A DNA stretch of 64,000 bases from Promethearchaeota archaeon (GTDB taxonomy: Archaea; Asgardarchaeota; Lokiarchaeia; Sigyniarchaeales; SOKP01). Shown piece after piece: positions 1 to 64,000 of the stretch. The translations under genes were made by a program, and so were the position numbers. Under the pieces are notes generated by a model. It had not been told where the DNA came from, searched no databases, and worked only from the letters and a program-made list of their open reading frames with translations. The stretch lies in contig JAHPZA010000006.1 of assembly GCA_019058445.1 (NCBI GenBank), positions 480,001-544,000 on the forward strand. Reading direction: 5' to 3'. How positions within the stretch are numbered: the stretch's first letter is position 1; each line of letters opens with the position of its first letter.

Positions 1-43
1 TAACAAATTTTTAAAAAAATTGAAAATAGTAAAAATTTTCAAG

Positions 44-1294
44 TTAATCCTCTTTTTCTTGAGATTCATCAGCTGCGCTAAAAAATGTTGATTTTGGCAT
101 ATCTGAAATCGTTTGTTGTTTTTCAATTTTTCTGTAAATCCCTTTTTGAATTACATATTTCATGATCTCATCTGTGCCACCTCCAATGCGTAAAAGTCGA
201 ACATCTCTCAAACATCTTTCTACAGGATATTTATTTGTGTACCCTATGCCTCCTAAACATTGAAGCGCATCATCGCATATTTTATTGGCCGCTTGACAAG
301 CAAACAACTTTGCCATTGCAGCAAAATGTCCATCTTCAATATTTTTTACTGATCTTTCAACAAGGGCTTTACCCGCTTCATAATATGTCACCATTTCAGC
401 AATTTTAAAACTAATCCCCTCAAATTCAGAAATGGGTCTTTTAAATTGAACTCTCTCTTGTGTATATTGAATGGCTATTTCCAATGCTCTTTTAGCAACA
501 CCTAAAGCCTGGGCAGATAAAATAGCCCTTTCAGGTCCTAAGAAATTTTGTAAACCCGCTATTGCTGCAGTTTTCCCTAATCTTTTTTCACCAGGCTCTT
601 CTTTAATTTCTTTATAAAAAAGCGCATTTTCCTTAGGAACCCTCACATCATTAAATTTCATATGCCCTAAATGTAATCCATGAAGTCCCATTAAATTATA
701 TTCTTCAATAACCTCAAATCCGTCCCAATCGGATTGTACAATAAACCCTCCGTTTCTTGCATAGACAATAAGAATATCTGCGACACTTCCATTAACTATA
801 AACCTCTTTTCACCATTTATAATGTATTGTTCATTGGCAGCATCGTATTTCGCAAATGTTTTCATTCTTGATAAGTCACTTCCCGCCTCGGGCTCAGTGA
901 AACAAAAGCACCCTATCTTTTCTCCTTTAACAATTGGACTAATATAATGTTTTAATGGTCTAGTTTTCCCGAACGTCCTTATTAAAGTAGAGGGATATGT
1001 GCTTGAAAGACGGCTCATATCAACTGCAAGACTGTAATAACACACCTGTTCCGAAAATAATAACTCTTGCATATATGAACCGCCTAGCCCTCCAAAACGC
1101 TTTGGAAAAGAGATACCGATTAATCCATTTTTTCCCATAGGTCTAATCACATCCCAGATATCCATTTTACCTTGTTCTATATCATCTATATATGGCCCTA
1201 AGTTATTTTTAAGATAGTCGTCAATTTCTGCCTTCCAATTTAATTCTTCTTCTGTTAAATCTGAAAATATGCTCTCCATTTTAATATTCAACAA
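44..1294 (-). CDS. Acyl-CoA dehydrogenase
   Basis: FCFTEPEAGSD, INGEKRFI, RVQFKRPI, and RIGGGTDEI motifs; real start may be the downstream ATG (MESIF). Confidence 0.93.
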   Translation of the reverse strand: MLNIKMESIFSDLTEEELNWKAEIDDYLKNNLGPYIDDIEQGKMDIWDVIRPMGKNGLIGISFPKRFGGLGGSYMQELLFSEQVCYYSLAVDMSRLSSTYPSTLIRTFGKTRPLKHYISPIVKGEKIGCFCFTEPEAGSDLSRMKTFAKYDAANEQYIINGEKRFIVNGSVADILIVYARNGGFIVQSDWDGFEVIEEYNLMGLHGLHLGHMKFNDVRVPKENALFYKEIKEEPGEKRLGKTAAIAGLQNFLGPERAILSAQALGVAKRALEIAIQYTQERVQFKRPISEFEGISFKIAEMVTYYEAGKALVERSVKNIEDGHFAAMAKLFACQAANKICDDALQCLGGIGYTNKYPVERCLRDVRLLRIGGGTDEIMKYVIQKGIYRKIEKQQTISDMPKSTFFSAADESQEKED

Positions 1295-1520
1295 ATGTTT
1301 TATTTTATTTCTATATCTTATTCTAAACTGCTATGTATAAAAGTTTTTTTAACCATCCTTGAATTGAGTTATAAAATCGGTTTAATGTTATTTTAAATAG
1401 TTAATTTTTAAGTCTATTAACGGAGCAAATAATTAATTTACTTTCCAAAAATTTTATTCTTATTATAATTTTTCAAAATTAAATTAATTGTAAATTTTAA
1501 TTCTTAACTAAAATCATGAG

Positions 1521-2813
1521 ATGGATATATTGGTTGGTAAGAAAGGAGAAGTACAATGTATAAATGATGAGATATTAGATAAGTTATCACTAAAAAATCG
1601 TAATAAATTCTTGATTAATAACCTAATTAGTATTCTTAAACCAGAACATTTTAATTTTCTTAAGCAAGCTCAAAAATTCTATGAAAGATTTGAGAAGAAA
1701 AACAATATTACTCATAAAGAGGATTATTATGATTGGATTCCCGAGATTGGGAAAGAAGGTTTGGTTAGTCGAGTAAATAAATTTGATGAATTGGGATTGA
1801 ATTTCAAACCTTTTGGCATTACAGCAGAATTCATGAGAATTCTTGCTACTGATTTTTTTGATCCCCAATTGGCAATGGGTATGGGAGCTTCTGTTCTTGT
1901 AATAAATCCGTTAATGTTACACCATGAAGGAATTGATATTCGGCTCCGAGCACTTAAAGAATTAGTTATGGGGGAGAAAGTAGGTTGTTGTTGTATTACA
2001 GAGCCAGAAAGAGGTTCTGATGCGGTTCATATGCTAACGACGTGTAATGAACAAACAGATGGTAGTTTTCTAATTAATGGGCAAAAAATTTATCAAACAA
2101 ATGGTCCGAAAGCTCATTGGGCCATCATTTATGCATGTACAGAAGAAAATAACGGAAATACAATGGGTCAATTCTTAGTAGATACTTCTTGGGAGGGATG
2201 GAATGCTGAAAGAGTAATTATCCCTTGGACACCAAGAATGTTCATTGGCAAAGAAACATTTACTAATTTAAAAGTGCCTAATGAGTGCATACTAGGCCCA
2301 CCCGGTCAAGGGAGAGAACACCTTTTTGAGGGATTAAATTTAGAAAGACTGGGTATTGTTGCCTTAAATATAGCAGAAGCATGGAATGCGATAACTCACG
2401 CTATTATTTATTGTAATATGAGGAAGCAATTTGATCTAGAGATTCTGAAATATCAAGGAGTAGGGTTTCCTTTGGCTGATTTATGGGCTCAAACAATGAA
2501 TCTTACGTTAGCGTTTTTACATATTTCTGAACTTATTGATCAGAAAATGGAACAATTTGGCAGAACTCTTCCAAAACAATTTAATTTAGCATTAGTTGCA
2601 AATGCATCTCAACTCAAATCCCAAAGTGCCAAATTAAGTGAACGTGTATGTTATGAATGTGTCAACTTAATGGGGGGCGCTGGAGCATGTGATAATACCC
2701 TTATGCAGGATTTGTTAGGGATCTCACGGATACAGGAAATGGGCGGTGGAACACGACAAATTCAACAGTATATCATGAGCCTAGCCTTAAGACAATTATT
2801 TAAAATGATTTAA
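1521..2813 (+). CDS. Acyl-CoA dehydrogenase
   Basis: CITEPERGSD, INGQKIYQTNG, RKQF, and GGGTRQIQ motifs; divergent from a paralog. Confidence 0.92.
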   Translation: MDILVGKKGEVQCINDEILDKLSLKNRNKFLINNLISILKPEHFNFLKQAQKFYERFEKKNNITHKEDYYDWIPEIGKEGLVSRVNKFDELGLNFKPFGITAEFMRILATDFFDPQLAMGMGASVLVINPLMLHHEGIDIRLRALKELVMGEKVGCCCITEPERGSDAVHMLTTCNEQTDGSFLINGQKIYQTNGPKAHWAIIYACTEENNGNTMGQFLVDTSWEGWNAERVIIPWTPRMFIGKETFTNLKVPNECILGPPGQGREHLFEGLNLERLGIVALNIAEAWNAITHAIIYCNMRKQFDLEILKYQGVGFPLADLWAQTMNLTLAFLHISELIDQKMEQFGRTLPKQFNLALVANASQLKSQSAKLSERVCYECVNLMGGAGACDNTLMQDLLGISRIQEMGGGTRQIQQYIMSLALRQLFKMI

Positions 2814-3025
2814 AAAAGAGAAAAGTAAGATAAATTAAATTTTAATTATTTTTTTTTTAAAGATATACCCAGATTTAGATTTTCTAAAATTACTCTTTTG
2901 TGAATTTTACTATAATAAGTAGACTTTTCTATTTAAAGGTAAAAATTATTCTTTCTTTTTCTTTTCTTTAAATAATTGAATTTTTTTGCAAAAAAAAATA
3001 AGATTAATTTGCATTATTTCTCTTT

Positions 3026-4012
3026 TTATTTATTGTTCCTTTTATCTTTTTGAGAGATTCCCAAGCTCAGATTCTCGATTAACTCTGTGTACCGATTCCG
3101 AATCGTGACCTCTGTCACCTGCGAGATTTTAGCTATTTTTCTCTGTGTTCTACGCTCTTTGCATAAGATAGATGCGGCATAGATTGATGCGGCACAAACC
3201 CCTGTAGGACCCCTTCCAGAGGTTAAACCTCTTTGTTCTGCCATTTTAATTATTTTTTTAGATACTTGCTGGCATTTTTGAGATAAATCCAATTCACTAA
3301 TAAAACGAGTAAGAAAATCAACCGGTTTGGTCGGATTTAAATTTAATCTTAATTCTTTAGAAATAAAGCGAAAGGAGCGTCCGATTTCCTTTTTATCGAC
3401 CCGGGCAACTTCAGCTATTTCATTTAACGTTCGAGGAACTTTATACATTCTACACGCAGCATAAAGGCTAGCTGCTGCGACACCTTCAATACTTCGTCCA
3501 CGAATAAGATGAGCTTCTACAGCATCTCGATATATCTTTGCAGAACACTCACGTAGATTTTTCTGTAAATCTAGGTTGGAAGCCATTCGATCCAATTCAG
3601 ATAAAGCAAAAGTCAAATTCCTTTCAGTCGCGTCTGATACTCTTATTCGACTTTGCCATTTTCTTAATCTGTATATCTGAGCTCGTAATTTTGCAGGAAT
3701 TTCTTTACCAAAAATATCGCGATTTTTCCAGTCAATCATTGTTGAGAGACCTTTGTCGTGAATCATATAAGTCATTGGTGCTCCCGTTCTTGTACGTTTC
3801 TTTTTTTGGTCTGCATCAAACGCACGCCATTCAGGGCCTTGGTCAATATAGCGTTCTGATGCAATTAATCCACAATTTTCGCATACAAATAGGCCTCTAT
3901 TCTCATCAAAAGAAATTGAATGTCCACACTCATTACAGCTATCACCTGCACTAAAAGAATCTTTATTTATTTCATCGAGGGTTATCTTTACATTATTCCA
4001 ACTTGAAATAAT
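3026..4012 (-). CDS. tfb: Transcription initiation factor IIB (TFB), non-canonical ATT start likely
   Basis: Frame stays open upstream of 3775 through GPEWRAF (B-finger) and the Zn ribbon CNEC...CENC to ATT ATT at 4012-4007, bounded by in-frame TAA 4015-4013; two cyclin repeats ([31 protein letters not shown]). Confidence 0.95.
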
Positions 4013-4056
4013 TTACACCTTTAATTTGCTTTTTTTAAAAATTTTGAGAACTCTTG

Positions 4057-4302
4057 TCAGACTTTTACAAAAAGTTCATTATATGGGCTAAATTCTTTAT
4101 TCGGCAGAGTTTTAATGGAAATAAATGGTAAAGTTATTGGTCCAAATATTTCTTTAATATACCCTATTTCCTCATAATTCATATTAAAAACAGGTTTACG
4201 GTAAATTTTTTCAAAGTTTCTATTCCATTGTTTCACTCTAAATATTTGATGCTTTTTAGATTTCCCTATGTAGAATAGACTTAGTTTAACCCAACTTTTC
4301 AA
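4057..4302 (-). CDS. gar1: H/ACA RNP protein Gar1/Naf1
   Basis: IGYIKEIFGPITLPFISIK motif; conserved archaeal gar1-tfb adjacency. Confidence 0.8.
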   Translation of the reverse strand: MKSWVKLSLFYIGKSKKHQIFRVKQWNRNFEKIYRKPVFNMNYEEIGYIKEIFGPITLPFISIKTLPNKEFSPYNELFVKV

Positions 4303-4556
4303 TATTTTACCATCTTTGGCAATTGAAATATAAACTAAAATAATTGATCTTTGCTATTTAAAGTTAATTAATTTTAGCTTATAACTTATTTAATTCCTAC
4401 AAAAAAGTAGAGTCGATTTTTGGCAACATTATATGGTTTTTTGTCAAAATTTATTAGTATCGAAAGAAAAAACATGACTTTTTTATTCCAAAGTACTTAA
4501 ATATTTACAAATTTTCACAGAAATAATCTTGTTTTGGATCAAAAAAATTTGTGAAT

Positions 4557-5660
4557 TCAATGATAATTTCTTTGCATATCGTATTTTATTTTACAATCGC
4601 AATCTACTTCCTTATAATCTCTCAATTTATGTATATCTTGATTTAAAACGAAGTCTTTCAGCAATTGTATCATTTTGTCATCACATTTTAAGCAGTTATG
4701 AATTCCTCTTTTAGTACCCGCTCCTGAGGGGTCAGAGACTATTCTAATATTTGTGAGATCTTCTTGTTTGATTGCTTTTTTTAGGCACTTGAATAGGGAG
4801 TAGAACCACGGTGGTCGATATCTATTTTGATACCACAGATATTCTGCTAATGAACCTTTTTGAATATTTAGAGGATTTATTGAAATAGAATTTACTTTTA
4901 AATTTATTAAAGATGTAATTGAATCTATGCAATCATCGATAGCTCCCTGTTCATTAAGAAAAGGAGGTTTAAATAACAAATAAGCTTTCACGCCTATATC
5001 ATATTCTCTACATAAATCAACAGCTTTAAGAAACTTTTCATACATTAAGCCTTTATTAATATAATTATTTCTTATATAATCATTAGTTGTTTCAAGTCCA
5101 ATTCCAATTTCAATATATTTATTCTTAAGATTGTTTTTAAGGATTGATAGCTGGTCTGCGGTTAGATATTCAACTCTAGACTCAATTACAAACTCTTTAA
5201 TGTTTTTAATTTCAGCAATTTTCCGATAAATATGCATGCGAACAGTTATGTCAAGCTCTGAATCATCAAAGAAGCTACCTGAGTTGAAAATTTTAAGTAT
5301 ATAATTATTTTGTGGATCTTTTATTTCATTTTGTTTTCTTTCTAAAGCATAATCAAATTGCTTGATAAGGTACTGTGAGGGTACTTCTTTAATATTAGCA
5401 TCTTGAATGTATCCGCACATGGAACACCCTCCATAATTACCTAAAGCCCAGCTACATCCCTTGGTCCTTAATATTATCGTAAATTCTTTGCCTATTTCAT
5501 CTATAAGCCTATCAGTTTTGGTCCAGAAACTTACGGGTTTTTCTAATTGCTCATTTGTAAGTTCTCGTTTTTTTCTTAATGCCTTTTTCCTTAATGAAGA
5601 GATAAAATCTCCCAATGGATTCTGATGATTTTCATTTGACACTTTCATAGACTGTAGCAA
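4557..5660 (-). CDS. Archaeosine biosynthesis radical SAM protein RaSEA
   Basis: LRTKGCSW...GGCSMCG, KIFNSGSFFD, IGLET, YLLFKPPFL, YRPPW, RGIHNC motifs; follows arcS; start may be ATG at 5648. Confidence 0.9.
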   Translation of the reverse strand: MLQSMKVSNENHQNPLGDFISSLRKKALRKKRELTNEQLEKPVSFWTKTDRLIDEIGKEFTIILRTKGCSWALGNYGGCSMCGYIQDANIKEVPSQYLIKQFDYALERKQNEIKDPQNNYILKIFNSGSFFDDSELDITVRMHIYRKIAEIKNIKEFVIESRVEYLTADQLSILKNNLKNKYIEIGIGLETTNDYIRNNYINKGLMYEKFLKAVDLCREYDIGVKAYLLFKPPFLNEQGAIDDCIDSITSLINLKVNSISINPLNIQKGSLAEYLWYQNRYRPPWFYSLFKCLKKAIKQEDLTNIRIVSDPSGAGTKRGIHNCLKCDDKMIQLLKDFVLNQDIHKLRDYKEVDCDCKIKYDMQRNYH

Positions 5661-7710
5661 CTCGACCTGTTTCTGTATTTTTTATAACATGAGATCCTAC
5701 TATAACATGTCCCATTCCAATAATTTCTTTTTTATCTTCATCAAGAATTATCACATTATCATAAGGCATTAGGTTTCGACTAAAATCTAATATTCCTGGT
5801 CGAAACAATGTATTTCCACTCATTTTTTTACCATTAAATATAATGAATTTTTCTAGTTCTGAAAAGGGTTTCAAAATATAGGCACCTTTTATTGTAAGAT
5901 CAATTTGCCCCGTGCTATAATTGAAAAACCCTAAAGAATTATTATTTTTTGTATCTATTATTTCAATTCGAGTATGAGATTTACCTTTTCTTATTTTAAT
6001 ACCGGGTTTAATGATTTTGCTTCCTGAGCCTTGCCCATATTGATAATCTAAAATTTTAATAAATTTGCGATCCCAGGTTTTTGATACATAAAATTCTTTA
6101 GAGATTTGACCAATAGGGTTAAAATCCTTTATTTTAGTATCAATTAGAGATTTTAATGATTCCAAAGATTCTTTAGTAGTTAAATTATGAGTGATGCTGC
6201 TAAAGTAAAAATGATGATTTAGTTGTTTTTGCGCTCTTTTAATAATTTCGAGATATGCTTCATTGAGATGGCATATTATAGGAATGTTATGATTGAATTT
6301 TTCAAGTAATTTAACAAGCATCTCGGCAGAAATATTTAATTCTTCTTCACTCCATTCTCCCGTAACTGAAATATCATATGAATTAGCAGGGTATATATTT
6401 TCAAGTTGTCTTGGAATTGCACCCAATGGAGAAGTTAGAATTATTTCTTGGAAATCAGGGAATTCGGGATATTTTCTTAAAATACTTAAATATTTTTTAT
6501 GGGATTTGGATTCGGAATATGGCTTTCCTGCTGAACAAGGAAATAATATGATCAATCTTGTTTGATGTTCCGGTTCGAAAGTTTCTATAACTCTTTCTCG
6601 AAATTCTTGGAAATCTGGTCTGTGGTATGATAATGCTCCAAGACAATTTACTTTTTTGTTCTTTTGAGTGATGGGGGTTTCATATTTAATTAGATTAAAA
6701 TAGTCTCTATCCAAGATTCTTAGCATAGAGATAATATTAGTATCATCTAAAGAGGATTTTTCAACAAAAGCCCGAAAGTCCTCATAATTTAGATATTGTA
6801 TGATTTTGTTCATATATGTTTTCGCTGAAATTAAGTTATGAAGACTTAAGCAGTATATTTTTTCTGAGGAATATTTTTCTTTTAGTAAATGTTTCAATTT
6901 TCCTCTACAAGCTCGACATGAGCATGGTAAATATTTAATTTTATATATCGGCAATAAATATTCTATAGCATTATAGAAGTTTTCTGAGGATAAATACAAA
7001 AGGTAAGAGCTATCAATTAAATCAATACCTAAATAAACTAGTATGGGATACATATTTGGGATAATTCTGCCTGATGCGACTATAATGATACTGTTATCTA
7101 ATTCTTGCTTAATCCTTAAAATTAAGTCTAGTATTTTCCTAAAATTGGAAATATTATCAAAAATATCAGCTAAGTTCAAAATCTTAATATTTTGATTCCT
7201 ATTGATTAGTTTAAAATAGAGATCAGATAATTCTACAAAGTCAAAGATTTTAATTGTTAACCCAAAACTAAGGTCAGCATTTTTTTTAAGAATATTTTCT
7301 GCATTCTTTAAGTAATTTTCAATTTCTCTGTTTGCAAAATTCTTGTTTATTACAGTAGTTGGTATTTCAAAGGGGATAATAGCGAAGATACCATTCTCAA
7401 TAAGAATTCTTTTATTTCTTAATAAGACTTCTTTAAACTTTTCCAGAGTACCATAGCTAGTGTATATGATGCTCGAAGACTGGAAATTTTTTTTTAGAGC
7501 TTCATTTTTCAATATTTCCTCTCTTGAAATTTTAAATAAAACATGGTCTTGGAATTCACTAATGAAGTCAATATGATTCATTAAAATACTATTCAATGGA
7601 ATAATGATATTTGGAGTATAGATATATTTCTTATCTTTTTCCGAGCCTAAAATCCTCCCACTACGAGCTAATCCTACCTGTGAATTTAAAACTTCAAAAA
7701 AAAAAGTCAT
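5632..7710 (-). CDS. arcS: Archaeosine synthase ArcS (degenerate TGT-like N-terminus, DUF5591-like core, PUA domain)
   Basis: LARSGRI/YTPN start, CSCRAC...HN Zn site, PCSAGKPYSESKSH, LTSPLGAIPRQLE, YDISVTGEW, C-terminal PUA-like LFRPGI. Confidence 0.88.
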   Translation of the reverse strand: MTFFFEVLNSQVGLARSGRILGSEKDKKYIYTPNIIIPLNSILMNHIDFISEFQDHVLFKISREEILKNEALKKNFQSSSIIYTSYGTLEKFKEVLLRNKRILIENGIFAIIPFEIPTTVINKNFANREIENYLKNAENILKKNADLSFGLTIKIFDFVELSDLYFKLINRNQNIKILNLADIFDNISNFRKILDLILRIKQELDNSIIIVASGRIIPNMYPILVYLGIDLIDSSYLLYLSSENFYNAIEYLLPIYKIKYLPCSCRACRGKLKHLLKEKYSSEKIYCLSLHNLISAKTYMNKIIQYLNYEDFRAFVEKSSLDDTNIISMLRILDRDYFNLIKYETPITQKNKKVNCLGALSYHRPDFQEFRERVIETFEPEHQTRLIILFPCSAGKPYSESKSHKKYLSILRKYPEFPDFQEIILTSPLGAIPRQLENIYPANSYDISVTGEWSEEELNISAEMLVKLLEKFNHNIPIICHLNEAYLEIIKRAQKQLNHHFYFSSITHNLTTKESLESLKSLIDTKIKDFNPIGQISKEFYVSKTWDRKFIKILDYQYGQGSGSKIIKPGIKIRKGKSHTRIEIIDTKNNNSLGFFNYSTGQIDLTIKGAYILKPFSELEKFIIFNGKKMSGNTLFRPGILDFSRNLMPYDNVIILDEDKKEIIGMGHVIVGSHVIKNTETGRVATVYESVK

Positions 7711-7771
7711 TATTCTACTATGGAAATTAAAAAACTATAATCTTTTACTAAATATAGTTTATCCTATTTAA

Positions 7772-9703
7772 TTAATCTGCTTCCGTTAGTAAAATAATAA
7801 AATTACTTCCTTTCGAGTGATCTCCTTCAATTCTATCTTCAACCCAGATCTCTCCTTCATATGTTTCAATAATTTTCTTAACTAAAGATAAACCTAACCC
7901 CAAACCACTAATACTCTTATCTTTATTATATGCTCTTAAAAATATTTCTTCTTTACGAGCATCTTCTATCCCTATCCCGTTATCCGTAAATTCTATTCTT
8001 ATGTGATTAGTATCGCCCATTTGTTCTTGAGAAACTTTAATATGAATCTGGATTGTGGGATTATCGTTATATTTTACAGCATTAATTAACAAATTCTCAA
8101 ATACATCAGCTAAAAGCTCATTGGCAAAAACATCTATAATGTTCTTAAAAGTGTCGATCTTTATACTTAGATTGCCTTTTTGAATCCAGTTATGTATGAA
8201 ACTTATTGATTTTTTTAAAATTTCGTATAACTCTATTTTTTTCAATGGATTTTCAGATTCCTCAATTTGAGATAATTTTTGTATGTTATCTACTAATTTC
8301 GCTCCTCTTAAAATTTGTTCCTTAATTATGGTACTGATTTCTTTTAATTCATCCGTTTTTTCTGGCACTTCCAAAAACATATTAATAAGATCGTTTGCAG
8401 AACCGATGTTTTGAAGGATATTTCCTATGTCATGTGAGAAAATATCTTTAAAAAAGTTTGCTCGATTATAAGATTCGCGATACTTTTTCTCTGATTCTTT
8501 TAATTTTTGTTCTGCAAATTTTCTATCTGTGATTTCTTTTAACATTACCTGAATTAACGTTTTATCTTCAATTGTCAATAATGAAAGGTAAGCGTTTATC
8601 CAAACTATAGTACCGTCTTCCCTAAAAAGTGTAAATTCAAATGAATCTATAGTTTCTCCATTAATGAGGGCCTGTAAAATATTTCTAAAAAAAGGTACTT
8701 TTTTTTTATTATATTGCCCAATCCAATCAAAAATATTATCCCCTAATATCTGTTCTTTCACCTGTGAGTGGAATCTTATTCTCGCAGTTTCATTGAGATC
8801 TACGATGTTTCCTTCGAAATCTAATAGATAAATTGCTAAAGGAGAGTTGTCAAATAAATGCCGATATTTTTTTTCTGAATCTTCCAATGCTTTTTTTGCA
8901 AGGACTCTTTCCGTAATATCTTCGTAAGTTCCTAATAATCCGACTACCTCTCCTTGAGAATTATGCAGTGGAATTTTATTTGTGTCAACCCAAGCTTCCT
9001 TACCATCGGCTTGTAATTGGGGTTCAATAATATGATACTCTGGTTTATTAGATTCCATCACAAGGCGATCTATTTCAAAAAACGATTCTGCCTGTGATTT
9101 TTCCCAAGCTAAATCGTAATCTGTTTTTCCAATAATATTGTTAGGATCACCCACTCCCGCGACTCTCGCAAAATTTCTGTTGCAACCTAAAAATACTGAA
9201 TTAATATCTTTCCAAAAAATAAATTGAGGTATATTATCAAGAACAATTTGAAACATTTGTTTACTTTCAATTAATTCAGCTTTGGCTATATTTTCTTCAG
9301 TTATATCTTTTATAACTACAACTACGAATTTTGGCTTTCCTTGCTCATCTTTAATTAGAGTCGCGCTTAACTTTCCATATAAAAAAGTACCGTCATCCCT
9401 CTTAAATTTATAGGTGGCTCCTCTTAGAGTTCCTTCATTTAAAGCCGTTTCATAATCTTTTCGCACCATTTCAAGATGTTCTGGAGCTACATATTCAAAA
9501 CCACTTTTACCTATTATATCCTCTTTTTTAACATGAGTTCCTAGTAATTTTAGAGTGCTGTCTGAAATATTAATAATCTTTCCTTCGGTATCTAACATTA
9601 ATAGTATATCTGGGAATGTGCTGAATAAAGTATCATAAAACACCTCTTTTATCTCATATGATTTTTTTTCTAATTCAGAATCATTCTCAGGTTTATCTCG
9701 CAT
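7772..9703 (-). CDS. Multi-PAS sensor histidine kinase
   Basis: Three PAS/PAC repeats (DITE/EITD ends), H-box [29 protein letters not shown]. Confidence 0.93.
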
Positions 9704-10053
9704 TAATGAATTTCTCCTGAAAAAATATTAAACTAAAAACCATGATCTAATTTTAATACAATTATTCTAACAAAAATAACGTAATGGAATCTATATTTAT
9801 ATGTTTGGTAGTAGTAAAGTTATTCATGATTAGTTTAAGAGAGTTGCTATCTTATTAGTTTCATCAATTTCCGTTCAAATTGACTAATTTTTTTTCGATT
9901 TGATTATCCTTATTGAAATTTCTCTAAAAATATTAGAATAATCCATCATATTTCATTTCCAATAAAGAATATTGTTGTAAATATTGAAATAAAATAATTA
10001 AATCAACACTTTTACTGTGAAAAAAATTACTGAAAGCTAAATTTTTCTCACTT

Positions 10054-11040
10054 TTAAAAAATTATAAAATTTGTAAATGGTTTGAGCTCATCCAGTACAA
10101 AATTAGTAAATGTGTCTTCTACATCCTCTTCATAAAAAAGATCTCTTATGAAACTACCATAGCCTTCAATTCTTTTAACTCTTACAATGGCAAATAGGCC
10201 ATATTGTGTTCCAATTCTAAATAAATCCGTTATTTCATCCTTTTCTTCAAGTTTTCTTGCTAAAAGATCATATTTCGATGGATCTTTAGGCTTAATTCGA
10301 ACAATAAATTTTCCCTTAAAACCTAATTTTTTTGGACAAAAATTAATCGAATAATTTAAAATCACATTATTCTTTTCAAGTTTTTTAATCTTATTATGAA
10401 CTGTTGGCTGGGAAATCCCTTCTTTATAGTGTTTTAGTGCAATACTTTTATACTCTTCATTGATTATATGTTTTATTTCATAGGTGGAGATGGACTTTAT
10501 TCCCTGTCTTTCCTGCAATATTTTTAAAATTAATTCGTCGATCTTATCCAACTCAAATTGCTTATTAATTTCTGAATTTTCTAATTTAACTCCGTTGGTT
10601 TTAAACACTTTTATTGTGTCAATTATCTGATATTTTTTAAAATATGAATGGGCCATAATTTTGTCTATTAAGTTTAGTGTCTGATAATAATCATCTGAAG
10701 ATTTAAAAACAAAAAGTGCAATTAAAGAAAATTCTCCGAAAATTCCGTCCAGCATCTTTAACTGGGGTAATTTTAGTAGTTCTTCAACTAATTTGGGCTC
10801 TTTTGGATTTGTTTTAATTTCAAGCATTACAAATTTCAAATTATTTGGATGGATATTTGGATTTATATTGATTGTAAAATTTCTAATTATTTGTTGATCT
10901 TTCAAATTATTTAGCTTATTTTGTATTGTTTGTCGAGATATACCTAAAGCTTGAGAATTCTTTGATATATTAAATTTGATTTTAGTATTTAACTGTTTTA
11001 CAAGAATTAGATTATTTGCTCTTTCTTTATGATTACTCAT
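10054..11040 (-). CDS. Lrp/AsnC family regulator, tandem duplicated domains
   Basis: Two HTH+AsnC modules (ISRQTIQNKLNNL; ISQPTVHNKIKKLE); divergent from ahcY. Confidence 0.85.
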   Translation of the reverse strand: MSNHKERANNLILVKQLNTKIKFNISKNSQALGISRQTIQNKLNNLKDQQIIRNFTININPNIHPNNLKFVMLEIKTNPKEPKLVEELLKLPQLKMLDGIFGEFSLIALFVFKSSDDYYQTLNLIDKIMAHSYFKKYQIIDTIKVFKTNGVKLENSEINKQFELDKIDELILKILQERQGIKSISTYEIKHIINEEYKSIALKHYKEGISQPTVHNKIKKLEKNNVILNYSINFCPKKLGFKGKFIVRIKPKDPSKYDLLARKLEEKDEITDLFRIGTQYGLFAIVRVKRIEGYGSFIRDLFYEEDVEDTFTNFVLDELKPFTNFIIF

Positions 11041-11192
11041 TTTCGAATAATTTTATGTATTTACTATATTTATTAATTATTTGTTAAATATAAGAATTTG
11101 TTTCTCAGCAGTTAATCATAAATATGTTTAAATTTGAATCAAAATTAAATGACATAAAATAATGACAAATTTATTAAAAAAGTGATCAGAAA

Positions 11193-12461
11193 ATGGTAAA
11201 TTATAAGATTGCTGATGAATCGTTAGCGGAAAAGGGTAAAGAAGCATTATATATTGCTGAAAATAAGATGCCGGTCACAGCTAAGGTTATACGTGAAAGA
11301 TTTTCTAAGGAAAAACCTTTAAAGGGTATTACAATAGCAGGTTGCTTACATGTAACCAAAGAAACAGGAAACTTAGCCAGAACATTGAAGGCGGGAGGAG
11401 CTGAAGTATATCTCTGTGGCAGTAATCCCCTTTCTACTCAAGATGATGTAACAGCAGCTTTGGTCCAAGAAGGAATAAATATATTCGCATGGCACGGAAA
11501 TACGGATGAAGAATTTTATTGGTGTATACGTCAATGTTTAAAGGCCAAACCAAACATTTTAATTGATGATGGTGCAGATATGATTGTAACTGCTCACAAA
11601 GAATTTCCTGAATTGATTGAGAGTGGGACCATCCTTGCTTGTCAAGAAGAGACTACCACAGGTGTAAAGCGATTCAAGGCTATGGATAAGCAAGGTGTCT
11701 TGAAAGTTCCCTTATTTCCAGTAAATGATGCCCGATGCAAGAATCAATTTGATAATGAATTAGGTACTGGTCAGGGTGTTGTTTCAGCTATTTTTGGTAT
11801 GCATGTTTTATTTGCAGGAAAGAAAGTGGTCATTGCGGGTTATGGACACTGTAGTTCCGGAATGGCATTACGGGCACGTGGTTTAGGGGCTAATGTAATC
11901 GTGACTGAAGTTGATCCAATTAAGGCACTTCAAGCTGTTTTTGCGGGTTATACAATCAAACCAATAAAAGAAACATTAGAAGAAGCTGATATCATTTTAA
12001 CCGCCACCGGATGCAAGCACGTCATCCCTCCTAAAAATGAAGTATTTGATAAACTCAAGGATGGCATTATACTCGGTAATTTGGGACATTTTGATATTGA
12101 AATCCCAACTAAGGAGTTATATGAGTACGCCAAAGAAATTAAACCTATCCGAAGTGATGTGGAAGAACTGTTAATGCCAAATGGCAAGAAAATTTATTTA
12201 TTGGCTAAGGGTAGATTAGCTAACTTAGTATTGTCTGAGGGGCACCCAAGTGAGGTTATGGATATGTCATTTGGTCTTCAATCTTTAATGTCCGAATATA
12301 TAGTCAAAAATAAGGACAAACTAAAACCAGGAATGATTGATGTACCTGTTGATATTGACGATCAAGTTGGATTGCTTAAACTTCAATCAATGGGTGTTGA
12401 AATTGATAAATTGACTGAGGAGCAATATAATTACATCCACGGCTACGAAGAAGGCACATAA
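11193..12461 (+). CDS. ahcY: Adenosylhomocysteinase
   Basis: CLHVTKET, SNPLSTQDD, DDGAD, EETTTGV, GHFDIEI, GRLANL, GHPSEVMDMSF motifs. Confidence 0.97.
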   Translation: MVNYKIADESLAEKGKEALYIAENKMPVTAKVIRERFSKEKPLKGITIAGCLHVTKETGNLARTLKAGGAEVYLCGSNPLSTQDDVTAALVQEGINIFAWHGNTDEEFYWCIRQCLKAKPNILIDDGADMIVTAHKEFPELIESGTILACQEETTTGVKRFKAMDKQGVLKVPLFPVNDARCKNQFDNELGTGQGVVSAIFGMHVLFAGKKVVIAGYGHCSSGMALRARGLGANVIVTEVDPIKALQAVFAGYTIKPIKETLEEADIILTATGCKHVIPPKNEVFDKLKDGIILGNLGHFDIEIPTKELYEYAKEIKPIRSDVEELLMPNGKKIYLLAKGRLANLVLSEGHPSEVMDMSFGLQSLMSEYIVKNKDKLKPGMIDVPVDIDDQVGLLKLQSMGVEIDKLTEEQYNYIHGYEEGT

Positions 12462-12505
12462 ATAAACTAAATATTCTTAATTTTTTTCATATTTCATTTA
12501 ATATC

Positions 12506-12853
12506 ATGATAATTAAAATGGATTCTTTAAAACCTATAGATTTTTTCGGATTAATGATATATGATTTTACAGCTGGATTTGAATCGAAATCCTCTTTTGC
12601 TGTTGTCCAAGTGCCACCCAATTCTAAGCATAAAGAAGCTTGGTCTACACGCTCAGATAAATTTTACTATGTAATTAATGGAGAAATTCAATTTATCTTA
12701 GAAAACAAGGAGTTTACATTATCTAAGGATGATTTTTTGGTCGTTTTAAAGGGACAACATTTTTCCTATAAAAATGTTCAAAAGAGTGGTGCTACCCTAA
12801 TTCTTATTCATACACCATCTTTTGATATTAATTCCGAAAGATTTAAAGATTAG
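12506..12853 (+). CDS. Cupin-domain protein
   Basis: VPPNSKH...FYYVINGEI...GQHFSYKN cupin pattern. Confidence 0.75.
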   Translation: MIIKMDSLKPIDFFGLMIYDFTAGFESKSSFAVVQVPPNSKHKEAWSTRSDKFYYVINGEIQFILENKEFTLSKDDFLVVLKGQHFSYKNVQKSGATLILIHTPSFDINSERFKD

Positions 12854-12910
12854 TTTTAAATAAAATCGAGTTATAGTAACATTAATTAATATATTTGGAG
12901 TGTTAATTTA

Positions 12911-13786
12911 ATGGACAAAAAAGAAAAGCGAACTTCACTTATTCTAATAATACTATATTTTCTCTTCCTTAGTATATTGTTTCTCATTATAGTCTTCTTT
13001 CAAAATCCGGAGTATGCTAATTCTATTGTACCGATTTCGGGTTTACCCCAATCAACTCATTATGCGGTTTTTCTTTTTACATTGCCCTATGGCTTAGCAT
13101 TATTATTTGTTTTTATATTTCCAATTATCTTTATTCCCATATTCGTAAAGTTAAAAAACTTAATTTTTAGAAACTTTGAAAACGGTTATGTTAATGTTAA
13201 TCTTGAAAAGCCTACGATAAATTTCAAGCAATACGTAAAACGATCTATTTATGTTGCCCTATTAGCCATCGGCTTGTTAGCTACATTTTCTACATTTTTA
13301 AATTTTAATCAATTTGTATCTGAACGCCAATTAGAATATCTTCAAGAGAAGGGCATACCTGTTCAGTATTCGTCAGATGGATTTTTAGCGGTTTTATTTA
13401 TTTTCTTTCCATTCGTCATTGGGTTGTGGTCTATTAGTTGGGTAATGGAAGATCTAGGTTTTATTCATTATAAACTTCCCGAAGAGAAAACAAATGTCTT
13501 GTTCGAAATCGAGCCAATGCATCTAAAATATACTCAGATCCTTAAGGGTTATGCAGGAATCTCAGCAATCATTTATTATGTAGCAGTTCTTATTTTTTAT
13601 ATAATGAATCCAGGAAAGGGAACTATAACGGATTTAGTTTTTATGTTTATGGCAATCCCCCTATGGATAATAATGAGTTTTCCTTTTTACTTTGTATATA
13701 GGATGATTTTGTTAAAGCGTCTAAAATTTCTACGAAAGGAGATGCCTGAATGTCGAACTATTACTAAATCGGAATTCGAAATCTAA
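12911..13786 (+). CDS. Hypothetical multi-pass membrane protein
   Basis: About 6 hydrophobic segments. Confidence 0.7.
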   Translation: MDKKEKRTSLILIILYFLFLSILFLIIVFFQNPEYANSIVPISGLPQSTHYAVFLFTLPYGLALLFVFIFPIIFIPIFVKLKNLIFRNFENGYVNVNLEKPTINFKQYVKRSIYVALLAIGLLATFSTFLNFNQFVSERQLEYLQEKGIPVQYSSDGFLAVLFIFFPFVIGLWSISWVMEDLGFIHYKLPEEKTNVLFEIEPMHLKYTQILKGYAGISAIIYYVAVLIFYIMNPGKGTITDLVFMFMAIPLWIIMSFPFYFVYRMILLKRLKFLRKEMPECRTITKSEFEI

Positions 13787-13921
13787 ATATCTTTTTAATT
13801 TCTTTCCGATTTGCTTTTTATTTTTTATATTTTTTTTACTTTAACTAAGACTGATATATTTGAAAGCTGAAAAATCATAAAAGTTGAGAAAAAAAAAATA
13901 ATCTAGTTTATCATTATAGGA

Positions 13922-14521
13922 CTAAAGTTTTATAGCAAGAAAGCTGCGGAAATATCCAAAAAGAAACTTTTTTATTTCTAATATTTTAAATCCTAATTGC
14001 TCCATCTCAGTTTCAAGTTCATCAAACTCAAATTGATGATGTGGTTCTTCAATAAGGAGCACACCATTTGGTTTGAGAACCCGATAAACTTCTTTTAATG
14101 CATTTTGCCAATCTGTGATATGATGAATTACACCAAATATGAAAACACCATCAATACTTTCACTGGATTCATTGATATTGCGAATATCCCCTTCAAAAAA
14201 ATTAATATTAAGGTTTTTTTTTTCATTTCTCATTTTTGCTAGTTCAATCTGCTCAGGCATATAATCGAATGCTATTAAACGTCTTGGAGTAAAATTTTCA
14301 TTGATAAGCTGAGAGCTGTATCCAGATCCACACCCTGCATCGATTATTACTTTTTTATTTAGATTAATATTTTGTGATCTCAGCATGTTTCGGAAATATC
14401 GAAATTCAAATTTTTTTTGAACTAATCTCCTGATTGCATTATTCATTGCTTTGAACTCCATAGATCCAAGACGCATACTATTTCCGGTATTATTTTGAAA
14501 GACTAATTTTTCTTGAGACAC
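13922..14521 (-). CDS. Class I SAM-dependent methyltransferase
   Basis: IIDAGCGSG, VIHHI, EVYRVLKPNG motifs. Confidence 0.9.
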   Translation of the reverse strand: MSQEKLVFQNNTGNSMRLGSMEFKAMNNAIRRLVQKKFEFRYFRNMLRSQNINLNKKVIIDAGCGSGYSSQLINENFTPRRLIAFDYMPEQIELAKMRNEKKNLNINFFEGDIRNINESSESIDGVFIFGVIHHITDWQNALKEVYRVLKPNGVLLIEEPHHQFEFDELETEMEQLGFKILEIKKFLFGYFRSFLAIKL

Positions 14522-14689
14522 TTTTATTTCAACTCCTAGAGAATATTATAATTTTTTTTAATTCTCGAAATGCTTCACAGATTCCGACATTCCGACAATA
14601 ATATTATTAAAAAATAATTCTGTAAATATAAATGTTTTTGTGTCTAAGACAGATCGACATATTTATATTCTTATAATTATTATAATTAA

Positions 14690-15637
14690 TTGAATATGAG
14701 TACAGAAACTGAAAACGAAACTAAAATTCAAATTCTTGAAAGAATGGGATTAAATAAAACAGATTCCCAGGTTTACCTTGTTCTAATGAAGTTCGGACTT
14801 GAGGGTACGGTTGTGTATAATTTAATTCATAAATTACAAAAAAAAATAAAACGTACCACTCTTTACTCAGTCTTGAAAAAACTATCTGCTCTTGGAGCAA
14901 TTGAGATCTTAGAAGACAGATCTTCACCACGTAATGCGAAAAAATACCGTGTGATATCACCAAAAACTTTTTTTTCAAATTTCATTAAACAAAAAAAGAA
15001 AGAATTAAGGGAACTTGAAACAATGAAAGCTATATTTGACAATGAATTAGAGAGTATCTATCATCATGGATTTGATTATCAGAACCTAAATTTAGATGAA
15101 AATATAAAGCCATATATTGATTTTCTTCATGAAAAAGGATGGAAAATTAAACTCTATACAAAAGAAGAAAGAGTCCCTGTATTTAATTATTCAGTCTATG
15201 AGTGTAATCTAGAACCCCCAGATACTGTTTTATATAAAGATATATACTTCCATCTATTTATTTTTGATTATAATATCGCAGAAGATACTAATGGTCTGCA
15301 ATTCACAATGAGGTATATAAAAAATCAGAGTAAAGAATTTATCAGAATATACGGAAATATTAGTAAGTTTACTTTAAAGGATATAACTTATTCTTACGCA
15401 GAAAAAGAATTTCCTGGTTATGTTATAAAAATCCATTCTGAAAATTTAAGAAATCATGAATGGTTCTCAAAGTTACTTGATTTTTTACAAATTGAAAAAC
15501 AGCATGATATCCCTCGCGAAATCGAAATAGGCATAGGTGTAATAATACCCATAAAAAACAAAATATTCTATATTTGGGCAGAATCGAAGAGATTTATAGA
15601 TGAAATTATGGAAATTATTATAAATAAGAATTATTGA
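14690..15637 (+). CDS. TrmB-like HTH transcriptional regulator
   Basis: LERMGLNKTDSQVYLVL...KRTTLYSVLKKL wHTH followed by a coiled segment. Confidence 0.75.
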   Translation: MNMSTETENETKIQILERMGLNKTDSQVYLVLMKFGLEGTVVYNLIHKLQKKIKRTTLYSVLKKLSALGAIEILEDRSSPRNAKKYRVISPKTFFSNFIKQKKKELRELETMKAIFDNELESIYHHGFDYQNLNLDENIKPYIDFLHEKGWKIKLYTKEERVPVFNYSVYECNLEPPDTVLYKDIYFHLFIFDYNIAEDTNGLQFTMRYIKNQSKEFIRIYGNISKFTLKDITYSYAEKEFPGYVIKIHSENLRNHEWFSKLLDFLQIEKQHDIPREIEIGIGVIIPIKNKIFYIWAESKRFIDEIMEIIINKNY

Positions 15638-15828
15638 GAGTAAAGCATCTACGATAGTAGCTCTCCGGATGTTCAGGAGGTTTTCCGGATACTTATTCAA
15701 TATGATCGGTTACGGTTTTAAACTATATTATTTATAATATAAAAAATAAAAATTCGATTTGGTTAAGTTTGGCTAACTTTAAAGAATAAAATGTCATTTT
15801 TATTTTCTTTTTTATTCCTACCAAATCA

Positions 15829-16314
15829 TTATTTATTAATTCTTCTTAAAACTTCAAGAATTTCTTCATTTTCAGGAATATCATGCATATTTTTTCCATA
15901 GTAAGCATATTGTATTATGCCTTTTTTGTCAACCACTAATAAACCCGGCATTCGACCCAATTTAATTAATTTAATTTCTTGATTTAACAGTTTTGGAACT
16001 TCCTTGGTTTCATCATAAAACACTGGATATTTTCGGGTATATTTTTCTTCCATTTTCTTAGCATTTTTTTCATTATCAGCCATGATCGGGTACAGGTATC
16101 CATCCAACTCCTCAAATTTTTCAAGATCTTTTCGTAGTCTCGCGGCATGCCATCTGCAATATGGTCAACTAATCCCTCTAAATAAGATGATAATAATGTT
16201 TTTTTTATCCTCAAGTTCTCTGATGTTGACGATTTCTCCTCTTGAATTTGGCAATTCAAATTCTTGAATTTTTGTACCAACTAATTGAAATTTATCCTTA
16301 ATTTGATTCACCAT
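15829..16314 (-). CDS. Peroxiredoxin-like (AhpC/TSA) selenoprotein with UxxC motif
   Basis: ATG 16314 reads MVNQIKDKFQLVGTKIQEFELPNSRGEIVNIRELEDKKNIIIILFRGIS-TGA-PYCRWH and continues in frame into ORF 15829..16107 (PGLLVVDKKGIIQYAY); TGA 16167-16165 sits at the first Cys of the RGxxCPxC motif. Confidence 0.88.
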
Positions 16315-16467
16315 TTCTATATTGTAAGGTGTTGGTTTATAGGAAATCTTTTGGTTTTAAATAATTTTCATTTATAACTCAAAAATGAGATATTCTCTCC
16401 TAAATCAAAATTCTAAAAGTAGTAATTAAAAAATCTAAAGGAAATAAAATTGTGGGAGGTGTTTTTT

Positions 16468-17508
16468 TCATTTGGGATATAAGATCTCTTGAGCACTCGC
16501 ATTATCATATATTGCACGTGCAAGCCTTCTTAATCCCTCTAATCCTATTGGTTCTTCGATAAGCTTATCAGATTGCCAGATTTTAGTGTGTTGAAATTCA
16601 TTCTCAATATCTTTCAAATATTTTTGCTGTAGAGAGCGGACCTTTCCGCAAAAGTCGCACGTTTTAGCATGATCTTCGGGAATTAACATATTGATATGAA
16701 CACCATCAAGATTTACATATTTCTCTGTTAAATCCCGAGCTCTTTTTATTTCTTCGAAACTTGGTTTTTCAGCAATAGTTACGAGTCGAAGTGAACCAAC
16801 ATTATGTATCAATTCGCTAATTCTTTCACCTCTCTCTTCAAGTTCCGTTAACATCTTTACTAGCTCTTCGCCTAAGCCCTCTTGATTAGAGGTAGGTTCA
16901 AAAGGATGCATTACTTTTTTAAACATTTTGGAAACCCCCTGAAGGGATCCTCTTACGGAATTGTAAAAATTGAGAGAGTATTTTAATACCACTTTAACGG
17001 TATCTTCTGGCACATCAAACAGAGCAACCATATTTCCTGTTGGAGGGAAATCAGCTACAATCATATCAAAGTCAATTTCTTCGTCACCTTTTCTATAAAT
17101 TGTATCTTCAGCATCCAAAATTTTCTGAAAAAACATGGCATTTTTAAGAGCTAAAGGAATAGAATCTGCTGTAAACGTAGTGTCAATGAAATCTTTAATC
17201 TGTGGAATTAATCCTACAATTGGCATTTTTTTAAGGAGTTTCTTCATTTTTGCCGCAAAAACTTTCGTATATTCTTCGGCATATGCATCCGGGTCAGGTT
17301 CAACACCCCAGAGATTATTTGTAATTGGTGTTAACTTGCCTCCAATTTCAGTATTAAACATATCTGACAAATTATGTGCTATATCAAATGAAATAAGAAG
17401 GATCTTTTTATCAGGCAATAAATCTGATAACGCAACAGCAGTTGCCGCACTTATAGATGACTTACCGACACCACCTTTGCCTCCAAGTATCAGTATCCTT
17501 TCAATCAT
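16468..17508 (-). CDS. ArsA/GET3-family ATPase
   Basis: GGKGGVGKS, DIAHNLSD, DFPPTG, C-terminal CDFC, EPIGLEGL. Confidence 0.9.
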   Translation of the reverse strand: MIERILILGGKGGVGKSSISAATAVALSDLLPDKKILLISFDIAHNLSDMFNTEIGGKLTPITNNLWGVEPDPDAYAEEYTKVFAAKMKKLLKKMPIVGLIPQIKDFIDTTFTADSIPLALKNAMFFQKILDAEDTIYRKGDEEIDFDMIVADFPPTGNMVALFDVPEDTVKVVLKYSLNFYNSVRGSLQGVSKMFKKVMHPFEPTSNQEGLGEELVKMLTELEERGERISELIHNVGSLRLVTIAEKPSFEEIKRARDLTEKYVNLDGVHINMLIPEDHAKTCDFCGKVRSLQQKYLKDIENEFQHTKIWQSDKLIEEPIGLEGLRRLARAIYDNASAQEILYPK

Positions 17509-17631
17509 ATTAAAACGGTTATTAACGTATTTTTCAAACTAATTGAATATGAAATAAAAATCAGAATAGAATAAAAAACTGATTATTTTAGCAAAGCTTA
17601 TAGATTACCAAGATATCTAAAAATCTTTTCC

Positions 17632-17841
17632 TCAGTTTCTTTTCTCATCAGTAGAATTAATATCCGGAAAAAAAACCAGTTTCCCGGAAACCATGGAATT
17701 TCCCTCTTTCCTAAAATAAAAATAAAATCTTCCAATATCAGTATTTAATTTATATTTAACGCGGGGCTTCTTACTATTTGTTAAGAGCTTATCTATGAGA
17801 ATTTTATTCCAATAGCGACTCATATCAATTCTTAAACTCAA
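17632..17841 (-). CDS. Small hypothetical protein
   Basis: 69-aa ORF co-oriented between the MFS and ArsA genes; no recognisable motif. Confidence 0.4.
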   Translation of the reverse strand: MSLRIDMSRYWNKILIDKLLTNSKKPRVKYKLNTDIGRFYFYFRKEGNSMVSGKLVFFPDINSTDEKRN

Positions 17842-17926
17842 CCCTTTAAAAAATGAGGATCTTATAGTGATAATATGAGGAATAGTAAAAAAAAAGAATT
17901 ATGACATAAACATAAAATTTTATCGT

Positions 17927-19390
17927 TTAACGGCCAAGTTTAAGCAGGCTTTCTTTAATCGATTCCGCTTTATCTGGAGTAATATCAAAGAGCTTCCAGA
18001 ATATAATTCCTGTAATTAAGCATAATATCGATAGAGCTCCAGTAATCTGGAATAATAAACCGAATTTTGCCAAATCTGTGTTTCCGGTGCCGAGAGCGGG
18101 GTTATAACCAAAGGTGATAGTTATAAGAAGTAAAATTATTATTTGGATTCCCGAACTAATTGATCTAATCACACCATTAACTGAATTATATTGTGCTTCT
18201 TCGCGCGTTCCATGTTTCAATATGGAATCATCAAGTGCTTGTAGTCTAAATACAGACCTAGCTGCGTTTTGTATACCAACACCTCCACCCGCCAAAAAGG
18301 CACATAGAGAAAACATCCAGATATTTGTGGTTAGCATCGCTAAGAAAAAGAATACACAGGAAATTACTATTCCAATAAGAAAGGTGTTTTTAGATCCCTT
18401 CCTTTTCAGAATCCAATAAGCAATGACTCCAAAAAGAAACATCCCCAAGATTATACCCAGCTGTGGAAATATTGAAACTGAAATATCTTCACCTAAACCA
18501 TGTATTATCCAGAGATCGATGCCAACAATCCAAACTCTATTTAATATTGCCCATTGTAAGCTGGTTATCATAAAGGCAACCCAATTTTTATCCGAGAGTG
18601 CTCTTTTTACCACCTGAAGAAAAGGTGGTCTTTCTATTTTCTCATCAAGTTCTGCTCGAAAAGTTCGCATTTCTTTTGGTTCCCAAAAACCATACATCTT
18701 TATTGGGAGTCCTATCGAATATATTAATGCTACAATTAAGGCCATATAGAAAAATGCATTTGGATTGGCTACCTTTCCTTGTGCATCAAAAGCATTAAAA
18801 TAGCTTAACAATAGAGGTATCATCAATATTGCGAGGATTAACCCAATTAAATTCGCACCAAACGCTTCTAATAATGCCATACGCCGTCGAGTTTCCTGAT
18901 CTCGAAACATATCATTCTTGGTTGCCCATTCATTCATTTCTTGGAAAGTTGTAAACACATCAAAAATGGATAACGTTAAGGCAATCCAAATTACCACAAA
19001 AATAGTCATATCTGGGTCTGCCAACCCACCACCTGGTTTTAATTCCCAAGGAATAAACATTAGGATTAAAAAAATCACCATTCCAACATCCCCAATCAAA
19101 ATTAATACCCATCTCTTCCCAAATCTTTTGGTAAACCTGGTAGTTTCATCAGAAATCCGAGCTTCAATTGGATCATTCACTATATCAATAATAGTAAAAG
19201 TTAAAACAAAAATGGTTACTAAGATAATATCTAACTGAAGCACGACCAGCGCATATAGTTGAATCCTTGACATCGCTGTAAATATCATAAACCAAATTAT
19301 CATCCCAACACTCATAGCCACTAATTTCTTTAAGGGAGGAATATTATATTGTCTATCTAATCCAGTTGGTTCTAATTTTGAATCACTCAT
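17927..19390 (-). CDS. MFS transporter, GPH (MelB-like) family
   Basis: About 12 TM; DIVNDPI..RISD.T..FGKRW; DDSILKHGTREEAQY. Confidence 0.88.
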   Translation of the reverse strand: MSDSKLEPTGLDRQYNIPPLKKLVAMSVGMIIWFMIFTAMSRIQLYALVVLQLDIILVTIFVLTFTIIDIVNDPIEARISDETTRFTKRFGKRWVLILIGDVGMVIFLILMFIPWELKPGGGLADPDMTIFVVIWIALTLSIFDVFTTFQEMNEWATKNDMFRDQETRRRMALLEAFGANLIGLILAILMIPLLLSYFNAFDAQGKVANPNAFFYMALIVALIYSIGLPIKMYGFWEPKEMRTFRAELDEKIERPPFLQVVKRALSDKNWVAFMITSLQWAILNRVWIVGIDLWIIHGLGEDISVSIFPQLGIILGMFLFGVIAYWILKRKGSKNTFLIGIVISCVFFFLAMLTTNIWMFSLCAFLAGGGVGIQNAARSVFRLQALDDSILKHGTREEAQYNSVNGVIRSISSGIQIIILLLITITFGYNPALGTGNTDLAKFGLLFQITGALSILCLITGIIFWKLFDITPDKAESIKESLLKLGR

Positions 19391-19509
19391 CTAAATTTAC
19401 TCTAATTTTTAATTTCAAGTTTTATATTTAGTTTACATATTAAGAGGCAATGTTAAAAAAGAAATTTGTTAATAAAGAATATAAAGATTTAGTTTTTACT
19501 AAACGCTTT

Positions 19510-21150
19510 TTATTGTTTTTTTCTGAATTTCTCTAATACTCTTATCCTCTTCTCGTAAGTATTCTCATTCCCAAAATTATCTTTAATTTTAAAGCTTACT
19601 CTATAACTCCCTGGTTTTCTAAATGTTCGAACCATTATAATACGATCGCTGGTCATGCCGTCTGAGAAATCCCATTCAAAAGATAATATGATCCCTTCGG
19701 GACTTAATAAAACTGCCGGAACAAATATTGCAAGATCGCCAGCGGTTAAAACTTCAGGTACAACATAAAAAGTGGCAGAAGGAGATGCAATTCCGTCTTT
19801 CTTAGTAATGAATTGTGATATATCAGTTAATTTACCGTCAGCATTCTTGATTTCTTCACTTGGAGTGGTTTGGATTTTATCAATTATCTCTACATGAGCT
19901 TTAGTTGAGCGTTCAAGCTGGTTAGGGGTGATTATTTCAATTTTATCTAGAGTTGTATGATATAAAATAGGTTTTCCAATTATTAAAATTGATGGAACAT
20001 CTTTTACAACGAAAGGTGGTAAGTCTGCTACAGGAAATGCACGTGCTGAAACATACACCGCGGGCAATAAATTATATTTCATCACAGCATTTAACGTATA
20101 AGAAAGTAGAGGTTGGTTTTCAGTAACAAATAAGCCTCTTCTTTCATCAAGCCTGGTAGGGACGACACCTTCATTTACTTCGTTATAATATCCGTGGCAC
20201 CCAAATCCATCTAACAAGATGTATGTTGTTATTTTCTCTAGCATATCTTCATGCTTTTCTACGAATAACTTTGATCCAACAGACCCGCATTCATGGCCAG
20301 TCCAGCCAACGAAAAGCATCGTTTTTTCACGTTTCTCAAAGGGAACTTTAGCATAAAGCTTTGCTAATATAATTAAACCCGCGTTAGCTGCAGCATTATC
20401 TAAGGCCCCAGCAAAAGTAGAGTCTGTATGTGTCCCGATTAGGATAATATCATCGGTTTTTCCAGGTAGCGCTCCAATAATAGTATTACTGGTTGCAGGA
20501 CCTCTATTTGAAATTTCAACAAATCTCACAAAAAGTTTTTTGTGAAAACGGGTACATAATTGCTTTAAATATTCACCATTAGGATTACTAATTGAAAGTG
20601 TAGGGAGAATGCTCTCTAAAGTAGGTATAATATAAGAAATACTATCTAATGGGGATCCATTGGTACAGATCACTGCTAATGCTCCTTTTTTTTTTGCCAT
20701 TCCAATCGTATTAAATAATCGTTCATGATGAGTAGGAAAGAAATTAAGAATCATTTTACCTTCTATTAAGGCAATTTTATCTTTCACATCAACTTGGTTA
20801 AAATCACTTTTAGTGCCATATCCTACATATACAACTTCTGCGGTAATACCCTCTGGAGAAGTAGATCCACTAAACCACGCTGGAAAAGTTTCTATGATTT
20901 GATCTTCTGAAACACCAGGAGTTTCATCAGCAATTATCTTAAGCTCGTGTTTTTCAGACCACCATCTAGTAAAATCAATTTTTTCAAATTGTACATCCTC
21001 TAATCCAACCTGTCTCAATTTATCGTAAATATATTTTTCTGCTTTATCTGCAGGCGGGGTACCAGACCGTCGAAACCCAAAATTACATAAATCTTTAACA
21101 ATTTGTAGCATTTCTTCCCCATCGACTTCAATTTTCTTTTGGTTTTCCAT
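19510..21150 (-). CDS. M28 family peptidase with PA and C-terminal PKD domains
   Basis: RRSGTP, VYVGYG (PA), HTDS, GALDNAA, GHECG, YHTTLD; FEWDFSDG...PGSYRV (PKD). Confidence 0.85.
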   Translation of the reverse strand: MENQKKIEVDGEEMLQIVKDLCNFGFRRSGTPPADKAEKYIYDKLRQVGLEDVQFEKIDFTRWWSEKHELKIIADETPGVSEDQIIETFPAWFSGSTSPEGITAEVVYVGYGTKSDFNQVDVKDKIALIEGKMILNFFPTHHERLFNTIGMAKKKGALAVICTNGSPLDSISYIIPTLESILPTLSISNPNGEYLKQLCTRFHKKLFVRFVEISNRGPATSNTIIGALPGKTDDIILIGTHTDSTFAGALDNAAANAGLIILAKLYAKVPFEKREKTMLFVGWTGHECGSVGSKLFVEKHEDMLEKITTYILLDGFGCHGYYNEVNEGVVPTRLDERRGLFVTENQPLLSYTLNAVMKYNLLPAVYVSARAFPVADLPPFVVKDVPSILIIGKPILYHTTLDKIEIITPNQLERSTKAHVEIIDKIQTTPSEEIKNADGKLTDISQFITKKDGIASPSATFYVVPEVLTAGDLAIFVPAVLLSPEGIILSFEWDFSDGMTSDRIIMVRTFRKPGSYRVSFKIKDNFGNENTYEKRIRVLEKFRKKQ

Positions 21151-21645
21151 ATAATTTCACACTTTCTAATAATTTTTGTTAAGTTTATGAAATAATTAAT
21201 TGATATTAATTTCTTATTTTATGGTAATCGAAAAGAATATATGTTTTTTGTTCTATTATAATATTATTACAATCATTATTATCAAAAGTAATAATCAAAA
21301 AATAAATCAGAATTATTAATCATACATAGAAATTAGAATTATAATCAATTCAAATAGAAAATAATCATCAATTAAAAAAATTCACAAAATTAGTTAATTA
21401 GGTAAAGAGATTTAAAAAGAAAATCATAAATATACTTTAAATTTATTATTTAGATAAATTACTACATCATAGTTATTATTTCAATAATATAATTAAATTC
21501 ATTACATAATTTCAACATTTTAAGCGAACTTATCTAATAATTTTTTAAGATGAGATTATAATTCGAATTTTAAAGCTAAGATAATCATTCTGATTTTTTT
21601 TGTAATAAGAATAGAAAACTAAAGTATAAATTAAATAAAAAGGAA

Positions 21646-22827
21646 GTGATAAAGATTACAAATCAAACTGATTTTACTACAAAATATATAATTGAAGCAA
21701 AATTTGCCATAAAAGGTGTAGTTGAGAAGTCAGATATTGTGGGGGCGATTTTTGGACAAACAGAAGGGCTTCTTTTGGATCTTGATTTAAGAGATCTTCA
21801 AAAATCCGGTCGAATTGGAAGGATAGAAGTTGAAAATGAATCAAAAGAAGGAATCTCTGGGGGTGTCATTAAGATTCCCTCCTCTTTAACGAGGAAAGAA
21901 ACCGCGTTATTAGCTGCTACGATTGAAACTGTTTCTCGAGTAGGACCTTGTGAAGCGGAAATCAAATTAATTGAAATAAGCGATGTAAGGGAAACTAAAA
22001 GAAAGCAAATAATTTCTCGAGCTGCAGAATTATTAAAAGAATGGGATACAAAATCATTAGAATCAAGTGAAATAGAAGAAAAGATCGATACAGACATTAA
22101 AATTGGAGAAATAATTACTTGGGGACCAGACAATCTTCCTGCGGGTCCTGAAATAGATGAGAGCAAGGATCTTATTATTGTAGAAGGACGGGCTGATGTG
22201 TTAAATTTATTAAGAATTGGTATTAAAAATACAGTAGCAGTTCAAGGAACTCAGGTGCCAAAATCAATAATCAATTTAATTGAAAAAAAAGCTAGTGTAA
22301 CAGCTTTTTTAGACGGTGACAGAGGTGGAACCATAATTTTAAATGAATTACTTCAAGTTGCAAAACTAGATTACATAGCCCGAGCTCCTGAAGGGTATGA
22401 AGTAGAAGAACTGACACGAAAACAAATGATAAAAGCATTACAAAACAAAAAATCTGTAGCAGAATTGAAAGATTCAGACAAGTCTATAGAAGCAAAAGAA
22501 ATTGAGTCAAAGGTAAAAATGCTAAACAAAATGCTAAAAAAATTTAAAGTTAAAGATACAACTAAAATTGTGGAGGCAATAAATACCATACAAAGTGGTC
22601 AGAGTATAGGCTTTGATAAAAAACTTAATAAAACTTTTGAAATGCCAGTTGGAGAATTATTCGAAAAAATTCGCGATCATAAAGACACCAAATTTTTAGT
22701 TATTGATGGAATTCTTACTAATCGTTTGCTTTCCATTTCAATTAATATGAAAATTCAATTTATTTCCTGTAAAAACAAGGAAGAAAATTTAAAGATACCT
22801 GACCAAATCACAGTTTATTTCTTTTAA
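21646..22827 (+). CDS. dnaG: Archaeal DnaG (TOPRIM, exosome-associated)
   Basis: GVVEKSDIVGAIFGQTEGLL, IIVEGRADVLNL, FLDGDRGG. Confidence 0.95.
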   Translation: MIKITNQTDFTTKYIIEAKFAIKGVVEKSDIVGAIFGQTEGLLLDLDLRDLQKSGRIGRIEVENESKEGISGGVIKIPSSLTRKETALLAATIETVSRVGPCEAEIKLIEISDVRETKRKQIISRAAELLKEWDTKSLESSEIEEKIDTDIKIGEIITWGPDNLPAGPEIDESKDLIIVEGRADVLNLLRIGIKNTVAVQGTQVPKSIINLIEKKASVTAFLDGDRGGTIILNELLQVAKLDYIARAPEGYEVEELTRKQMIKALQNKKSVAELKDSDKSIEAKEIESKVKMLNKMLKKFKVKDTTKIVEAINTIQSGQSIGFDKKLNKTFEMPVGELFEKIRDHKDTKFLVIDGILTNRLLSISINMKIQFISCKNKEENLKIPDQITVYFF

Positions 22828-22842
22828 AAACTGGTATTTTTA

Positions 22843-23262
22843 TTAATTTCTTTTAACTTCAATATTTAAAGAAATTCCATGATTTAACACATGTGTTATT
22901 GGGCAGTATTCTTGAATACTCTGATAACATAAATCAAATTTCTCATTTGGTATGTCTTCTTTTAAATCTATTAAGATTTCGATGTTAATTTGGACTAATC
23001 TTAACCTATCATTAGGATTAATATGTTGAATTTTCCCATTGACAATTATTTTAAGCTTTTCAAATAAAATTTTGTGTTTTTGTAAACAATAAACGAATGT
23101 ATTTCCAATACAACTGCCAGTTCCAATTAAAAAATATTCAATAGGGCTTGGAGCCAAATTAGTACCATAGAAAGATGATGGCTCATCTATATGAATTTCA
23201 GTGAAATGTCGGGCAGATGCGATAAAATGCATTTTTTCTGAATAATTTAAAGTAACTTTCAT
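22843..23262 (-). CDS. OsmC family protein
   Basis: APSPIEYFLIGTGSC and YCPI cysteine motifs. Confidence 0.85.
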   Translation of the reverse strand: MKVTLNYSEKMHFIASARHFTEIHIDEPSSFYGTNLAPSPIEYFLIGTGSCIGNTFVYCLQKHKILFEKLKIIVNGKIQHINPNDRLRLVQINIEILIDLKEDIPNEKFDLCYQSIQEYCPITHVLNHGISLNIEVKRN

Positions 23263-23323
23263 AATATTTCCTCTAATTATGAAAATTTAGAATAAGAGAA
23301 TATTTTATTTTAAAAGAATAAAA

Positions 23324-23569
23324 CTATTGTCCTAGTGGAAGTGCAACGGAGAAAATCAATTGAATTATATATGAAAGAACACCTAAAACTACCAAACCAA
23401 TCCCACATATTTTAAATACTAGCCAATACTCTTTTCGGTCGGGTTTATTTGCTATTTTTAATATACGCTTGGAATTTTTAAGAAAAGCCATAAGGCGCAC
23501 ATATATGCTTTCCTTTTTTTTCTGTTGGTATTTAGAGTACTTCTCGTATTTTGGATATTTAGTTGACAT
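23324..23569 (-). CDS. secE: Protein translocase SecE / Sec61-gamma
   Basis: RILKIANKPDRKEY followed by a single C-terminal TM. Confidence 0.92.
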   Translation of the reverse strand: MSTKYPKYEKYSKYQQKKKESIYVRLMAFLKNSKRILKIANKPDRKEYWLVFKICGIGLVVLGVLSYIIQLIFSVALPLGQ

Positions 23570-23644
23570 GCTAATCTCTTAAATTCATGTTCTTTAAAAA
23601 ATTTAACTATAAAACAGAACTAACAATGGATTTAAAGTCTGGAA

Positions 23645-24556
23645 TTAATCTATGTCTAAAATGTTTGAAATGAATTGATCACGATCAAAAGGTAGCAAAT
23701 CATCGTAATCTTGTCCTACTCCGATAAATATGATAGGTTTACTTGTTTCATGCGAAATTGATAGAGCTGCCCCTCCTTTCGCATCAGCATCAAGCTTTGT
23801 CAAAATATTTGCATCTATTCCGACATGTTTTTTAAATTCTTTTGCTTGAAATAATGCGTCATTTCCAGCAAGACTATCACCAACGAACATTATTAAATCT
23901 GGCTGAGCAACCCTTACTATTTTTTGCATCTCAATCATTAGATTTTTGTCAGTTACTTGTCTGCCAGCGGTATCTATTAGAACAACATTAATGCCTTTTG
24001 CTTTGGCATGTTCTATAGCATCGAAGCATACACTGGCAGGATCAGATTTATATTCATGTTTGATAACTCTAATATTAACATTACTCATATGATATGATAA
24101 TTGTTCAATTGCACCTGCTCTAAATGTATCAGCCGCTGCTGCGACAGAAGTAATTTTATTTTTGTTTAAATAGTGAGCTATTTTTGCCATTGTAGTAGTT
24201 TTGCCTGTTCCATTTACTCCCAAAAAAACAATGACATAAGGTGAATTCTCTGCATTTTTCTTTTTAATCTCTGTTAGTAAATTAATCTCTTTATCTGGTG
24301 TTAATATATCAGTAATAATTTCTTCTAGCGTATCAAATAATATATTTTTAGTTGATGATAATCTCCCTATTTGTTCTCCTTTAAATGAATTAATTAAATT
24401 TTGACAAATCTCATCTGCTGTATCCATCGCTACATCATTACTTAAAAGAAGAAGCTTTAAATCTTGGATAGAATCCTCTAATTTCTTCTCAGTTAATGTT
24501 TTATTGATAAAATTAGAGAAAGCAGATTTTAGCTTATCTAACATTTGTTTATTCAC
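23645..24556 (-). CDS. ftsY: SRP receptor FtsY
   Basis: GVNGTGKTTT, DTFRAGA, DTAGR, TKLDADAKGG. Confidence 0.97.
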   Translation of the reverse strand: MNKQMLDKLKSAFSNFINKTLTEKKLEDSIQDLKLLLLSNDVAMDTADEICQNLINSFKGEQIGRLSSTKNILFDTLEEIITDILTPDKEINLLTEIKKKNAENSPYVIVFLGVNGTGKTTTMAKIAHYLNKNKITSVAAAADTFRAGAIEQLSYHMSNVNIRVIKHEYKSDPASVCFDAIEHAKAKGINVVLIDTAGRQVTDKNLMIEMQKIVRVAQPDLIMFVGDSLAGNDALFQAKEFKKHVGIDANILTKLDADAKGGAALSISHETSKPIIFIGVGQDYDDLLPFDRDQFISNILDID

Positions 24557-24613
24557 AGAAAGCGAAATAATTTAATATTGAATTTATAAAATTGGACCAT
24601 TATATAGAAGGTT

Positions 24614-25027
24614 TTATTGTGTTGGCATATTTCTTTGAAATTGTTGTGACATCGATTGAAGATTAACATCTAAGTTTTGGATTTGGGTTCTTAAGAAATT
24701 AATTTGTTCATTGTGTTGGGTGATAATTTTATCAAGAAATTCCATAGAACTGTCTAAATCTTTTTCAATTGCTGTATCCTGGTTTATATATAAGATTATT
24801 TTTTGAGGATCTTTTATCCTTGCTTTTACATTAGCTAAACCTCCAATAGGAACTAAGATTTCCTCGTTTTCTTCAACAGTTTTTAAATTCTCTAATGTAT
24901 TTTTAGTATTCATAATATTTCCTAAAGATGCATTTAAAAGATCCAATTGACCTACGAACATATCGCGTTGGTCTTTTAAATATTTAAATCTATATACTAA
25001 TTCTTGTGCATTTTGATTAGTTTCCAT
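24614..25027 (-). CDS. pfdA: Prefoldin subunit alpha
   Basis: EILVPIGG beta-hairpin flanked by coiled coils; operon context. Confidence 0.9.
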   Translation of the reverse strand: METNQNAQELVYRFKYLKDQRDMFVGQLDLLNASLGNIMNTKNTLENLKTVEENEEILVPIGGLANVKARIKDPQKIILYINQDTAIEKDLDSSMEFLDKIITQHNEQINFLRTQIQNLDVNLQSMSQQFQRNMPTQ

Positions 25028-25052
25028 AATTCTTTTCCTACATATGTTTATT

Positions 25053-25283
25053 TTATAGAGATAAATCTCTTATTAGATAATCTTGACATTCCTCACTAGA
25101 AATTTCTTTAATTTCTTGGATTTTTATTTGTCGCCTAAGAAGTCCGATGCTAGTGATCTGAGATAATGCTTTTTCTAATGCATCTTCTTGTTTTAATGCA
25201 CGAATTTCTTTTCGAAATAAATATTTCTTATGGTTTTTCATGTATGTACCTTGAATCCGAAATATTTTAATCTCCGATGACAT
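25053..25283 (-). CDS. rpl18a: 50S ribosomal protein L18Ae/LX (eL20)
   Basis: KIFRIQG...FRKEIRALK..DALEK...RRQIKI; operon context. Confidence 0.9.
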   Translation of the reverse strand: MSSEIKIFRIQGTYMKNHKKYLFRKEIRALKQEDALEKALSQITSIGLLRRQIKIQEIKEISSEECQDYLIRDLSL

Positions 25284-25435
25284 TTTTTTTCAAATCAAGT
25301 AATTCTAAGGTTATAAAAATAGTAATTGTTCAACTAAATTTTGCATTTTAAATTAATTTTTCCATTTTATTTTAACAAAAAGTAGAGTTTTAACCTTTCA
25401 TTAAACTAGTATCGATTTTAGTGTGTATTTGAAAA

Positions 25436-26107
25436 TCATAACCTCAAAACATTGGTGAGCCTCATCATTTCTGGTCCTGTACTTGCTTCTCCAAAAACTC
25501 CACTAGTATCATTCACAATTGCTCCAGCACTTAAATAAGGAATACCTCGATTAATGGTGGATACATCGGTCTCATCAACATTTAAAATTGATGTAATTTG
25601 CTCAATTTCATCCTCAGTAGTAAGAGGGTGTACCACACATCCATTATTATTTGCTAGTGCAATAGAACCTGGAAGATAGGAATCAGCAAATTCATATACT
25701 GAAACCTCAACATTTAAAATGTCCTCTATCTTTTTTAATTCGTTTTTTAACAGTGAGCTTATAATCGCTCCTTTATCATTGCAAAGAATTAAATTTCCAA
25801 AAGCATTGTCAATTGATTTAAGAACACCTACTCTTACTGGATCACCTAAATATGTCTTTAATTTATCTAACTCCTCATCTTTCATTATACTAGGGACAAT
25901 AATTCCATATTTATTCGATGCGGTGTAAACTCCTATGAGATTTGAATTATTTATCGTTATGGGATATAAAGGTTCATTAAACACTGATTTTAGTTTGTTT
26001 AGTAAAGGTTTGAGAATTAATCTTGGATATAAAATAAAGGAATTATTTGCAGCTAAGTAAATCCCTATTAAACTTCCACCAAAAATTTGAGATTTTAAAA
26101 TAGTCAA
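25436..26107 (-). CDS. eif6: Translation initiation factor 6
   Basis: FGNLILCND, GCVVHP, STINRG, STGPEM motifs. Confidence 0.95.
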   Translation of the reverse strand: MTILKSQIFGGSLIGIYLAANNSFILYPRLILKPLLNKLKSVFNEPLYPITINNSNLIGVYTASNKYGIIVPSIMKDEELDKLKTYLGDPVRVGVLKSIDNAFGNLILCNDKGAIISSLLKNELKKIEDILNVEVSVYEFADSYLPGSIALANNNGCVVHPLTTEDEIEQITSILNVDETDVSTINRGIPYLSAGAIVNDTSGVFGEASTGPEMMRLTNVLRL

Positions 26108-26176
26108 TGATTAAAATTTCACCAAAAGTGCCTTTAAAGTTTGAAATTGTCCTCCAAAAAACATTAAAATAAATAA

Positions 26177-26653
26177 TTATGCTAAATAGATAACTACTAA
26201 GCCGTCAATGTTTTTAGTAGCTCTTACTTTTAATTTTCTTGGAGGTTTTTTGATCCCCTTCTCCCAGATTTTTTCATTTACTTCTTGGGAAATGATTAAA
26301 GATTCAGGTTTAAAGTGGCGCTCCATATATTCTCTGAGAAATCTAATCGACTTTTTAGCCCATTTATTTCGAGGCCCTTTTCTTGCTTTTCCTAAAGGAA
26401 TAATATAAATACGCTCATCAATAATTTCCTCTGTAGGAGCTTCTTCGACTTCAGCTTCTTCAATTTCTTCAACTTCCTCTTCGAAAATTTCGCTAATTTC
26501 TTCTTCTTCAGAGATCTCATCTAAGCTAAACTCTTCGATTTCTTCAATCTCTTCTTCAACTTGCTCTTCTACTTCACTTTCTTGTTCTTCGACTCCTTCT
26601 AACTCCGATTCTAAATCGTCTAAACTAATTTCTTTACTTTTTTTTTTTGCCAT
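26177..26653 (-). CDS. rpl31e: 50S ribosomal protein L31e with acidic N-terminal extension
   Basis: ERIYIIPL...VNEKIWEKGIKKPPRKLKVR core preceded by about 75 Glu-rich residues. Confidence 0.93.
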   Translation of the reverse strand: MAKKKSKEISLDDLESELEGVEEQESEVEEQVEEEIEEIEEFSLDEISEEEEISEIFEEEVEEIEEAEVEEAPTEEIIDERIYIIPLGKARKGPRNKWAKKSIRFLREYMERHFKPESLIISQEVNEKIWEKGIKKPPRKLKVRATKNIDGLVVIYLA

Positions 26654-26689
26654 TAACTATCAATTCAGTATAATTTTTATAAATAGATA

Positions 26690-26851
26690 TTAATCTCTTT
26701 TTAAACGCCTGTTCCTCCATTCTCGTCGAGTATAAGGGCTTTCTCTCACCTTTCCCCCGGTTCTCAAGATAATCCAGCTTGGAATTGATTTACTTTGGTT
26801 GAACTTTTTAGCCCTTCTTAATTTTGAAGGAAGATCTTTATTTCTAGCCAT
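26690..26851 (-). CDS. rpl39e: 50S ribosomal protein L39e (not in ORF track)
   Basis: Translates MARNKDLPSKLRRAKKFNQSKSIPSWIILRTGGKVRESPYTRREWRNRRLKRD (53 aa); canonical operon position. Confidence 0.93.
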   Translation of the reverse strand: MARNKDLPSKLRRAKKFNQSKSIPSWIILRTGGKVRESPYTRREWRNRRLKRD

Positions 26852-26877
26852 ATTTTCTCATCTTTTGTATAAATACT

Positions 26878-27210
26878 TCAAAAATTTTTGATTTTAAACT
26901 CCTTTTTATTACCAGCTATTTGTTCCAACAGCTTTTTAAATGCCGCATCCGATAATTGCCCTCTTAATCGCCCTGATTGAGCTAATTGGATTAATTGTAT
27001 TTCGATTTGTTCAGCAAACTGGGGTTTAACCATTCGAATATTTTCTAATCTCTGACGACCTTCTTGCGAAAGAATCTTCCGCATTATTTGATATTTTTGA
27101 GCTTCAAATTCTTTTTGTTGTGCTTCTGCTATTCCTTGCTGTGCAGCCTGTTGTTGCAATTGTGCAAGTTTTCTTTTTCTTAACTCTTCTAATTCTTCTT
27201 CATCACTCAA
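26878..27210 (-). CDS. PDCD5-family DNA-binding protein
   Basis: EELEELRKRKL...ILSQEGRQRLENIRMVKP. Confidence 0.92.
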   Translation of the reverse strand: MSDEEELEELRKRKLAQLQQQAAQQGIAEAQQKEFEAQKYQIMRKILSQEGRQRLENIRMVKPQFAEQIEIQLIQLAQSGRLRGQLSDAAFKKLLEQIAGNKKEFKIKNF

Positions 27211-27249
27211 AATTAATCACATCAGAGGTTTTTTTCAAATAATTACATT

Positions 27250-27669
27250 TTATTTTCTTAAAATTGAATACGCTGTCCGTTCCAAAAAACTTTTTCCCTC
27301 AGAAGTGAGCTTCCTCCCTTCTTTCTCAGTTTTTGTAATTAATTTAGCATTTTCTAATTGTTGTAATGCAACTCTGACAATTTTTCCACTTCCTTTTGCG
27401 CTATGATTTAATCCAGAACCTCTTCGATTTCTTCCCCCATAAAACTTCCGTAATCGATTCACACCAATCGGAGCAAACTTATTTACTTTTCTTAACAATG
27501 AAGCACATCTTATATACCAAAAATTTTCAGAATCGAGGGGTGCTAATTCTTTAAAAAATGCGGTCTTCCAAAACTCACTTCCTTGAGGAGGTTTTATTTC
27601 AGGATATTCTTTTAACTTTTCGGCCACTGTTTTAATTAAGGTTCCAGGTTCAACGACATATATCGACAT
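27250..27669 (-). CDS. rps19e: 30S ribosomal protein S19e
   Basis: KELAP...WYIRCASLLRK...YGGR...LQQLE. Confidence 0.96.
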   Translation of the reverse strand: MSIYVVEPGTLIKTVAEKLKEYPEIKPPQGSEFWKTAFFKELAPLDSENFWYIRCASLLRKVNKFAPIGVNRLRKFYGGRNRRGSGLNHSAKGSGKIVRVALQQLENAKLITKTEKEGRKLTSEGKSFLERTAYSILRK

Positions 27670-27790
27670 GCTAATATCTTTAATTCAATAGTTCTTTAAT
27701 TTAATTATTATATTGAAATAATATGAAACAATACTTTTAATTTTAAAAGTAAGGATAAATTAAAAATTTTGGTATTTTACTATTCTAGAT

Positions 27791-28063
27791 ATGGTTTATC
27801 AAAAAAAATTTAAGGAAGTATTGCTATCGCAGCCTCATTGTACATTAGGGAAGCGAGGAATTACAGACGAGTTCATAACTCACGTAAATCAGTTATTAAA
27901 GAAATATAAAATTGTAAAAATTAAAGCATTAAAATCTATTGCTAATAAAAATAATATAAGGGATATTGCAAGCGAGATCTCAAATTTAACGAATTCACAT
28001 CTATTAGATGTAAGAGGAAAAATATTTATTATTTCTAAAAATCCTATTAAGAGACAAAATTAA
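27791..28063 (+). CDS. YhbY/CRM RNA-binding protein
   Basis: LGKRGIT...IVKIK...DVRGK. Confidence 0.85.
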   Translation: MVYQKKFKEVLLSQPHCTLGKRGITDEFITHVNQLLKKYKIVKIKALKSIANKNNIRDIASEISNLTNSHLLDVRGKIFIISKNPIKRQN

Positions 28064-28067
28064 AAAA

Positions 28068-28388
28068 ATGGCCCCTAAAAATATCATTAAAAGTATTGCT
28101 CAATCTCGTATGAAATTTTTACTGGAAAGGGCTCATGAAATTTTTCCCGAGAATAAAGAATTAGCAAATAGGTATGTATTTTTAGCAAGAAGATATGCTC
28201 AAAGAGCAAAAATTCAAATTCCTCCAATGTGGAAAAAAAGAATATGTCATAAATGCAAGAAATTTCTTTATCCTGGTATTAATTGTCAAATAAGAATGCA
28301 ATCTCGAAAAGGGAAAGGATCGCATGTTTCTATAACTTGTTTCGAGTGCAATAAAATAACCCGATATTATATCAAGACAAAATCTTAG
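28068..28388 (+). CDS. rnp4: RNase P protein Rpp21
   Basis: IA..RM, RYV.LA, KRICHKC...L.PG...CFEC Zn ribbon. Confidence 0.93.
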   Translation: MAPKNIIKSIAQSRMKFLLERAHEIFPENKELANRYVFLARRYAQRAKIQIPPMWKKRICHKCKKFLYPGINCQIRMQSRKGKGSHVSITCFECNKITRYYIKTKS

Positions 28389-28403
28389 CAACAGTGATAA
28401 ATA

Positions 28404-29078
28404 ATGCCTCTAATATTGATTTTAGTTGATTGTGGTTTAGAGTTGATTCCAAACCAAATTAGAAATCATCCCGCTATAAAAAAGAATATAAATAATAAAT
28501 TATATTCTTCTCAACTTTTAGATAATGCGATTCATCATTCTGCGATGAAAAAACTAAAAAATTTTGAAAAGAGAGGACGACCAGATATAGCTCATTTATG
28601 CATACTTAATGCTCTAGGCTCTCCTTTAAATAAAAGTGGTAATCTTAATTTATTCATTCATACTGCGAATAATAAAATTTTTAATATTAAGCCTGAAATT
28701 AGAATGAATAGGAATTTTAATAGGTTTAAAGGATTAATGGCAAAATTGTTAATAGATGGACAAATTAAATTAAAGGCCAACTCATCTATAATCCCGTTTC
28801 ACGGCAATTTGAAAGATCTTACAAATAATTTTAGAGGGGCTGAGATCCAATTGTTTTCAAGCAAGGGCAAGTTAGTAAAAGATTATCGAAATTTATTTTC
28901 CCCTGATATATCTAAAAACTACATTGTAATTATCGGAGGTTTTCAGAAAGGTCCTTTTTCAAATGAAGTTCTAAAATTATCGAATAATATGATTTCCATA
29001 TCTAAGAATTCATTACATGCTAATATAGTAGTAAGCAGAATTATTACTTTTTACGAATTAATTCAAAAAATAATTTAA
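28404..29078 (+). CDS. nep1: rRNA pseudouridine N1-methyltransferase Nep1/Emg1
   Basis: RGRPDIAH, SPLNK, RFKGLM, IIGGFQKG. Confidence 0.93.
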   Translation: MPLILILVDCGLELIPNQIRNHPAIKKNINNKLYSSQLLDNAIHHSAMKKLKNFEKRGRPDIAHLCILNALGSPLNKSGNLNLFIHTANNKIFNIKPEIRMNRNFNRFKGLMAKLLIDGQIKLKANSSIIPFHGNLKDLTNNFRGAEIQLFSSKGKLVKDYRNLFSPDISKNYIVIIGGFQKGPFSNEVLKLSNNMISISKNSLHANIVVSRIITFYELIQKII

Positions 29079-29133
29079 AAAAAGTTAAAAGAAATCAATG
29101 ACTTGAATAATCACTGATTTTAAAAATATAAAA

Positions 29134-29235
29134 GCGCTCTTAGTATAGTGGTTAGAATCTCGGGTTTCCAACCCGAGGACCCGGGAGAGTTCTCCAAATC
29201 GGAGTTATCCGGGACTTCAATTCCCGGAGGGCGCA
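29134..29235 (+). tRNA. tRNA-Gly(TCC) with 30-nt intron at position 53/54 (29186-29215)
   Basis: Acceptor GCGCTCT/AGGGCGC; anticodon arm TCGGG-TTTCCAA-CCCGA; T-arm CCGGG-TTCAATT-CCCGG after splicing; BHB with CCCG/CGGG helix and GGA/ACT bulges. Confidence 0.93.
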
Positions 29236-29518
29236 TTTTTATATATAGTAAAATTTTTTGAAGATTCATTTTTTTAAACAATTTATTAATATTTGCAAAC
29301 AAAAAAGTATAAATAGTAATTCTTTCATATTTTTTCCAGAAAAAAACTCTCTAATAAATAAAGCTTCATCAACCATTATTGCTTTCATCCAACTTTTAGA
29401 GTTTTTTTTTCTTCACCTTATCTTTATCAATCAATAATGTGTTTGAATTTTGAAATAACTATATATTTTATAATGAAAAAGAATTAAGTTCATGAAATTT
29501 TTATAAATATGAAAAAAA

Positions 29519-29572
29519 GCCCGTGCATTTTGCTTTCATCCTAAAAACCAACTTTTCACACGGGCGTTTTTT
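29519..29572. terminator. GC-stem hairpin flanked by A7/T6 (possible bidirectional terminator or ncRNA element)
   Basis: GCCCGTG (29519-29525) / CACGGGC (29559-29565) inverted repeat. Confidence 0.35.
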
Positions 29573-29693
29573 CACCTAAAATTAATACTAATTACTTTTA
29601 TTGATTAAAAATAAAAAATTAGATTACCCTTAGTGATTATATTCAATAAAACACAAATTTTTTTATCAAATTTAATATAATCCTCATTAAATA

Positions 29694-30830
29694 ATGGTAA
29701 AATACGTAGAAAAAGAATTTAAAACCGCAATTAACAAGTTAAAATTTCCGGATTCGTGGTTTTGGGCACGATACACTATAAATCCTTATTCTGGCTGTGA
29801 ACACGCGTGTATTTATTGTGATGCTAGAAGCCAGCGCTATTATTTAGACGATTTTGAAAATGAAGTGATAATTAAGACTAATATCGATAAGAAACTAGAG
29901 CTTAGGATTAAACGGGCAAAGAAACTATTGCCTGATGTAGTGGGAGCAGGAGGTGTAAATGATGCATACCAATCGTGTGAAAAAAAGGTCGGTAATACCC
30001 GTAAAATATTACAAGTTTTATCGAAATATCAATATCCTGTCAATATTGCTACGAAATCAAATTTAATTATGAGAGATATTGATCTTTTTGAAAAAATCGC
30101 GAAAAAAACATGGTGCACTATAGGATTCTCTATTACTACAATTGATGAGGATATGGCCCAATTTTTAGAACCTTTCTCTTCGAGCCCTATTGAGCGATTG
30201 GAGGCGCTAAAAACTATTAAAAGTGAAGCCCCTAACGTTCAAGTAGGCACTTATTTCATGCCAATTATTCCTTTTTTGGAAGATAGTGAGGAAAATTTGA
30301 AAGAAGTAATTAAAAAGTCTAAGAATGCAGGAGCCGATTTCATCCTTTTCTCTCCAGGATTGACGCTGAGAGATGTACAAGCACAATATTTCATTAACAA
30401 ACTTAAGGATAGTAAATACAAAAATATAGTTAAACCTTTATTACATCTGTATAAGGGTCAAACTTATCCTCCCGCTGATTATGCTCGAAAAATTCACAAA
30501 ATTTTATCAAGTTATTGTGATAATTATAAAATACCTATTAGGATAAAAAGATGGATCCCCTCGGATTATCGGAAATGGAATTACAAAATTTCAGAAGTTT
30601 TATTAAATGAAGAGTATATCGACAGAGTTAACTTCGGTAAATCTAATAAAAATTTAATGTGGGCAGGTTTAAATATAAATAACTTGGAAGAATCAATTTT
30701 AGAGGTCTATAAAAGAGGAGATCTATTGAAATTAAAGAATTTTAATATGAATATCGTGAAATTCATTAAACCATTTTTAGATAGAAGTAAAAATTTAGAA
30801 CTAAAAACAGGATTGGATAAGTTTCTATGA
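29694..30830 (+). CDS. Radical SAM protein, SplB/Rv2578c-like
   Basis: INPYSGCEHACIYCDAR motif; DAYQ..E; IATKS. Confidence 0.88.
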   Translation: MVKYVEKEFKTAINKLKFPDSWFWARYTINPYSGCEHACIYCDARSQRYYLDDFENEVIIKTNIDKKLELRIKRAKKLLPDVVGAGGVNDAYQSCEKKVGNTRKILQVLSKYQYPVNIATKSNLIMRDIDLFEKIAKKTWCTIGFSITTIDEDMAQFLEPFSSSPIERLEALKTIKSEAPNVQVGTYFMPIIPFLEDSEENLKEVIKKSKNAGADFILFSPGLTLRDVQAQYFINKLKDSKYKNIVKPLLHLYKGQTYPPADYARKIHKILSSYCDNYKIPIRIKRWIPSDYRKWNYKISEVLLNEEYIDRVNFGKSNKNLMWAGLNINNLEESILEVYKRGDLLKLKNFNMNIVKFIKPFLDRSKNLELKTGLDKFL

Positions 30831-30920
30831 TTAGGAAAATAATAAGTGAAATTAAATCTAAATTAGAAGAAAATAAACACATTTACGTAAAGATAAGAGA
30901 ATAAAAATATTAAAATCGGA

Positions 30921-31766
30921 GTGATTATGTCTAAAACCAAAGTTTATGTGATAAAGCGACAACCTAAAGAAACAAATCAAGAGGTTGTGCTTAGAACACT
31001 TAAAATGATATCAGTAAAGAACTATATTACTAATTCTGAGAATTCAATATTAATTAATCCAAACTGGGTGACTTCAGATCACTCGAGTACAGGCAATGTG
31101 ACATCGACCGATACTCTTGAAGGGATCGTCGTGTATTTAATTGAAGAGGCAAAAATAGTGCCGGAAAAAGTGATAGTAGCTGATGGGGGAAGTTATTCAA
31201 CTGATAAAACTATGAAAATAAACAACGTGTTCAAATTAGAACAATATGGCGTAAAAGTCGACAATTTAAACGATGATAAAATGATAAATGATATAAAAAT
31301 TCCTAATCATTTTGCCTTAAATTCCGTGAATATTGCTAAAACAGCTATGGATGCGTCCTGCATTATTTCTGTACCCTCTTTAAAAACCCATAATATGGCA
31401 AGAACCACACTCTCCATTAAAAATATGATGGGCACTATTTCACCGAAAGGAATTATGCATTCCAATCTTCATCAGAAAATTGCAGATTTAATATCAATTC
31501 TTCGTTCAAAAATGAAATTTCAACTAATTGATGGAATTATTGGCTCAAGAGGTTCAGAATTAGGCGGGAAACCCGTACAAATGGATTTAATTATTGCAGG
31601 AGTAGATCCGGTAGCTGTTGACAGAGTTGGAAGTGAAATTATTGGGTATAGTATAGAGAAAGTAAAATATCTCAAATTTTGTGAAAAAAAAGGGTTAGGG
31701 ACAGCAAATTTAGAGCATATTGAAGTAATTGGAAATTCCATTGAAGAGGTTTTTCATAAATTCTAA
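30921..31766 (+). CDS. DUF362 family protein
   Basis: ILINPNWV, LKTH...TLSIKNMMG, IDGI, DPVAVD. Confidence 0.85.
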   Translation: MIMSKTKVYVIKRQPKETNQEVVLRTLKMISVKNYITNSENSILINPNWVTSDHSSTGNVTSTDTLEGIVVYLIEEAKIVPEKVIVADGGSYSTDKTMKINNVFKLEQYGVKVDNLNDDKMINDIKIPNHFALNSVNIAKTAMDASCIISVPSLKTHNMARTTLSIKNMMGTISPKGIMHSNLHQKIADLISILRSKMKFQLIDGIIGSRGSELGGKPVQMDLIIAGVDPVAVDRVGSEIIGYSIEKVKYLKFCEKKGLGTANLEHIEVIGNSIEEVFHKF

Positions 31767-31886
31767 TGCCACTTTAAATAATCTTATCCTTTTAGAAATA
31801 TTTAAATTATTTCAACATGCTACTCAATAAAGGTTACCATTGACTAGTCTAATTATTTAAAAGGTTATATTCTTTAAAAAAAGGAA

Positions 31887-32912
31887 GTGGGATTTATAGA
31901 AAGTATTAAAATAGATGATAAAGTCTATCCGGTTTTACTGCGCTTGTTAAAAAACAAAACAGGAATCAATTTTGAATATTATCGAAAGAATTTTATTGAG
32001 AAACGAATCAAATCAAGGATGATTAGAGTTTCTTGCACTAAATTAAATGATTATTATGATTATCTTTTTTCAAACGATGAAGAAATAAAAAAGTTTAGCG
32101 ATGGATTTACTATTAACTATACCCATTTTTTTAGAGATTGGGAAGTATTTAAGACGTTTCAAGATTTATTTCTTGCAAGTTTAAATAAATCTCCAGAAAA
32201 ATTCACACATTTTATCAAGCCAAGCGCCTCCAAGTTAATGAAATTTCGCAGTACGGAAAATTATAAGAAAAACCAAGCAAAAGAAAAAAATAGAAGTACA
32301 AAAGTAGATCCCTTTGAATTGAATGTGTTAGCAATTTTAAGTCCACTTTCACTCTTTCGCAAAATCAAAGGCCCTAAAACGTCCAAAAATACGATTAACA
32401 TTTGGAGCGCTCCCTGTGCGTCAGGAGAAGAACCTTATACTCTTGCAATGATCCTAGATAACCTTGCACGAATGATTCCGAATTTTCCAGATTATAAAAT
32501 AATCGCTTCAGATATAGATAAAGATGCAATAGTCAAAGCCAAACAAGGAAAGTATGAAGAAATGGCAATGAAAGAAATTTCAGAATATTTTAAGAATAAA
32601 TATTTTCGGAAAAAGGAATCGTATTTTGGATTCAACTACGCTATCAATGATGAAATTAAGAATAAAGTAGAATTTATTGATGAAGATCTTACTAAGGGTC
32701 ATACTAAACCATTGAAGTATGATCTTGTTTTTTGTCGCTACTTACTGATTTATTTTAATCGGATTAATCGAAATAAATTTCTTAAAAATATTGAGAATCA
32801 GCTTAATGTAGGAGGCTTATTAGTTTTGGGGAAAACAGAAACATTATTCAATAAGCATCCTGTTTTAAGATTAGTAGATGAGAAACAACATTTTTATATA
32901 AAATCCTATTAG
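31887..32912 (+). CDS. cheR: CheR-type protein-glutamate methyltransferase
   Basis: TINYTHFFRD, IWSAPCASGEEPYTLAM, ASDID, DLVFCRYLLIYF, LVLGKTETL. Confidence 0.92.
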   Translation: MGFIESIKIDDKVYPVLLRLLKNKTGINFEYYRKNFIEKRIKSRMIRVSCTKLNDYYDYLFSNDEEIKKFSDGFTINYTHFFRDWEVFKTFQDLFLASLNKSPEKFTHFIKPSASKLMKFRSTENYKKNQAKEKNRSTKVDPFELNVLAILSPLSLFRKIKGPKTSKNTINIWSAPCASGEEPYTLAMILDNLARMIPNFPDYKIIASDIDKDAIVKAKQGKYEEMAMKEISEYFKNKYFRKKESYFGFNYAINDEIKNKVEFIDEDLTKGHTKPLKYDLVFCRYLLIYFNRINRNKFLKNIENQLNVGGLLVLGKTETLFNKHPVLRLVDEKQHFYIKSY

Positions 32913-32980
32913 GCATTATAAATAGCAAATCTTCGAATTTCTTAAATTAAGTTAAAAACCATCAATTAGAAAACTTGAAT

Positions 32981-34087
32981 TTACTTGGAAAATAATTCGT
33001 TCGCAATGATTTCAGTAGGATTAAAGACGTCTGTATCGCCTTTCCAGTCTGTTAAGATATTATGATAAAGAGTCTCAAACTTTTCTACAAACTCTTTTAA
33101 AACAATCTTAGGAAAATTTAATTCTTCAGAAGTATACAATACACCTGAGACTAAATTACCAGGGTAAATAATTACATTTTCACCTTTCTTTTTAATAACC
33201 GAAATTTCTTTACGTCTCTCACCCGTTTCAGTTAATCCCTGGAGCATTATATTTATACTCGCAATCGCTGCGGATATTAAGTTTTCGTCTACTAATTCCT
33301 TTTTTTCGCTGAATTCTTTGTAATATAAACAAATTCCTGCGATATCTACTAAATATAGAGCCTTGATTTTTTCCTGCCAATCAAATTCATTAAAAGGAGG
33401 TAGTGTTAGAAAGAAGTAAGAAAGAAGTACAACAGAAATCAACTGAAGAATAGCTCCCATCATTCTTCCCTCAAGTCCATATATCTTGATTAATTCATCT
33501 GTAGTTAACAAAAAGCCAACAGCAATGAAAGCAAGGCCCGCTAATAAAAATATGCCTTTTGTTTTTAATTTCCTTATGAATTTGACTAAGTAAATCATAA
33601 AATAGGCAAAAAAAGCTGGCCAAAAGATATACGTTACAGGCTGCGTCAAAGTGATATCGATTAGAAATAAGATTAAAAATAGTATAGAGTAAATTAAAAA
33701 TATGAATGTAAACAAATATTTTTTGAAGAGAAAGACTTCATACTTTTCCACACATAAGAGTAAAAAAAATGCTGCGATCATTATTGTAAAATAACCAAAA
33801 TTAAGAAATAATGCTCTCATACTACCTTGCTTCCATATTAGAAAAGGTGATACAATTTCATCAGAAGCATAATAATCTCCTATAATATAAAAAAACCACA
33901 TAAGCGAAAAACCAAAAAAAATAAAGAAATAGCCAACATCTAGTAAATTTCGATAGTTTTTTTCTTGCTTAAAATATCGAAATAAGAGATAGAGACTTAT
34001 CTCAAATCCTGTAACTATATAACTCCATTCTAATATTAACAATGGCAATCTTATAGATCCCGTAATAGGAAATTCTAAAAATATCAT
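32981..34087 (-). CDS. About 7-TM membrane protein with C-terminal longin-like domain
   Basis: Hydrophobic N-terminal 230 aa, then LYLVDIAGICLY...LISAAIASI...LKEFVEKFETLY...VF longin-like pattern. Confidence 0.65.
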   Translation of the reverse strand: MIFLEFPITGSIRLPLLILEWSYIVTGFEISLYLLFRYFKQEKNYRNLLDVGYFFIFFGFSLMWFFYIIGDYYASDEIVSPFLIWKQGSMRALFLNFGYFTIMIAAFFLLLCVEKYEVFLFKKYLFTFIFLIYSILFLILFLIDITLTQPVTYIFWPAFFAYFMIYLVKFIRKLKTKGIFLLAGLAFIAVGFLLTTDELIKIYGLEGRMMGAILQLISVVLLSYFFLTLPPFNEFDWQEKIKALYLVDIAGICLYYKEFSEKKELVDENLISAAIASINIMLQGLTETGERRKEISVIKKKGENVIIYPGNLVSGVLYTSEELNFPKIVLKEFVEKFETLYHNILTDWKGDTDVFNPTEIIANELFSK

Positions 34088-34098
34088 TTAAATACCCT

Positions 34099-34872
34099 CT
34101 AATATATTACATCTTCAATTATCACATCAAAACTTCCAAAAAGTTGTTCTTCATTTCCCCTTAAGCTGTCAAGCTCTTTTAATATTTCTTTATAAAACGA
34201 TTCAAATTGTTTTTTAATAGATTTTAAAAAATTCATATTGCTTTTTAAATCCTTTTTAACAACTAAAGCATAAATTAACTGAGAGGAGATACCAGAACTA
34301 TACTCTAACAAAATTAAAGAGTCAGCTTGTTTAATTTTATTAATTTTTTCTCCCCGAGTATTAGTTATTGCTGAGAGAACGATATCAATTCCTATTATTC
34401 CAACAGAAAAAACTTGTTCATAATCTTTTTGGGTATATTCTGATTTTATTTTAGAAAAATCATGACTGTATAAACAAACATTATTCTTTTCGTTAATTAT
34501 AAATAGTTTCAAAATATTTCCCTCCCATTTAAATCCATAGAAGGATGGAAAGGTGTATAACCCGACTAAAGCAGTAATAAAACCGATTATTAGCAATATC
34601 ATCCCTATAGAAATAAAATAAATTCCATAACTTGATAAATTTAGAGCTGTAATATAATGCAAAATTGATAATACTGATACTATGCTAAATATATTTCCGA
34701 ATAAAGTTAAAACAATCCCAAGCGATGAAAATTTCTTATTTAATGGTAGTTCCATGTGCTTAGCTTTGAAAAAACGATAAATAACATATATCGTTAATTG
34801 AATCCCTAAAATTAGTGTCGTCAAATATACCAAAAATTGTATTTCTTCACTGTGATTTAGTTGAAAAAGCAT
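34099..34872 (-). CDS. Membrane protein with C-terminal longin-like domain (shorter paralog)
   Basis: About 3 TM, then LFIINEKNNVCLY...FSVGIIGI...LKSIKKQFESFY...F. Confidence 0.62.
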   Translation of the reverse strand: MLFQLNHSEEIQFLVYLTTLILGIQLTIYVIYRFFKAKHMELPLNKKFSSLGIVLTLFGNIFSIVSVLSILHYITALNLSSYGIYFISIGMILLIIGFITALVGLYTFPSFYGFKWEGNILKLFIINEKNNVCLYSHDFSKIKSEYTQKDYEQVFSVGIIGIDIVLSAITNTRGEKINKIKQADSLILLEYSSGISSQLIYALVVKKDLKSNMNFLKSIKKQFESFYKEILKELDSLRGNEEQLFGSFDVIIEDVIY

Positions 34873-35037
34873 ATTTTATCCCTAAACTCATAGAAAATTG
34901 AAATTGTGCATTACTTTGCAAACTTCAATTTTAATATAGTGACTATTAAATTCATATAAAAAATTTGGCTTTATATTTTTTTAGTGATTTAATTAAGATT
35001 ATATTCATTATTCACTAATATCTATTTAATAAATTTA

Positions 35038-35805
35038 TTGAATAACAAGGGATTTACGATTAAAATTCACGATAAATTTCAGAAATGTATTGAAAAGGTT
35101 TTTTTTAAAGGAAACTCTACGAAATGGAGCCGAAAGCTCTCATTCATAGTTGGAAACTTATTTTTGATGGCATTTTTGTATAGTTTTCTTATAATGCTTG
35201 TCCTCTACAACTGGACTGGTTCTTTATATCCGGAAGGGTCTGGATATCGCTTAGACTTTCTCGGTGATAACCTAATCCCATTTATACCCGAAATGGCAAT
35301 TTTTTATGTATACTTATTCTTTCCTATGGTAACATTAACACTCATCTATTTTGCATTTATAGACGAAGAAAAGGGATACGCTTTAGGCTGGGCCATAGTA
35401 ATAATGAATCTAATCGCAACCTTTGTTTATATAATATTTCCCGTATCAACCTATTGGTGGAGACAAGAACTTTTAGCTAATAGAATTAAAGGGAACGTTT
35501 TTGCGGAAACAATGTATTTTTATTACGAAAACGAGACTTCCTTTAATTGCTTTCCAAGCATGCACGCAGGGATGTCAACTATGTGTTTTTTTGTGTGGTA
35601 TCAGTATTATAAAATAAAGCCTAATATGAGAAAAAAGATAATCTCAATAGTATCCTTTATCATCGCGGTTGGTACGATATTATCTACACTTTTCGTAAAA
35701 CAACATTATATTGTTGACGAAATCGCGGGAGTTTTACTAGCGTATATTGTTGGTAAATATATTTTTCGTTTGTTCTCCAACTGGGAAAAATCCTTAAAAG
35801 AATAA
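35038..35805 (+). CDS. PAP2-superfamily membrane phosphotransferase (AUR1/PAP2_3-like)
   Basis: NCFPSMH and STLFVKQHYIVD motifs; multiple TM. Confidence 0.85.
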   Translation: MNNKGFTIKIHDKFQKCIEKVFFKGNSTKWSRKLSFIVGNLFLMAFLYSFLIMLVLYNWTGSLYPEGSGYRLDFLGDNLIPFIPEMAIFYVYLFFPMVTLTLIYFAFIDEEKGYALGWAIVIMNLIATFVYIIFPVSTYWWRQELLANRIKGNVFAETMYFYYENETSFNCFPSMHAGMSTMCFFVWYQYYKIKPNMRKKIISIVSFIIAVGTILSTLFVKQHYIVDEIAGVLLAYIVGKYIFRLFSNWEKSLKE

Positions 35806-35919
35806 AATCTTACCTTCTTAACCGCGGAAAATTTTAAATTTAAAACTTTACTTTACATTATATCTTATTTTGAAAAAACTTTAAGACCTCAAAATAAGAA
35901 AAAAAGTTTTATAATCGAT

Positions 35920-36080
35920 GCCAAGGTGGCGTAGCCCGGTGAGTGGGAGATTTTCTCTACTTGGGTAGGAACGCACCAGATTCATCGGAATTGCCGATAA
36001 AGGTGAAACTGAAGATCTGGGTATCGCGAGCTTTTGTTGCGATTCGCAACTGAACGCGAATTCAAATCTCGCTCTTGGCA
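35920..36080 (+). tRNA. tRNA-Phe(GAA) with three introns (35940-35968, 35980-36007, 36031-36060)
   Basis: Spliced: GCCAAGG TG GCGT AGCCCGGGA ACGC A CCAGA CTGAAGA TCTGG GTATC GCGAG TTCAAAT CTCGC TCTTGGC A; each intron has a 4-bp helix and 3-nt bulges. Confidence 0.92.
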
Positions 36081-36081
36081 T

Positions 36082-38076
36082 TTATAACATTTTCCATTTT
36101 GCCTTTAAATCATCAATTATTTTTTTAGCCTGTATATTATAATTAATTTTTTCGTCTTTTGAAGGATAACCCTTTGCATTTACTTTATACATCAAAATTT
36201 CTTCTATTTCATTGATTATTGACTCTTTACTCACATCATATCCATGCTTTTTACATAATCTTCTTAAATCATCCCGATATTCTTTAGAATAATAAGTTCT
36301 TCTATTGGGATATGTCTTAGATAATTCACTTTCTATTTTTATTCGTTTTTCAGGATCACCTCTACTCTTTAAAACCAATCCAAGAGTTTTTGCTCGATAA
36401 TCCCATTTTCTTGGTTTTATTTCATTGATAAATTTGACTACATCTTTTTTAGATTCTATATGTAATTCATAAGTATTTTCTCTTGTAACAGGATAGATTT
36501 TTCCTGTTTTTATATCATTATTTTCACACATTTTTTTGAAATCCTCCATAAGTGGGTAGGAGGCGTTTTTAAATCCAATGCGGATACAATTGTTTGCTTT
36601 ATGTATATGAAATGAGCCATCAGTATCCACTAATCCCCTTAAACCACGCTTTTGATATTCTTTGTTTTCCATGATCCATTCAGGTACACTTACTTGATTT
36701 ACTTTCTTATCTCCCGGTTTAAGCCCTAAATTAACTAATTCATTGACTATTTCTTTACCATTAATTGTTTGTTTTATCGCATTTGCCTCTTTCGGTTCAT
36801 ATATACTGGGATATTTATTAAATACCTTTTTCATCAAATTATTAATATCTTTTACGTATTCTATTTCTTCTGACTTATTTGTTGTTACTCTAAAACGTTG
36901 TTTATTATGGGGAATACTTCCATCTCCGAGACCAATGCACACCATTTCCGCTGAATCACCATTTTTAGTGAGATTATTAATTTCTTCTATTGTATCTTTT
37001 TCTGAATCATAGTTTTGTCGGATATCTTTTATAATTTCCTCTTGAGTTGTCATTTTACTGTTATCATTTGATTTTTCAATGTTATTTATTCTTATCTCCG
37101 TGATTTTACGTTCTGTTGGTTTATCTTCCTTAATTTCATGTTTAATTTCTTTTCCATATAACTTTTCTAACTCCTTAAAACTAGTAATATCCAAAGAATA
37201 TTCTTTATATAAAGCATTACCAATATAAGTTCCAATTTTTCTACTTATTTGATTATTTGAAATTCCTCTACTATTTAGATTATCACAGACTTGTTTTAAT
37301 TTAGAAGGTTCGATTTGAATTCTGTATTCGATTTCTGATTTGGGTATATTTTCTACTTTAGCAATTTCTCTCCCTATCAAGTTTTCAAGTTTTGCTAAAG
37401 ATTCGTTCTTAATTCCATAATTACGATATAAAACACCCTTGATATCACATCCAATTTGTTCTGAAATTTGTATTAACGTATATCCCTTAGTTCTTAATTC
37501 ACCCCAGACCTTTTTCAAATCATTCTGGTCTAATTTAATTCTTTCATTTTCGTTTTGCTTGTTTTTTATAATTTCTGAACTTTGATTTTCAAGATTTTCT
37601 GATAAATTCTCATTTGCACCTGAAATGTTTAATTCATTTCCTGTATCTTCGATTAAATTTTGATTAGTATCTTGATCTTCGAGCTTATATTCTACTCCTT
37701 TCACAAAATCAATCTCATTACTATTTCCTTCTAATTTATCTTCAATTCCTTCAAGAAAATCTTTATTCGTATCCTTATTTTCTGATTTATCTTCTATTCT
37801 ATCTGTAAAGATCACATCTGTATCTGATTTTTTTGATCTAACACACTCAGGTATAATCGCGACGATATCATATAATTTATCTGTATCTACTGGTTTATCT
37901 TCTATGTTTTCTAAAAAATCTATATTTATGTTATTATCATCTAGCTTATCATATAATTCCTCAATAAACTCCTTCTCATTATCTTGATCATTATTATTAT
38001 CTTCAATTTTTTCCCCATAATCCTCTTTAGAATCTTTGAGATCATCAAGATTTTCGTCATATTCATTGCCAGACAT
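36082..38076 (-). CDS. Acidic-repeat + tandem HTH + two-motif LAGLIDADG endonuclease-domain protein
   Basis: AEMVCIGLGDGS and GLRGLVDTDGS motifs, KVNQVSVPEWI linker; two similar HTH-like repeats; N-terminal 17-aa acidic repeats; no intein termini recognised. Confidence 0.8.
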   Translation of the reverse strand: MSGNEYDENLDDLKDSKEDYGEKIEDNNNDQDNEKEFIEELYDKLDDNNINIDFLENIEDKPVDTDKLYDIVAIIPECVRSKKSDTDVIFTDRIEDKSENKDTNKDFLEGIEDKLEGNSNEIDFVKGVEYKLEDQDTNQNLIEDTGNELNISGANENLSENLENQSSEIIKNKQNENERIKLDQNDLKKVWGELRTKGYTLIQISEQIGCDIKGVLYRNYGIKNESLAKLENLIGREIAKVENIPKSEIEYRIQIEPSKLKQVCDNLNSRGISNNQISRKIGTYIGNALYKEYSLDITSFKELEKLYGKEIKHEIKEDKPTERKITEIRINNIEKSNDNSKMTTQEEIIKDIRQNYDSEKDTIEEINNLTKNGDSAEMVCIGLGDGSIPHNKQRFRVTTNKSEEIEYVKDINNLMKKVFNKYPSIYEPKEANAIKQTINGKEIVNELVNLGLKPGDKKVNQVSVPEWIMENKEYQKRGLRGLVDTDGSFHIHKANNCIRIGFKNASYPLMEDFKKMCENNDIKTGKIYPVTRENTYELHIESKKDVVKFINEIKPRKWDYRAKTLGLVLKSRGDPEKRIKIESELSKTYPNRRTYYSKEYRDDLRRLCKKHGYDVSKESIINEIEEILMYKVNAKGYPSKDEKINYNIQAKKIIDDLKAKWKML
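37570..38034 (-). repeat. Degenerate 17-aa (51-bp) acidic tandem repeats, about 8 copies
   Basis: DNEKEFIEELYDKLDDN / NINIDFLENIEDKPVDT / DTDVIFTDRIEDKSENK / DTNKDFLEGIEDKLEGN / SNEIDFVKGVEYKLEDQ. Confidence 0.7.
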
Positions 38077-38204
38077 TAAAATATCTTCTAAATTTTCATA
38101 TATATAATCCTTGGATTTTTCTTTTCCGATTATGCCCCTTTTCTGTTGAGTAAATAGGGTTATCTAAATACGTGTAGTTTTTAAAATCATAGGTCAAATT
38201 TAAC

Positions 38205-38546
38205 TTGATGTTTAGCTATATGGATTCAGCAGCATTTTATGTATTTTATTTAATTTTAAATTTAGTATTACTCGCGCTCAGTATAGCGCTTTATATATAT
38301 CAAAACAAAAGACAAAATATTTTTAATTTAGATGGACTACTCAGAATTTTACTTATCATATCATCAACAATTTTCATTTTAGATTCTATTCCATACATTT
38401 ATACTGAAGCTGATCAAATTCCTTTTATCAATATCGTTTTTAGTAATATTTTCTTAGCTATTCTATGCACATCAACCATCTTCTACGAGTTTATTATATT
38501 TAGTAAAAAAAGCTGTTTAAAGAGACCATCTGATATGGTTAAATAA
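38205..38546 (+). CDS. Small 3-TM membrane protein
   Basis: Three hydrophobic segments. Confidence 0.65.
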   Translation: MMFSYMDSAAFYVFYLILNLVLLALSIALYIYQNKRQNIFNLDGLLRILLIISSTIFILDSIPYIYTEADQIPFINIVFSNIFLAILCTSTIFYEFIIFSKKSCLKRPSDMVK

Positions 38547-38574
38547 AAAAATTTACAAATTTAATCTATAATAG

Positions 38575-39213
38575 GTGGATAGGTTATCAATGGAATTTTC
38601 ATTACAAATTAAAAGTTCAGGTGTATCAGAAGATATTTTTAAAGACGTGGAAAAATGGTGCATGTTTTTTAATGGATTTGCGGTAACATTCTTCTTCTAC
38701 ATGAAAATCATATTTGTATTTATTTTATTTTCTATAGGATTTTTAACTCTATTGAAATTAAGGGGGATTTATAAAACAGAAAGAATCAAAGGTACCAAAA
38801 TTGATACCGAAGATGAAAATTTGCTTAAAAAACCTCGATTAATCTTAGGAACTTTTTATATTATGATGGCGTTTGGAATTTTATTCAATTTTTTTACTTT
38901 ATTCTTAATTATCGTCCTTGATCCATTACCAGATAGGTTTATTTTTGATTTAATTAATTTTTCAGGAAAGATTGATCCGAAAGCTTTGAATAGAATACAA
39001 GATTTAAATGCTGCGAAATACCCTCATGAGAAAACTATATACTACTTGGTGGCATTTATCTCTTTAGGTGCTATTTTAGATGTAGTTTTAAGCATATGGC
39101 ATATAATAAACAGCAATAATACGGATCATAGAAAGAGCTTTACACTACTCATGAGTGGAGTAGTCATAGGAATGTTAACGGGGTGGACAACATGTCTGCC
39201 TCTTTTTTTATAA
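38575..39213 (+). CDS. About 4-TM membrane protein
   Basis: Four hydrophobic segments; co-oriented with the previous gene. Confidence 0.7.
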   Translation: MDRLSMEFSLQIKSSGVSEDIFKDVEKWCMFFNGFAVTFFFYMKIIFVFILFSIGFLTLLKLRGIYKTERIKGTKIDTEDENLLKKPRLILGTFYIMMAFGILFNFFTLFLIIVLDPLPDRFIFDLINFSGKIDPKALNRIQDLNAAKYPHEKTIYYLVAFISLGAILDVVLSIWHIINSNNTDHRKSFTLLMSGVVIGMLTGWTTCLPLFL

Positions 39214-39388
39214 GATAGACTCTAATTCTTTTCAGACATTAAAATATTTAATTAAAAATCCTTATTATTTTAGTTATTTTGTTGATAAAAAAAAAGAAAC
39301 TAGCTATTTATTTACCAATTTTTAGAAAATCTTTTTTAATACTTCTATCTAATTTAATCTTAAGAGAAAATAAAGAGGCAAAAAGTCT

Positions 39389-42355
39389 ATGATTAGAGAT
39401 ATAGATTCCAAAATTCAAAAAATTAAAGATTTTATAAATCGAAATCATTTCAATAATGCTATACGAGATTGTTTATCTATAATTGAGGAACTTCTTAAAA
39501 ATTTATATAAGGATATAAATCTTGATTTAAACTTAGATGAAAGGCAAAAAGCGTTAGATTATGAAAAGGAGAAAAAAAAACAATATCATAAAATGACGAT
39601 TGGAGAATTAATTGGGCTATTTAGAGTAACTGATCTTTTTAAAGCAATTAGTAAAAAATGCAGTACTGAATTTAAATATTTTACACATCAACTCTTATCC
39701 CAGCTTAATGATGTAAGAATTTCGTGTACTCACGATGATTATGCCAGCTCTTTTCATGAAGCAAACTATATTTATTCAACTTTAAGATTGATTTTAGACG
39801 AATTAAATATTTATAAAGGAGTTAAACCTGAAAAAATCTCAATGGATATTCCTAAAGGTGTAGTATCAGAACGTTTTTATAAAGAATTTAAAGAAGAATT
39901 TGATCTTTTATCTTCAAAGGTTGAGATTATTCCGGATAGAATACTTAAAGAATTATCATTTCAAAAACAATCTTTCAAAAATATATCTGATTCGTTTGAA
40001 ATGAATGAATCTATTATGGATACTGAAACTATAAACATTACTAAAGAATTCAATTTAATAAAATTTAAAAAACTAGAAATTTTAAGATTGACAAATTTCA
40101 AAAATGCATATTTTGAATCAAAAAACTTTGAATTAATTAAAAAATTTGAAGATTCACTAATTCTAAACAAGTTTAATGAAGCTAAAGCTACATTAGAGCA
40201 AAATCTTGACAAATTTAATGAATTAGAACAAATAATCTTAAAAGATATTCTATGCACATATAAAGAAGATTATAAAGTCTCAATTGAGCATACAAACAAT
40301 CTGATTGAAAAACTGCCTGAAGCATATTTAGGTTATTTATTTCAATCAAATACTTATTTTGAAATGAAAAATTATAAGAAAGCTATAGAAATCATAAATA
40401 AGATATTGACTGAAAATCCCGACATTGTTCTAATCTTGTTGTGCAAGAGCTTAATTTTAAAAGCCCAAGAGAAATATATTGAAGCTCTTAATACAATAGA
40501 AAAAGCAATAGAATTGAAAAGAGACAGTTATGAATTATTATGTCATAAAGCAATCATTTTAAATCATATGAAAGAATATGAGGAAGCTTCTAAAATTTTG
40601 AACAAAATTATCGAGAGTAATAGCGGTGATATTAATTATGGGTGGATTTATAAAATTTTAACTCGTTCTTATTTTGAGCTTAAATCATTTAATAAAGCCA
40701 TAGAATCCATTGAAAAAGTAATTGAATTTGAGCCAGAAGATTCATGGTCTTATTCAATAAAATCGTACATTTTAAATGAGATCAATAGAAAAGAGGAAGC
40801 CTTAGAGGAAATTGAAAAAGCAATTAACATTGAACCAAATATTTCCCGCTATTATATAAATAAAGTAATTTTATTATATGAAATGAATAAAAATGAAGAA
40901 GCCTTAGAATCGATAAAAAAAGCAATCAAGATTGAGCAAGATAATACCTTTTTGTATTATTTATTAGCCAGGATTTTATTGAGACTTAAGAAAAATGAAG
41001 AGGCCTTAGAATTAATTGAAAAGGCAATCGAAATGGAGCCAGACAATTCCCTTTACTATATAAAAGCACAAACTTTAATAAAATTGAATAGAAATGATGA
41101 AGCTTTAGAAATAATTGAAAAAACAATAGATCTAAATCCTGAAATATCCATTAATTTTTCAATAAAAGCACAAATTTTATCGAAACTTAATAAAAATGAA
41201 GAAGCCTTAAAAATAATCGAAAAAGCAATTGAGATGGACCCTACAGTGCCCTTTTATTATGATACTAAATCAGAAATTTTAATTAAAATGAATAGAAATG
41301 AAGCAGCGTTAGAAGCTATTGAAAAAGCAATTGACATGGACCCTACAGTGCCCTATTATTATGATATTAAATCAGAAATACTAATTAAAATGAATAGAAA
41401 TGAAGCAGCGTTAAAAACTATTGAAAAGGCAATCGAAATGGAGCCTAAAGATTTCTTTTTTCAATATAGAAAATCAGAAGTGTTAATGGAAATGAATAGA
41501 AATGAAGCAGCATTAGAAACTATTGAAAAAGTAATAGAGCTTCAACCAACAGATTCCTTTATATATCTCAGGAAATCAATTATTTTATCATTACTAAATT
41601 TAAACGAGACAGCATTAAAAACAATTGAAAAGGCCATCGAGATAGACCCAAAAACTTCCCTATATTATCTCAGGAAATCAAATCTTTTATCAAAACTAAA
41701 TAAAGGCGAAGGAGCATTAAAAACAATTGAAAAGGCCATCGAAATAGACCCAAAGGATCCCTTATATTATTCTGCTAAGGTTGTTATATTATTAGAACTG
41801 AATAGGAATGAATTGGCTTTGGAAACGATAAAAAAAGCAATAAAGATAAAACCTGAAGATTCCTTAAATTATTTAATTAAAGCAGAAATTTTGAGTAGGT
41901 TAAAAAGATATGAGGAAGAATTAATAGCAATTAATAAAGCTTCAGAACTGGATGCCGATGATCCAGATATTGTGAACCAAAAAGCTTATGCTTTGACAAG
42001 GCTCAAAAGAAAAGGTGAAGCTATTGAATTAGTAAAGAAACTAATTGAACATCATCCCGAAAATGGAGAATACTATGATTCATACGGAGAGATTTTAATG
42101 AAGTTTAATGAATATAATAAAGCAATTAAAACGTTTGAAAAAGCTATTTTAAAATCAGGAGAAGATTCACTTTATTTGAAAGAAACCTTGATCAAAATGG
42201 GTAGATGTTATGAACGATTAGGCAAATTTGAGGACGCTATAAAAAACATCAAAATTGGAAGAATTCTTGCTAAAATAGAAGATGATATAGAATGGACTGA
42301 AAAAGCAGATAAATATCTTTTAAAGGTTAATCAAATAGGAGATATTAAAAATTAA
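39389..42355 (+). CDS. Putative HEPN-domain + long TPR-array protein
   Basis: N-terminal IIEELLK...MTIGELI...LNDVRISCTH (R-x4-H); about 19-20 TPR-like 34-aa repeats (EALxxIEKAIExxP). Confidence 0.8.
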   Translation: MIRDIDSKIQKIKDFINRNHFNNAIRDCLSIIEELLKNLYKDINLDLNLDERQKALDYEKEKKKQYHKMTIGELIGLFRVTDLFKAISKKCSTEFKYFTHQLLSQLNDVRISCTHDDYASSFHEANYIYSTLRLILDELNIYKGVKPEKISMDIPKGVVSERFYKEFKEEFDLLSSKVEIIPDRILKELSFQKQSFKNISDSFEMNESIMDTETINITKEFNLIKFKKLEILRLTNFKNAYFESKNFELIKKFEDSLILNKFNEAKATLEQNLDKFNELEQIILKDILCTYKEDYKVSIEHTNNLIEKLPEAYLGYLFQSNTYFEMKNYKKAIEIINKILTENPDIVLILLCKSLILKAQEKYIEALNTIEKAIELKRDSYELLCHKAIILNHMKEYEEASKILNKIIESNSGDINYGWIYKILTRSYFELKSFNKAIESIEKVIEFEPEDSWSYSIKSYILNEINRKEEALEEIEKAINIEPNISRYYINKVILLYEMNKNEEALESIKKAIKIEQDNTFLYYLLARILLRLKKNEEALELIEKAIEMEPDNSLYYIKAQTLIKLNRNDEALEIIEKTIDLNPEISINFSIKAQILSKLNKNEEALKIIEKAIEMDPTVPFYYDTKSEILIKMNRNEAALEAIEKAIDMDPTVPYYYDIKSEILIKMNRNEAALKTIEKAIEMEPKDFFFQYRKSEVLMEMNRNEAALETIEKVIELQPTDSFIYLRKSIILSLLNLNETALKTIEKAIEIDPKTSLYYLRKSNLLSKLNKGEGALKTIEKAIEIDPKDPLYYSAKVVILLELNRNELALETIKKAIKIKPEDSLNYLIKAEILSRLKRYEEELIAINKASELDADDPDIVNQKAYALTRLKRKGEAIELVKKLIEHHPENGEYYDSYGEILMKFNEYNKAIKTFEKAILKSGEDSLYLKETLIKMGRCYERLGKFEDAIKNIKIGRILAKIEDDIEWTEKADKYLLKVNQIGDIKN
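41190..41530 (+). repeat. Near-identical 102-bp TPR-encoding tandem units
   Basis: gaaaaagcaattga.atggaccctacagtgccct.ttattatgata.taaatcagaaat repeated at 102-bp spacing; atgaatagaaatgaagcagc three times. Confidence 0.8.
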
Positions 42356-42426
42356 AAAGTTTATGAGAGTTTATATAAAATAGTTAAAAATATTTTCAAC
42401 TCCATATTTCTATTAAAATGTTTAGT

Positions 42427-44367
42427 TTAGCCGAATTGCCTGTAATCTATTGTTTTAATGATATATTTTTCCCCAGTTGCACCATTATTCACTAAAGCAA
42501 ATCGATTTTCTAATTGGGTGATTAATTGTCGTTCCTCGGGGTCTTCAGTAAACAAACTATTATTGGGGTAATCCTCCCGGAAAATAATCTTTACGCTGGG
42601 TTGCGAGGGAACATCTTCAAATAATTGAGAAGGTGATTGGTCTGCAATTATAAACCCAACACCTCTGCTACGATACTCTTTTAACATTTTAGAGAATATC
42701 TTAGCCATTTGCTCTTTCATGATAAAATCGGTATCATCTGGATTTGATGTAATAGGCTTTTCTAAAATCTCATGGGCCTCGTCAATAACAACAACTTGAT
42801 TCAATTTCTCAATTTCGCGGTCTTTTGTCAGCACTCGAATCAATTGAAGAATAGCATTAACGATTAATAATTTAACAAATTTATTACACATACTTAAATC
42901 TAAAAAGATATTCTGTCCATTTATCCAATTCTTAATCCAGGTTGGTAATTCGGAAGTAATACTAAGAGTTTGTTGGATCTTTTTATCATTAAACACATTA
43001 ATTCGATTTTTTAACGCCTGTAAAAAATTGCCCTGCAGATCTTTACCATAGGGATTTTTTCTTATATAGCTCTCAACGCTTTTTAAAATCGTAAGGAAAT
43101 ATGAGGGCATTTTGCCTTGAGTAGTCATAATTGCTTTAGCAGAACTATAGAAAATTTTTTCAAACACATTTTTTAGTCCTAATGAGGCACATAAATAAGT
43201 TGCCAGTTCTTGTAAGTGCTTATCTAATTGCGCACTTTCCCCTTTCACAAAATATGGGATGTTAAAATCTTTATCAGAGAAGCTAATGTGAAGAAAATTA
43301 TTATAATAAATGTTTTGAGATTCTTTTGCAACATTGAGCACTAAAACTCCAATACTATCCGCCTTTTGATTCAATTCTTCAATTAATTGAGCGAGTAGAT
43401 ACGTTTTTCCCGTTCCAGATTTTCCAAAAATTACCATATTTTGAGTTAGTTTGTTAATAGGAACGTAAGTAATATGGTCAGAAACAATCCCATTTTTTAC
43501 ATGAAATCCTATGCTTAAGGAGTTTTTTTTAAAATCTTCATTTATATCAGCATATCGCACAATTTCATCTTTTAATATGGGTAATTTAAGTAAGGGAGTA
43601 TTTTCTGGAAAGTCAAAATCAATTTTAGTTCTATCTAGCCATTTATAATTCTCATGTTCATTTTTAAAAACTGTACCTCTTAAAATATCCGAATAGTCTA
43701 TATCTGAAGGTGTTAATAAATTTGCCCGAATTCTATTCTGATTTTCAATAGCAGTGCATAAGTATTGCAATAATCCTTTTAAGTTCACTACATCATTTTC
43801 ATTTAGGTTCCTTGCTTTATATCTAATGAAAAATCTGAAGGAGAATTTAGGATGCCCAGTGTAAAGATAATCTGATCGTTCAGTTAATTTCTGCCAAATT
43901 GCATAAAGTCGTACTTCATTTCTTCTAGGGAAAAAAAAAGAAGAAATAAACCTCTCAACAATATCAATCTTATATGATAAAATTCCATCTGGAATGATGA
44001 TTTCTTCAATTTCATAATCCTCGTTTTCCTGTAGTGTCTCCATAGTAATTAAATTTGCATGCACCTTGCCGTCTAATCCTATGAATTCATATTTTAGGTT
44101 ATTTAACCAAGTATGACCGAAAACCAGCGCTTCAGTTTTAGAAGATGCCTCTGTAAAAAATTCCCATTTAATATTTTCAGAAGCAATTAATTCAAGTCCA
44201 TAGCTTTTAAATGGAATTGATCCAATTGGATCTAATAAAAATGACCGTACCTTAAGTTCCCCCTCATTATCGAAACCTGGGATATCTTCAGCTTCTTTTG
44301 GTTCAAATGGTTGAGGAACTTGCGTAATTTCAATGCGAGCTTGCCAAAATAAAGTGTCACTTTCCAT
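42427..44367 (-). CDS. HerA/FtsK/VirB4-like ATPase (DUF87-type)
   Basis: NMVIFGKSGTGKT (Walker A), VVIDEAH (Walker B), EYRSRGVGFIIADQSPS (Arg finger/sensor). Confidence 0.88.
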   Translation of the reverse strand: MESDTLFWQARIEITQVPQPFEPKEAEDIPGFDNEGELKVRSFLLDPIGSIPFKSYGLELIASENIKWEFFTEASSKTEALVFGHTWLNNLKYEFIGLDGKVHANLITMETLQENEDYEIEEIIIPDGILSYKIDIVERFISSFFFPRRNEVRLYAIWQKLTERSDYLYTGHPKFSFRFFIRYKARNLNENDVVNLKGLLQYLCTAIENQNRIRANLLTPSDIDYSDILRGTVFKNEHENYKWLDRTKIDFDFPENTPLLKLPILKDEIVRYADINEDFKKNSLSIGFHVKNGIVSDHITYVPINKLTQNMVIFGKSGTGKTYLLAQLIEELNQKADSIGVLVLNVAKESQNIYYNNFLHISFSDKDFNIPYFVKGESAQLDKHLQELATYLCASLGLKNVFEKIFYSSAKAIMTTQGKMPSYFLTILKSVESYIRKNPYGKDLQGNFLQALKNRINVFNDKKIQQTLSITSELPTWIKNWINGQNIFLDLSMCNKFVKLLIVNAILQLIRVLTKDREIEKLNQVVVIDEAHEILEKPITSNPDDTDFIMKEQMAKIFSKMLKEYRSRGVGFIIADQSPSQLFEDVPSQPSVKIIFREDYPNNSLFTEDPEERQLITQLENRFALVNNGATGEKYIIKTIDYRQFG

Positions 44368-44885
44368 GGAACATCAAATTTAGAATTAAATAACAAACAT
44401 TAATCATTTCAAAAATTCATTTTAAAAGGTGTATATTTTATAGAAATTATAAAACAAGGATTTGGTAATTTTAGTTAGTGTGCATGGTTACACTCTGATT
44501 TTATCAATATAAGTTATATATCAATACGCCCCACTGAGGATCTTCTGATAGATGTATCAAAATGATTCATTTTCTTCGAATACAAACTAACATTCTGTTA
44601 AAAATCAGAAAAAGTCCTGTCTAAACGACAAAAAATGGAATCCCACTTCTACCCCACCTAAAAATGAAAGAAAGTCAAAATAAATTCATATATATTGTAT
44701 TAAATAAAAATTTTAGAAAGAAAAAGTTCTAAACATTGAGAATATAAAAAAGCTTTTCTTTATTTGTATTTGAATTCGAAGAATAATGTTTATCTCTTAT
44801 AGGATGTCATAAAAAATTTATTCTTTGAAGTATTATTTTTCAGTACAATATATAAAAAATGAAGTTTTCTTAGGGTGTTATCATC

Positions 44886-46679
44886 ATGGATGATGAAATT
44901 AAAATAATTGAAGTAAGAATTCGTAATTATCGTTGTCTTAAATCAGTAGCTTTAAAACTTGAAGATTTAACAATATTAACTGGTCAAAATAATTCGGGTA
45001 AAACTAGTTTTATTAAAGCCATTGAATCAGCTATTGGAGTTGGGAGTCAAAGATTTACAGAGGAAGATATTTATTTAGCTCAAAATGAAAAAAGACCACC
45101 AAAAGATCGAGCAATTATTGTCGACTTGCTGATACGCCCTTGGAATAGTACAGAAAATAAAGTAATAGATGTCTTTCCTCAAGGGAGTTTTTGGTTAGCT
45201 CTTTGGGGAGATGGAACAGCTCAAGATAAAAATTTTAATGATTTCATTGGAATGAGAACTGAATATAAATGGAATCCTAGAAAAAATGATTATTCTACTA
45301 CTCGAAGTTTTTTAAATGAGTGGAAAGAGGACCTTGAAGAAATTGAGAAAGCAAAAAAAATTGAAAAAGCAGGTGCAATAAATTTTGAAATGATTGAACC
45401 TCTAGCACTTTATTTAATGGATGAAAAAAGAGATATCATAGATGAGTTTAGTAAAAAAACATCTTTTTGGTATAAATTGATTTCAAATCCTGGTTTAAAT
45501 GAAGATCAGATAAAAGATTTCGAAAAAGCATTAAATAATCTTAATCTAAATATAATCAAGGGAAGTTCAGTTTTAAAACATATTTTAGACCATTTAAATG
45601 AATTATATCCAATTGTATCTCATGAATTTGGTAAACCCGAAATATTTCCAATTCCTAGACAATTAGATGATTTGAGTAAAGGAATTGATATCGGAATTTC
45701 AATGAAAAATTCCCAAACATTCTCCCTAACTCGATATGGAATGGGGACTCGAAGTTTGGCAACTATAGTATTATTTAAGGCATATATTACCTTAAAACAA
45801 AAAGAGATGAAGAATAATAAAATGCATCCAATGCTCGCTATTGAAGAACCTGAAAATCATCTGCATCCTCAAGCTCAGAGATCAATATTTGAATTAATTA
45901 AAAAAATTCAAGGTCAAATAATACTTACAACACATTCACCATATATTATTGAATGTGCTAGAATTCAGCAGATTCGTCATTTCCAAAAGATAGACTCAGA
46001 TGTCCAGATTTCTCAAATGAATGTGGAAGATCTCTCAGAAGATGATCTAAGAAAAATAAATTATATGGTGTTAAAAACCAGAGGCTATATGTTTTACGCT
46101 CGAGTATTGATTCTTGCAGAGGGAGAAACCGATGAGAGAGGATTACCTACATTTGCTGAGGAATATTGGGGTAAACGCCTGAGTAATTTAGGTATGGAGT
46201 TTATTGGAGTAGGTGGTGATGGTAATTATCTCCCATTTTTAAGGCTTGCTCAAAGTTTTGGTATTCGATGGTATATTTTTTCTGATGGAGAACCTGAAGC
46301 AATTAATAATGTTAATAGGGCACTTACTAAATTGAATGAAGATATTATTCCCAATAATCCTAATGTATTTGTTTTGCCTAATAATGAAAACTATGAATCC
46401 TATTTAATAAAGTCTGATTATGAAAAGGAGCTTATAGAGATGTATATCAATTTAAAAGGAGAGCAAGCAGAACATAAGAACGCTTTAAAAGATGATTTTG
46501 ACAATAATAGAAAAACATTAGATGATATTCTTCAATATGCTAAGGATAATAAAATTAAGTGTGCAATACCATTAGCTAAAGCAATTTTACATAATACTGA
46601 TGAGAATCTAAGATTTCCTGAAAAAATTCGGTTGCTTTTCGAAAAAATAAGTATTGATTTTAAATTAAAAAAAAAATAA
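44886..46679 (+). CDS. gajA: OLD-family ABC-ATPase/TOPRIM nuclease (GajA-like)
   Basis: IRNYR, GQNNSGKT, GMG signature, IEEPENHLHPQAQR, TTHSP, TOPRIM LAEGETD and FSDGE. Confidence 0.88.
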   Translation: MDDEIKIIEVRIRNYRCLKSVALKLEDLTILTGQNNSGKTSFIKAIESAIGVGSQRFTEEDIYLAQNEKRPPKDRAIIVDLLIRPWNSTENKVIDVFPQGSFWLALWGDGTAQDKNFNDFIGMRTEYKWNPRKNDYSTTRSFLNEWKEDLEEIEKAKKIEKAGAINFEMIEPLALYLMDEKRDIIDEFSKKTSFWYKLISNPGLNEDQIKDFEKALNNLNLNIIKGSSVLKHILDHLNELYPIVSHEFGKPEIFPIPRQLDDLSKGIDIGISMKNSQTFSLTRYGMGTRSLATIVLFKAYITLKQKEMKNNKMHPMLAIEEPENHLHPQAQRSIFELIKKIQGQIILTTHSPYIIECARIQQIRHFQKIDSDVQISQMNVEDLSEDDLRKINYMVLKTRGYMFYARVLILAEGETDERGLPTFAEEYWGKRLSNLGMEFIGVGGDGNYLPFLRLAQSFGIRWYIFSDGEPEAINNVNRALTKLNEDIIPNNPNVFVLPNNENYESYLIKSDYEKELIEMYINLKGEQAEHKNALKDDFDNNRKTLDDILQYAKDNKIKCAIPLAKAILHNTDENLRFPEKIRLLFEKISIDFKLKKK

Positions 46680-46691
46680 TATTATAAATTT

Positions 46692-48548
46692 ATGACAATT
46701 AAACCCACATTAATTCAAAAAAAAATAATTCAACATGGGGATGGAGCTTTATTAGTCCTTGCAGGACCAGGTTCAGGTAAAACTTTTGTTGTTACAGAAC
46801 GTATACGCCGTTTATTAATGGAATCTAAGGGAAATTTTCGAATACTAGCTTTAACTTTTACAAATAAAGCGGCTAATGAAATGAAAGAACGATTAGCTGA
46901 ATTTCCAAGAATAAATAAGAAAGCATTTATTGGTACGCTCCATAGTTTTTGCTTAGAAGTTCTTGCAAATAGAGGTAATTCAGAAGGATTCAATGGTCTT
47001 CCCATCATTTTTGAATTAATTGAAGATCGTAGAAAGATTTTATCTCAGGCAATTAGAGAAGTTCCAATTTTAGATAACGAATTCAAGCAATTAGAAACCT
47101 CAAAACAAAAACTCAATTTCCTTGATCACTGGCTCGAAGAGATTAGAATTGCTAAAATTAAACTAAAAACACCAGAATTGATAGATGAGTTAACACTAAG
47201 AAATATTTTTGAATCTTATAATGCTTATCTCCGGATTTCAAATGCTGTAGATTTCGATGATTTACTCCTATATACGTACCAAATATTTGAAAAACAGCCA
47301 AAAATTGCAGACTTCTATCGTCGACAGTATCGTTATATTTGTATAGATGAAGCCCAGGATTTAAATGAAGCTCAATATCGAGTAATTACTGCATTATGTG
47401 GTAATTCGTACAAAAATGTTATGATGGTCGGAGATCCAAATCAAGCCATTTTCGAGTGGTATGGTGCGAGTCCAAAATATTTAGAACAATTTAAAGAAGA
47501 TTTTGATGCTAAAGTGATTAATATTGAAGAAAACTTTCGAAGTTCGAGATCAGTCATAGTTGCTGCAAATAAATTAAATCCGAAATATGAAACAGTTGGG
47601 GTTTACCCTATTGAGGGTGAGATAAAATTAATTATAGGTAAAAGTGAAAATCATGAAGCACAGCTTATCTTAAAAGAAATTTCAGAATTATTGGAAAAAG
47701 GTCATAAAGACATAGAAAATCTAGTAGCTCTAAATGATATTGCCATTTTAGGTCGTACTCGCTATGCTCTTTTAGAAATCCAAAATGTATTGGAAAAAGC
47801 TGGTTTAAAATACTATATTTATTTATCTTCTCAACATCAATCAGAATCAAACATTATGAAAGATTTTGAATTATGTTTGAGATTATTAGTAAATCCAATA
47901 GATCAATTGCATGGAGAGATCCTTCTCAAAAGATGGAATCTTGATTCAGACCTTTTTAACAAGAGTTTGAAGTATAAATTAAATTTCTTTAAAATATTAA
48001 ACCAAGAAGTAACTAATCAAAAACATAAAATAGTTATACATGCAATAAAAGAATTAGAATGGACGGAAGAGAATGTTCTTTTCTTAAATGCAATTAAAAT
48101 TTTTGAGGATTTTGCACCTAAATTAACCATTAATGATCGGGAACTATTAATCAATGATATTAATTTATGGAAACAACATTGGGATACTTTTTTAAGAGCA
48201 GATCATGGAGGAGCGCATAAGTTAAGCACATTTTTAAGCCAGATAGCACTGGGATGCACGCAACCAGCATGTCAAGATGGAATTGCTTTATTAACAATTC
48301 ATTCTGCGAAAGGATTGGAATTTAATGTTGTTTTTATTGTAGGGTTGGCAGAAGGTATATTTCCAGATTATCGAGTTAAAACTCGAGTAGATCATGAAGA
48401 AGAATTACGAAATGCATTTGTAGCTATTACTCGTGCAAAACGTTTACTATTTCTCTCGTTTCCTCAAAGAAAAAAAATGCCTTGGGGTGAAATTAGACCT
48501 CAAACTCCATCTAGATATTTAAAAAAGATCGGTTTTAATAAATTCTAA
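46692..48548 (+). CDS. gajB: UvrD-like helicase (GajB-like)
   Basis: AGPGSGKT, LTFTNKAA, IDEAQD, VGDPNQAIF, ENFRS, TIHSAKGLEF, FVAITRAK; 12 bp downstream of the OLD gene. Confidence 0.88.
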   Translation: MTIKPTLIQKKIIQHGDGALLVLAGPGSGKTFVVTERIRRLLMESKGNFRILALTFTNKAANEMKERLAEFPRINKKAFIGTLHSFCLEVLANRGNSEGFNGLPIIFELIEDRRKILSQAIREVPILDNEFKQLETSKQKLNFLDHWLEEIRIAKIKLKTPELIDELTLRNIFESYNAYLRISNAVDFDDLLLYTYQIFEKQPKIADFYRRQYRYICIDEAQDLNEAQYRVITALCGNSYKNVMMVGDPNQAIFEWYGASPKYLEQFKEDFDAKVINIEENFRSSRSVIVAANKLNPKYETVGVYPIEGEIKLIIGKSENHEAQLILKEISELLEKGHKDIENLVALNDIAILGRTRYALLEIQNVLEKAGLKYYIYLSSQHQSESNIMKDFELCLRLLVNPIDQLHGEILLKRWNLDSDLFNKSLKYKLNFFKILNQEVTNQKHKIVIHAIKELEWTEENVLFLNAIKIFEDFAPKLTINDRELLINDINLWKQHWDTFLRADHGGAHKLSTFLSQIALGCTQPACQDGIALLTIHSAKGLEFNVVFIVGLAEGIFPDYRVKTRVDHEEELRNAFVAITRAKRLLFLSFPQRKKMPWGEIRPQTPSRYLKKIGFNKF

Positions 48549-49225
48549 TAATTTTCTAAATTTACTATTACTTTTCCATAATATACCTTTCAAACTTCTC
48601 GAATTCGTCTAAGATTTTCTATTCTTACAAGGTTAAATCTAAGAAATTTTCTTCTAAGACAAAATACAGGAATATCATTTTTAAAAGCGATTTTATTTCG
48701 TAAAAAATCCCTTTTGTAATATGATTTTTATATTCTGAAGCTACTATTATATTTAAGCTTAGAATTGTATCAAAATTGGGTTGCATTTTTGTATTTTTAT
48801 CCTACTAAAGCCCGGATTTTGGATTGAATATTTTTGAGAATTTTTTTTTAAATATCTAAGCTCTTTTTTTTCCCCTTCTTGTATTATATATCTTGAGGCT
48901 ATGAGCATAATATATATGAATATTTGTTTCAGTCATTTTAATAATTTCTCCATATAATCATTTGCTTGATATATAATAAAAATTATAAAAAAAGGTTGTG
49001 TTCAAAAACCGAGAATTAATTTTTTAATGCTATTTTTTAAAACGTAAAAAAAAGTAGATTACAACCTTGTTTGTAATTTAGTTCCAATAAGCTTTTTTTC
49101 TTAATCTTTAAAATATACCTTTAACATTTATTTACTCTTTATTCTTCATTTCTTCCCATTAATTTTTAAAGATAAAAGAGGGATCAGGGAAAAAATAATT
49201 TAGATCATCCTTTTCTATGAATATT

Positions 49226-51313
49226 TTAATTTAATGTTTCATAAAGGTTATCATCTAGCTCTTCTAAATACATAGATGCCTCGAGCAAATCATTCCTTCC
49301 ACTGAATCTCGATCTTGATAAAAACAGATTTGTCTTAGCTCTAGTCAATGCTACATAGAATACTCGTCTTTCCTCTTCTAAATCCTCATCTATAGTTAGA
49401 TTTTGGTAGCTTGGAAAAAAACCATTCTCTAACATGGGAAGAAATACATTTTCCCATTCTAATCCTTTAGCTCTATGAATTGTTGAGATAATTAGTTTAT
49501 CTCTATCATTTCCTTTTTTTTCACTATGATATTCACTTTCATTCAAACTTAAATCATTGAGAAACTTACCAATTATTTTGAAATCATTTCCGATTTCAAT
49601 TAATAAATCTATATCATTCAATCTCTCCTGAAAGCTCTCATCATTCTCATTTCTCTTATATTTTTCCTCAAATATATTATAAAATAAAGGAGATTTGATA
49701 AATGAGTTAATTATCATTCCTACACTTCCTGTGAAAGAATAAAATGTTTTCATAATCACGATAATTTTATCGATAGTTTTATCACCTAAACGAGATATTT
49801 TACCTTTCTGCTTAAGTTTAATGATTCTTGCTTTTAGTTCCCTTTTATTGATTAAAAGAGACACTGGATTTTTCGATTTATATATAAGTTCTTCATAGAT
49901 CTTTATTGCATTTGTTTCTCCTAATCCGTAAATATATTTTGTTGCGATTCGTTTCCAGTATCCTTCCGCAAAGACGTCTTTTGGATTATATCTAAACGCT
50001 AGAAAAGCCAATAAATCACGTATATGAGCTTTCTCAAATAAAGAACGCCCTCCTCTTACTTCGAAAGGAATCTTATTTTCTGTTAATTTTATCATTAATT
50101 TATTAATATAATATATTTCCTCTCTGTTACCTCGTAGCGATCTAAATAATAAAGCGATTTCCCCATAAGGTTTTCCCTCTTGATGTAATTTTATAATATT
50201 TTCAAGAAGCCAATTTATTTGTTCTTGAAAGGTTTCTGCTTCAAATAACAAGGGCTTCATTCCAGATTCTCTATTAGAACGCATGTCCTTTTCATATCGA
50301 AAATAATTATTTTTAATAGAGTCATTTGCTAAATAGAGGATTTCAGGTATACTTCGATAATTCGTAGTTATATTATATTGTGTACACCCATAAAAGTTCG
50401 TTTGGAAGTTTAGAAAGTTCTTGATATTAGCTCCTCTAAAAGCATATATGGATTGAGCATCATCTCCAACAACCATTAAGCAAGATTTTTCATTCAGTTT
50501 AGCTAGTTTTGTAATTATCTCATTCTGAATAAAGTTAGTATCTTGATATTCATCAACTAAAATATATTTATATCTTTTGGCAAACTTCTTAACACTCTCA
50601 AAATCTAATAATCTACTCCAAAGTATAAGCAAATCATCAAAATCTATTTTTGAAAATTTTTTTTTTATATCTTTATATCTTTTATTAATTTCCCTAATTT
50701 GAGAAAGAAATCCTTTAAACTCTTGAAAACGCCAATCTATTGTTTCAGCAAGATCTCTATTACAATTAGCAGAACTACTAAGGACCTCTTTTATGTTTTT
50801 AGCTTTAGGAAATTTCTTCTTAATCTCTTGTAATAGATCATCTTCTTTATCTGGATGAATCACTAAATATTGTGGATTAGATATTAATTCATCTCTACAT
50901 GCATCATCAATACATTTATTAATTAAATCCCTTGCTTTACTCTCATCTAAAATATCATATCTTCCATATTTTAACATACCCTTGAAACGTTTCAGAAAAA
51001 CTGTATGAGCAATACTATGGAATGTTCCTGCTGTAATGGAAGGCATAAATCCCAATAATTTTTTCACACGTCCTAACATCTCCTCTGAGGCTTTATTTGT
51101 AAAGGTAACAAGCATTATCTGTTTAGGTGATACATCCATTTCAATTAACTTAGCTACACTATAAGTAATTGTCCTTGTTTTACCAGAACCTGCACCTGCT
51201 AAAATAAGCATTTTACCCCTTAGATTATTTACAATCTTTAATTGTTCCTTATTTAGTTTATTTTCATAATGTATCTGTTTTGGCTTCATTTTTAGCGATC
51301 TTGTCAATTCCAC
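49226..51313 (-). CDS. UvrD/PcrA SF1 helicase
   Basis: AGAGSGKT, VDEYQD, VGDDAQSIYAFRGA, NYRS, TIHRAKGLEW, YVALTRAK. Confidence 0.93.
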   Translation of the reverse strand: MELTRSLKMKPKQIHYENKLNKEQLKIVNNLRGKMLILAGAGSGKTRTITYSVAKLIEMDVSPKQIMLVTFTNKASEEMLGRVKKLLGFMPSITAGTFHSIAHTVFLKRFKGMLKYGRYDILDESKARDLINKCIDDACRDELISNPQYLVIHPDKEDDLLQEIKKKFPKAKNIKEVLSSSANCNRDLAETIDWRFQEFKGFLSQIREINKRYKDIKKKFSKIDFDDLLILWSRLLDFESVKKFAKRYKYILVDEYQDTNFIQNEIITKLAKLNEKSCLMVVGDDAQSIYAFRGANIKNFLNFQTNFYGCTQYNITTNYRSIPEILYLANDSIKNNYFRYEKDMRSNRESGMKPLLFEAETFQEQINWLLENIIKLHQEGKPYGEIALLFRSLRGNREEIYYINKLMIKLTENKIPFEVRGGRSLFEKAHIRDLLAFLAFRYNPKDVFAEGYWKRIATKYIYGLGETNAIKIYEELIYKSKNPVSLLINKRELKARIIKLKQKGKISRLGDKTIDKIIVIMKTFYSFTGSVGMIINSFIKSPLFYNIFEEKYKRNENDESFQERLNDIDLLIEIGNDFKIIGKFLNDLSLNESEYHSEKKGNDRDKLIISTIHRAKGLEWENVFLPMLENGFFPSYQNLTIDEDLEEERRVFYVALTRAKTNLFLSRSRFSGRNDLLEASMYLEELDDNLYETLN

Positions 51314-51863
51314 TTAAATTTTTTCTAGCTTTTTCTGAACTAGAATTCCTTTTTCAAGTATTTATCTTTTATTTTTCTGTTTTAAGTAAGTTTCAAAAAA
51401 AATCCAATCAGCAATGATCTTCTCAATAATAAAAATCTCTTTTTTAATAAAATAGATGTCTTTATCATAACAATATAATGTTGATTTGCTACACTTCAAA
51501 ATATCATGTTCAAATCTTAATTTGTATTTTGAAAGAAATTTATTGAATTATTTAATTATAACATTATTTTTATGACTCAATTCTTTTCTATCATTCTGAA
51601 TTCTTTAAAAACTGAGAAAAGAAGTCTTCATGAATTAAAAATTTATATTTTTTATTATAAAATATCTCATCCAATATTACTTTCCATCTAATTTTGTTTA
51701 AAATTCGACTTCATCTAATTGTATTCAGTTATCACTTTTTATATTTTTATGAAAAAAGTTAAAGAGGGAAAAGAGATCCCTAAAATCTCATTATTCCCCG
51801 ATAAATTTAAATACATATGAAATCTATGAGATTATAGCAAGATTAGAATAAAAATGTTTTAGC

Positions 51864-53174
51864 ATGACTAATTGTGAAGAATTGAAAAACATAGTAAATA
51901 ATCCAGATGAAGAAAATTTAAAAATAGAATTTAAAAATTCACACATATTGAAAACAAACAAGGGTAAGAAGAAAATTGCAAAAGAGATTGTCTCATTTGC
52001 AAATAAATACGGGGGGAAATTAATTTTAGGTATTAATAAAGATAGATCGTTTGAAGGAAAGAATATATTTAATGTTGATATTGATAAAGGGAAAATTGTT
52101 GGGATTATTAGAGATAGAATTAGTCCTAATTTAAATTGTGAGATTGAATTTTTACCTTGTATTGAAGGTGATGTAATAGTCATAAATACACCAAAAAGAA
52201 AAGATATGCCTAATGCTGTTGTTAAAAAAAGTGATGGAAAAATAATAAATAGAGGATATTATACTAGAACTTCTCATGGGATAAGAGATGTTTCAGATAA
52301 AGAATTACAATATTTATTTAAAGAAGAAAAAATCAATTTTTCATACCCCTTTAAAATTGTTATTAATTACATAAAAGATTCTTTAAGAATTCCTCCATTA
52401 GGTCTTGAAAGCCCTTCATGTATTAAACAATATTATTTACCTCTAATAGAAAAAATACCAAATGAGATTCTCGAAAGTATTAAGAGTGAATTCGATGATA
52501 AATTTCGATTTTTTATGGAAATCACCCCTTATATTTTACTTATGTCATTCACTTTTTATTTTAAATATTCCTGGTTAATAGAGGTTAAAAGACATAATGG
52601 TCAAAGAAGTAGTAGAGCAATTTCTACAAATGTGCCAAAGAAAAGAATTCAAATTAATGAATTACCAACTCTCCCTAATGATTCAATATTATCTAAATTC
52701 TCAATTGATATTAGGGAAATTTTAGATGAGGTGAGTTTCCGGGAATTTTTTATCCCTATTAATATGGATTTAAATATTTTTAAAAAAAAGACAGTTGGTT
52801 ATGAAATAATAATGGAACATGAAGATTTTAAATTTATTATCTCTTTTAATTTTGATATGTGGGGATTAGGTCTTGATCAATTACATCCACGAAGAGCTAC
52901 TTATTTAAATCAATATTTATATGAAGGAAAAGAAAATATTAATGATCAATTTGAACATATTCAATTTGATTGTAAATTTAATACGGAATTTAAATTTCCA
53001 GAAAATAATCCCGAATTATTTGATAATTTTTATCACTATGCGAAAACAATTAAAGATATTCTTCTAAATGAATGGGATTATCAAAAATATATAAAAAAAT
53101 TACCTCATCATTTACTCTATTCGATTGATTTAAAATTAAAGGATATCTCAAATTATTTACAAAATAAAAAGTAA
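51864..53174 (+). CDS. Schlafen AlbA_2 domain protein with unknown C-terminal domain
   Basis: EENLKIEFK, IAKEIVSFANKYGGKLILGI, YYTR motifs. Confidence 0.85.
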   Translation: MTNCEELKNIVNNPDEENLKIEFKNSHILKTNKGKKKIAKEIVSFANKYGGKLILGINKDRSFEGKNIFNVDIDKGKIVGIIRDRISPNLNCEIEFLPCIEGDVIVINTPKRKDMPNAVVKKSDGKIINRGYYTRTSHGIRDVSDKELQYLFKEEKINFSYPFKIVINYIKDSLRIPPLGLESPSCIKQYYLPLIEKIPNEILESIKSEFDDKFRFFMEITPYILLMSFTFYFKYSWLIEVKRHNGQRSSRAISTNVPKKRIQINELPTLPNDSILSKFSIDIREILDEVSFREFFIPINMDLNIFKKKTVGYEIIMEHEDFKFIISFNFDMWGLGLDQLHPRRATYLNQYLYEGKENINDQFEHIQFDCKFNTEFKFPENNPELFDNFYHYAKTIKDILLNEWDYQKYIKKLPHHLLYSIDLKLKDISNYLQNKK

Positions 53175-53502
53175 TAATTATTACAGATTCAATATGTTGA
53201 GTATATGGTAATTTTAAGTAGTACCTTAATAAAAATAATTAAAAACCTAAATTATTCACGTTTGGGTTTATCTTTCTTTTTTAATTAAGATTAAGAAGTT
53301 CCTTCAGCTCTTTCAATCTCAATGGTAAGTTTGTAATCTGCTCTCAAATCAAAATGATCAACAATTTTTTTTATACATATAATTTTGCCTGTCTTGCTTA
53401 GATTTCCATTTAAATACCATGATTTTACGATACTTATTATAGGGCGGATAGAATTTTTCTTCAAATGATCGTTTAAGCAAATATTGAAAAAACTCGAAAT
53501 TT

Positions 53503-55137
53503 GGGTAGTTACAAAATTTCGTGATGGGTTTTAAATCTTTGGTGACATTTTATCCTTCTTGGATTGCGAAGTATTCGTGCCAAAGTTGTTGGTAATTTCC
53601 ATACCATTTCTCAAGCTTATTAAATTCCGCTTGAAAATAGCGATGCTGAGCACTCATGGTACGTTTATCTGGAAGTTCGGACAGAATAATTTTAAACTCA
53701 TCATATTTCGTCTTTAAATAGCTAATATGTTCGGGAAATCGACCAAAATTATGTTTAAATACACGATAATCAAGAATTCGCTGTGCGCCTTGAGGAGTCA
53801 TCATGCCTCGCTTAAACGATGGGTAGTAGGTATACTTCTTATGATATGCCTCTAAAAGGTTATTAGTTGTAGGGATAAGCGGATTCCGCTGATAGGCTAT
53901 AATTTTTGGAAACCATGATTCTAAGTTTTTTAACGCTGTTTGTAAGTGCTTAATCTTTTTACCCTTTAATTTTTCTACTGTATGGCGCACGATTTCTAAT
54001 TGTATGTAAGCATCTGCCTCATGCCTCGAATCAATCAAGTTATAGAAGCGTTTTAAAAGCCATCTCCACTTCTTTGGAATTGGTTTTACTGACTGAGTAG
54101 ATAAACCTGCATAAGCCTTCACATGTTTGGATATCATCCATTTCACATGGGTTAAACAATTTTGTTGGATGATATGTTTGAAACTATGTGATTTAAATAG
54201 CCTTCCTAAATTAGTCGTACAATCTTTTACAATTCCATTTATCCAAAGTACGTTATGGCAGCGCGCCTCTTTAAACAAATGATATCCGGCGCTCCTGCCC
54301 ATGGAATCAGATATTTTTGCGGCTGGTACAAACCTCGTTACCACATCCACGGTGTCTAAGGTGTACATCTTCTCACCTCCAATTCGCATGTGAATCTCAT
54401 CATACCCCCAATATCCGCTTGATGGGACTGGAGTTTCTTTTAATATTTTTCTAAGCGGTTTAGTGACCTCCTCTATCCAATAGACAATGGTAGATCTAGG
54501 AATTTCTAAATTAAAATCTACCTTGAATATTTGTTGGATTTGTGAAGGCATCAGGCCATTCATATAATGTTGCCGAGCCCGACGTTTATGATTTTCATGG
54601 TATTTGCCATATTTTGGGGCAATTTCAGAATAATCAGGGTGTACTTCGCCACACCGCTTACATCGCTTTCTATGAATGCGAAATTCATGCTTCCCGAGAT
54701 CTTTATCTAAGATTGCTATTCGCGGATATTGCCCGTTTTTTCTCAATCTCCTCCCACATTCAAGACAGTGCGTTTCTTTTATATAAACGTCTCCTTCTGC
54801 CATCATTTTTATTTTGTAATCGCTTCTAATGGAATTGGTAGCTCTTTTCTTTTCGTCGGATATTAACCCGTTGATTTTTTGATCAAAAATTTCTGGAAAA
54901 AATTTATTAAGTGTGGTTTGTTCTATCTTTATGGGAGTATTTCTTTTACTTGATTTTGGTATGGGCATATTAAAATTAAGTAAAGGACTCCTAATAAATC
55001 TCTCCTTTTAATATTATGATTTAACGATGGAAATCACACCCCATAACCTCTGTTTCTATTGGAAAGGATAGATCATAAAAATTTGGATATAAATTATCAT
55101 CAAGTATTCTTAAAATCACAGAGTTTTGTAACCAACC
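53503..55137 (-). mobile_element. Insertion sequence, IS256/Mutator-like DDE group, 1635 bp
   Basis: TIRs GGGTAGTTACAAAATTTCGTGAT and (revcomp) GGTTGGTTACAAAACTCTGTGAT (18/23 identical); 8-bp TSD CGAAATTT at 53495-53502 and 55138-55145. Confidence 0.9.
53550..54968 (-). CDS. DDE transposase
   Basis: CLEC/CKRC Zn finger, HTH, GYDE, VKDC, C-x2-H (NCLTHV), TTNNLLE. Confidence 0.9.
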   Translation of the reverse strand: MPIPKSSKRNTPIKIEQTTLNKFFPEIFDQKINGLISDEKKRATNSIRSDYKIKMMAEGDVYIKETHCLECGRRLRKNGQYPRIAILDKDLGKHEFRIHRKRCKRCGEVHPDYSEIAPKYGKYHENHKRRARQHYMNGLMPSQIQQIFKVDFNLEIPRSTIVYWIEEVTKPLRKILKETPVPSSGYWGYDEIHMRIGGEKMYTLDTVDVVTRFVPAAKISDSMGRSAGYHLFKEARCHNVLWINGIVKDCTTNLGRLFKSHSFKHIIQQNCLTHVKWMISKHVKAYAGLSTQSVKPIPKKWRWLLKRFYNLIDSRHEADAYIQLEIVRHTVEKLKGKKIKHLQTALKNLESWFPKIIAYQRNPLIPTTNNLLEAYHKKYTYYPSFKRGMMTPQGAQRILDYRVFKHNFGRFPEHISYLKTKYDEFKIILSELPDKRTMSAQHRYFQAEFNKLEKWYGNYQQLWHEYFAIQEG

Positions 55138-55287
55138 CGAAATTTTTCTTTAAATGGATTTGGTTTAAATAATATAGAAAATTTTTGGAGTATGATTGTT
55201 ATTAATAGGCGATAATTTTATATTATTTAAAATTCAATTTAACAATGAAGCAAAATTCAAAATTATGAGTTAAAGGAGGAATAAAAA

Positions 55288-55998
55288 TTGGCTCTTTCGC
55301 GAGATGAGATTTTAGAATATATCAATACAAATCAGATTATTACGCGAAATTTCGAAGAAAAATGTTTAGAACCTGCAAGTTATGACATTCGATTGGGTAC
55401 TGAGGGGATTACATCCAGCAATAAAAAGATAGTCAATATAGAAGAGTTAGGATATTTGGCAATTGAACCTGGAGAATTCGCAGTTTTCACGAGCTTGGAA
55501 TTTTTTGAAATGCCGAATGATATCGTTGGAAATATAGGGATGAAATCCAAGTATGCCCGGAAAGGATTAATATTACTAGTAGGATTACAGATTGATCCAG
55601 GATTTAAAGGATATCTCACGCTTCGAATGTTCAATACAAGTACCCAAAAAATCGTATTATCATACAGGGATAAAATTGGGATGGTTCAATTTATTAAACT
55701 AAATGTACCTGCAAAAAAACCTTATAGTGGTCCTTATCAAGAACAATTGACAATACCACCCGAAGATATTTCCCATATAATAGAAGCAGAGGGAATGACA
55801 ATGGGGAATGTTATAAAATCCTTACAAGGTCTTATTACGTCTATAAATGATTTAAAAAACTCCCAGGAAAATCTAAGAAAAGATTGGGAGAAACATGAAG
55901 CTCGAATGGAACGGCATGAAAAGAGAATAGAGTGGATATTTGGGATCATTCTCGGCGTTCTCACGGTAATATTCACTATATTTACATTTATTCAATAG
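55288..55998 (+). CDS. dCTP deaminase/dUTPase-fold protein with C-terminal coiled coil and TM anchor
   Basis: PASYDIRLG, KSKYARKGL, IDPGFKG, YSGPYQ; catalytic Glu position reads Arg (LTLRMFN); ends WIFGIILGVLTVIFTIFTFIQ; SD AAGGAGGA upstream of TTG. Confidence 0.85.
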   Translation: MALSRDEILEYINTNQIITRNFEEKCLEPASYDIRLGTEGITSSNKKIVNIEELGYLAIEPGEFAVFTSLEFFEMPNDIVGNIGMKSKYARKGLILLVGLQIDPGFKGYLTLRMFNTSTQKIVLSYRDKIGMVQFIKLNVPAKKPYSGPYQEQLTIPPEDISHIIEAEGMTMGNVIKSLQGLITSINDLKNSQENLRKDWEKHEARMERHEKRIEWIFGIILGVLTVIFTIFTFIQ

Positions 55999-56217
55999 GA
56001 TAAAGTTTGCAAAGGTGTAATTTTGTGCTTATAGACTTGAAATTAGATCGATTTAGTAAATTTGGATTAAAATTCTCCAAAAATTTATATAAAAAACTTT
56101 TTTTTACATTATCATCAAAAGATGCCTCATTATTTATTGAATGAAATTCTTGAAAAATTTTAAATTGAAAGCCTAGTGTCAAGTTCATTTCTACCCCGAT
56201 GGTGATTTATCTTAGTT

Positions 56218-57069
56218 ATGACTTACGTAGAAAAATTACAAGAACGATCAAAAATATTAATACAAATAACTGGAGTAATGGTTGCATTTTTTATTGCAGC
56301 ATATCTAAACTTTTTAGATTATAGATTTAAGCACGAATACTCATTTAATATCTTACTCATAGGATTATCAGCAATAGTTTTAAGCTTCCTTTTCTCAATT
56401 ATGGGGGCAATTTTCAGCACAAGCGGTCTACTCTGTAAAAATAAGAGCGAAGGGGGCAATAAGGATGATATGAAGATGGCATTAAATGTTACATTTATCT
56501 ACATTCCTCTTTTAAATCTTGTGATTGCTATGGCATGTATTGCACACGCTTTTTTATTAGAAGTGGACTTTCCATTGTGGACTTTTTTATATATAATAAT
56601 TCTAATTGGAGCTAGCTGTAGTGTGAGTCTCTCCTTTATATATAAATTTTACTTATCGAACTTATCCATAACGAGTAAGAATTATGGAAACACTATTTTT
56701 TTAATTTTTTTTATTATATTCTTAGTGTTATTTTATATAACAGAGGTGTTCATCTCCAAATATACCGTAATTAATGCTATATTCCTTCCAACGATGTGGT
56801 TATTTAGTATAATTTGGGGAGCTAGCTTAGTAGCTATTATACTAATCTCCATAATTTACCGAAACAAAATGAGAAAAAAAATAAAAGATATGCCATCCAA
56901 GGACAAAAAAGAGGAATTTGATACTGAAATTGATAATTTAAACAAAATAAAAACCCATTGGATTATTTTGGAGGTTATTTGCATAAGTGTTTATGTCGTA
57001 TGTTTATTGATATTTAGTTATTGTATTTTAAGCTCTTACTGCATTTTAGCTTTATTTAATGCTGTATGA
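56218..57069 (+). CDS. Multi-pass membrane protein (about 7 TM)
   Basis: Hydrophobicity pattern; N-terminus resembles 58803..59339. Confidence 0.7.
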   Translation: MTYVEKLQERSKILIQITGVMVAFFIAAYLNFLDYRFKHEYSFNILLIGLSAIVLSFLFSIMGAIFSTSGLLCKNKSEGGNKDDMKMALNVTFIYIPLLNLVIAMACIAHAFLLEVDFPLWTFLYIIILIGASCSVSLSFIYKFYLSNLSITSKNYGNTIFLIFFIIFLVLFYITEVFISKYTVINAIFLPTMWLFSIIWGASLVAIILISIIYRNKMRKKIKDMPSKDKKEEFDTEIDNLNKIKTHWIILEVICISVYVVCLLIFSYCILSSYCILALFNAV

Positions 57070-57371
57070 TTATTTTGATATTATAATTTCTAAATTTTCA
57101 ATGTTAGATCATTCCATCTTCAATTAAAAAGTCGATCCAGATCATCAAGTCAGTTTGAATTTGATTTTTTCGTTCCAGGAAGAACATAATTTTTTGCTCA
57201 TGCAGTTCAATTTCGTCTTTGCTCGCGTTAAACAAGGTGAGTTGAACTTTTTCTTCTATCAATAATTCTAATGAAATATTAATCCGTTTGATCTGCTTTA
57301 GGATATTTTTAAATTTTAAATAGATTTCTCATTTTTTTTTAACTCATTTTCATTTGAATTGAGCTTATTTT

Positions 57372-57710
57372 TTAATTTATTAATTGTTTTTCGATTAACT
57401 TTTTAGCTTTTTCGGTTAAATGAAGTTTGGGAAACCATGGGTTATTGTAATCAAGGCTTGGAGCTAAAATTCCCGATGTTATATATTCCCATATCTTATC
57501 CGAAACTTTAAGATAATCTTCATTAGATAAAACGAGCTCCCGTGATTTTACATTCATATAATCCATATTAGTAGCTATACTCTGAATTTTTTTATATAAT
57601 TCATTTGTAATTCCTACGTAAAAGATCATATTCCTTTTAATTAGCTCTTTAACAATATTTTCAACTTTTTGATCATCAAAACTTTCATATTCAGTTGATA
57701 TTTTAATCAC
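57372..57710 (-). CDS. Small winged-helix-like hypothetical protein
   Basis: KIWEYITSGILAP...PKLHLTEKAK pattern. Confidence 0.55.
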   Translation of the reverse strand: MIKISTEYESFDDQKVENIVKELIKRNMIFYVGITNELYKKIQSIATNMDYMNVKSRELVLSNEDYLKVSDKIWEYITSGILAPSLDYNNPWFPKLHLTEKAKKLIEKQLIN

Positions 57711-57944
57711 CTTGGATTTATTTTAGTTTGATTTCGATTCAAGATTAGAATTTTAAATTTTTGTCAATTTTTTATTAATTGTAAAAACTTTTAAAATTTT
57801 GTATAAAATAACAATAGGATTAGAATCTAAATAATTGTGTTATCAAAATTTTATGAAATCTAGATTTAAAAAAAATTTATATCCAAATGAATATTGAATA
57901 AAATAGAATTTTTGACAATTTTATAAAAAAGCAAGGGCTTAAAG

Positions 57945-58412
57945 ATGTCAAATAATTTAATTTTATCAATTGTAAATACTAGTATTTTTATCTCCTGTAT
58001 AGTTATACAGCTTCTAGTTGCTTGGTTAAGTATAAACGACGCAAATTGGATAATTATTGGCTTAATAGGTTTAACACTCGGATTTGCTTCATTATTTATC
58101 AATAATCCAACTAGTGCTGGAATTGGATTTGGTTTCATAATGGGTTTTTGTTACGGCTACCTTCTATTGTTGTACTTAATATATTATGATCTTTTTGTAA
58201 AATATGGAATAAACATGCCTATAGCAATATTAGGTATCTTTGGATTTTTAATCAGTATATTAATTATATTCTTTTTTCTTAAAGATCCAGAATATCGAGG
58301 ATATGAAAGAGTTTTGAGATCTAGACCTTCAGGGGATAGAATAATTGAACTTATAACTGCAATTATTATGCTTATTGTTGCTATTATTTCTTTAATTGAA
58401 ATTTATGAATAA
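57945..58412 (+). CDS. Membrane protein (about 5 TM)
   Basis: Hydrophobicity pattern. Confidence 0.65.
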   Translation: MSNNLILSIVNTSIFISCIVIQLLVAWLSINDANWIIIGLIGLTLGFASLFINNPTSAGIGFGFIMGFCYGYLLLLYLIYYDLFVKYGINMPIAILGIFGFLISILIIFFFLKDPEYRGYERVLRSRPSGDRIIELITAIIMLIVAIISLIEIYE

Positions 58413-58509
58413 TAAATTGATAAGATTTTTTTCTAATTTTATTTCTTTAATTTTCTTTTCATAAAAAGACAAATAAGAAAATTTAGACTTTTTAAGGTCT
58501 CCGAGGGTC

Positions 58510-58692
58510 ACATGCTTTATTTCCTCTCAATTAATCATTTCTCTCATAGGGGAGGATGAATAACAAATTTATGTTCTTCCCTTAGCAATTTCAGGAGAAT
58601 TTTGCACAATTCCATCTTTCAGAAGTTTTTTCATATAATAATTCACTTTTCCTGCAGACCACTTCACTTTTTTTGACAGGATGTAGAAATTA
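58510..58692 (-). pseudogene. Decayed wHTH regulator fragment
   Basis: Reads NFYILSKKVKWSAGKVNYYMKKLLKDGIVQNSPEIAKGRT*ICYSSSPMREMIN*EEIK with two in-frame stops. Confidence 0.45.
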
Positions 58693-58802
58693 AAAGAATT
58701 AAATATTATAGTTAAGTAAAAATAATTAGAGATCAAAAAATTTAGTACTTACTAATAGACTAAATAATTCAAAATCAAACCAAAATTCAAAATGGAGGTT
58801 AA

Positions 58803-59339
58803 TTGTTGATGGATAAAAATCTCAATTCTGAAAATTCCCTGAGCACTCCTCCAACCTATTCAGATCCTCAAGGACTCGAAGAAAGCGTATTTAACAAAAA
58901 TAAAAGTCGGGGAAATACGCTTTTTCAAACTATTGGAATTATGTTAGCTCTGTTTTTTCCCGTGTTTTTGAGTATTAAGCGAGAGCTCTCGTCGTCTCAA
59001 TATAACTTATTTATGCTCGCTCAGTGGTTTTTGTTTGCTAGTTTTTTCGCTTCAATGATTGGATTTCTATTTCTATACAATCCTCAATGGACAGTAAAAC
59101 ACATGAAAGCGTGGAAAAAACTATTCTTATTTACTCCCACTATTTTGTTAGCTATAGCTTTACTCTTAATCGCATATGTCTTTAGCGAATTAGAAGAGTC
59201 ATTGATATTGGTTCGATACATTTTTATTGGAACATTAGTTTTAATCGCTTTAATTTTTTCGAGATCAATTGTTTCTCTGATTCAGATTAAGATCGAAACT
59301 CTTAGATACAAGAAAAAATCTAAGAACAAATTAAACTAA
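58803..59339 (+). CDS. 4-TM membrane protein
   Basis: Four hydrophobic helices; KSRGNTLFQTIGIMLALF resembles QERSKILIQITGVMVAFF of 56218. Confidence 0.7.
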   Translation: MLMDKNLNSENSLSTPPTYSDPQGLEESVFNKNKSRGNTLFQTIGIMLALFFPVFLSIKRELSSSQYNLFMLAQWFLFASFFASMIGFLFLYNPQWTVKHMKAWKKLFLFTPTILLAIALLLIAYVFSELEESLILVRYIFIGTLVLIALIFSRSIVSLIQIKIETLRYKKKSKNKLN

Positions 59340-59705
59340 AATCATATTTTTTTTCTTTATACTTTTTTACATCAAACATGTCTTACATAATGTAATCGAA
59401 CGAGACCAGAATCATAAGTCACTATGTTAACTAAAATTAAATTAATTTGAAATGATGTAGAGATTTTTATTTCTCTACTTTTTAACAATAGCAAAGAACG
59501 TAGTTATATTAAATTATCGCGTATAATTCTGCGAAGGAGAACACAAATCCAATTTAAAATATGAATAAATTTAAATATAAATTTAATTATCTTTTATCTA
59601 CTGAAATAAAACTCCATACCAGATAGGCTATGCGAAATTTAAGTATTATTTCATAACTTTATTTTTTTTAAATCCAATTAACGACTCAGGAAATAACAGG
59701 GTATA

Positions 59706-61460
59706 ATGAACGAGCTGGAACTTTTAGAAGAGAATATCATAAAGTTAAAAATATTGAGACAAATATTAGAAGATTCCTCGCCTAGAGACACTTCTAAGGA
59801 ATATAATAATGAGATTATTAAAATTATAAATGAATCTATTGACTGCATAACTTTATCTTTAAAGAAAATAAAGAAAAACTATGAAGAAGAATATGAGATA
59901 AAATTTAACCTTATTAAAGATGATTTAGAGAAATATAAACAAGAATTAAAGGAAAAAATCAAAGTGAAATCAAAAAAGCTAAAGAAAACCGAACAAAACT
60001 ACCAATTCATAACTGAAAACGTTAATGATGTGATTTCTATCTTTGATAAGCATTTCAATCTCATATATATTAATAAGGCACAGCATAAGATATCAGGTTT
60101 TTCTAAAGATGAAATAATTGGAAAGAAATTAACGGAGTATATTCATCCTGCTGATATTACTCGGAGCTTCAAATTCTTTCAAAAAATTATAGAGAAGGGA
60201 GAAGGATTTGGGGAATTTAGATTAAGATGTAAGGATGGTTCTTATGTGTGGTTGGAAGTTAACGCTAAAATTGTTAACGATAACAATGGAGAAGTTAACG
60301 CGGTTTTGGTCTCTAGGGACATTACTGAACGAAAATTAATAGAAGAAAAATTAAAAGAATCTGAAAAAAAATTTAAAGCTCTTTATGAAAAAATATATTT
60401 AGGTATTCTTCTCGTCACTACAGACGGTACTATTATTGATTGTAATCAATCTTTTGAGAAAATATTAGGATTCACAAAAGAAGAGATCATCGGAAAGAAG
60501 TATAAAGATTTAGATATTCTCCCAAAAAAAATAATTCCAAAACTATTATTACGACTTGAAAAGGTCTCTAAAGGTGAGAAACTTCCCGTAATAGAGTTTA
60601 AAGTGAGAAAAAAAAATGGTGAGATGATTTGGGCACGGATTAAATCTACTTTTATTGATGTTGGTACTAATTCATATATACAAATTGTTGGAGAAGATAT
60701 TACTGAATTAAAGCAAGCAGAAATTCTCGTTAAAAGGGAGCTAGAAAAATTAAAAGAACTTGATCAAGTTAAAACTGAATTTATTACGAGAATTTCCCAT
60801 GAATTGAAGACTCCATTAGCTTCGATATGGGGGGCAACTGAATTTTTATTGGAATATTATAAAGAAAAGATGGAACAGTCAGTTGTCGAACTAATCGAAA
60901 TTATAAACAAAGGTGCAAATAGATTAAAACACCTCGTTGATGATCTAATTGATGTTTCAATGATAAATTCTAAACAATTAGAATTTCAAGTTCAGGAAGT
61001 GAATCTCACAAAAATTCTTGAATATTGTATTAATCATTTAAAATTTCTCGCTCAAAAGCGAAATATTCTTATTAGTTTTAATTTTCAAGAAGAGGTTTAT
61101 ATCCAAGTAGATAAAATAAGGATTGAGCAAGTATTCATAAACATTTTATCAAATGCTATAAAAAATACACCTCCAAAAGGTAAAATAACCATTATTTTAG
61201 AAAAAAATGATAATTATGCTGATATTTTCTTTAAAGATACAGGAGTTGGTTTACTTAAATCAGAGGAGGACAAATTATTTAAAAAGTTTGGAAAGATTGA
61301 AAGATATGGAAAAGAAATGGATGTGAATACTCAAGGTTCTGGACTCGGTCTATATCTTTCAAAAGGAATTGTTGAGTTACATGGAGGAACGATTTGGGTA
61401 GAGTCCGAGGGAAGGAATAAAGGTTCAACATTCATTATTAGATTACCATATTCTCCTTGA
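59706..61460 (+). CDS. PAS sensor histidine kinase
   Basis: Two PAS/PAC domains, SHELKTPL, NILSNAIK, DTGVG, GSGLGL. Confidence 0.94.
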   Translation: MNELELLEENIIKLKILRQILEDSSPRDTSKEYNNEIIKIINESIDCITLSLKKIKKNYEEEYEIKFNLIKDDLEKYKQELKEKIKVKSKKLKKTEQNYQFITENVNDVISIFDKHFNLIYINKAQHKISGFSKDEIIGKKLTEYIHPADITRSFKFFQKIIEKGEGFGEFRLRCKDGSYVWLEVNAKIVNDNNGEVNAVLVSRDITERKLIEEKLKESEKKFKALYEKIYLGILLVTTDGTIIDCNQSFEKILGFTKEEIIGKKYKDLDILPKKIIPKLLLRLEKVSKGEKLPVIEFKVRKKNGEMIWARIKSTFIDVGTNSYIQIVGEDITELKQAEILVKRELEKLKELDQVKTEFITRISHELKTPLASIWGATEFLLEYYKEKMEQSVVELIEIINKGANRLKHLVDDLIDVSMINSKQLEFQVQEVNLTKILEYCINHLKFLAQKRNILISFNFQEEVYIQVDKIRIEQVFINILSNAIKNTPPKGKITIILEKNDNYADIFFKDTGVGLLKSEEDKLFKKFGKIERYGKEMDVNTQGSGLGLYLSKGIVELHGGTIWVESEGRNKGSTFIIRLPYSP

Positions 61461-61639
61461 GAACTTTCGATTATACCAAAGAAAGAACAAAAACTTGTCA
61501 TGACGGCTTGTTTAAAGGAGTTACTCAGAGTAAGTATATTTGTGATACTCTTGGAGATTATTCTTTAATTCTTGCCATAATATTTATGACCAAGACCTTC
61601 ACGATTATTAGAATTAAACAACAATAATCTTTATTTATC

Positions 61640-62314
61640 TTATCTATTTTCAAGTGAATATTCTTTTAAGTTCAAATAATGAATGGATTTATCGGAAATC
61701 ACAGAATAGTCCAAAATTTTAATTCTTTTTTTAAAATTCGGGGAATTAAGGACTAAAGTGTGATATTCACCTTGTTCTCCACATATATCTAAGTTGTTTT
61801 CTTGATTTAATGAGATTAACTTCTTAATGGTTGTTCTATTCATTTTTTTTCCAATCCAGTTTTTTGTTAACCAAGGTTCTTTAACACATGAAAAAATAAT
61901 CTCAAATTTGTTTTTTAGCAGGGTTTTAAGTATTTCAAGACGGTTGGAATGCCATAAAGGTAAGAAAACTTCACAATTTATGGATTTACACTGTTCAGTA
62001 ATCCAGTTAGGATAATTGTTAACTTCAGAGATATCTCCGGTTATTACTATAGAAATCCCTGTTTTTTCTCTTAAATAAGTTAATTGGTTTCTATAACTGA
62101 TATCATAAGGTTCTTCAACATTCAAGATGTAATGTGGAAGTCCTAGAGCTTCCGCTTGCAAAGTTAAATATTTTAGGGGATGCGAGCGAAAATTAGCACT
62201 TTTAGGGGCAAAAGTACATAAATTTATTATTTCAATTCCCGATTGATTAGCTTTATATAGCGCTAACCCAGAATCCTTCCCACCTGTCCATAAAACAGTC
62301 CCTTTTTTTTGCAT
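61640..62314 (-). CDS. Diphthine-ammonia ligase family (PP-loop ATPase)
   Basis: WTGGKDS, GDI, PLW, DICGEQGEYHTLV. Confidence 0.88.
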   Translation of the reverse strand: MQKKGTVLWTGGKDSGLALYKANQSGIEIINLCTFAPKSANFRSHPLKYLTLQAEALGLPHYILNVEEPYDISYRNQLTYLREKTGISIVITGDISEVNNYPNWITEQCKSINCEVFLPLWHSNRLEILKTLLKNKFEIIFSCVKEPWLTKNWIGKKMNRTTIKKLISLNQENNLDICGEQGEYHTLVLNSPNFKKRIKILDYSVISDKSIHYLNLKEYSLENR

Positions 62315-62672
62315 AATTCGATACTATTTTTAGTCTCTAATAATGTTTTAAATAAAGATATTAATGTATATTGTTTTATATCATCATCAATTTATACTAT
62401 ATTTATACCATCAGTAAATTTTCTAATTTTTATATTTATAATCTATCTTTTTTGACTTTTTTTCTTGGTTATTTATACTCAGAGTAGTGACTTTTTTAAA
62501 TACCATTAGAAGTTCCGTTAGTGTCGAATTGAGATTCACAAAATTTTGCTATTAAACACCATATTTAATTTATTAGAAAATAAAAAAGATTTAGGTTAAT
62601 TAACTTTTACAGAAATAGGTGAAATCTTTAGTAATTATTGAAAATAACTATTTTTTTAAAGAACATGATCAG

Positions 62673-63464
62673 TCAAATAAATGCAATTAGAAATGTCATT
62701 GAACTTACAACTAAAACAAGAATAAGAAGAATTCTAATTGATGATCCCTTAGTTTCTTTTTCTCGAACAGCTAAATAAAAACAATATATCCCAATAATCA
62801 ATATTATTGTCGTTCTTATCGCCATTTTTTCAGGCGTCCAGAGACCGAGTGGTGGAATATAATTATCGAAATCGGGTATTTCTGGTCTTACTAAGAAATT
62901 AATCCAATCACAGATAAAACTTAACACAATAGCCAATCCTGTTAAATAAAATAATATGATTCTTTTTCTCTCTTTATCAAAAAATATTTTGAATTGCTCT
63001 TTTGTATCATTGAAATCTGCATCATAATAATTCATAACAAAATAGGTTCCAATTATAATTGTTCTTAAAGGAATGGCAAATACCCACAAAGTTACGAGAT
63101 AGGTAACAGTAAGTGGATGTGTTAATGGATATAATCCATAGTTATACCATAAAATCCAAGGATATCCAATCCAATTCCAAAATCCAGTAGATAAGCTGTC
63201 AATTATGCCATCGAGAAATATAAAAAAAACAAGAATGATAAATGCTCTAGAAGGTGTAGTAGCATGTCTTGGAATAAAAATTGAACAAAGTAACCACACA
63301 ATCATCATGATTGAAAATAAGTCCCAACCATAAAGGTCAGTTTTAGCGATTACATTAACTATTATCATAATAATTGTAAAAAAACTCATTAAAACGATAT
63401 AGAGCGATTCCCAATTTGCATCGATAAATTCAATGATCACACTTTTTATGGAGAAATCTGACAT
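62673..63464 (-). CDS. Hypothetical multi-pass membrane protein
   Basis: About 7 hydrophobic segments. Confidence 0.65.
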   Translation of the reverse strand: MSDFSIKSVIIEFIDANWESLYIVLMSFFTIIMIIVNVIAKTDLYGWDLFSIMMIVWLLCSIFIPRHATTPSRAFIILVFFIFLDGIIDSLSTGFWNWIGYPWILWYNYGLYPLTHPLTVTYLVTLWVFAIPLRTIIIGTYFVMNYYDADFNDTKEQFKIFFDKERKRIILFYLTGLAIVLSFICDWINFLVRPEIPDFDNYIPPLGLWTPEKMAIRTTIILIIGIYCFYLAVREKETKGSSIRILLILVLVVSSMTFLIAFI

Positions 63465-63830
63465 AAATCTTGATGTTTTTTTATTAATTACAAATAATCA
63501 CTTATTTGATAAGAATGTTAATTTTATAGTTTCAAATAGTTAAATTTAGAGTAAGACGAGATCTAATTCATTTAATCATATATCGCTGGAACTATTACTT
63601 AATGCAGAATAAATGAATAGATTATTCAAGAAAAAATCAAGAAAGGTTGATATTATTTATATTTAAAAATTGTGAATGGTGAGATTTGACAATATTCAGT
63701 TTACCTCTAAGTTGATGACTCTTAAAGTTTAAAAAAGTTTGGTATAAATCCTTAATTAGGGCGTTAAAGCTCCAGATTTTTCACGCAATAATTTAGAAAA
63801 GTTAATAAAATATATCAAATAGAAATTGAT

Positions 63831-64000
63831 ATGACTAATCCTAAAAAAGCCCTTAAATGGAAAAATCAAGGTATTGCATTTTATGATGATAAAAAATACG
63901 ATAAAGCCATTGAAGCATTTAAAAAGTCATTGAGTTTTGATGAAAATGATGCCAGTACGTGGAATAATATAAGTACAGTTTATACAGAATTAAAGGAATA
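63831..64000 (+). CDS. TPR protein, 5' part (runs off window)
   Basis: MTNPKKALKWKNQGIAFYDDKKYDKAIEAFKKSLSFDENDASTWNNIS TPR consensus. Confidence 0.75.
   Translation, partial: MTNPKKALKWKNQGIAFYDDKKYDKAIEAFKKSLSFDENDASTWNNISTVYTELKE

What the first reader, a model, noticed from the sequence alone, without database searches (positions are those of the whole stretch)
55288..57069. Tail-anchored Dcd/dUTPase-fold protein lacking the deaminase Glu, next to multi-TM proteins: candidate nucleotide-sensing membrane defence system
Seen: the trimeric Dcd fold keeps the S/R motif (KSKYAR) and the motif-3 Asp (IDPGF). The Glu of the usual T-L-E motif is Arg (CGA, 55624-55626), two base changes from GAA, so not a single-base error. 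The fold is fused to a ~40-aa coiled coil and a C-terminal TM helix, sits in a defence-rich island, and is followed by a ~7-TM gene. Known: housekeeping Dcd is soluble and needs this Glu (E138 in E. coli), and the described antiviral dCTP deaminases belong to the unrelated Zn-dependent family. Inference: either a membrane-tethered dUTPase or a nucleotide-binding sensor that couples dUTP/dCTP changes during infection to a membrane effector.
Basis: partly seen in the sequence, partly recalled or inferred. Interest (0 to 1): 0.75.

Follow-up and report, generated by a model that had tools for sequence, protein, structure and literature searches.

The report
Membrane-anchored dUTPase-like accessory protein family
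This gene encodes a dUTPase-type nucleotide-hydrolase fold held on the cytoplasmic face of the membrane by a coiled-coil stalk and a C-terminal anchor; it belongs to a large, unstudied, horizontally scattered single-gene family and here sits in a strain-specific antiviral defence island of an archaeon, but the neighbouring multi-pass membrane gene is not its partner.

Summary
ORF 55288-55998 encodes a 236-aa protein with a Dcd/dUTPase fold (Pfam DCD E 5e-23). Arg113 (CGA 55624-55626) replaces the deaminase Glu. A continuous heptad coiled coil leads into a C-terminal TM helix.

Lacking the Glu is not odd in itself. The closest solved structures are archaeal Dcd-type dUTPases (Thermococcus pacificus 8Y1W, P45 9LN0; 34% identity, TM 0.9), which also lack it.

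The new feature is the tail. More than 200 relatives of 214-240 aa keep it, the Glu column is G/S/T/R/A, and the triphosphate-binding and catalytic residues are near-invariant.

The family is accessory:
- 0 of 153 genomes of the host's order carry it.
- It is sporadic in two bacterial families.
- It always comes on top of a canonical Dut.
- It is often next to IS elements, and once sits in a prophage moron slot.

Here it lies in a strain-specific island with Gabija. The downstream 7-TM gene is an ORFan, never linked to relatives, so the two-gene "system" reading fails.

Most likely it is a membrane-tethered trimeric pyrimidine-dNTP pyrophosphatase with a probable anti-virus or mobile-element role. 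The nucleotide-sensor/pore reading remains possible. Defence enrichment across the family is inconclusive. No literature on the family was found.

The parts
55275..55279 (+). GGAGG Shine-Dalgarno-like site, 8 nt before the TTG start
   Evidence: read directly from the sequence
55288..55743 (+). Dcd/dUTPase-fold head (residues 1-152), ending in the conserved C-terminal lid motif KPYSGPYQ
   Evidence: Pfam DCD residues 3-137; TIGR02274 residues 3-156; 8Y1W and 9LN0 dUTPases at 34% identity, TMt 0.89-0.92; AF2 pLDDT 88-97 over this part
55546..55560 (+). Codons for S87 to R91 (motif SKYAR); these are the residues that bind the triphosphate in Dcd/dUTPases
   Evidence: S87 kept in 117/119 and 113/149 relatives, R91 in 118/119 and 107/149
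55594..55596 (+). Codon for D103 of IDPGF (motif-3 Asp)
   Evidence: D in 118/119 and 144/149 relatives
55624..55626 (+). CGA codon for R113, at the position of the deaminase Glu
   Evidence: aligns with the Glu of Mtb Dcd:dut and the Met of archaeal dUTPases; the family column is G/S/T/P/A/N/R, with one E in 149 representatives
55744..55800 (+). Family-specific linker (residues 153-171, IPPEDI..IIEAEGM) joining the lid to the stalk
   Evidence: conserved across archaeal and bacterial members, G169 nearly invariant; short helix 158-166 in the model
55801..55923 (+). Coiled-coil stalk (residues 172-212), about six heptads
   Evidence: single long helix in the AF2 model; unbroken hydrophobic a/d register
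55924..55998 (+). C-terminal TM anchor (about residues 213-235), one residue beyond it, then the stop codon
   Evidence: hydropathy 2.7 at 217-235; tail TM present in 119/119 word-search relatives and 98/149 representatives
56098..56105 (+). T8 run, 100 nt after the stop codon; a possible archaeal terminator separating the gene from the next ORF
   Evidence: read from the sequence; the terminator role is inferred from the known oligo-T termination of archaeal RNA polymerase
56218..57069 (+). Neighbouring 283-aa, 7-TM ORFan; not part of the unit
   Evidence: only itself found in 5.8 billion proteins; 0/153 genomes of the order; absent from 92 related loci
53550..54968 (-). Transposase-like gene directly upstream (context)
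   Evidence: weak DDE_Tnp_IS66, IS6 and IS66 matches
44886..48548 (+). Gabija gajA-gajB, 6.7 kb upstream in the same strain-specific island (context)
   Evidence: PADLOC GajA E 4.7e-184, GajB E 4.2e-221

Best explanation
SHOWN. P0001 is a stand-alone, horizontally acquired accessory gene. Its product has a cytoplasmic Dcd-type dUTPase-fold head without the deaminase Glu, then a conserved linker, a heptad coiled coil and a C-terminal membrane anchor. The same architecture defines a large, deep family in many bacterial phyla and some archaea.

INFERRED.
1. Like every solved member of the fold, the head forms a trimer. The three stalks then form a parallel coiled coil on the three-fold axis, ending in a three-helix membrane anchor.
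2. The protein cannot deaminate dCTP. It keeps the Ser/Arg phosphate clamp, the motif-3 Asp and the Tyr-Gly-x-x-Gln lid. It is therefore most likely an active pyrimidine dNTP pyrophosphatase (dUTP to dUMP + PPi; possibly also dCTP or phage-modified pyrimidine dNTPs) working at the inner face of the membrane.
3. It comes on top of a housekeeping Dut, is sporadic, and travels with IS elements, prophages and defence islands. Its selective value is therefore most likely in virus or mobile-element conflict, for example removing a nucleotide that an invader needs.
4. The active-site lid is wired directly to the stalk, so activity could be coupled to the state of the membrane.

It acts alone, not with the downstream 7-TM gene.
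For: - Fold and nearest structures.
- Glu column G/S/T/R/A, with S87, R91, D103, N116, Y146, G148 and Q151 near-invariant.
- Tail conserved: 119/119 word-search relatives, 98/149 representatives and about 75/80 genome loci.
- Accessory status:
  - 0/153 genomes of the own order, while the classical Dut on contig 9 is found in 25/31 relatives.
  - Five complete bacterial genomes that carry the gene all also have a canonical Dut, and most have a canonical Dcd.
  - 0/150 in a sample of one bacterial family and 2/56 in another.
- Mobile and defence context:
  - Strain-specific island with Gabija.
  - IS1595 (4) and IS1 (3) among 148 flanking genes, against none listed in the far control.
  - GmrSD, Fic/SoFic, AbiEi and PDC hits among flanking genes.
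  - One copy lies between the integrase and tail fibre J of a prophage-like viral contig.
- No conserved neighbour gene.
Against: - No enzymology, trimer model or phenotype exists for any member.
- Many loci are flanked by housekeeping genes such as tRNA synthetases, RecA and purD.
- Genes 7-10 kb away give about as many PADLOC hits as the flanking genes. Defence enrichment is therefore not demonstrated.
- PADLOC has no model for the protein.
- Why a dUTPase should be membrane-anchored is unexplained.
- The Glu position is not conserved, so it gives no clue to substrate.
Confidence: 0.5

Rival explanations
1. Nucleotide-gated abortive-infection effector. The head only binds a nucleotide that changes during infection (dUTP, dCTP or a phage-modified dNTP). 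Closing of the lid twists the coiled coil, and the TM helices oligomerise into a pore that depolarises the cell.
For: - The lid motif runs straight into a conserved linker and an unbroken heptad stalk into the TM.
- It is a single-gene unit with a patchy distribution, in an island.
- Single-TM effector tails are common in known defence systems (own knowledge).
Against: - The catalytic Asp and the whole phosphate-binding set are kept as strictly as in enzymes. A pure sensor would be free to lose them.
- One TM helix per chain (three per trimer) is a minimal pore.
- The tail sequence is poorly conserved apart from its hydrophobicity.
- No other head domain was found on this tail.
Confidence: 0.15
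2. No conflict role. This is a membrane-localised dUTP-sanitising enzyme that mobile elements or some lineages carry for their own DNA replication or uptake at the membrane, as many phages carry soluble Duts.
For: - The nearest structures are plain dUTPases.
- PHROG 1663 'dCTP deaminase' matches residues 3-189.
- Five viral contigs carry the gene.
- Many flanking genes are housekeeping.
- Defence enrichment is inconclusive.
Against: - It is redundant with a canonical Dut in every genome tested.
- It is rare in viruses: 5 loci in 2.9 million viral contigs.
- In the prophage-like contig it lies in the accessory slot between integrase and tail fibre, not among replication genes.
- Here it lies in a Gabija island.
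Confidence: 0.25
3. Two-gene membrane system. The Dcd-like protein senses nucleotides and signals to the downstream 7-TM protein (56218-57069).
For: - Same strand, 219 bp apart.
- Both are absent from the 153 other genomes of the order.
- A weak PycTM match, E 0.004.
Against: - The 7-TM protein has no relative in 5.8 billion proteins.
- It is absent beside the 86-88% identical relatives and from all 92 loci.
- There is no conserved neighbour in 80 loci.
- A T8 run lies between the two genes.
- The PycTM hit is at the level expected from hydrophobic bias.
Confidence: 0.03
4. Moonlighting regulator. A dUTPase-like trimer acts by protein-protein contact, as staphylococcal phage Duts do on SaPI repressors, here held at the membrane.
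For: - Peptidase_S24 / HTH repressor-type genes flank 4 of about 75 loci.
- There is precedent for Dut signalling (own knowledge).
Against: - No conserved partner.
- Active-site conservation points to chemistry on a nucleotide.
Confidence: 0.05

Closest known systems
Archaeal Dcd-type dUTPases (Pyrococcus 'P45' 9LN0/9LN3; Thermococcus pacificus dUTPase 8Y1W)
   Same: - Best sequence match (E 1.8e-27, about 34% identity) and best structural match (TMt 0.89-0.92, rmsd 1.6-1.9 Å).
- Same lack of the deaminase Glu.
- Same SxxAR, DPG(F/W)xG and PY.G.YQ motifs.
   Different: - Those enzymes are soluble, about 155 aa, and vertically inherited housekeeping enzymes.
- This protein adds an 85-aa linker, coiled coil and TM tail.
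- It is accessory, and it coexists with a classical Dut that does the housekeeping.
dCTP deaminase Dcd and bifunctional Dcd:dut (E. coli 1XS1, M. tuberculosis 2QXX/4A6A, M. jannaschii 1OGH)
   Same: - Same fold and phosphate-binding residues.
- NCBIfam TIGR02274 scores above its cut-off, so pipelines name this protein 'dCTP deaminase'.
   Different: - The catalytic Glu (E138 in E. coli) is Arg here and G/S/T/A in relatives, so deamination is not expected.
- Lower similarity than to the dUTPases (53 against 100 bits).
- Those enzymes are soluble.
Defensive dCTP deaminase and dGTPase (nucleotide-depletion defence; Tal et al., bioRxiv 10.1101/2021.04.26.441389)
   Same: Possible functional analogy: a single gene, found in defence islands, that acts on the dNTP pool.
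   Different: - Unrelated folds: a zinc-dependent cytidine deaminase plus a kinase domain, and an HD dGTPase.
- Those proteins have no membrane anchor.
- A defence role is proven for them and not for this family.
Classical trimeric Dut (PF00692), including phage Duts
   Same: Same superfamily, and a trimeric beta-barrel with the motif-3 Asp.
   Different: - Only 16.9 bits against TIGR00576 (cut-off 102.6).
- No glycine-rich motif V.
- The host's real Dut is a different gene on contig 9.

Membership tests
dCTP deaminase (Dcd, TIGR02274 / EC 3.5.4.13) | Dcd/dUTPase beta-barrel fold with an HMM score above the family cut-off | tested here: met
   TIGR02274 112.1 bits against a cut-off of 92.8; Pfam DCD E 5e-23
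dCTP deaminase (Dcd, TIGR02274 / EC 3.5.4.13) | Catalytic Glu (E138 in E. coli, E129 in M. tuberculosis) that activates the deaminating water | tested here: not met
   R113 lies at the aligned position; the family column holds 1 E in 149 representatives
dCTP deaminase (Dcd, TIGR02274 / EC 3.5.4.13) | Soluble protein of about 190 aa, housekeeping, vertically inherited | tested here: not met
   tail anchor; 0/153 genomes of the order
Archaeal Dcd-type dUTPase (P45 / 8Y1W type) | Closest sequence and structure; no Glu; Ser/Arg, Asp and Tyr-Gly-x-x-Gln motifs kept | tested here: met
Archaeal Dcd-type dUTPase (P45 / 8Y1W type) | dUTP to dUMP + PPi activity; homotrimer | not testable with these tools
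   needs an enzyme assay and a multimer model or a solved structure
Archaeal Dcd-type dUTPase (P45 / 8Y1W type) | Single-domain soluble protein of about 155 aa | tested here: not met
   an extra conserved tail of 85 aa: linker, coiled coil and TM
Classical Dut (PF00692 / TIGR00576) | Five Dut motifs, including the C-terminal glycine-rich motif V; score above the cut-off | tested here: not met
   16.9 bits against a cut-off of 102.55; no PF00692 hit
Defensive Zn-dependent dCTP deaminase (nucleotide-depletion defence) | Zinc-dependent cytidine-deaminase domain plus an N-terminal kinase-like domain | tested here: not met
   DCD is the only Pfam hit; no PADLOC hit; the family's definition is taken
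Any catalogued defence system (PADLOC-DB v2) | Match to a defence-protein HMM | tested here: not met
   0 families at E <= 0.01
Defence-island gene (guilt by association) | Relatives enriched next to known defence genes, compared with background | tested here: inconclusive
   flanking genes include GmrSD, SoFic, AbiEi and PDC hits, but genes 7-10 kb away give a similar number of hits; no genome-wide background was available

The most novel reading that the evidence does not exclude
A single-gene immune module shared by bacteria and Asgard archaea. A trimeric dUTPase-fold head reads or destroys a pyrimidine dNTP (dUTP, dCTP or a phage-modified analogue). Through its lid-linked coiled-coil stalk, that chemistry is coupled to the membrane in one of two ways: either the enzyme is switched on by membrane perturbation at infection, or nucleotide binding opens a membrane lesion. 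Either way this would be a new class of nucleotide-pool defence, built on a fold so far known only from housekeeping metabolism.
Probability: 0.2. Interest if true: 0.8.

Novelty: new variant of a known kind. Interest (0 to 1): 0.55.

Why it matters
- Annotation: pipelines name these proteins 'dCTP deaminase', which is almost certainly wrong, because the catalytic Glu is missing across the family.
- An unstudied family: at least about 100 clusters at 50% identity, and 172 species representatives, carry a conserved tail-anchored dUTPase architecture. No paper in the searched library describes it.
- A possible third, structurally unrelated route to nucleotide-pool immunity, after the zinc-dependent dCTP deaminases and the dGTPases. 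This holds if the head is an active dNTP pyrophosphatase used in virus or mobile-element conflict. It would be present in both bacteria and Asgard archaea.
- A simple model for coupling an enzyme active-site lid to a membrane through a coiled coil.
- If it turns out to be only a membrane-localised dUTPase, it is a modest curiosity.

Tried and rejected
The contexts of the closest protein hits (P0004, P0006, P0010) could therefore be reached only through the search for related loci. That gave five short metagenome contigs.
- The tail-only search (residues 150-236) found only the closest relatives and no other head domain on this tail.
- ESM Atlas returned only DCD clusters.
- Neighbour clustering found no conserved partner, only IS families and a small basic protein.
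- The PADLOC near-versus-far comparison did not separate. That tool lists families rather than per-gene hits, so exact counts are not available.
- The search for an att-like direct repeat bounding the island found nothing convincing.
- ARAGORN found no tRNA in the window.
- No SSU rRNA is present in the assembly. The domain was set by TBP genes instead.
- The sigma-70 promoter and hairpin-terminator scan was uninformative for an archaeon.
- Literature searches for 8Y1W/9LN0, for tail-anchored dUTPase and for dCTP-deaminase-like defence returned nothing relevant.
- A sequencing error at the Glu codon is rejected, because the whole family lacks Glu.
- A FastTree of 144 representatives shows tailed forms throughout the tree, with tail-less rows interspersed; many of those are fragments. 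The tree is not rigorous, and the tail columns were not removed.
Full report
**1. The observation**

The + strand ORF 55288-55998 encodes 236 residues. It starts at TTG, 8 nt after GGAGG (55275-55279). The N-terminus matches the ATG-started 'MALS...' of its relatives, so the start is sound.

Pfam DCD (PF22769) matches residues 3-137 at E 5e-23. NCBIfam TIGR02274 'dCTP deaminase' scores 112 bits, above its cut-off of 92.8.

The CGA at 55624-55626 encodes R113. In the HMMER alignment to the M. tuberculosis Dcd:dut, 'LTLRMFN' lies on 'ITLELSN', so R113 occupies the deaminase Glu position.

An AlphaFold2 model built on a 31-sequence alignment has mean pLDDT 88. It shows the barrel (1-150), a short helix (158-166) and one uninterrupted helix (172-235). 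Hydropathy gives a single TM at 217-235. The a/d heptad positions are hydrophobic in one register from residue 172 into the TM. The residues before the TM are strongly basic (RMERHEKRIEW). By the positive-inside rule this puts the head in the cytoplasm (inference).

**2. What the head is**

The best solved relatives are not deaminases. They are the Dcd-type dUTPases of Thermococcales: 8Y1W (Thermococcus pacificus dUTPase with dUMP) and 9LN0/9LN3 ('thermostable dUTPase P45').
- Sequence: E 1.8e-27 and 1.6e-26, against about 1e-13 for true Dcd enzymes.
- Structure: Foldseek TM-score 0.89-0.92, rmsd 1.6-1.9 Å, 34% identity.

These dUTPases carry Met where Dcd has Glu. Loss of the Glu is therefore the normal state of this branch. 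It argues against deamination, not against catalysis.

**3. The family**

A word-indexed search of 5.8 billion proteins returned 292 relatives. The 119 listed, other than the window's own protein, are nearly all 214-259 aa (three are fragments of about 140-155 aa), and all 119 have a hydrophobic C-terminal tail.

An exhaustive HMMER search of 1.84 billion cluster representatives gave 38 hits at E <= 1e-30 and 1184 at E <= 1e-10. Of the 149 best representatives, 98 have the tail TM. The rest are fragments, tandem-head forms with two TMs (about 450 aa), or carry other C-termini.

At the Glu column:
- The close set has G 94, R 22, A 3.
- The representatives have G 60, S 26, T 20, P 13, A 11, N 7, R 4. 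Among the 98 tailed representatives this column holds a single E.

By contrast A30, Y32, D33, R35, S87, R91, Q101, D103, P104, G105, G108, N116, Y146, G148 and Q151 are invariant or nearly so. From established Dcd/dUTPase structures, these are the residues that hold the deoxyribose and triphosphate and close the C-terminal lid. A linker specific to this family (IPPEDI..I.E.EGM...V, G169 nearly invariant) joins the lid to the stalk.

**4. Accessory, not housekeeping**

The host is an archaeon: it has three TBP genes, and TBP is found only in the archaeal controls.
- Its genome has only one other member of the superfamily. This is a classical Dut on contig 9 with the full RG..GFGSTG end. It is present in 25 of 31 relatives, including 9/9 congeners.
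- The tail-anchored gene was found in 0 of the 153 other genomes of the order.
- In five complete bacterial genomes that carry the gene, a canonical Dut is also present in all, and a canonical Dcd in most.
- The gene is sporadic in bacteria too: 0 of 150 sampled genomes of the family around a Nitrincola carrier, and 2 of 56 others (full-length matches) in a Thermoanaerobaculia family.
- Among one-genome-per-species representatives, 172 stretches encode a relative. They are spread over Acidobacteriota, Chloroflexota, Alpha- and Gammaproteobacteria, Actinomycetota, Verrucomicrobiota, Clostridia, Planctomycetota, Nitrosotalea and others.

**5. Context**

In the window:
- The gene follows a transposase-like gene (53550-54968).
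- Upstream lie a Schlafen/AlbA_2 protein (51864-53174), a UvrD-like helicase (49226-51313), Gabija gajA/gajB (44886-48548; E 5e-184 and 4e-221) and a HerA-like ATPase (42427-44367).
- DNA of window 44-59.6 kb has no counterpart in nine congeners, whereas the distal genes do. This is a strain-specific island.

Across 80 genome loci:
- No neighbour is conserved. The only recurrent neighbours are IS1595- and IS1-type transposases and a small basic protein.
- Of 148 directly flanking genes, Pfam finds IS1595 (4), IS1 (3), Peptidase_S24 (4), GmrSD (2), Fic (2) and P63C (2). It also finds tRNA synthetases, purD, RecA and other housekeeping genes.
- PADLOC finds PDC-S04, NsnA, SoFic, AbiEi, PDC-S05 and others among them.
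- A control set of 148 genes 7-10 kb away shows no transposase family among those listed, but just as many defence-type hits, mostly restriction-modification.
- So adjacency to IS elements is specific to the flanking genes. Defence enrichment is undecided.

In viral contigs: five of 2.9 million IMG/VR contigs carry the gene. In one it lies between an integrase and the central tail fibre J, the usual accessory ('moron') slot. Others show terminase, anti-repressor and endonuclease genes nearby.

**6. The 7-TM neighbour**

ORF 56218-57069 has seven hydropathy peaks.
- It has no relative other than itself in 5.8 billion proteins.
- It has none in the order.
- It has none in any of the 92 loci fetched.
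- The relatives of 86-88% and 58% identity have different neighbours.
- A 219-bp spacer with a T8 run separates the two genes.

The two-gene reading is rejected.

**7. Mechanism**

Shown: the architecture, the conserved active-site set, the missing Glu, and the accessory and mobile distribution.

Inferred: a trimeric head on a parallel three-stranded coiled coil, anchored by three TM helices, that hydrolyses a pyrimidine dNTP (dUTP by homology) at the membrane.
- In this fold the C-terminal lid orders over the nucleotide. Here the lid runs directly into the stalk, so coupling between membrane state and catalysis, or between nucleotide binding and the membrane, is structurally plausible. It is untested.
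- The strict conservation of the catalytic Asp and the phosphate clamp favours an enzyme over a pure sensor.
- A conflict role is favoured by redundancy with Dut, patchiness and the island, IS and prophage contexts. It is not proven.

**8. Novelty**

PADLOC has no model for the protein. PHROGs only has a generic 'dCTP deaminase' family. No paper in the searched library describes a tail-anchored Dcd or dUTPase, or a Dcd-fold defence gene. The known defensive dCTP deaminases are zinc-dependent deaminase-kinase fusions.

I class this as a new variant of a known kind: a Dcd-type dUTPase with a conserved membrane-anchoring stalk, of unknown biological role.

Noticed in passing
window 57104-57402: About 300 bp just downstream of the 7-TM ORF has a copy of 75% identity on another contig of the same genome (G000:C10:475003-475302). 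It may be a small repeated element or a paralogous gene end.
   Followed up: no
window 49226-51313 (-): A second UvrD-type helicase next to Gabija. It matches PADLOC RTasHel (E 5e-77) and GajB models, but no adjacent GajA or reverse transcriptase was seen.
   Followed up: no
window 42427-44367 (-): HerA/DUF87-like ATPase with PADLOC mad8 and HerA matches, on the island side of Gabija. No partner was identified here.
   Followed up: no
G000 contig 9, locus L002:1303-1866: The host's housekeeping Dut (187-aa ORF) has about 20-35 N-terminal residues that do not align with relatives. Relatives match only from residue 19-35 onwards, so the true start may be further downstream.
   Followed up: partly
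proteins P0160, P0210, P0212 (about 450 aa) and P0147: Other architectures of the Glu-less Dcd-like head exist. One is a tandem double head followed by two TM helices. Another is a soluble form with a weak DUF5678 match (22.4 bits, just under the 23.2 cut-off) at the C-terminus.
   Followed up: partly
L092:2582-4729 (-) and L092:5915-7042 (+): In an archaeal contig (a TFIIB gene is present), the relative of 58% identity is flanked by three ORFs of 338-376 aa with no Pfam match. These are possible unknown island genes.
   Followed up: partly
loci L005 and L006 (Clostridia MAGs): The Dcd-like reading frame is cut to 97 aa in two Clostridia genomes that share the same sequence. This is a possible frameshifted or decayed copy.
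   Followed up: no
L087:6786-7871: In a viral contig, the gene directly upstream of the tail-anchored Dcd-like gene begins with a motif that recalls the N-terminal domain of type I restriction enzyme R subunits (from memory). One gene in that set matched a PHROG 'endonuclease' at E 1e-131, but the tool output does not say which gene.
   Followed up: partly
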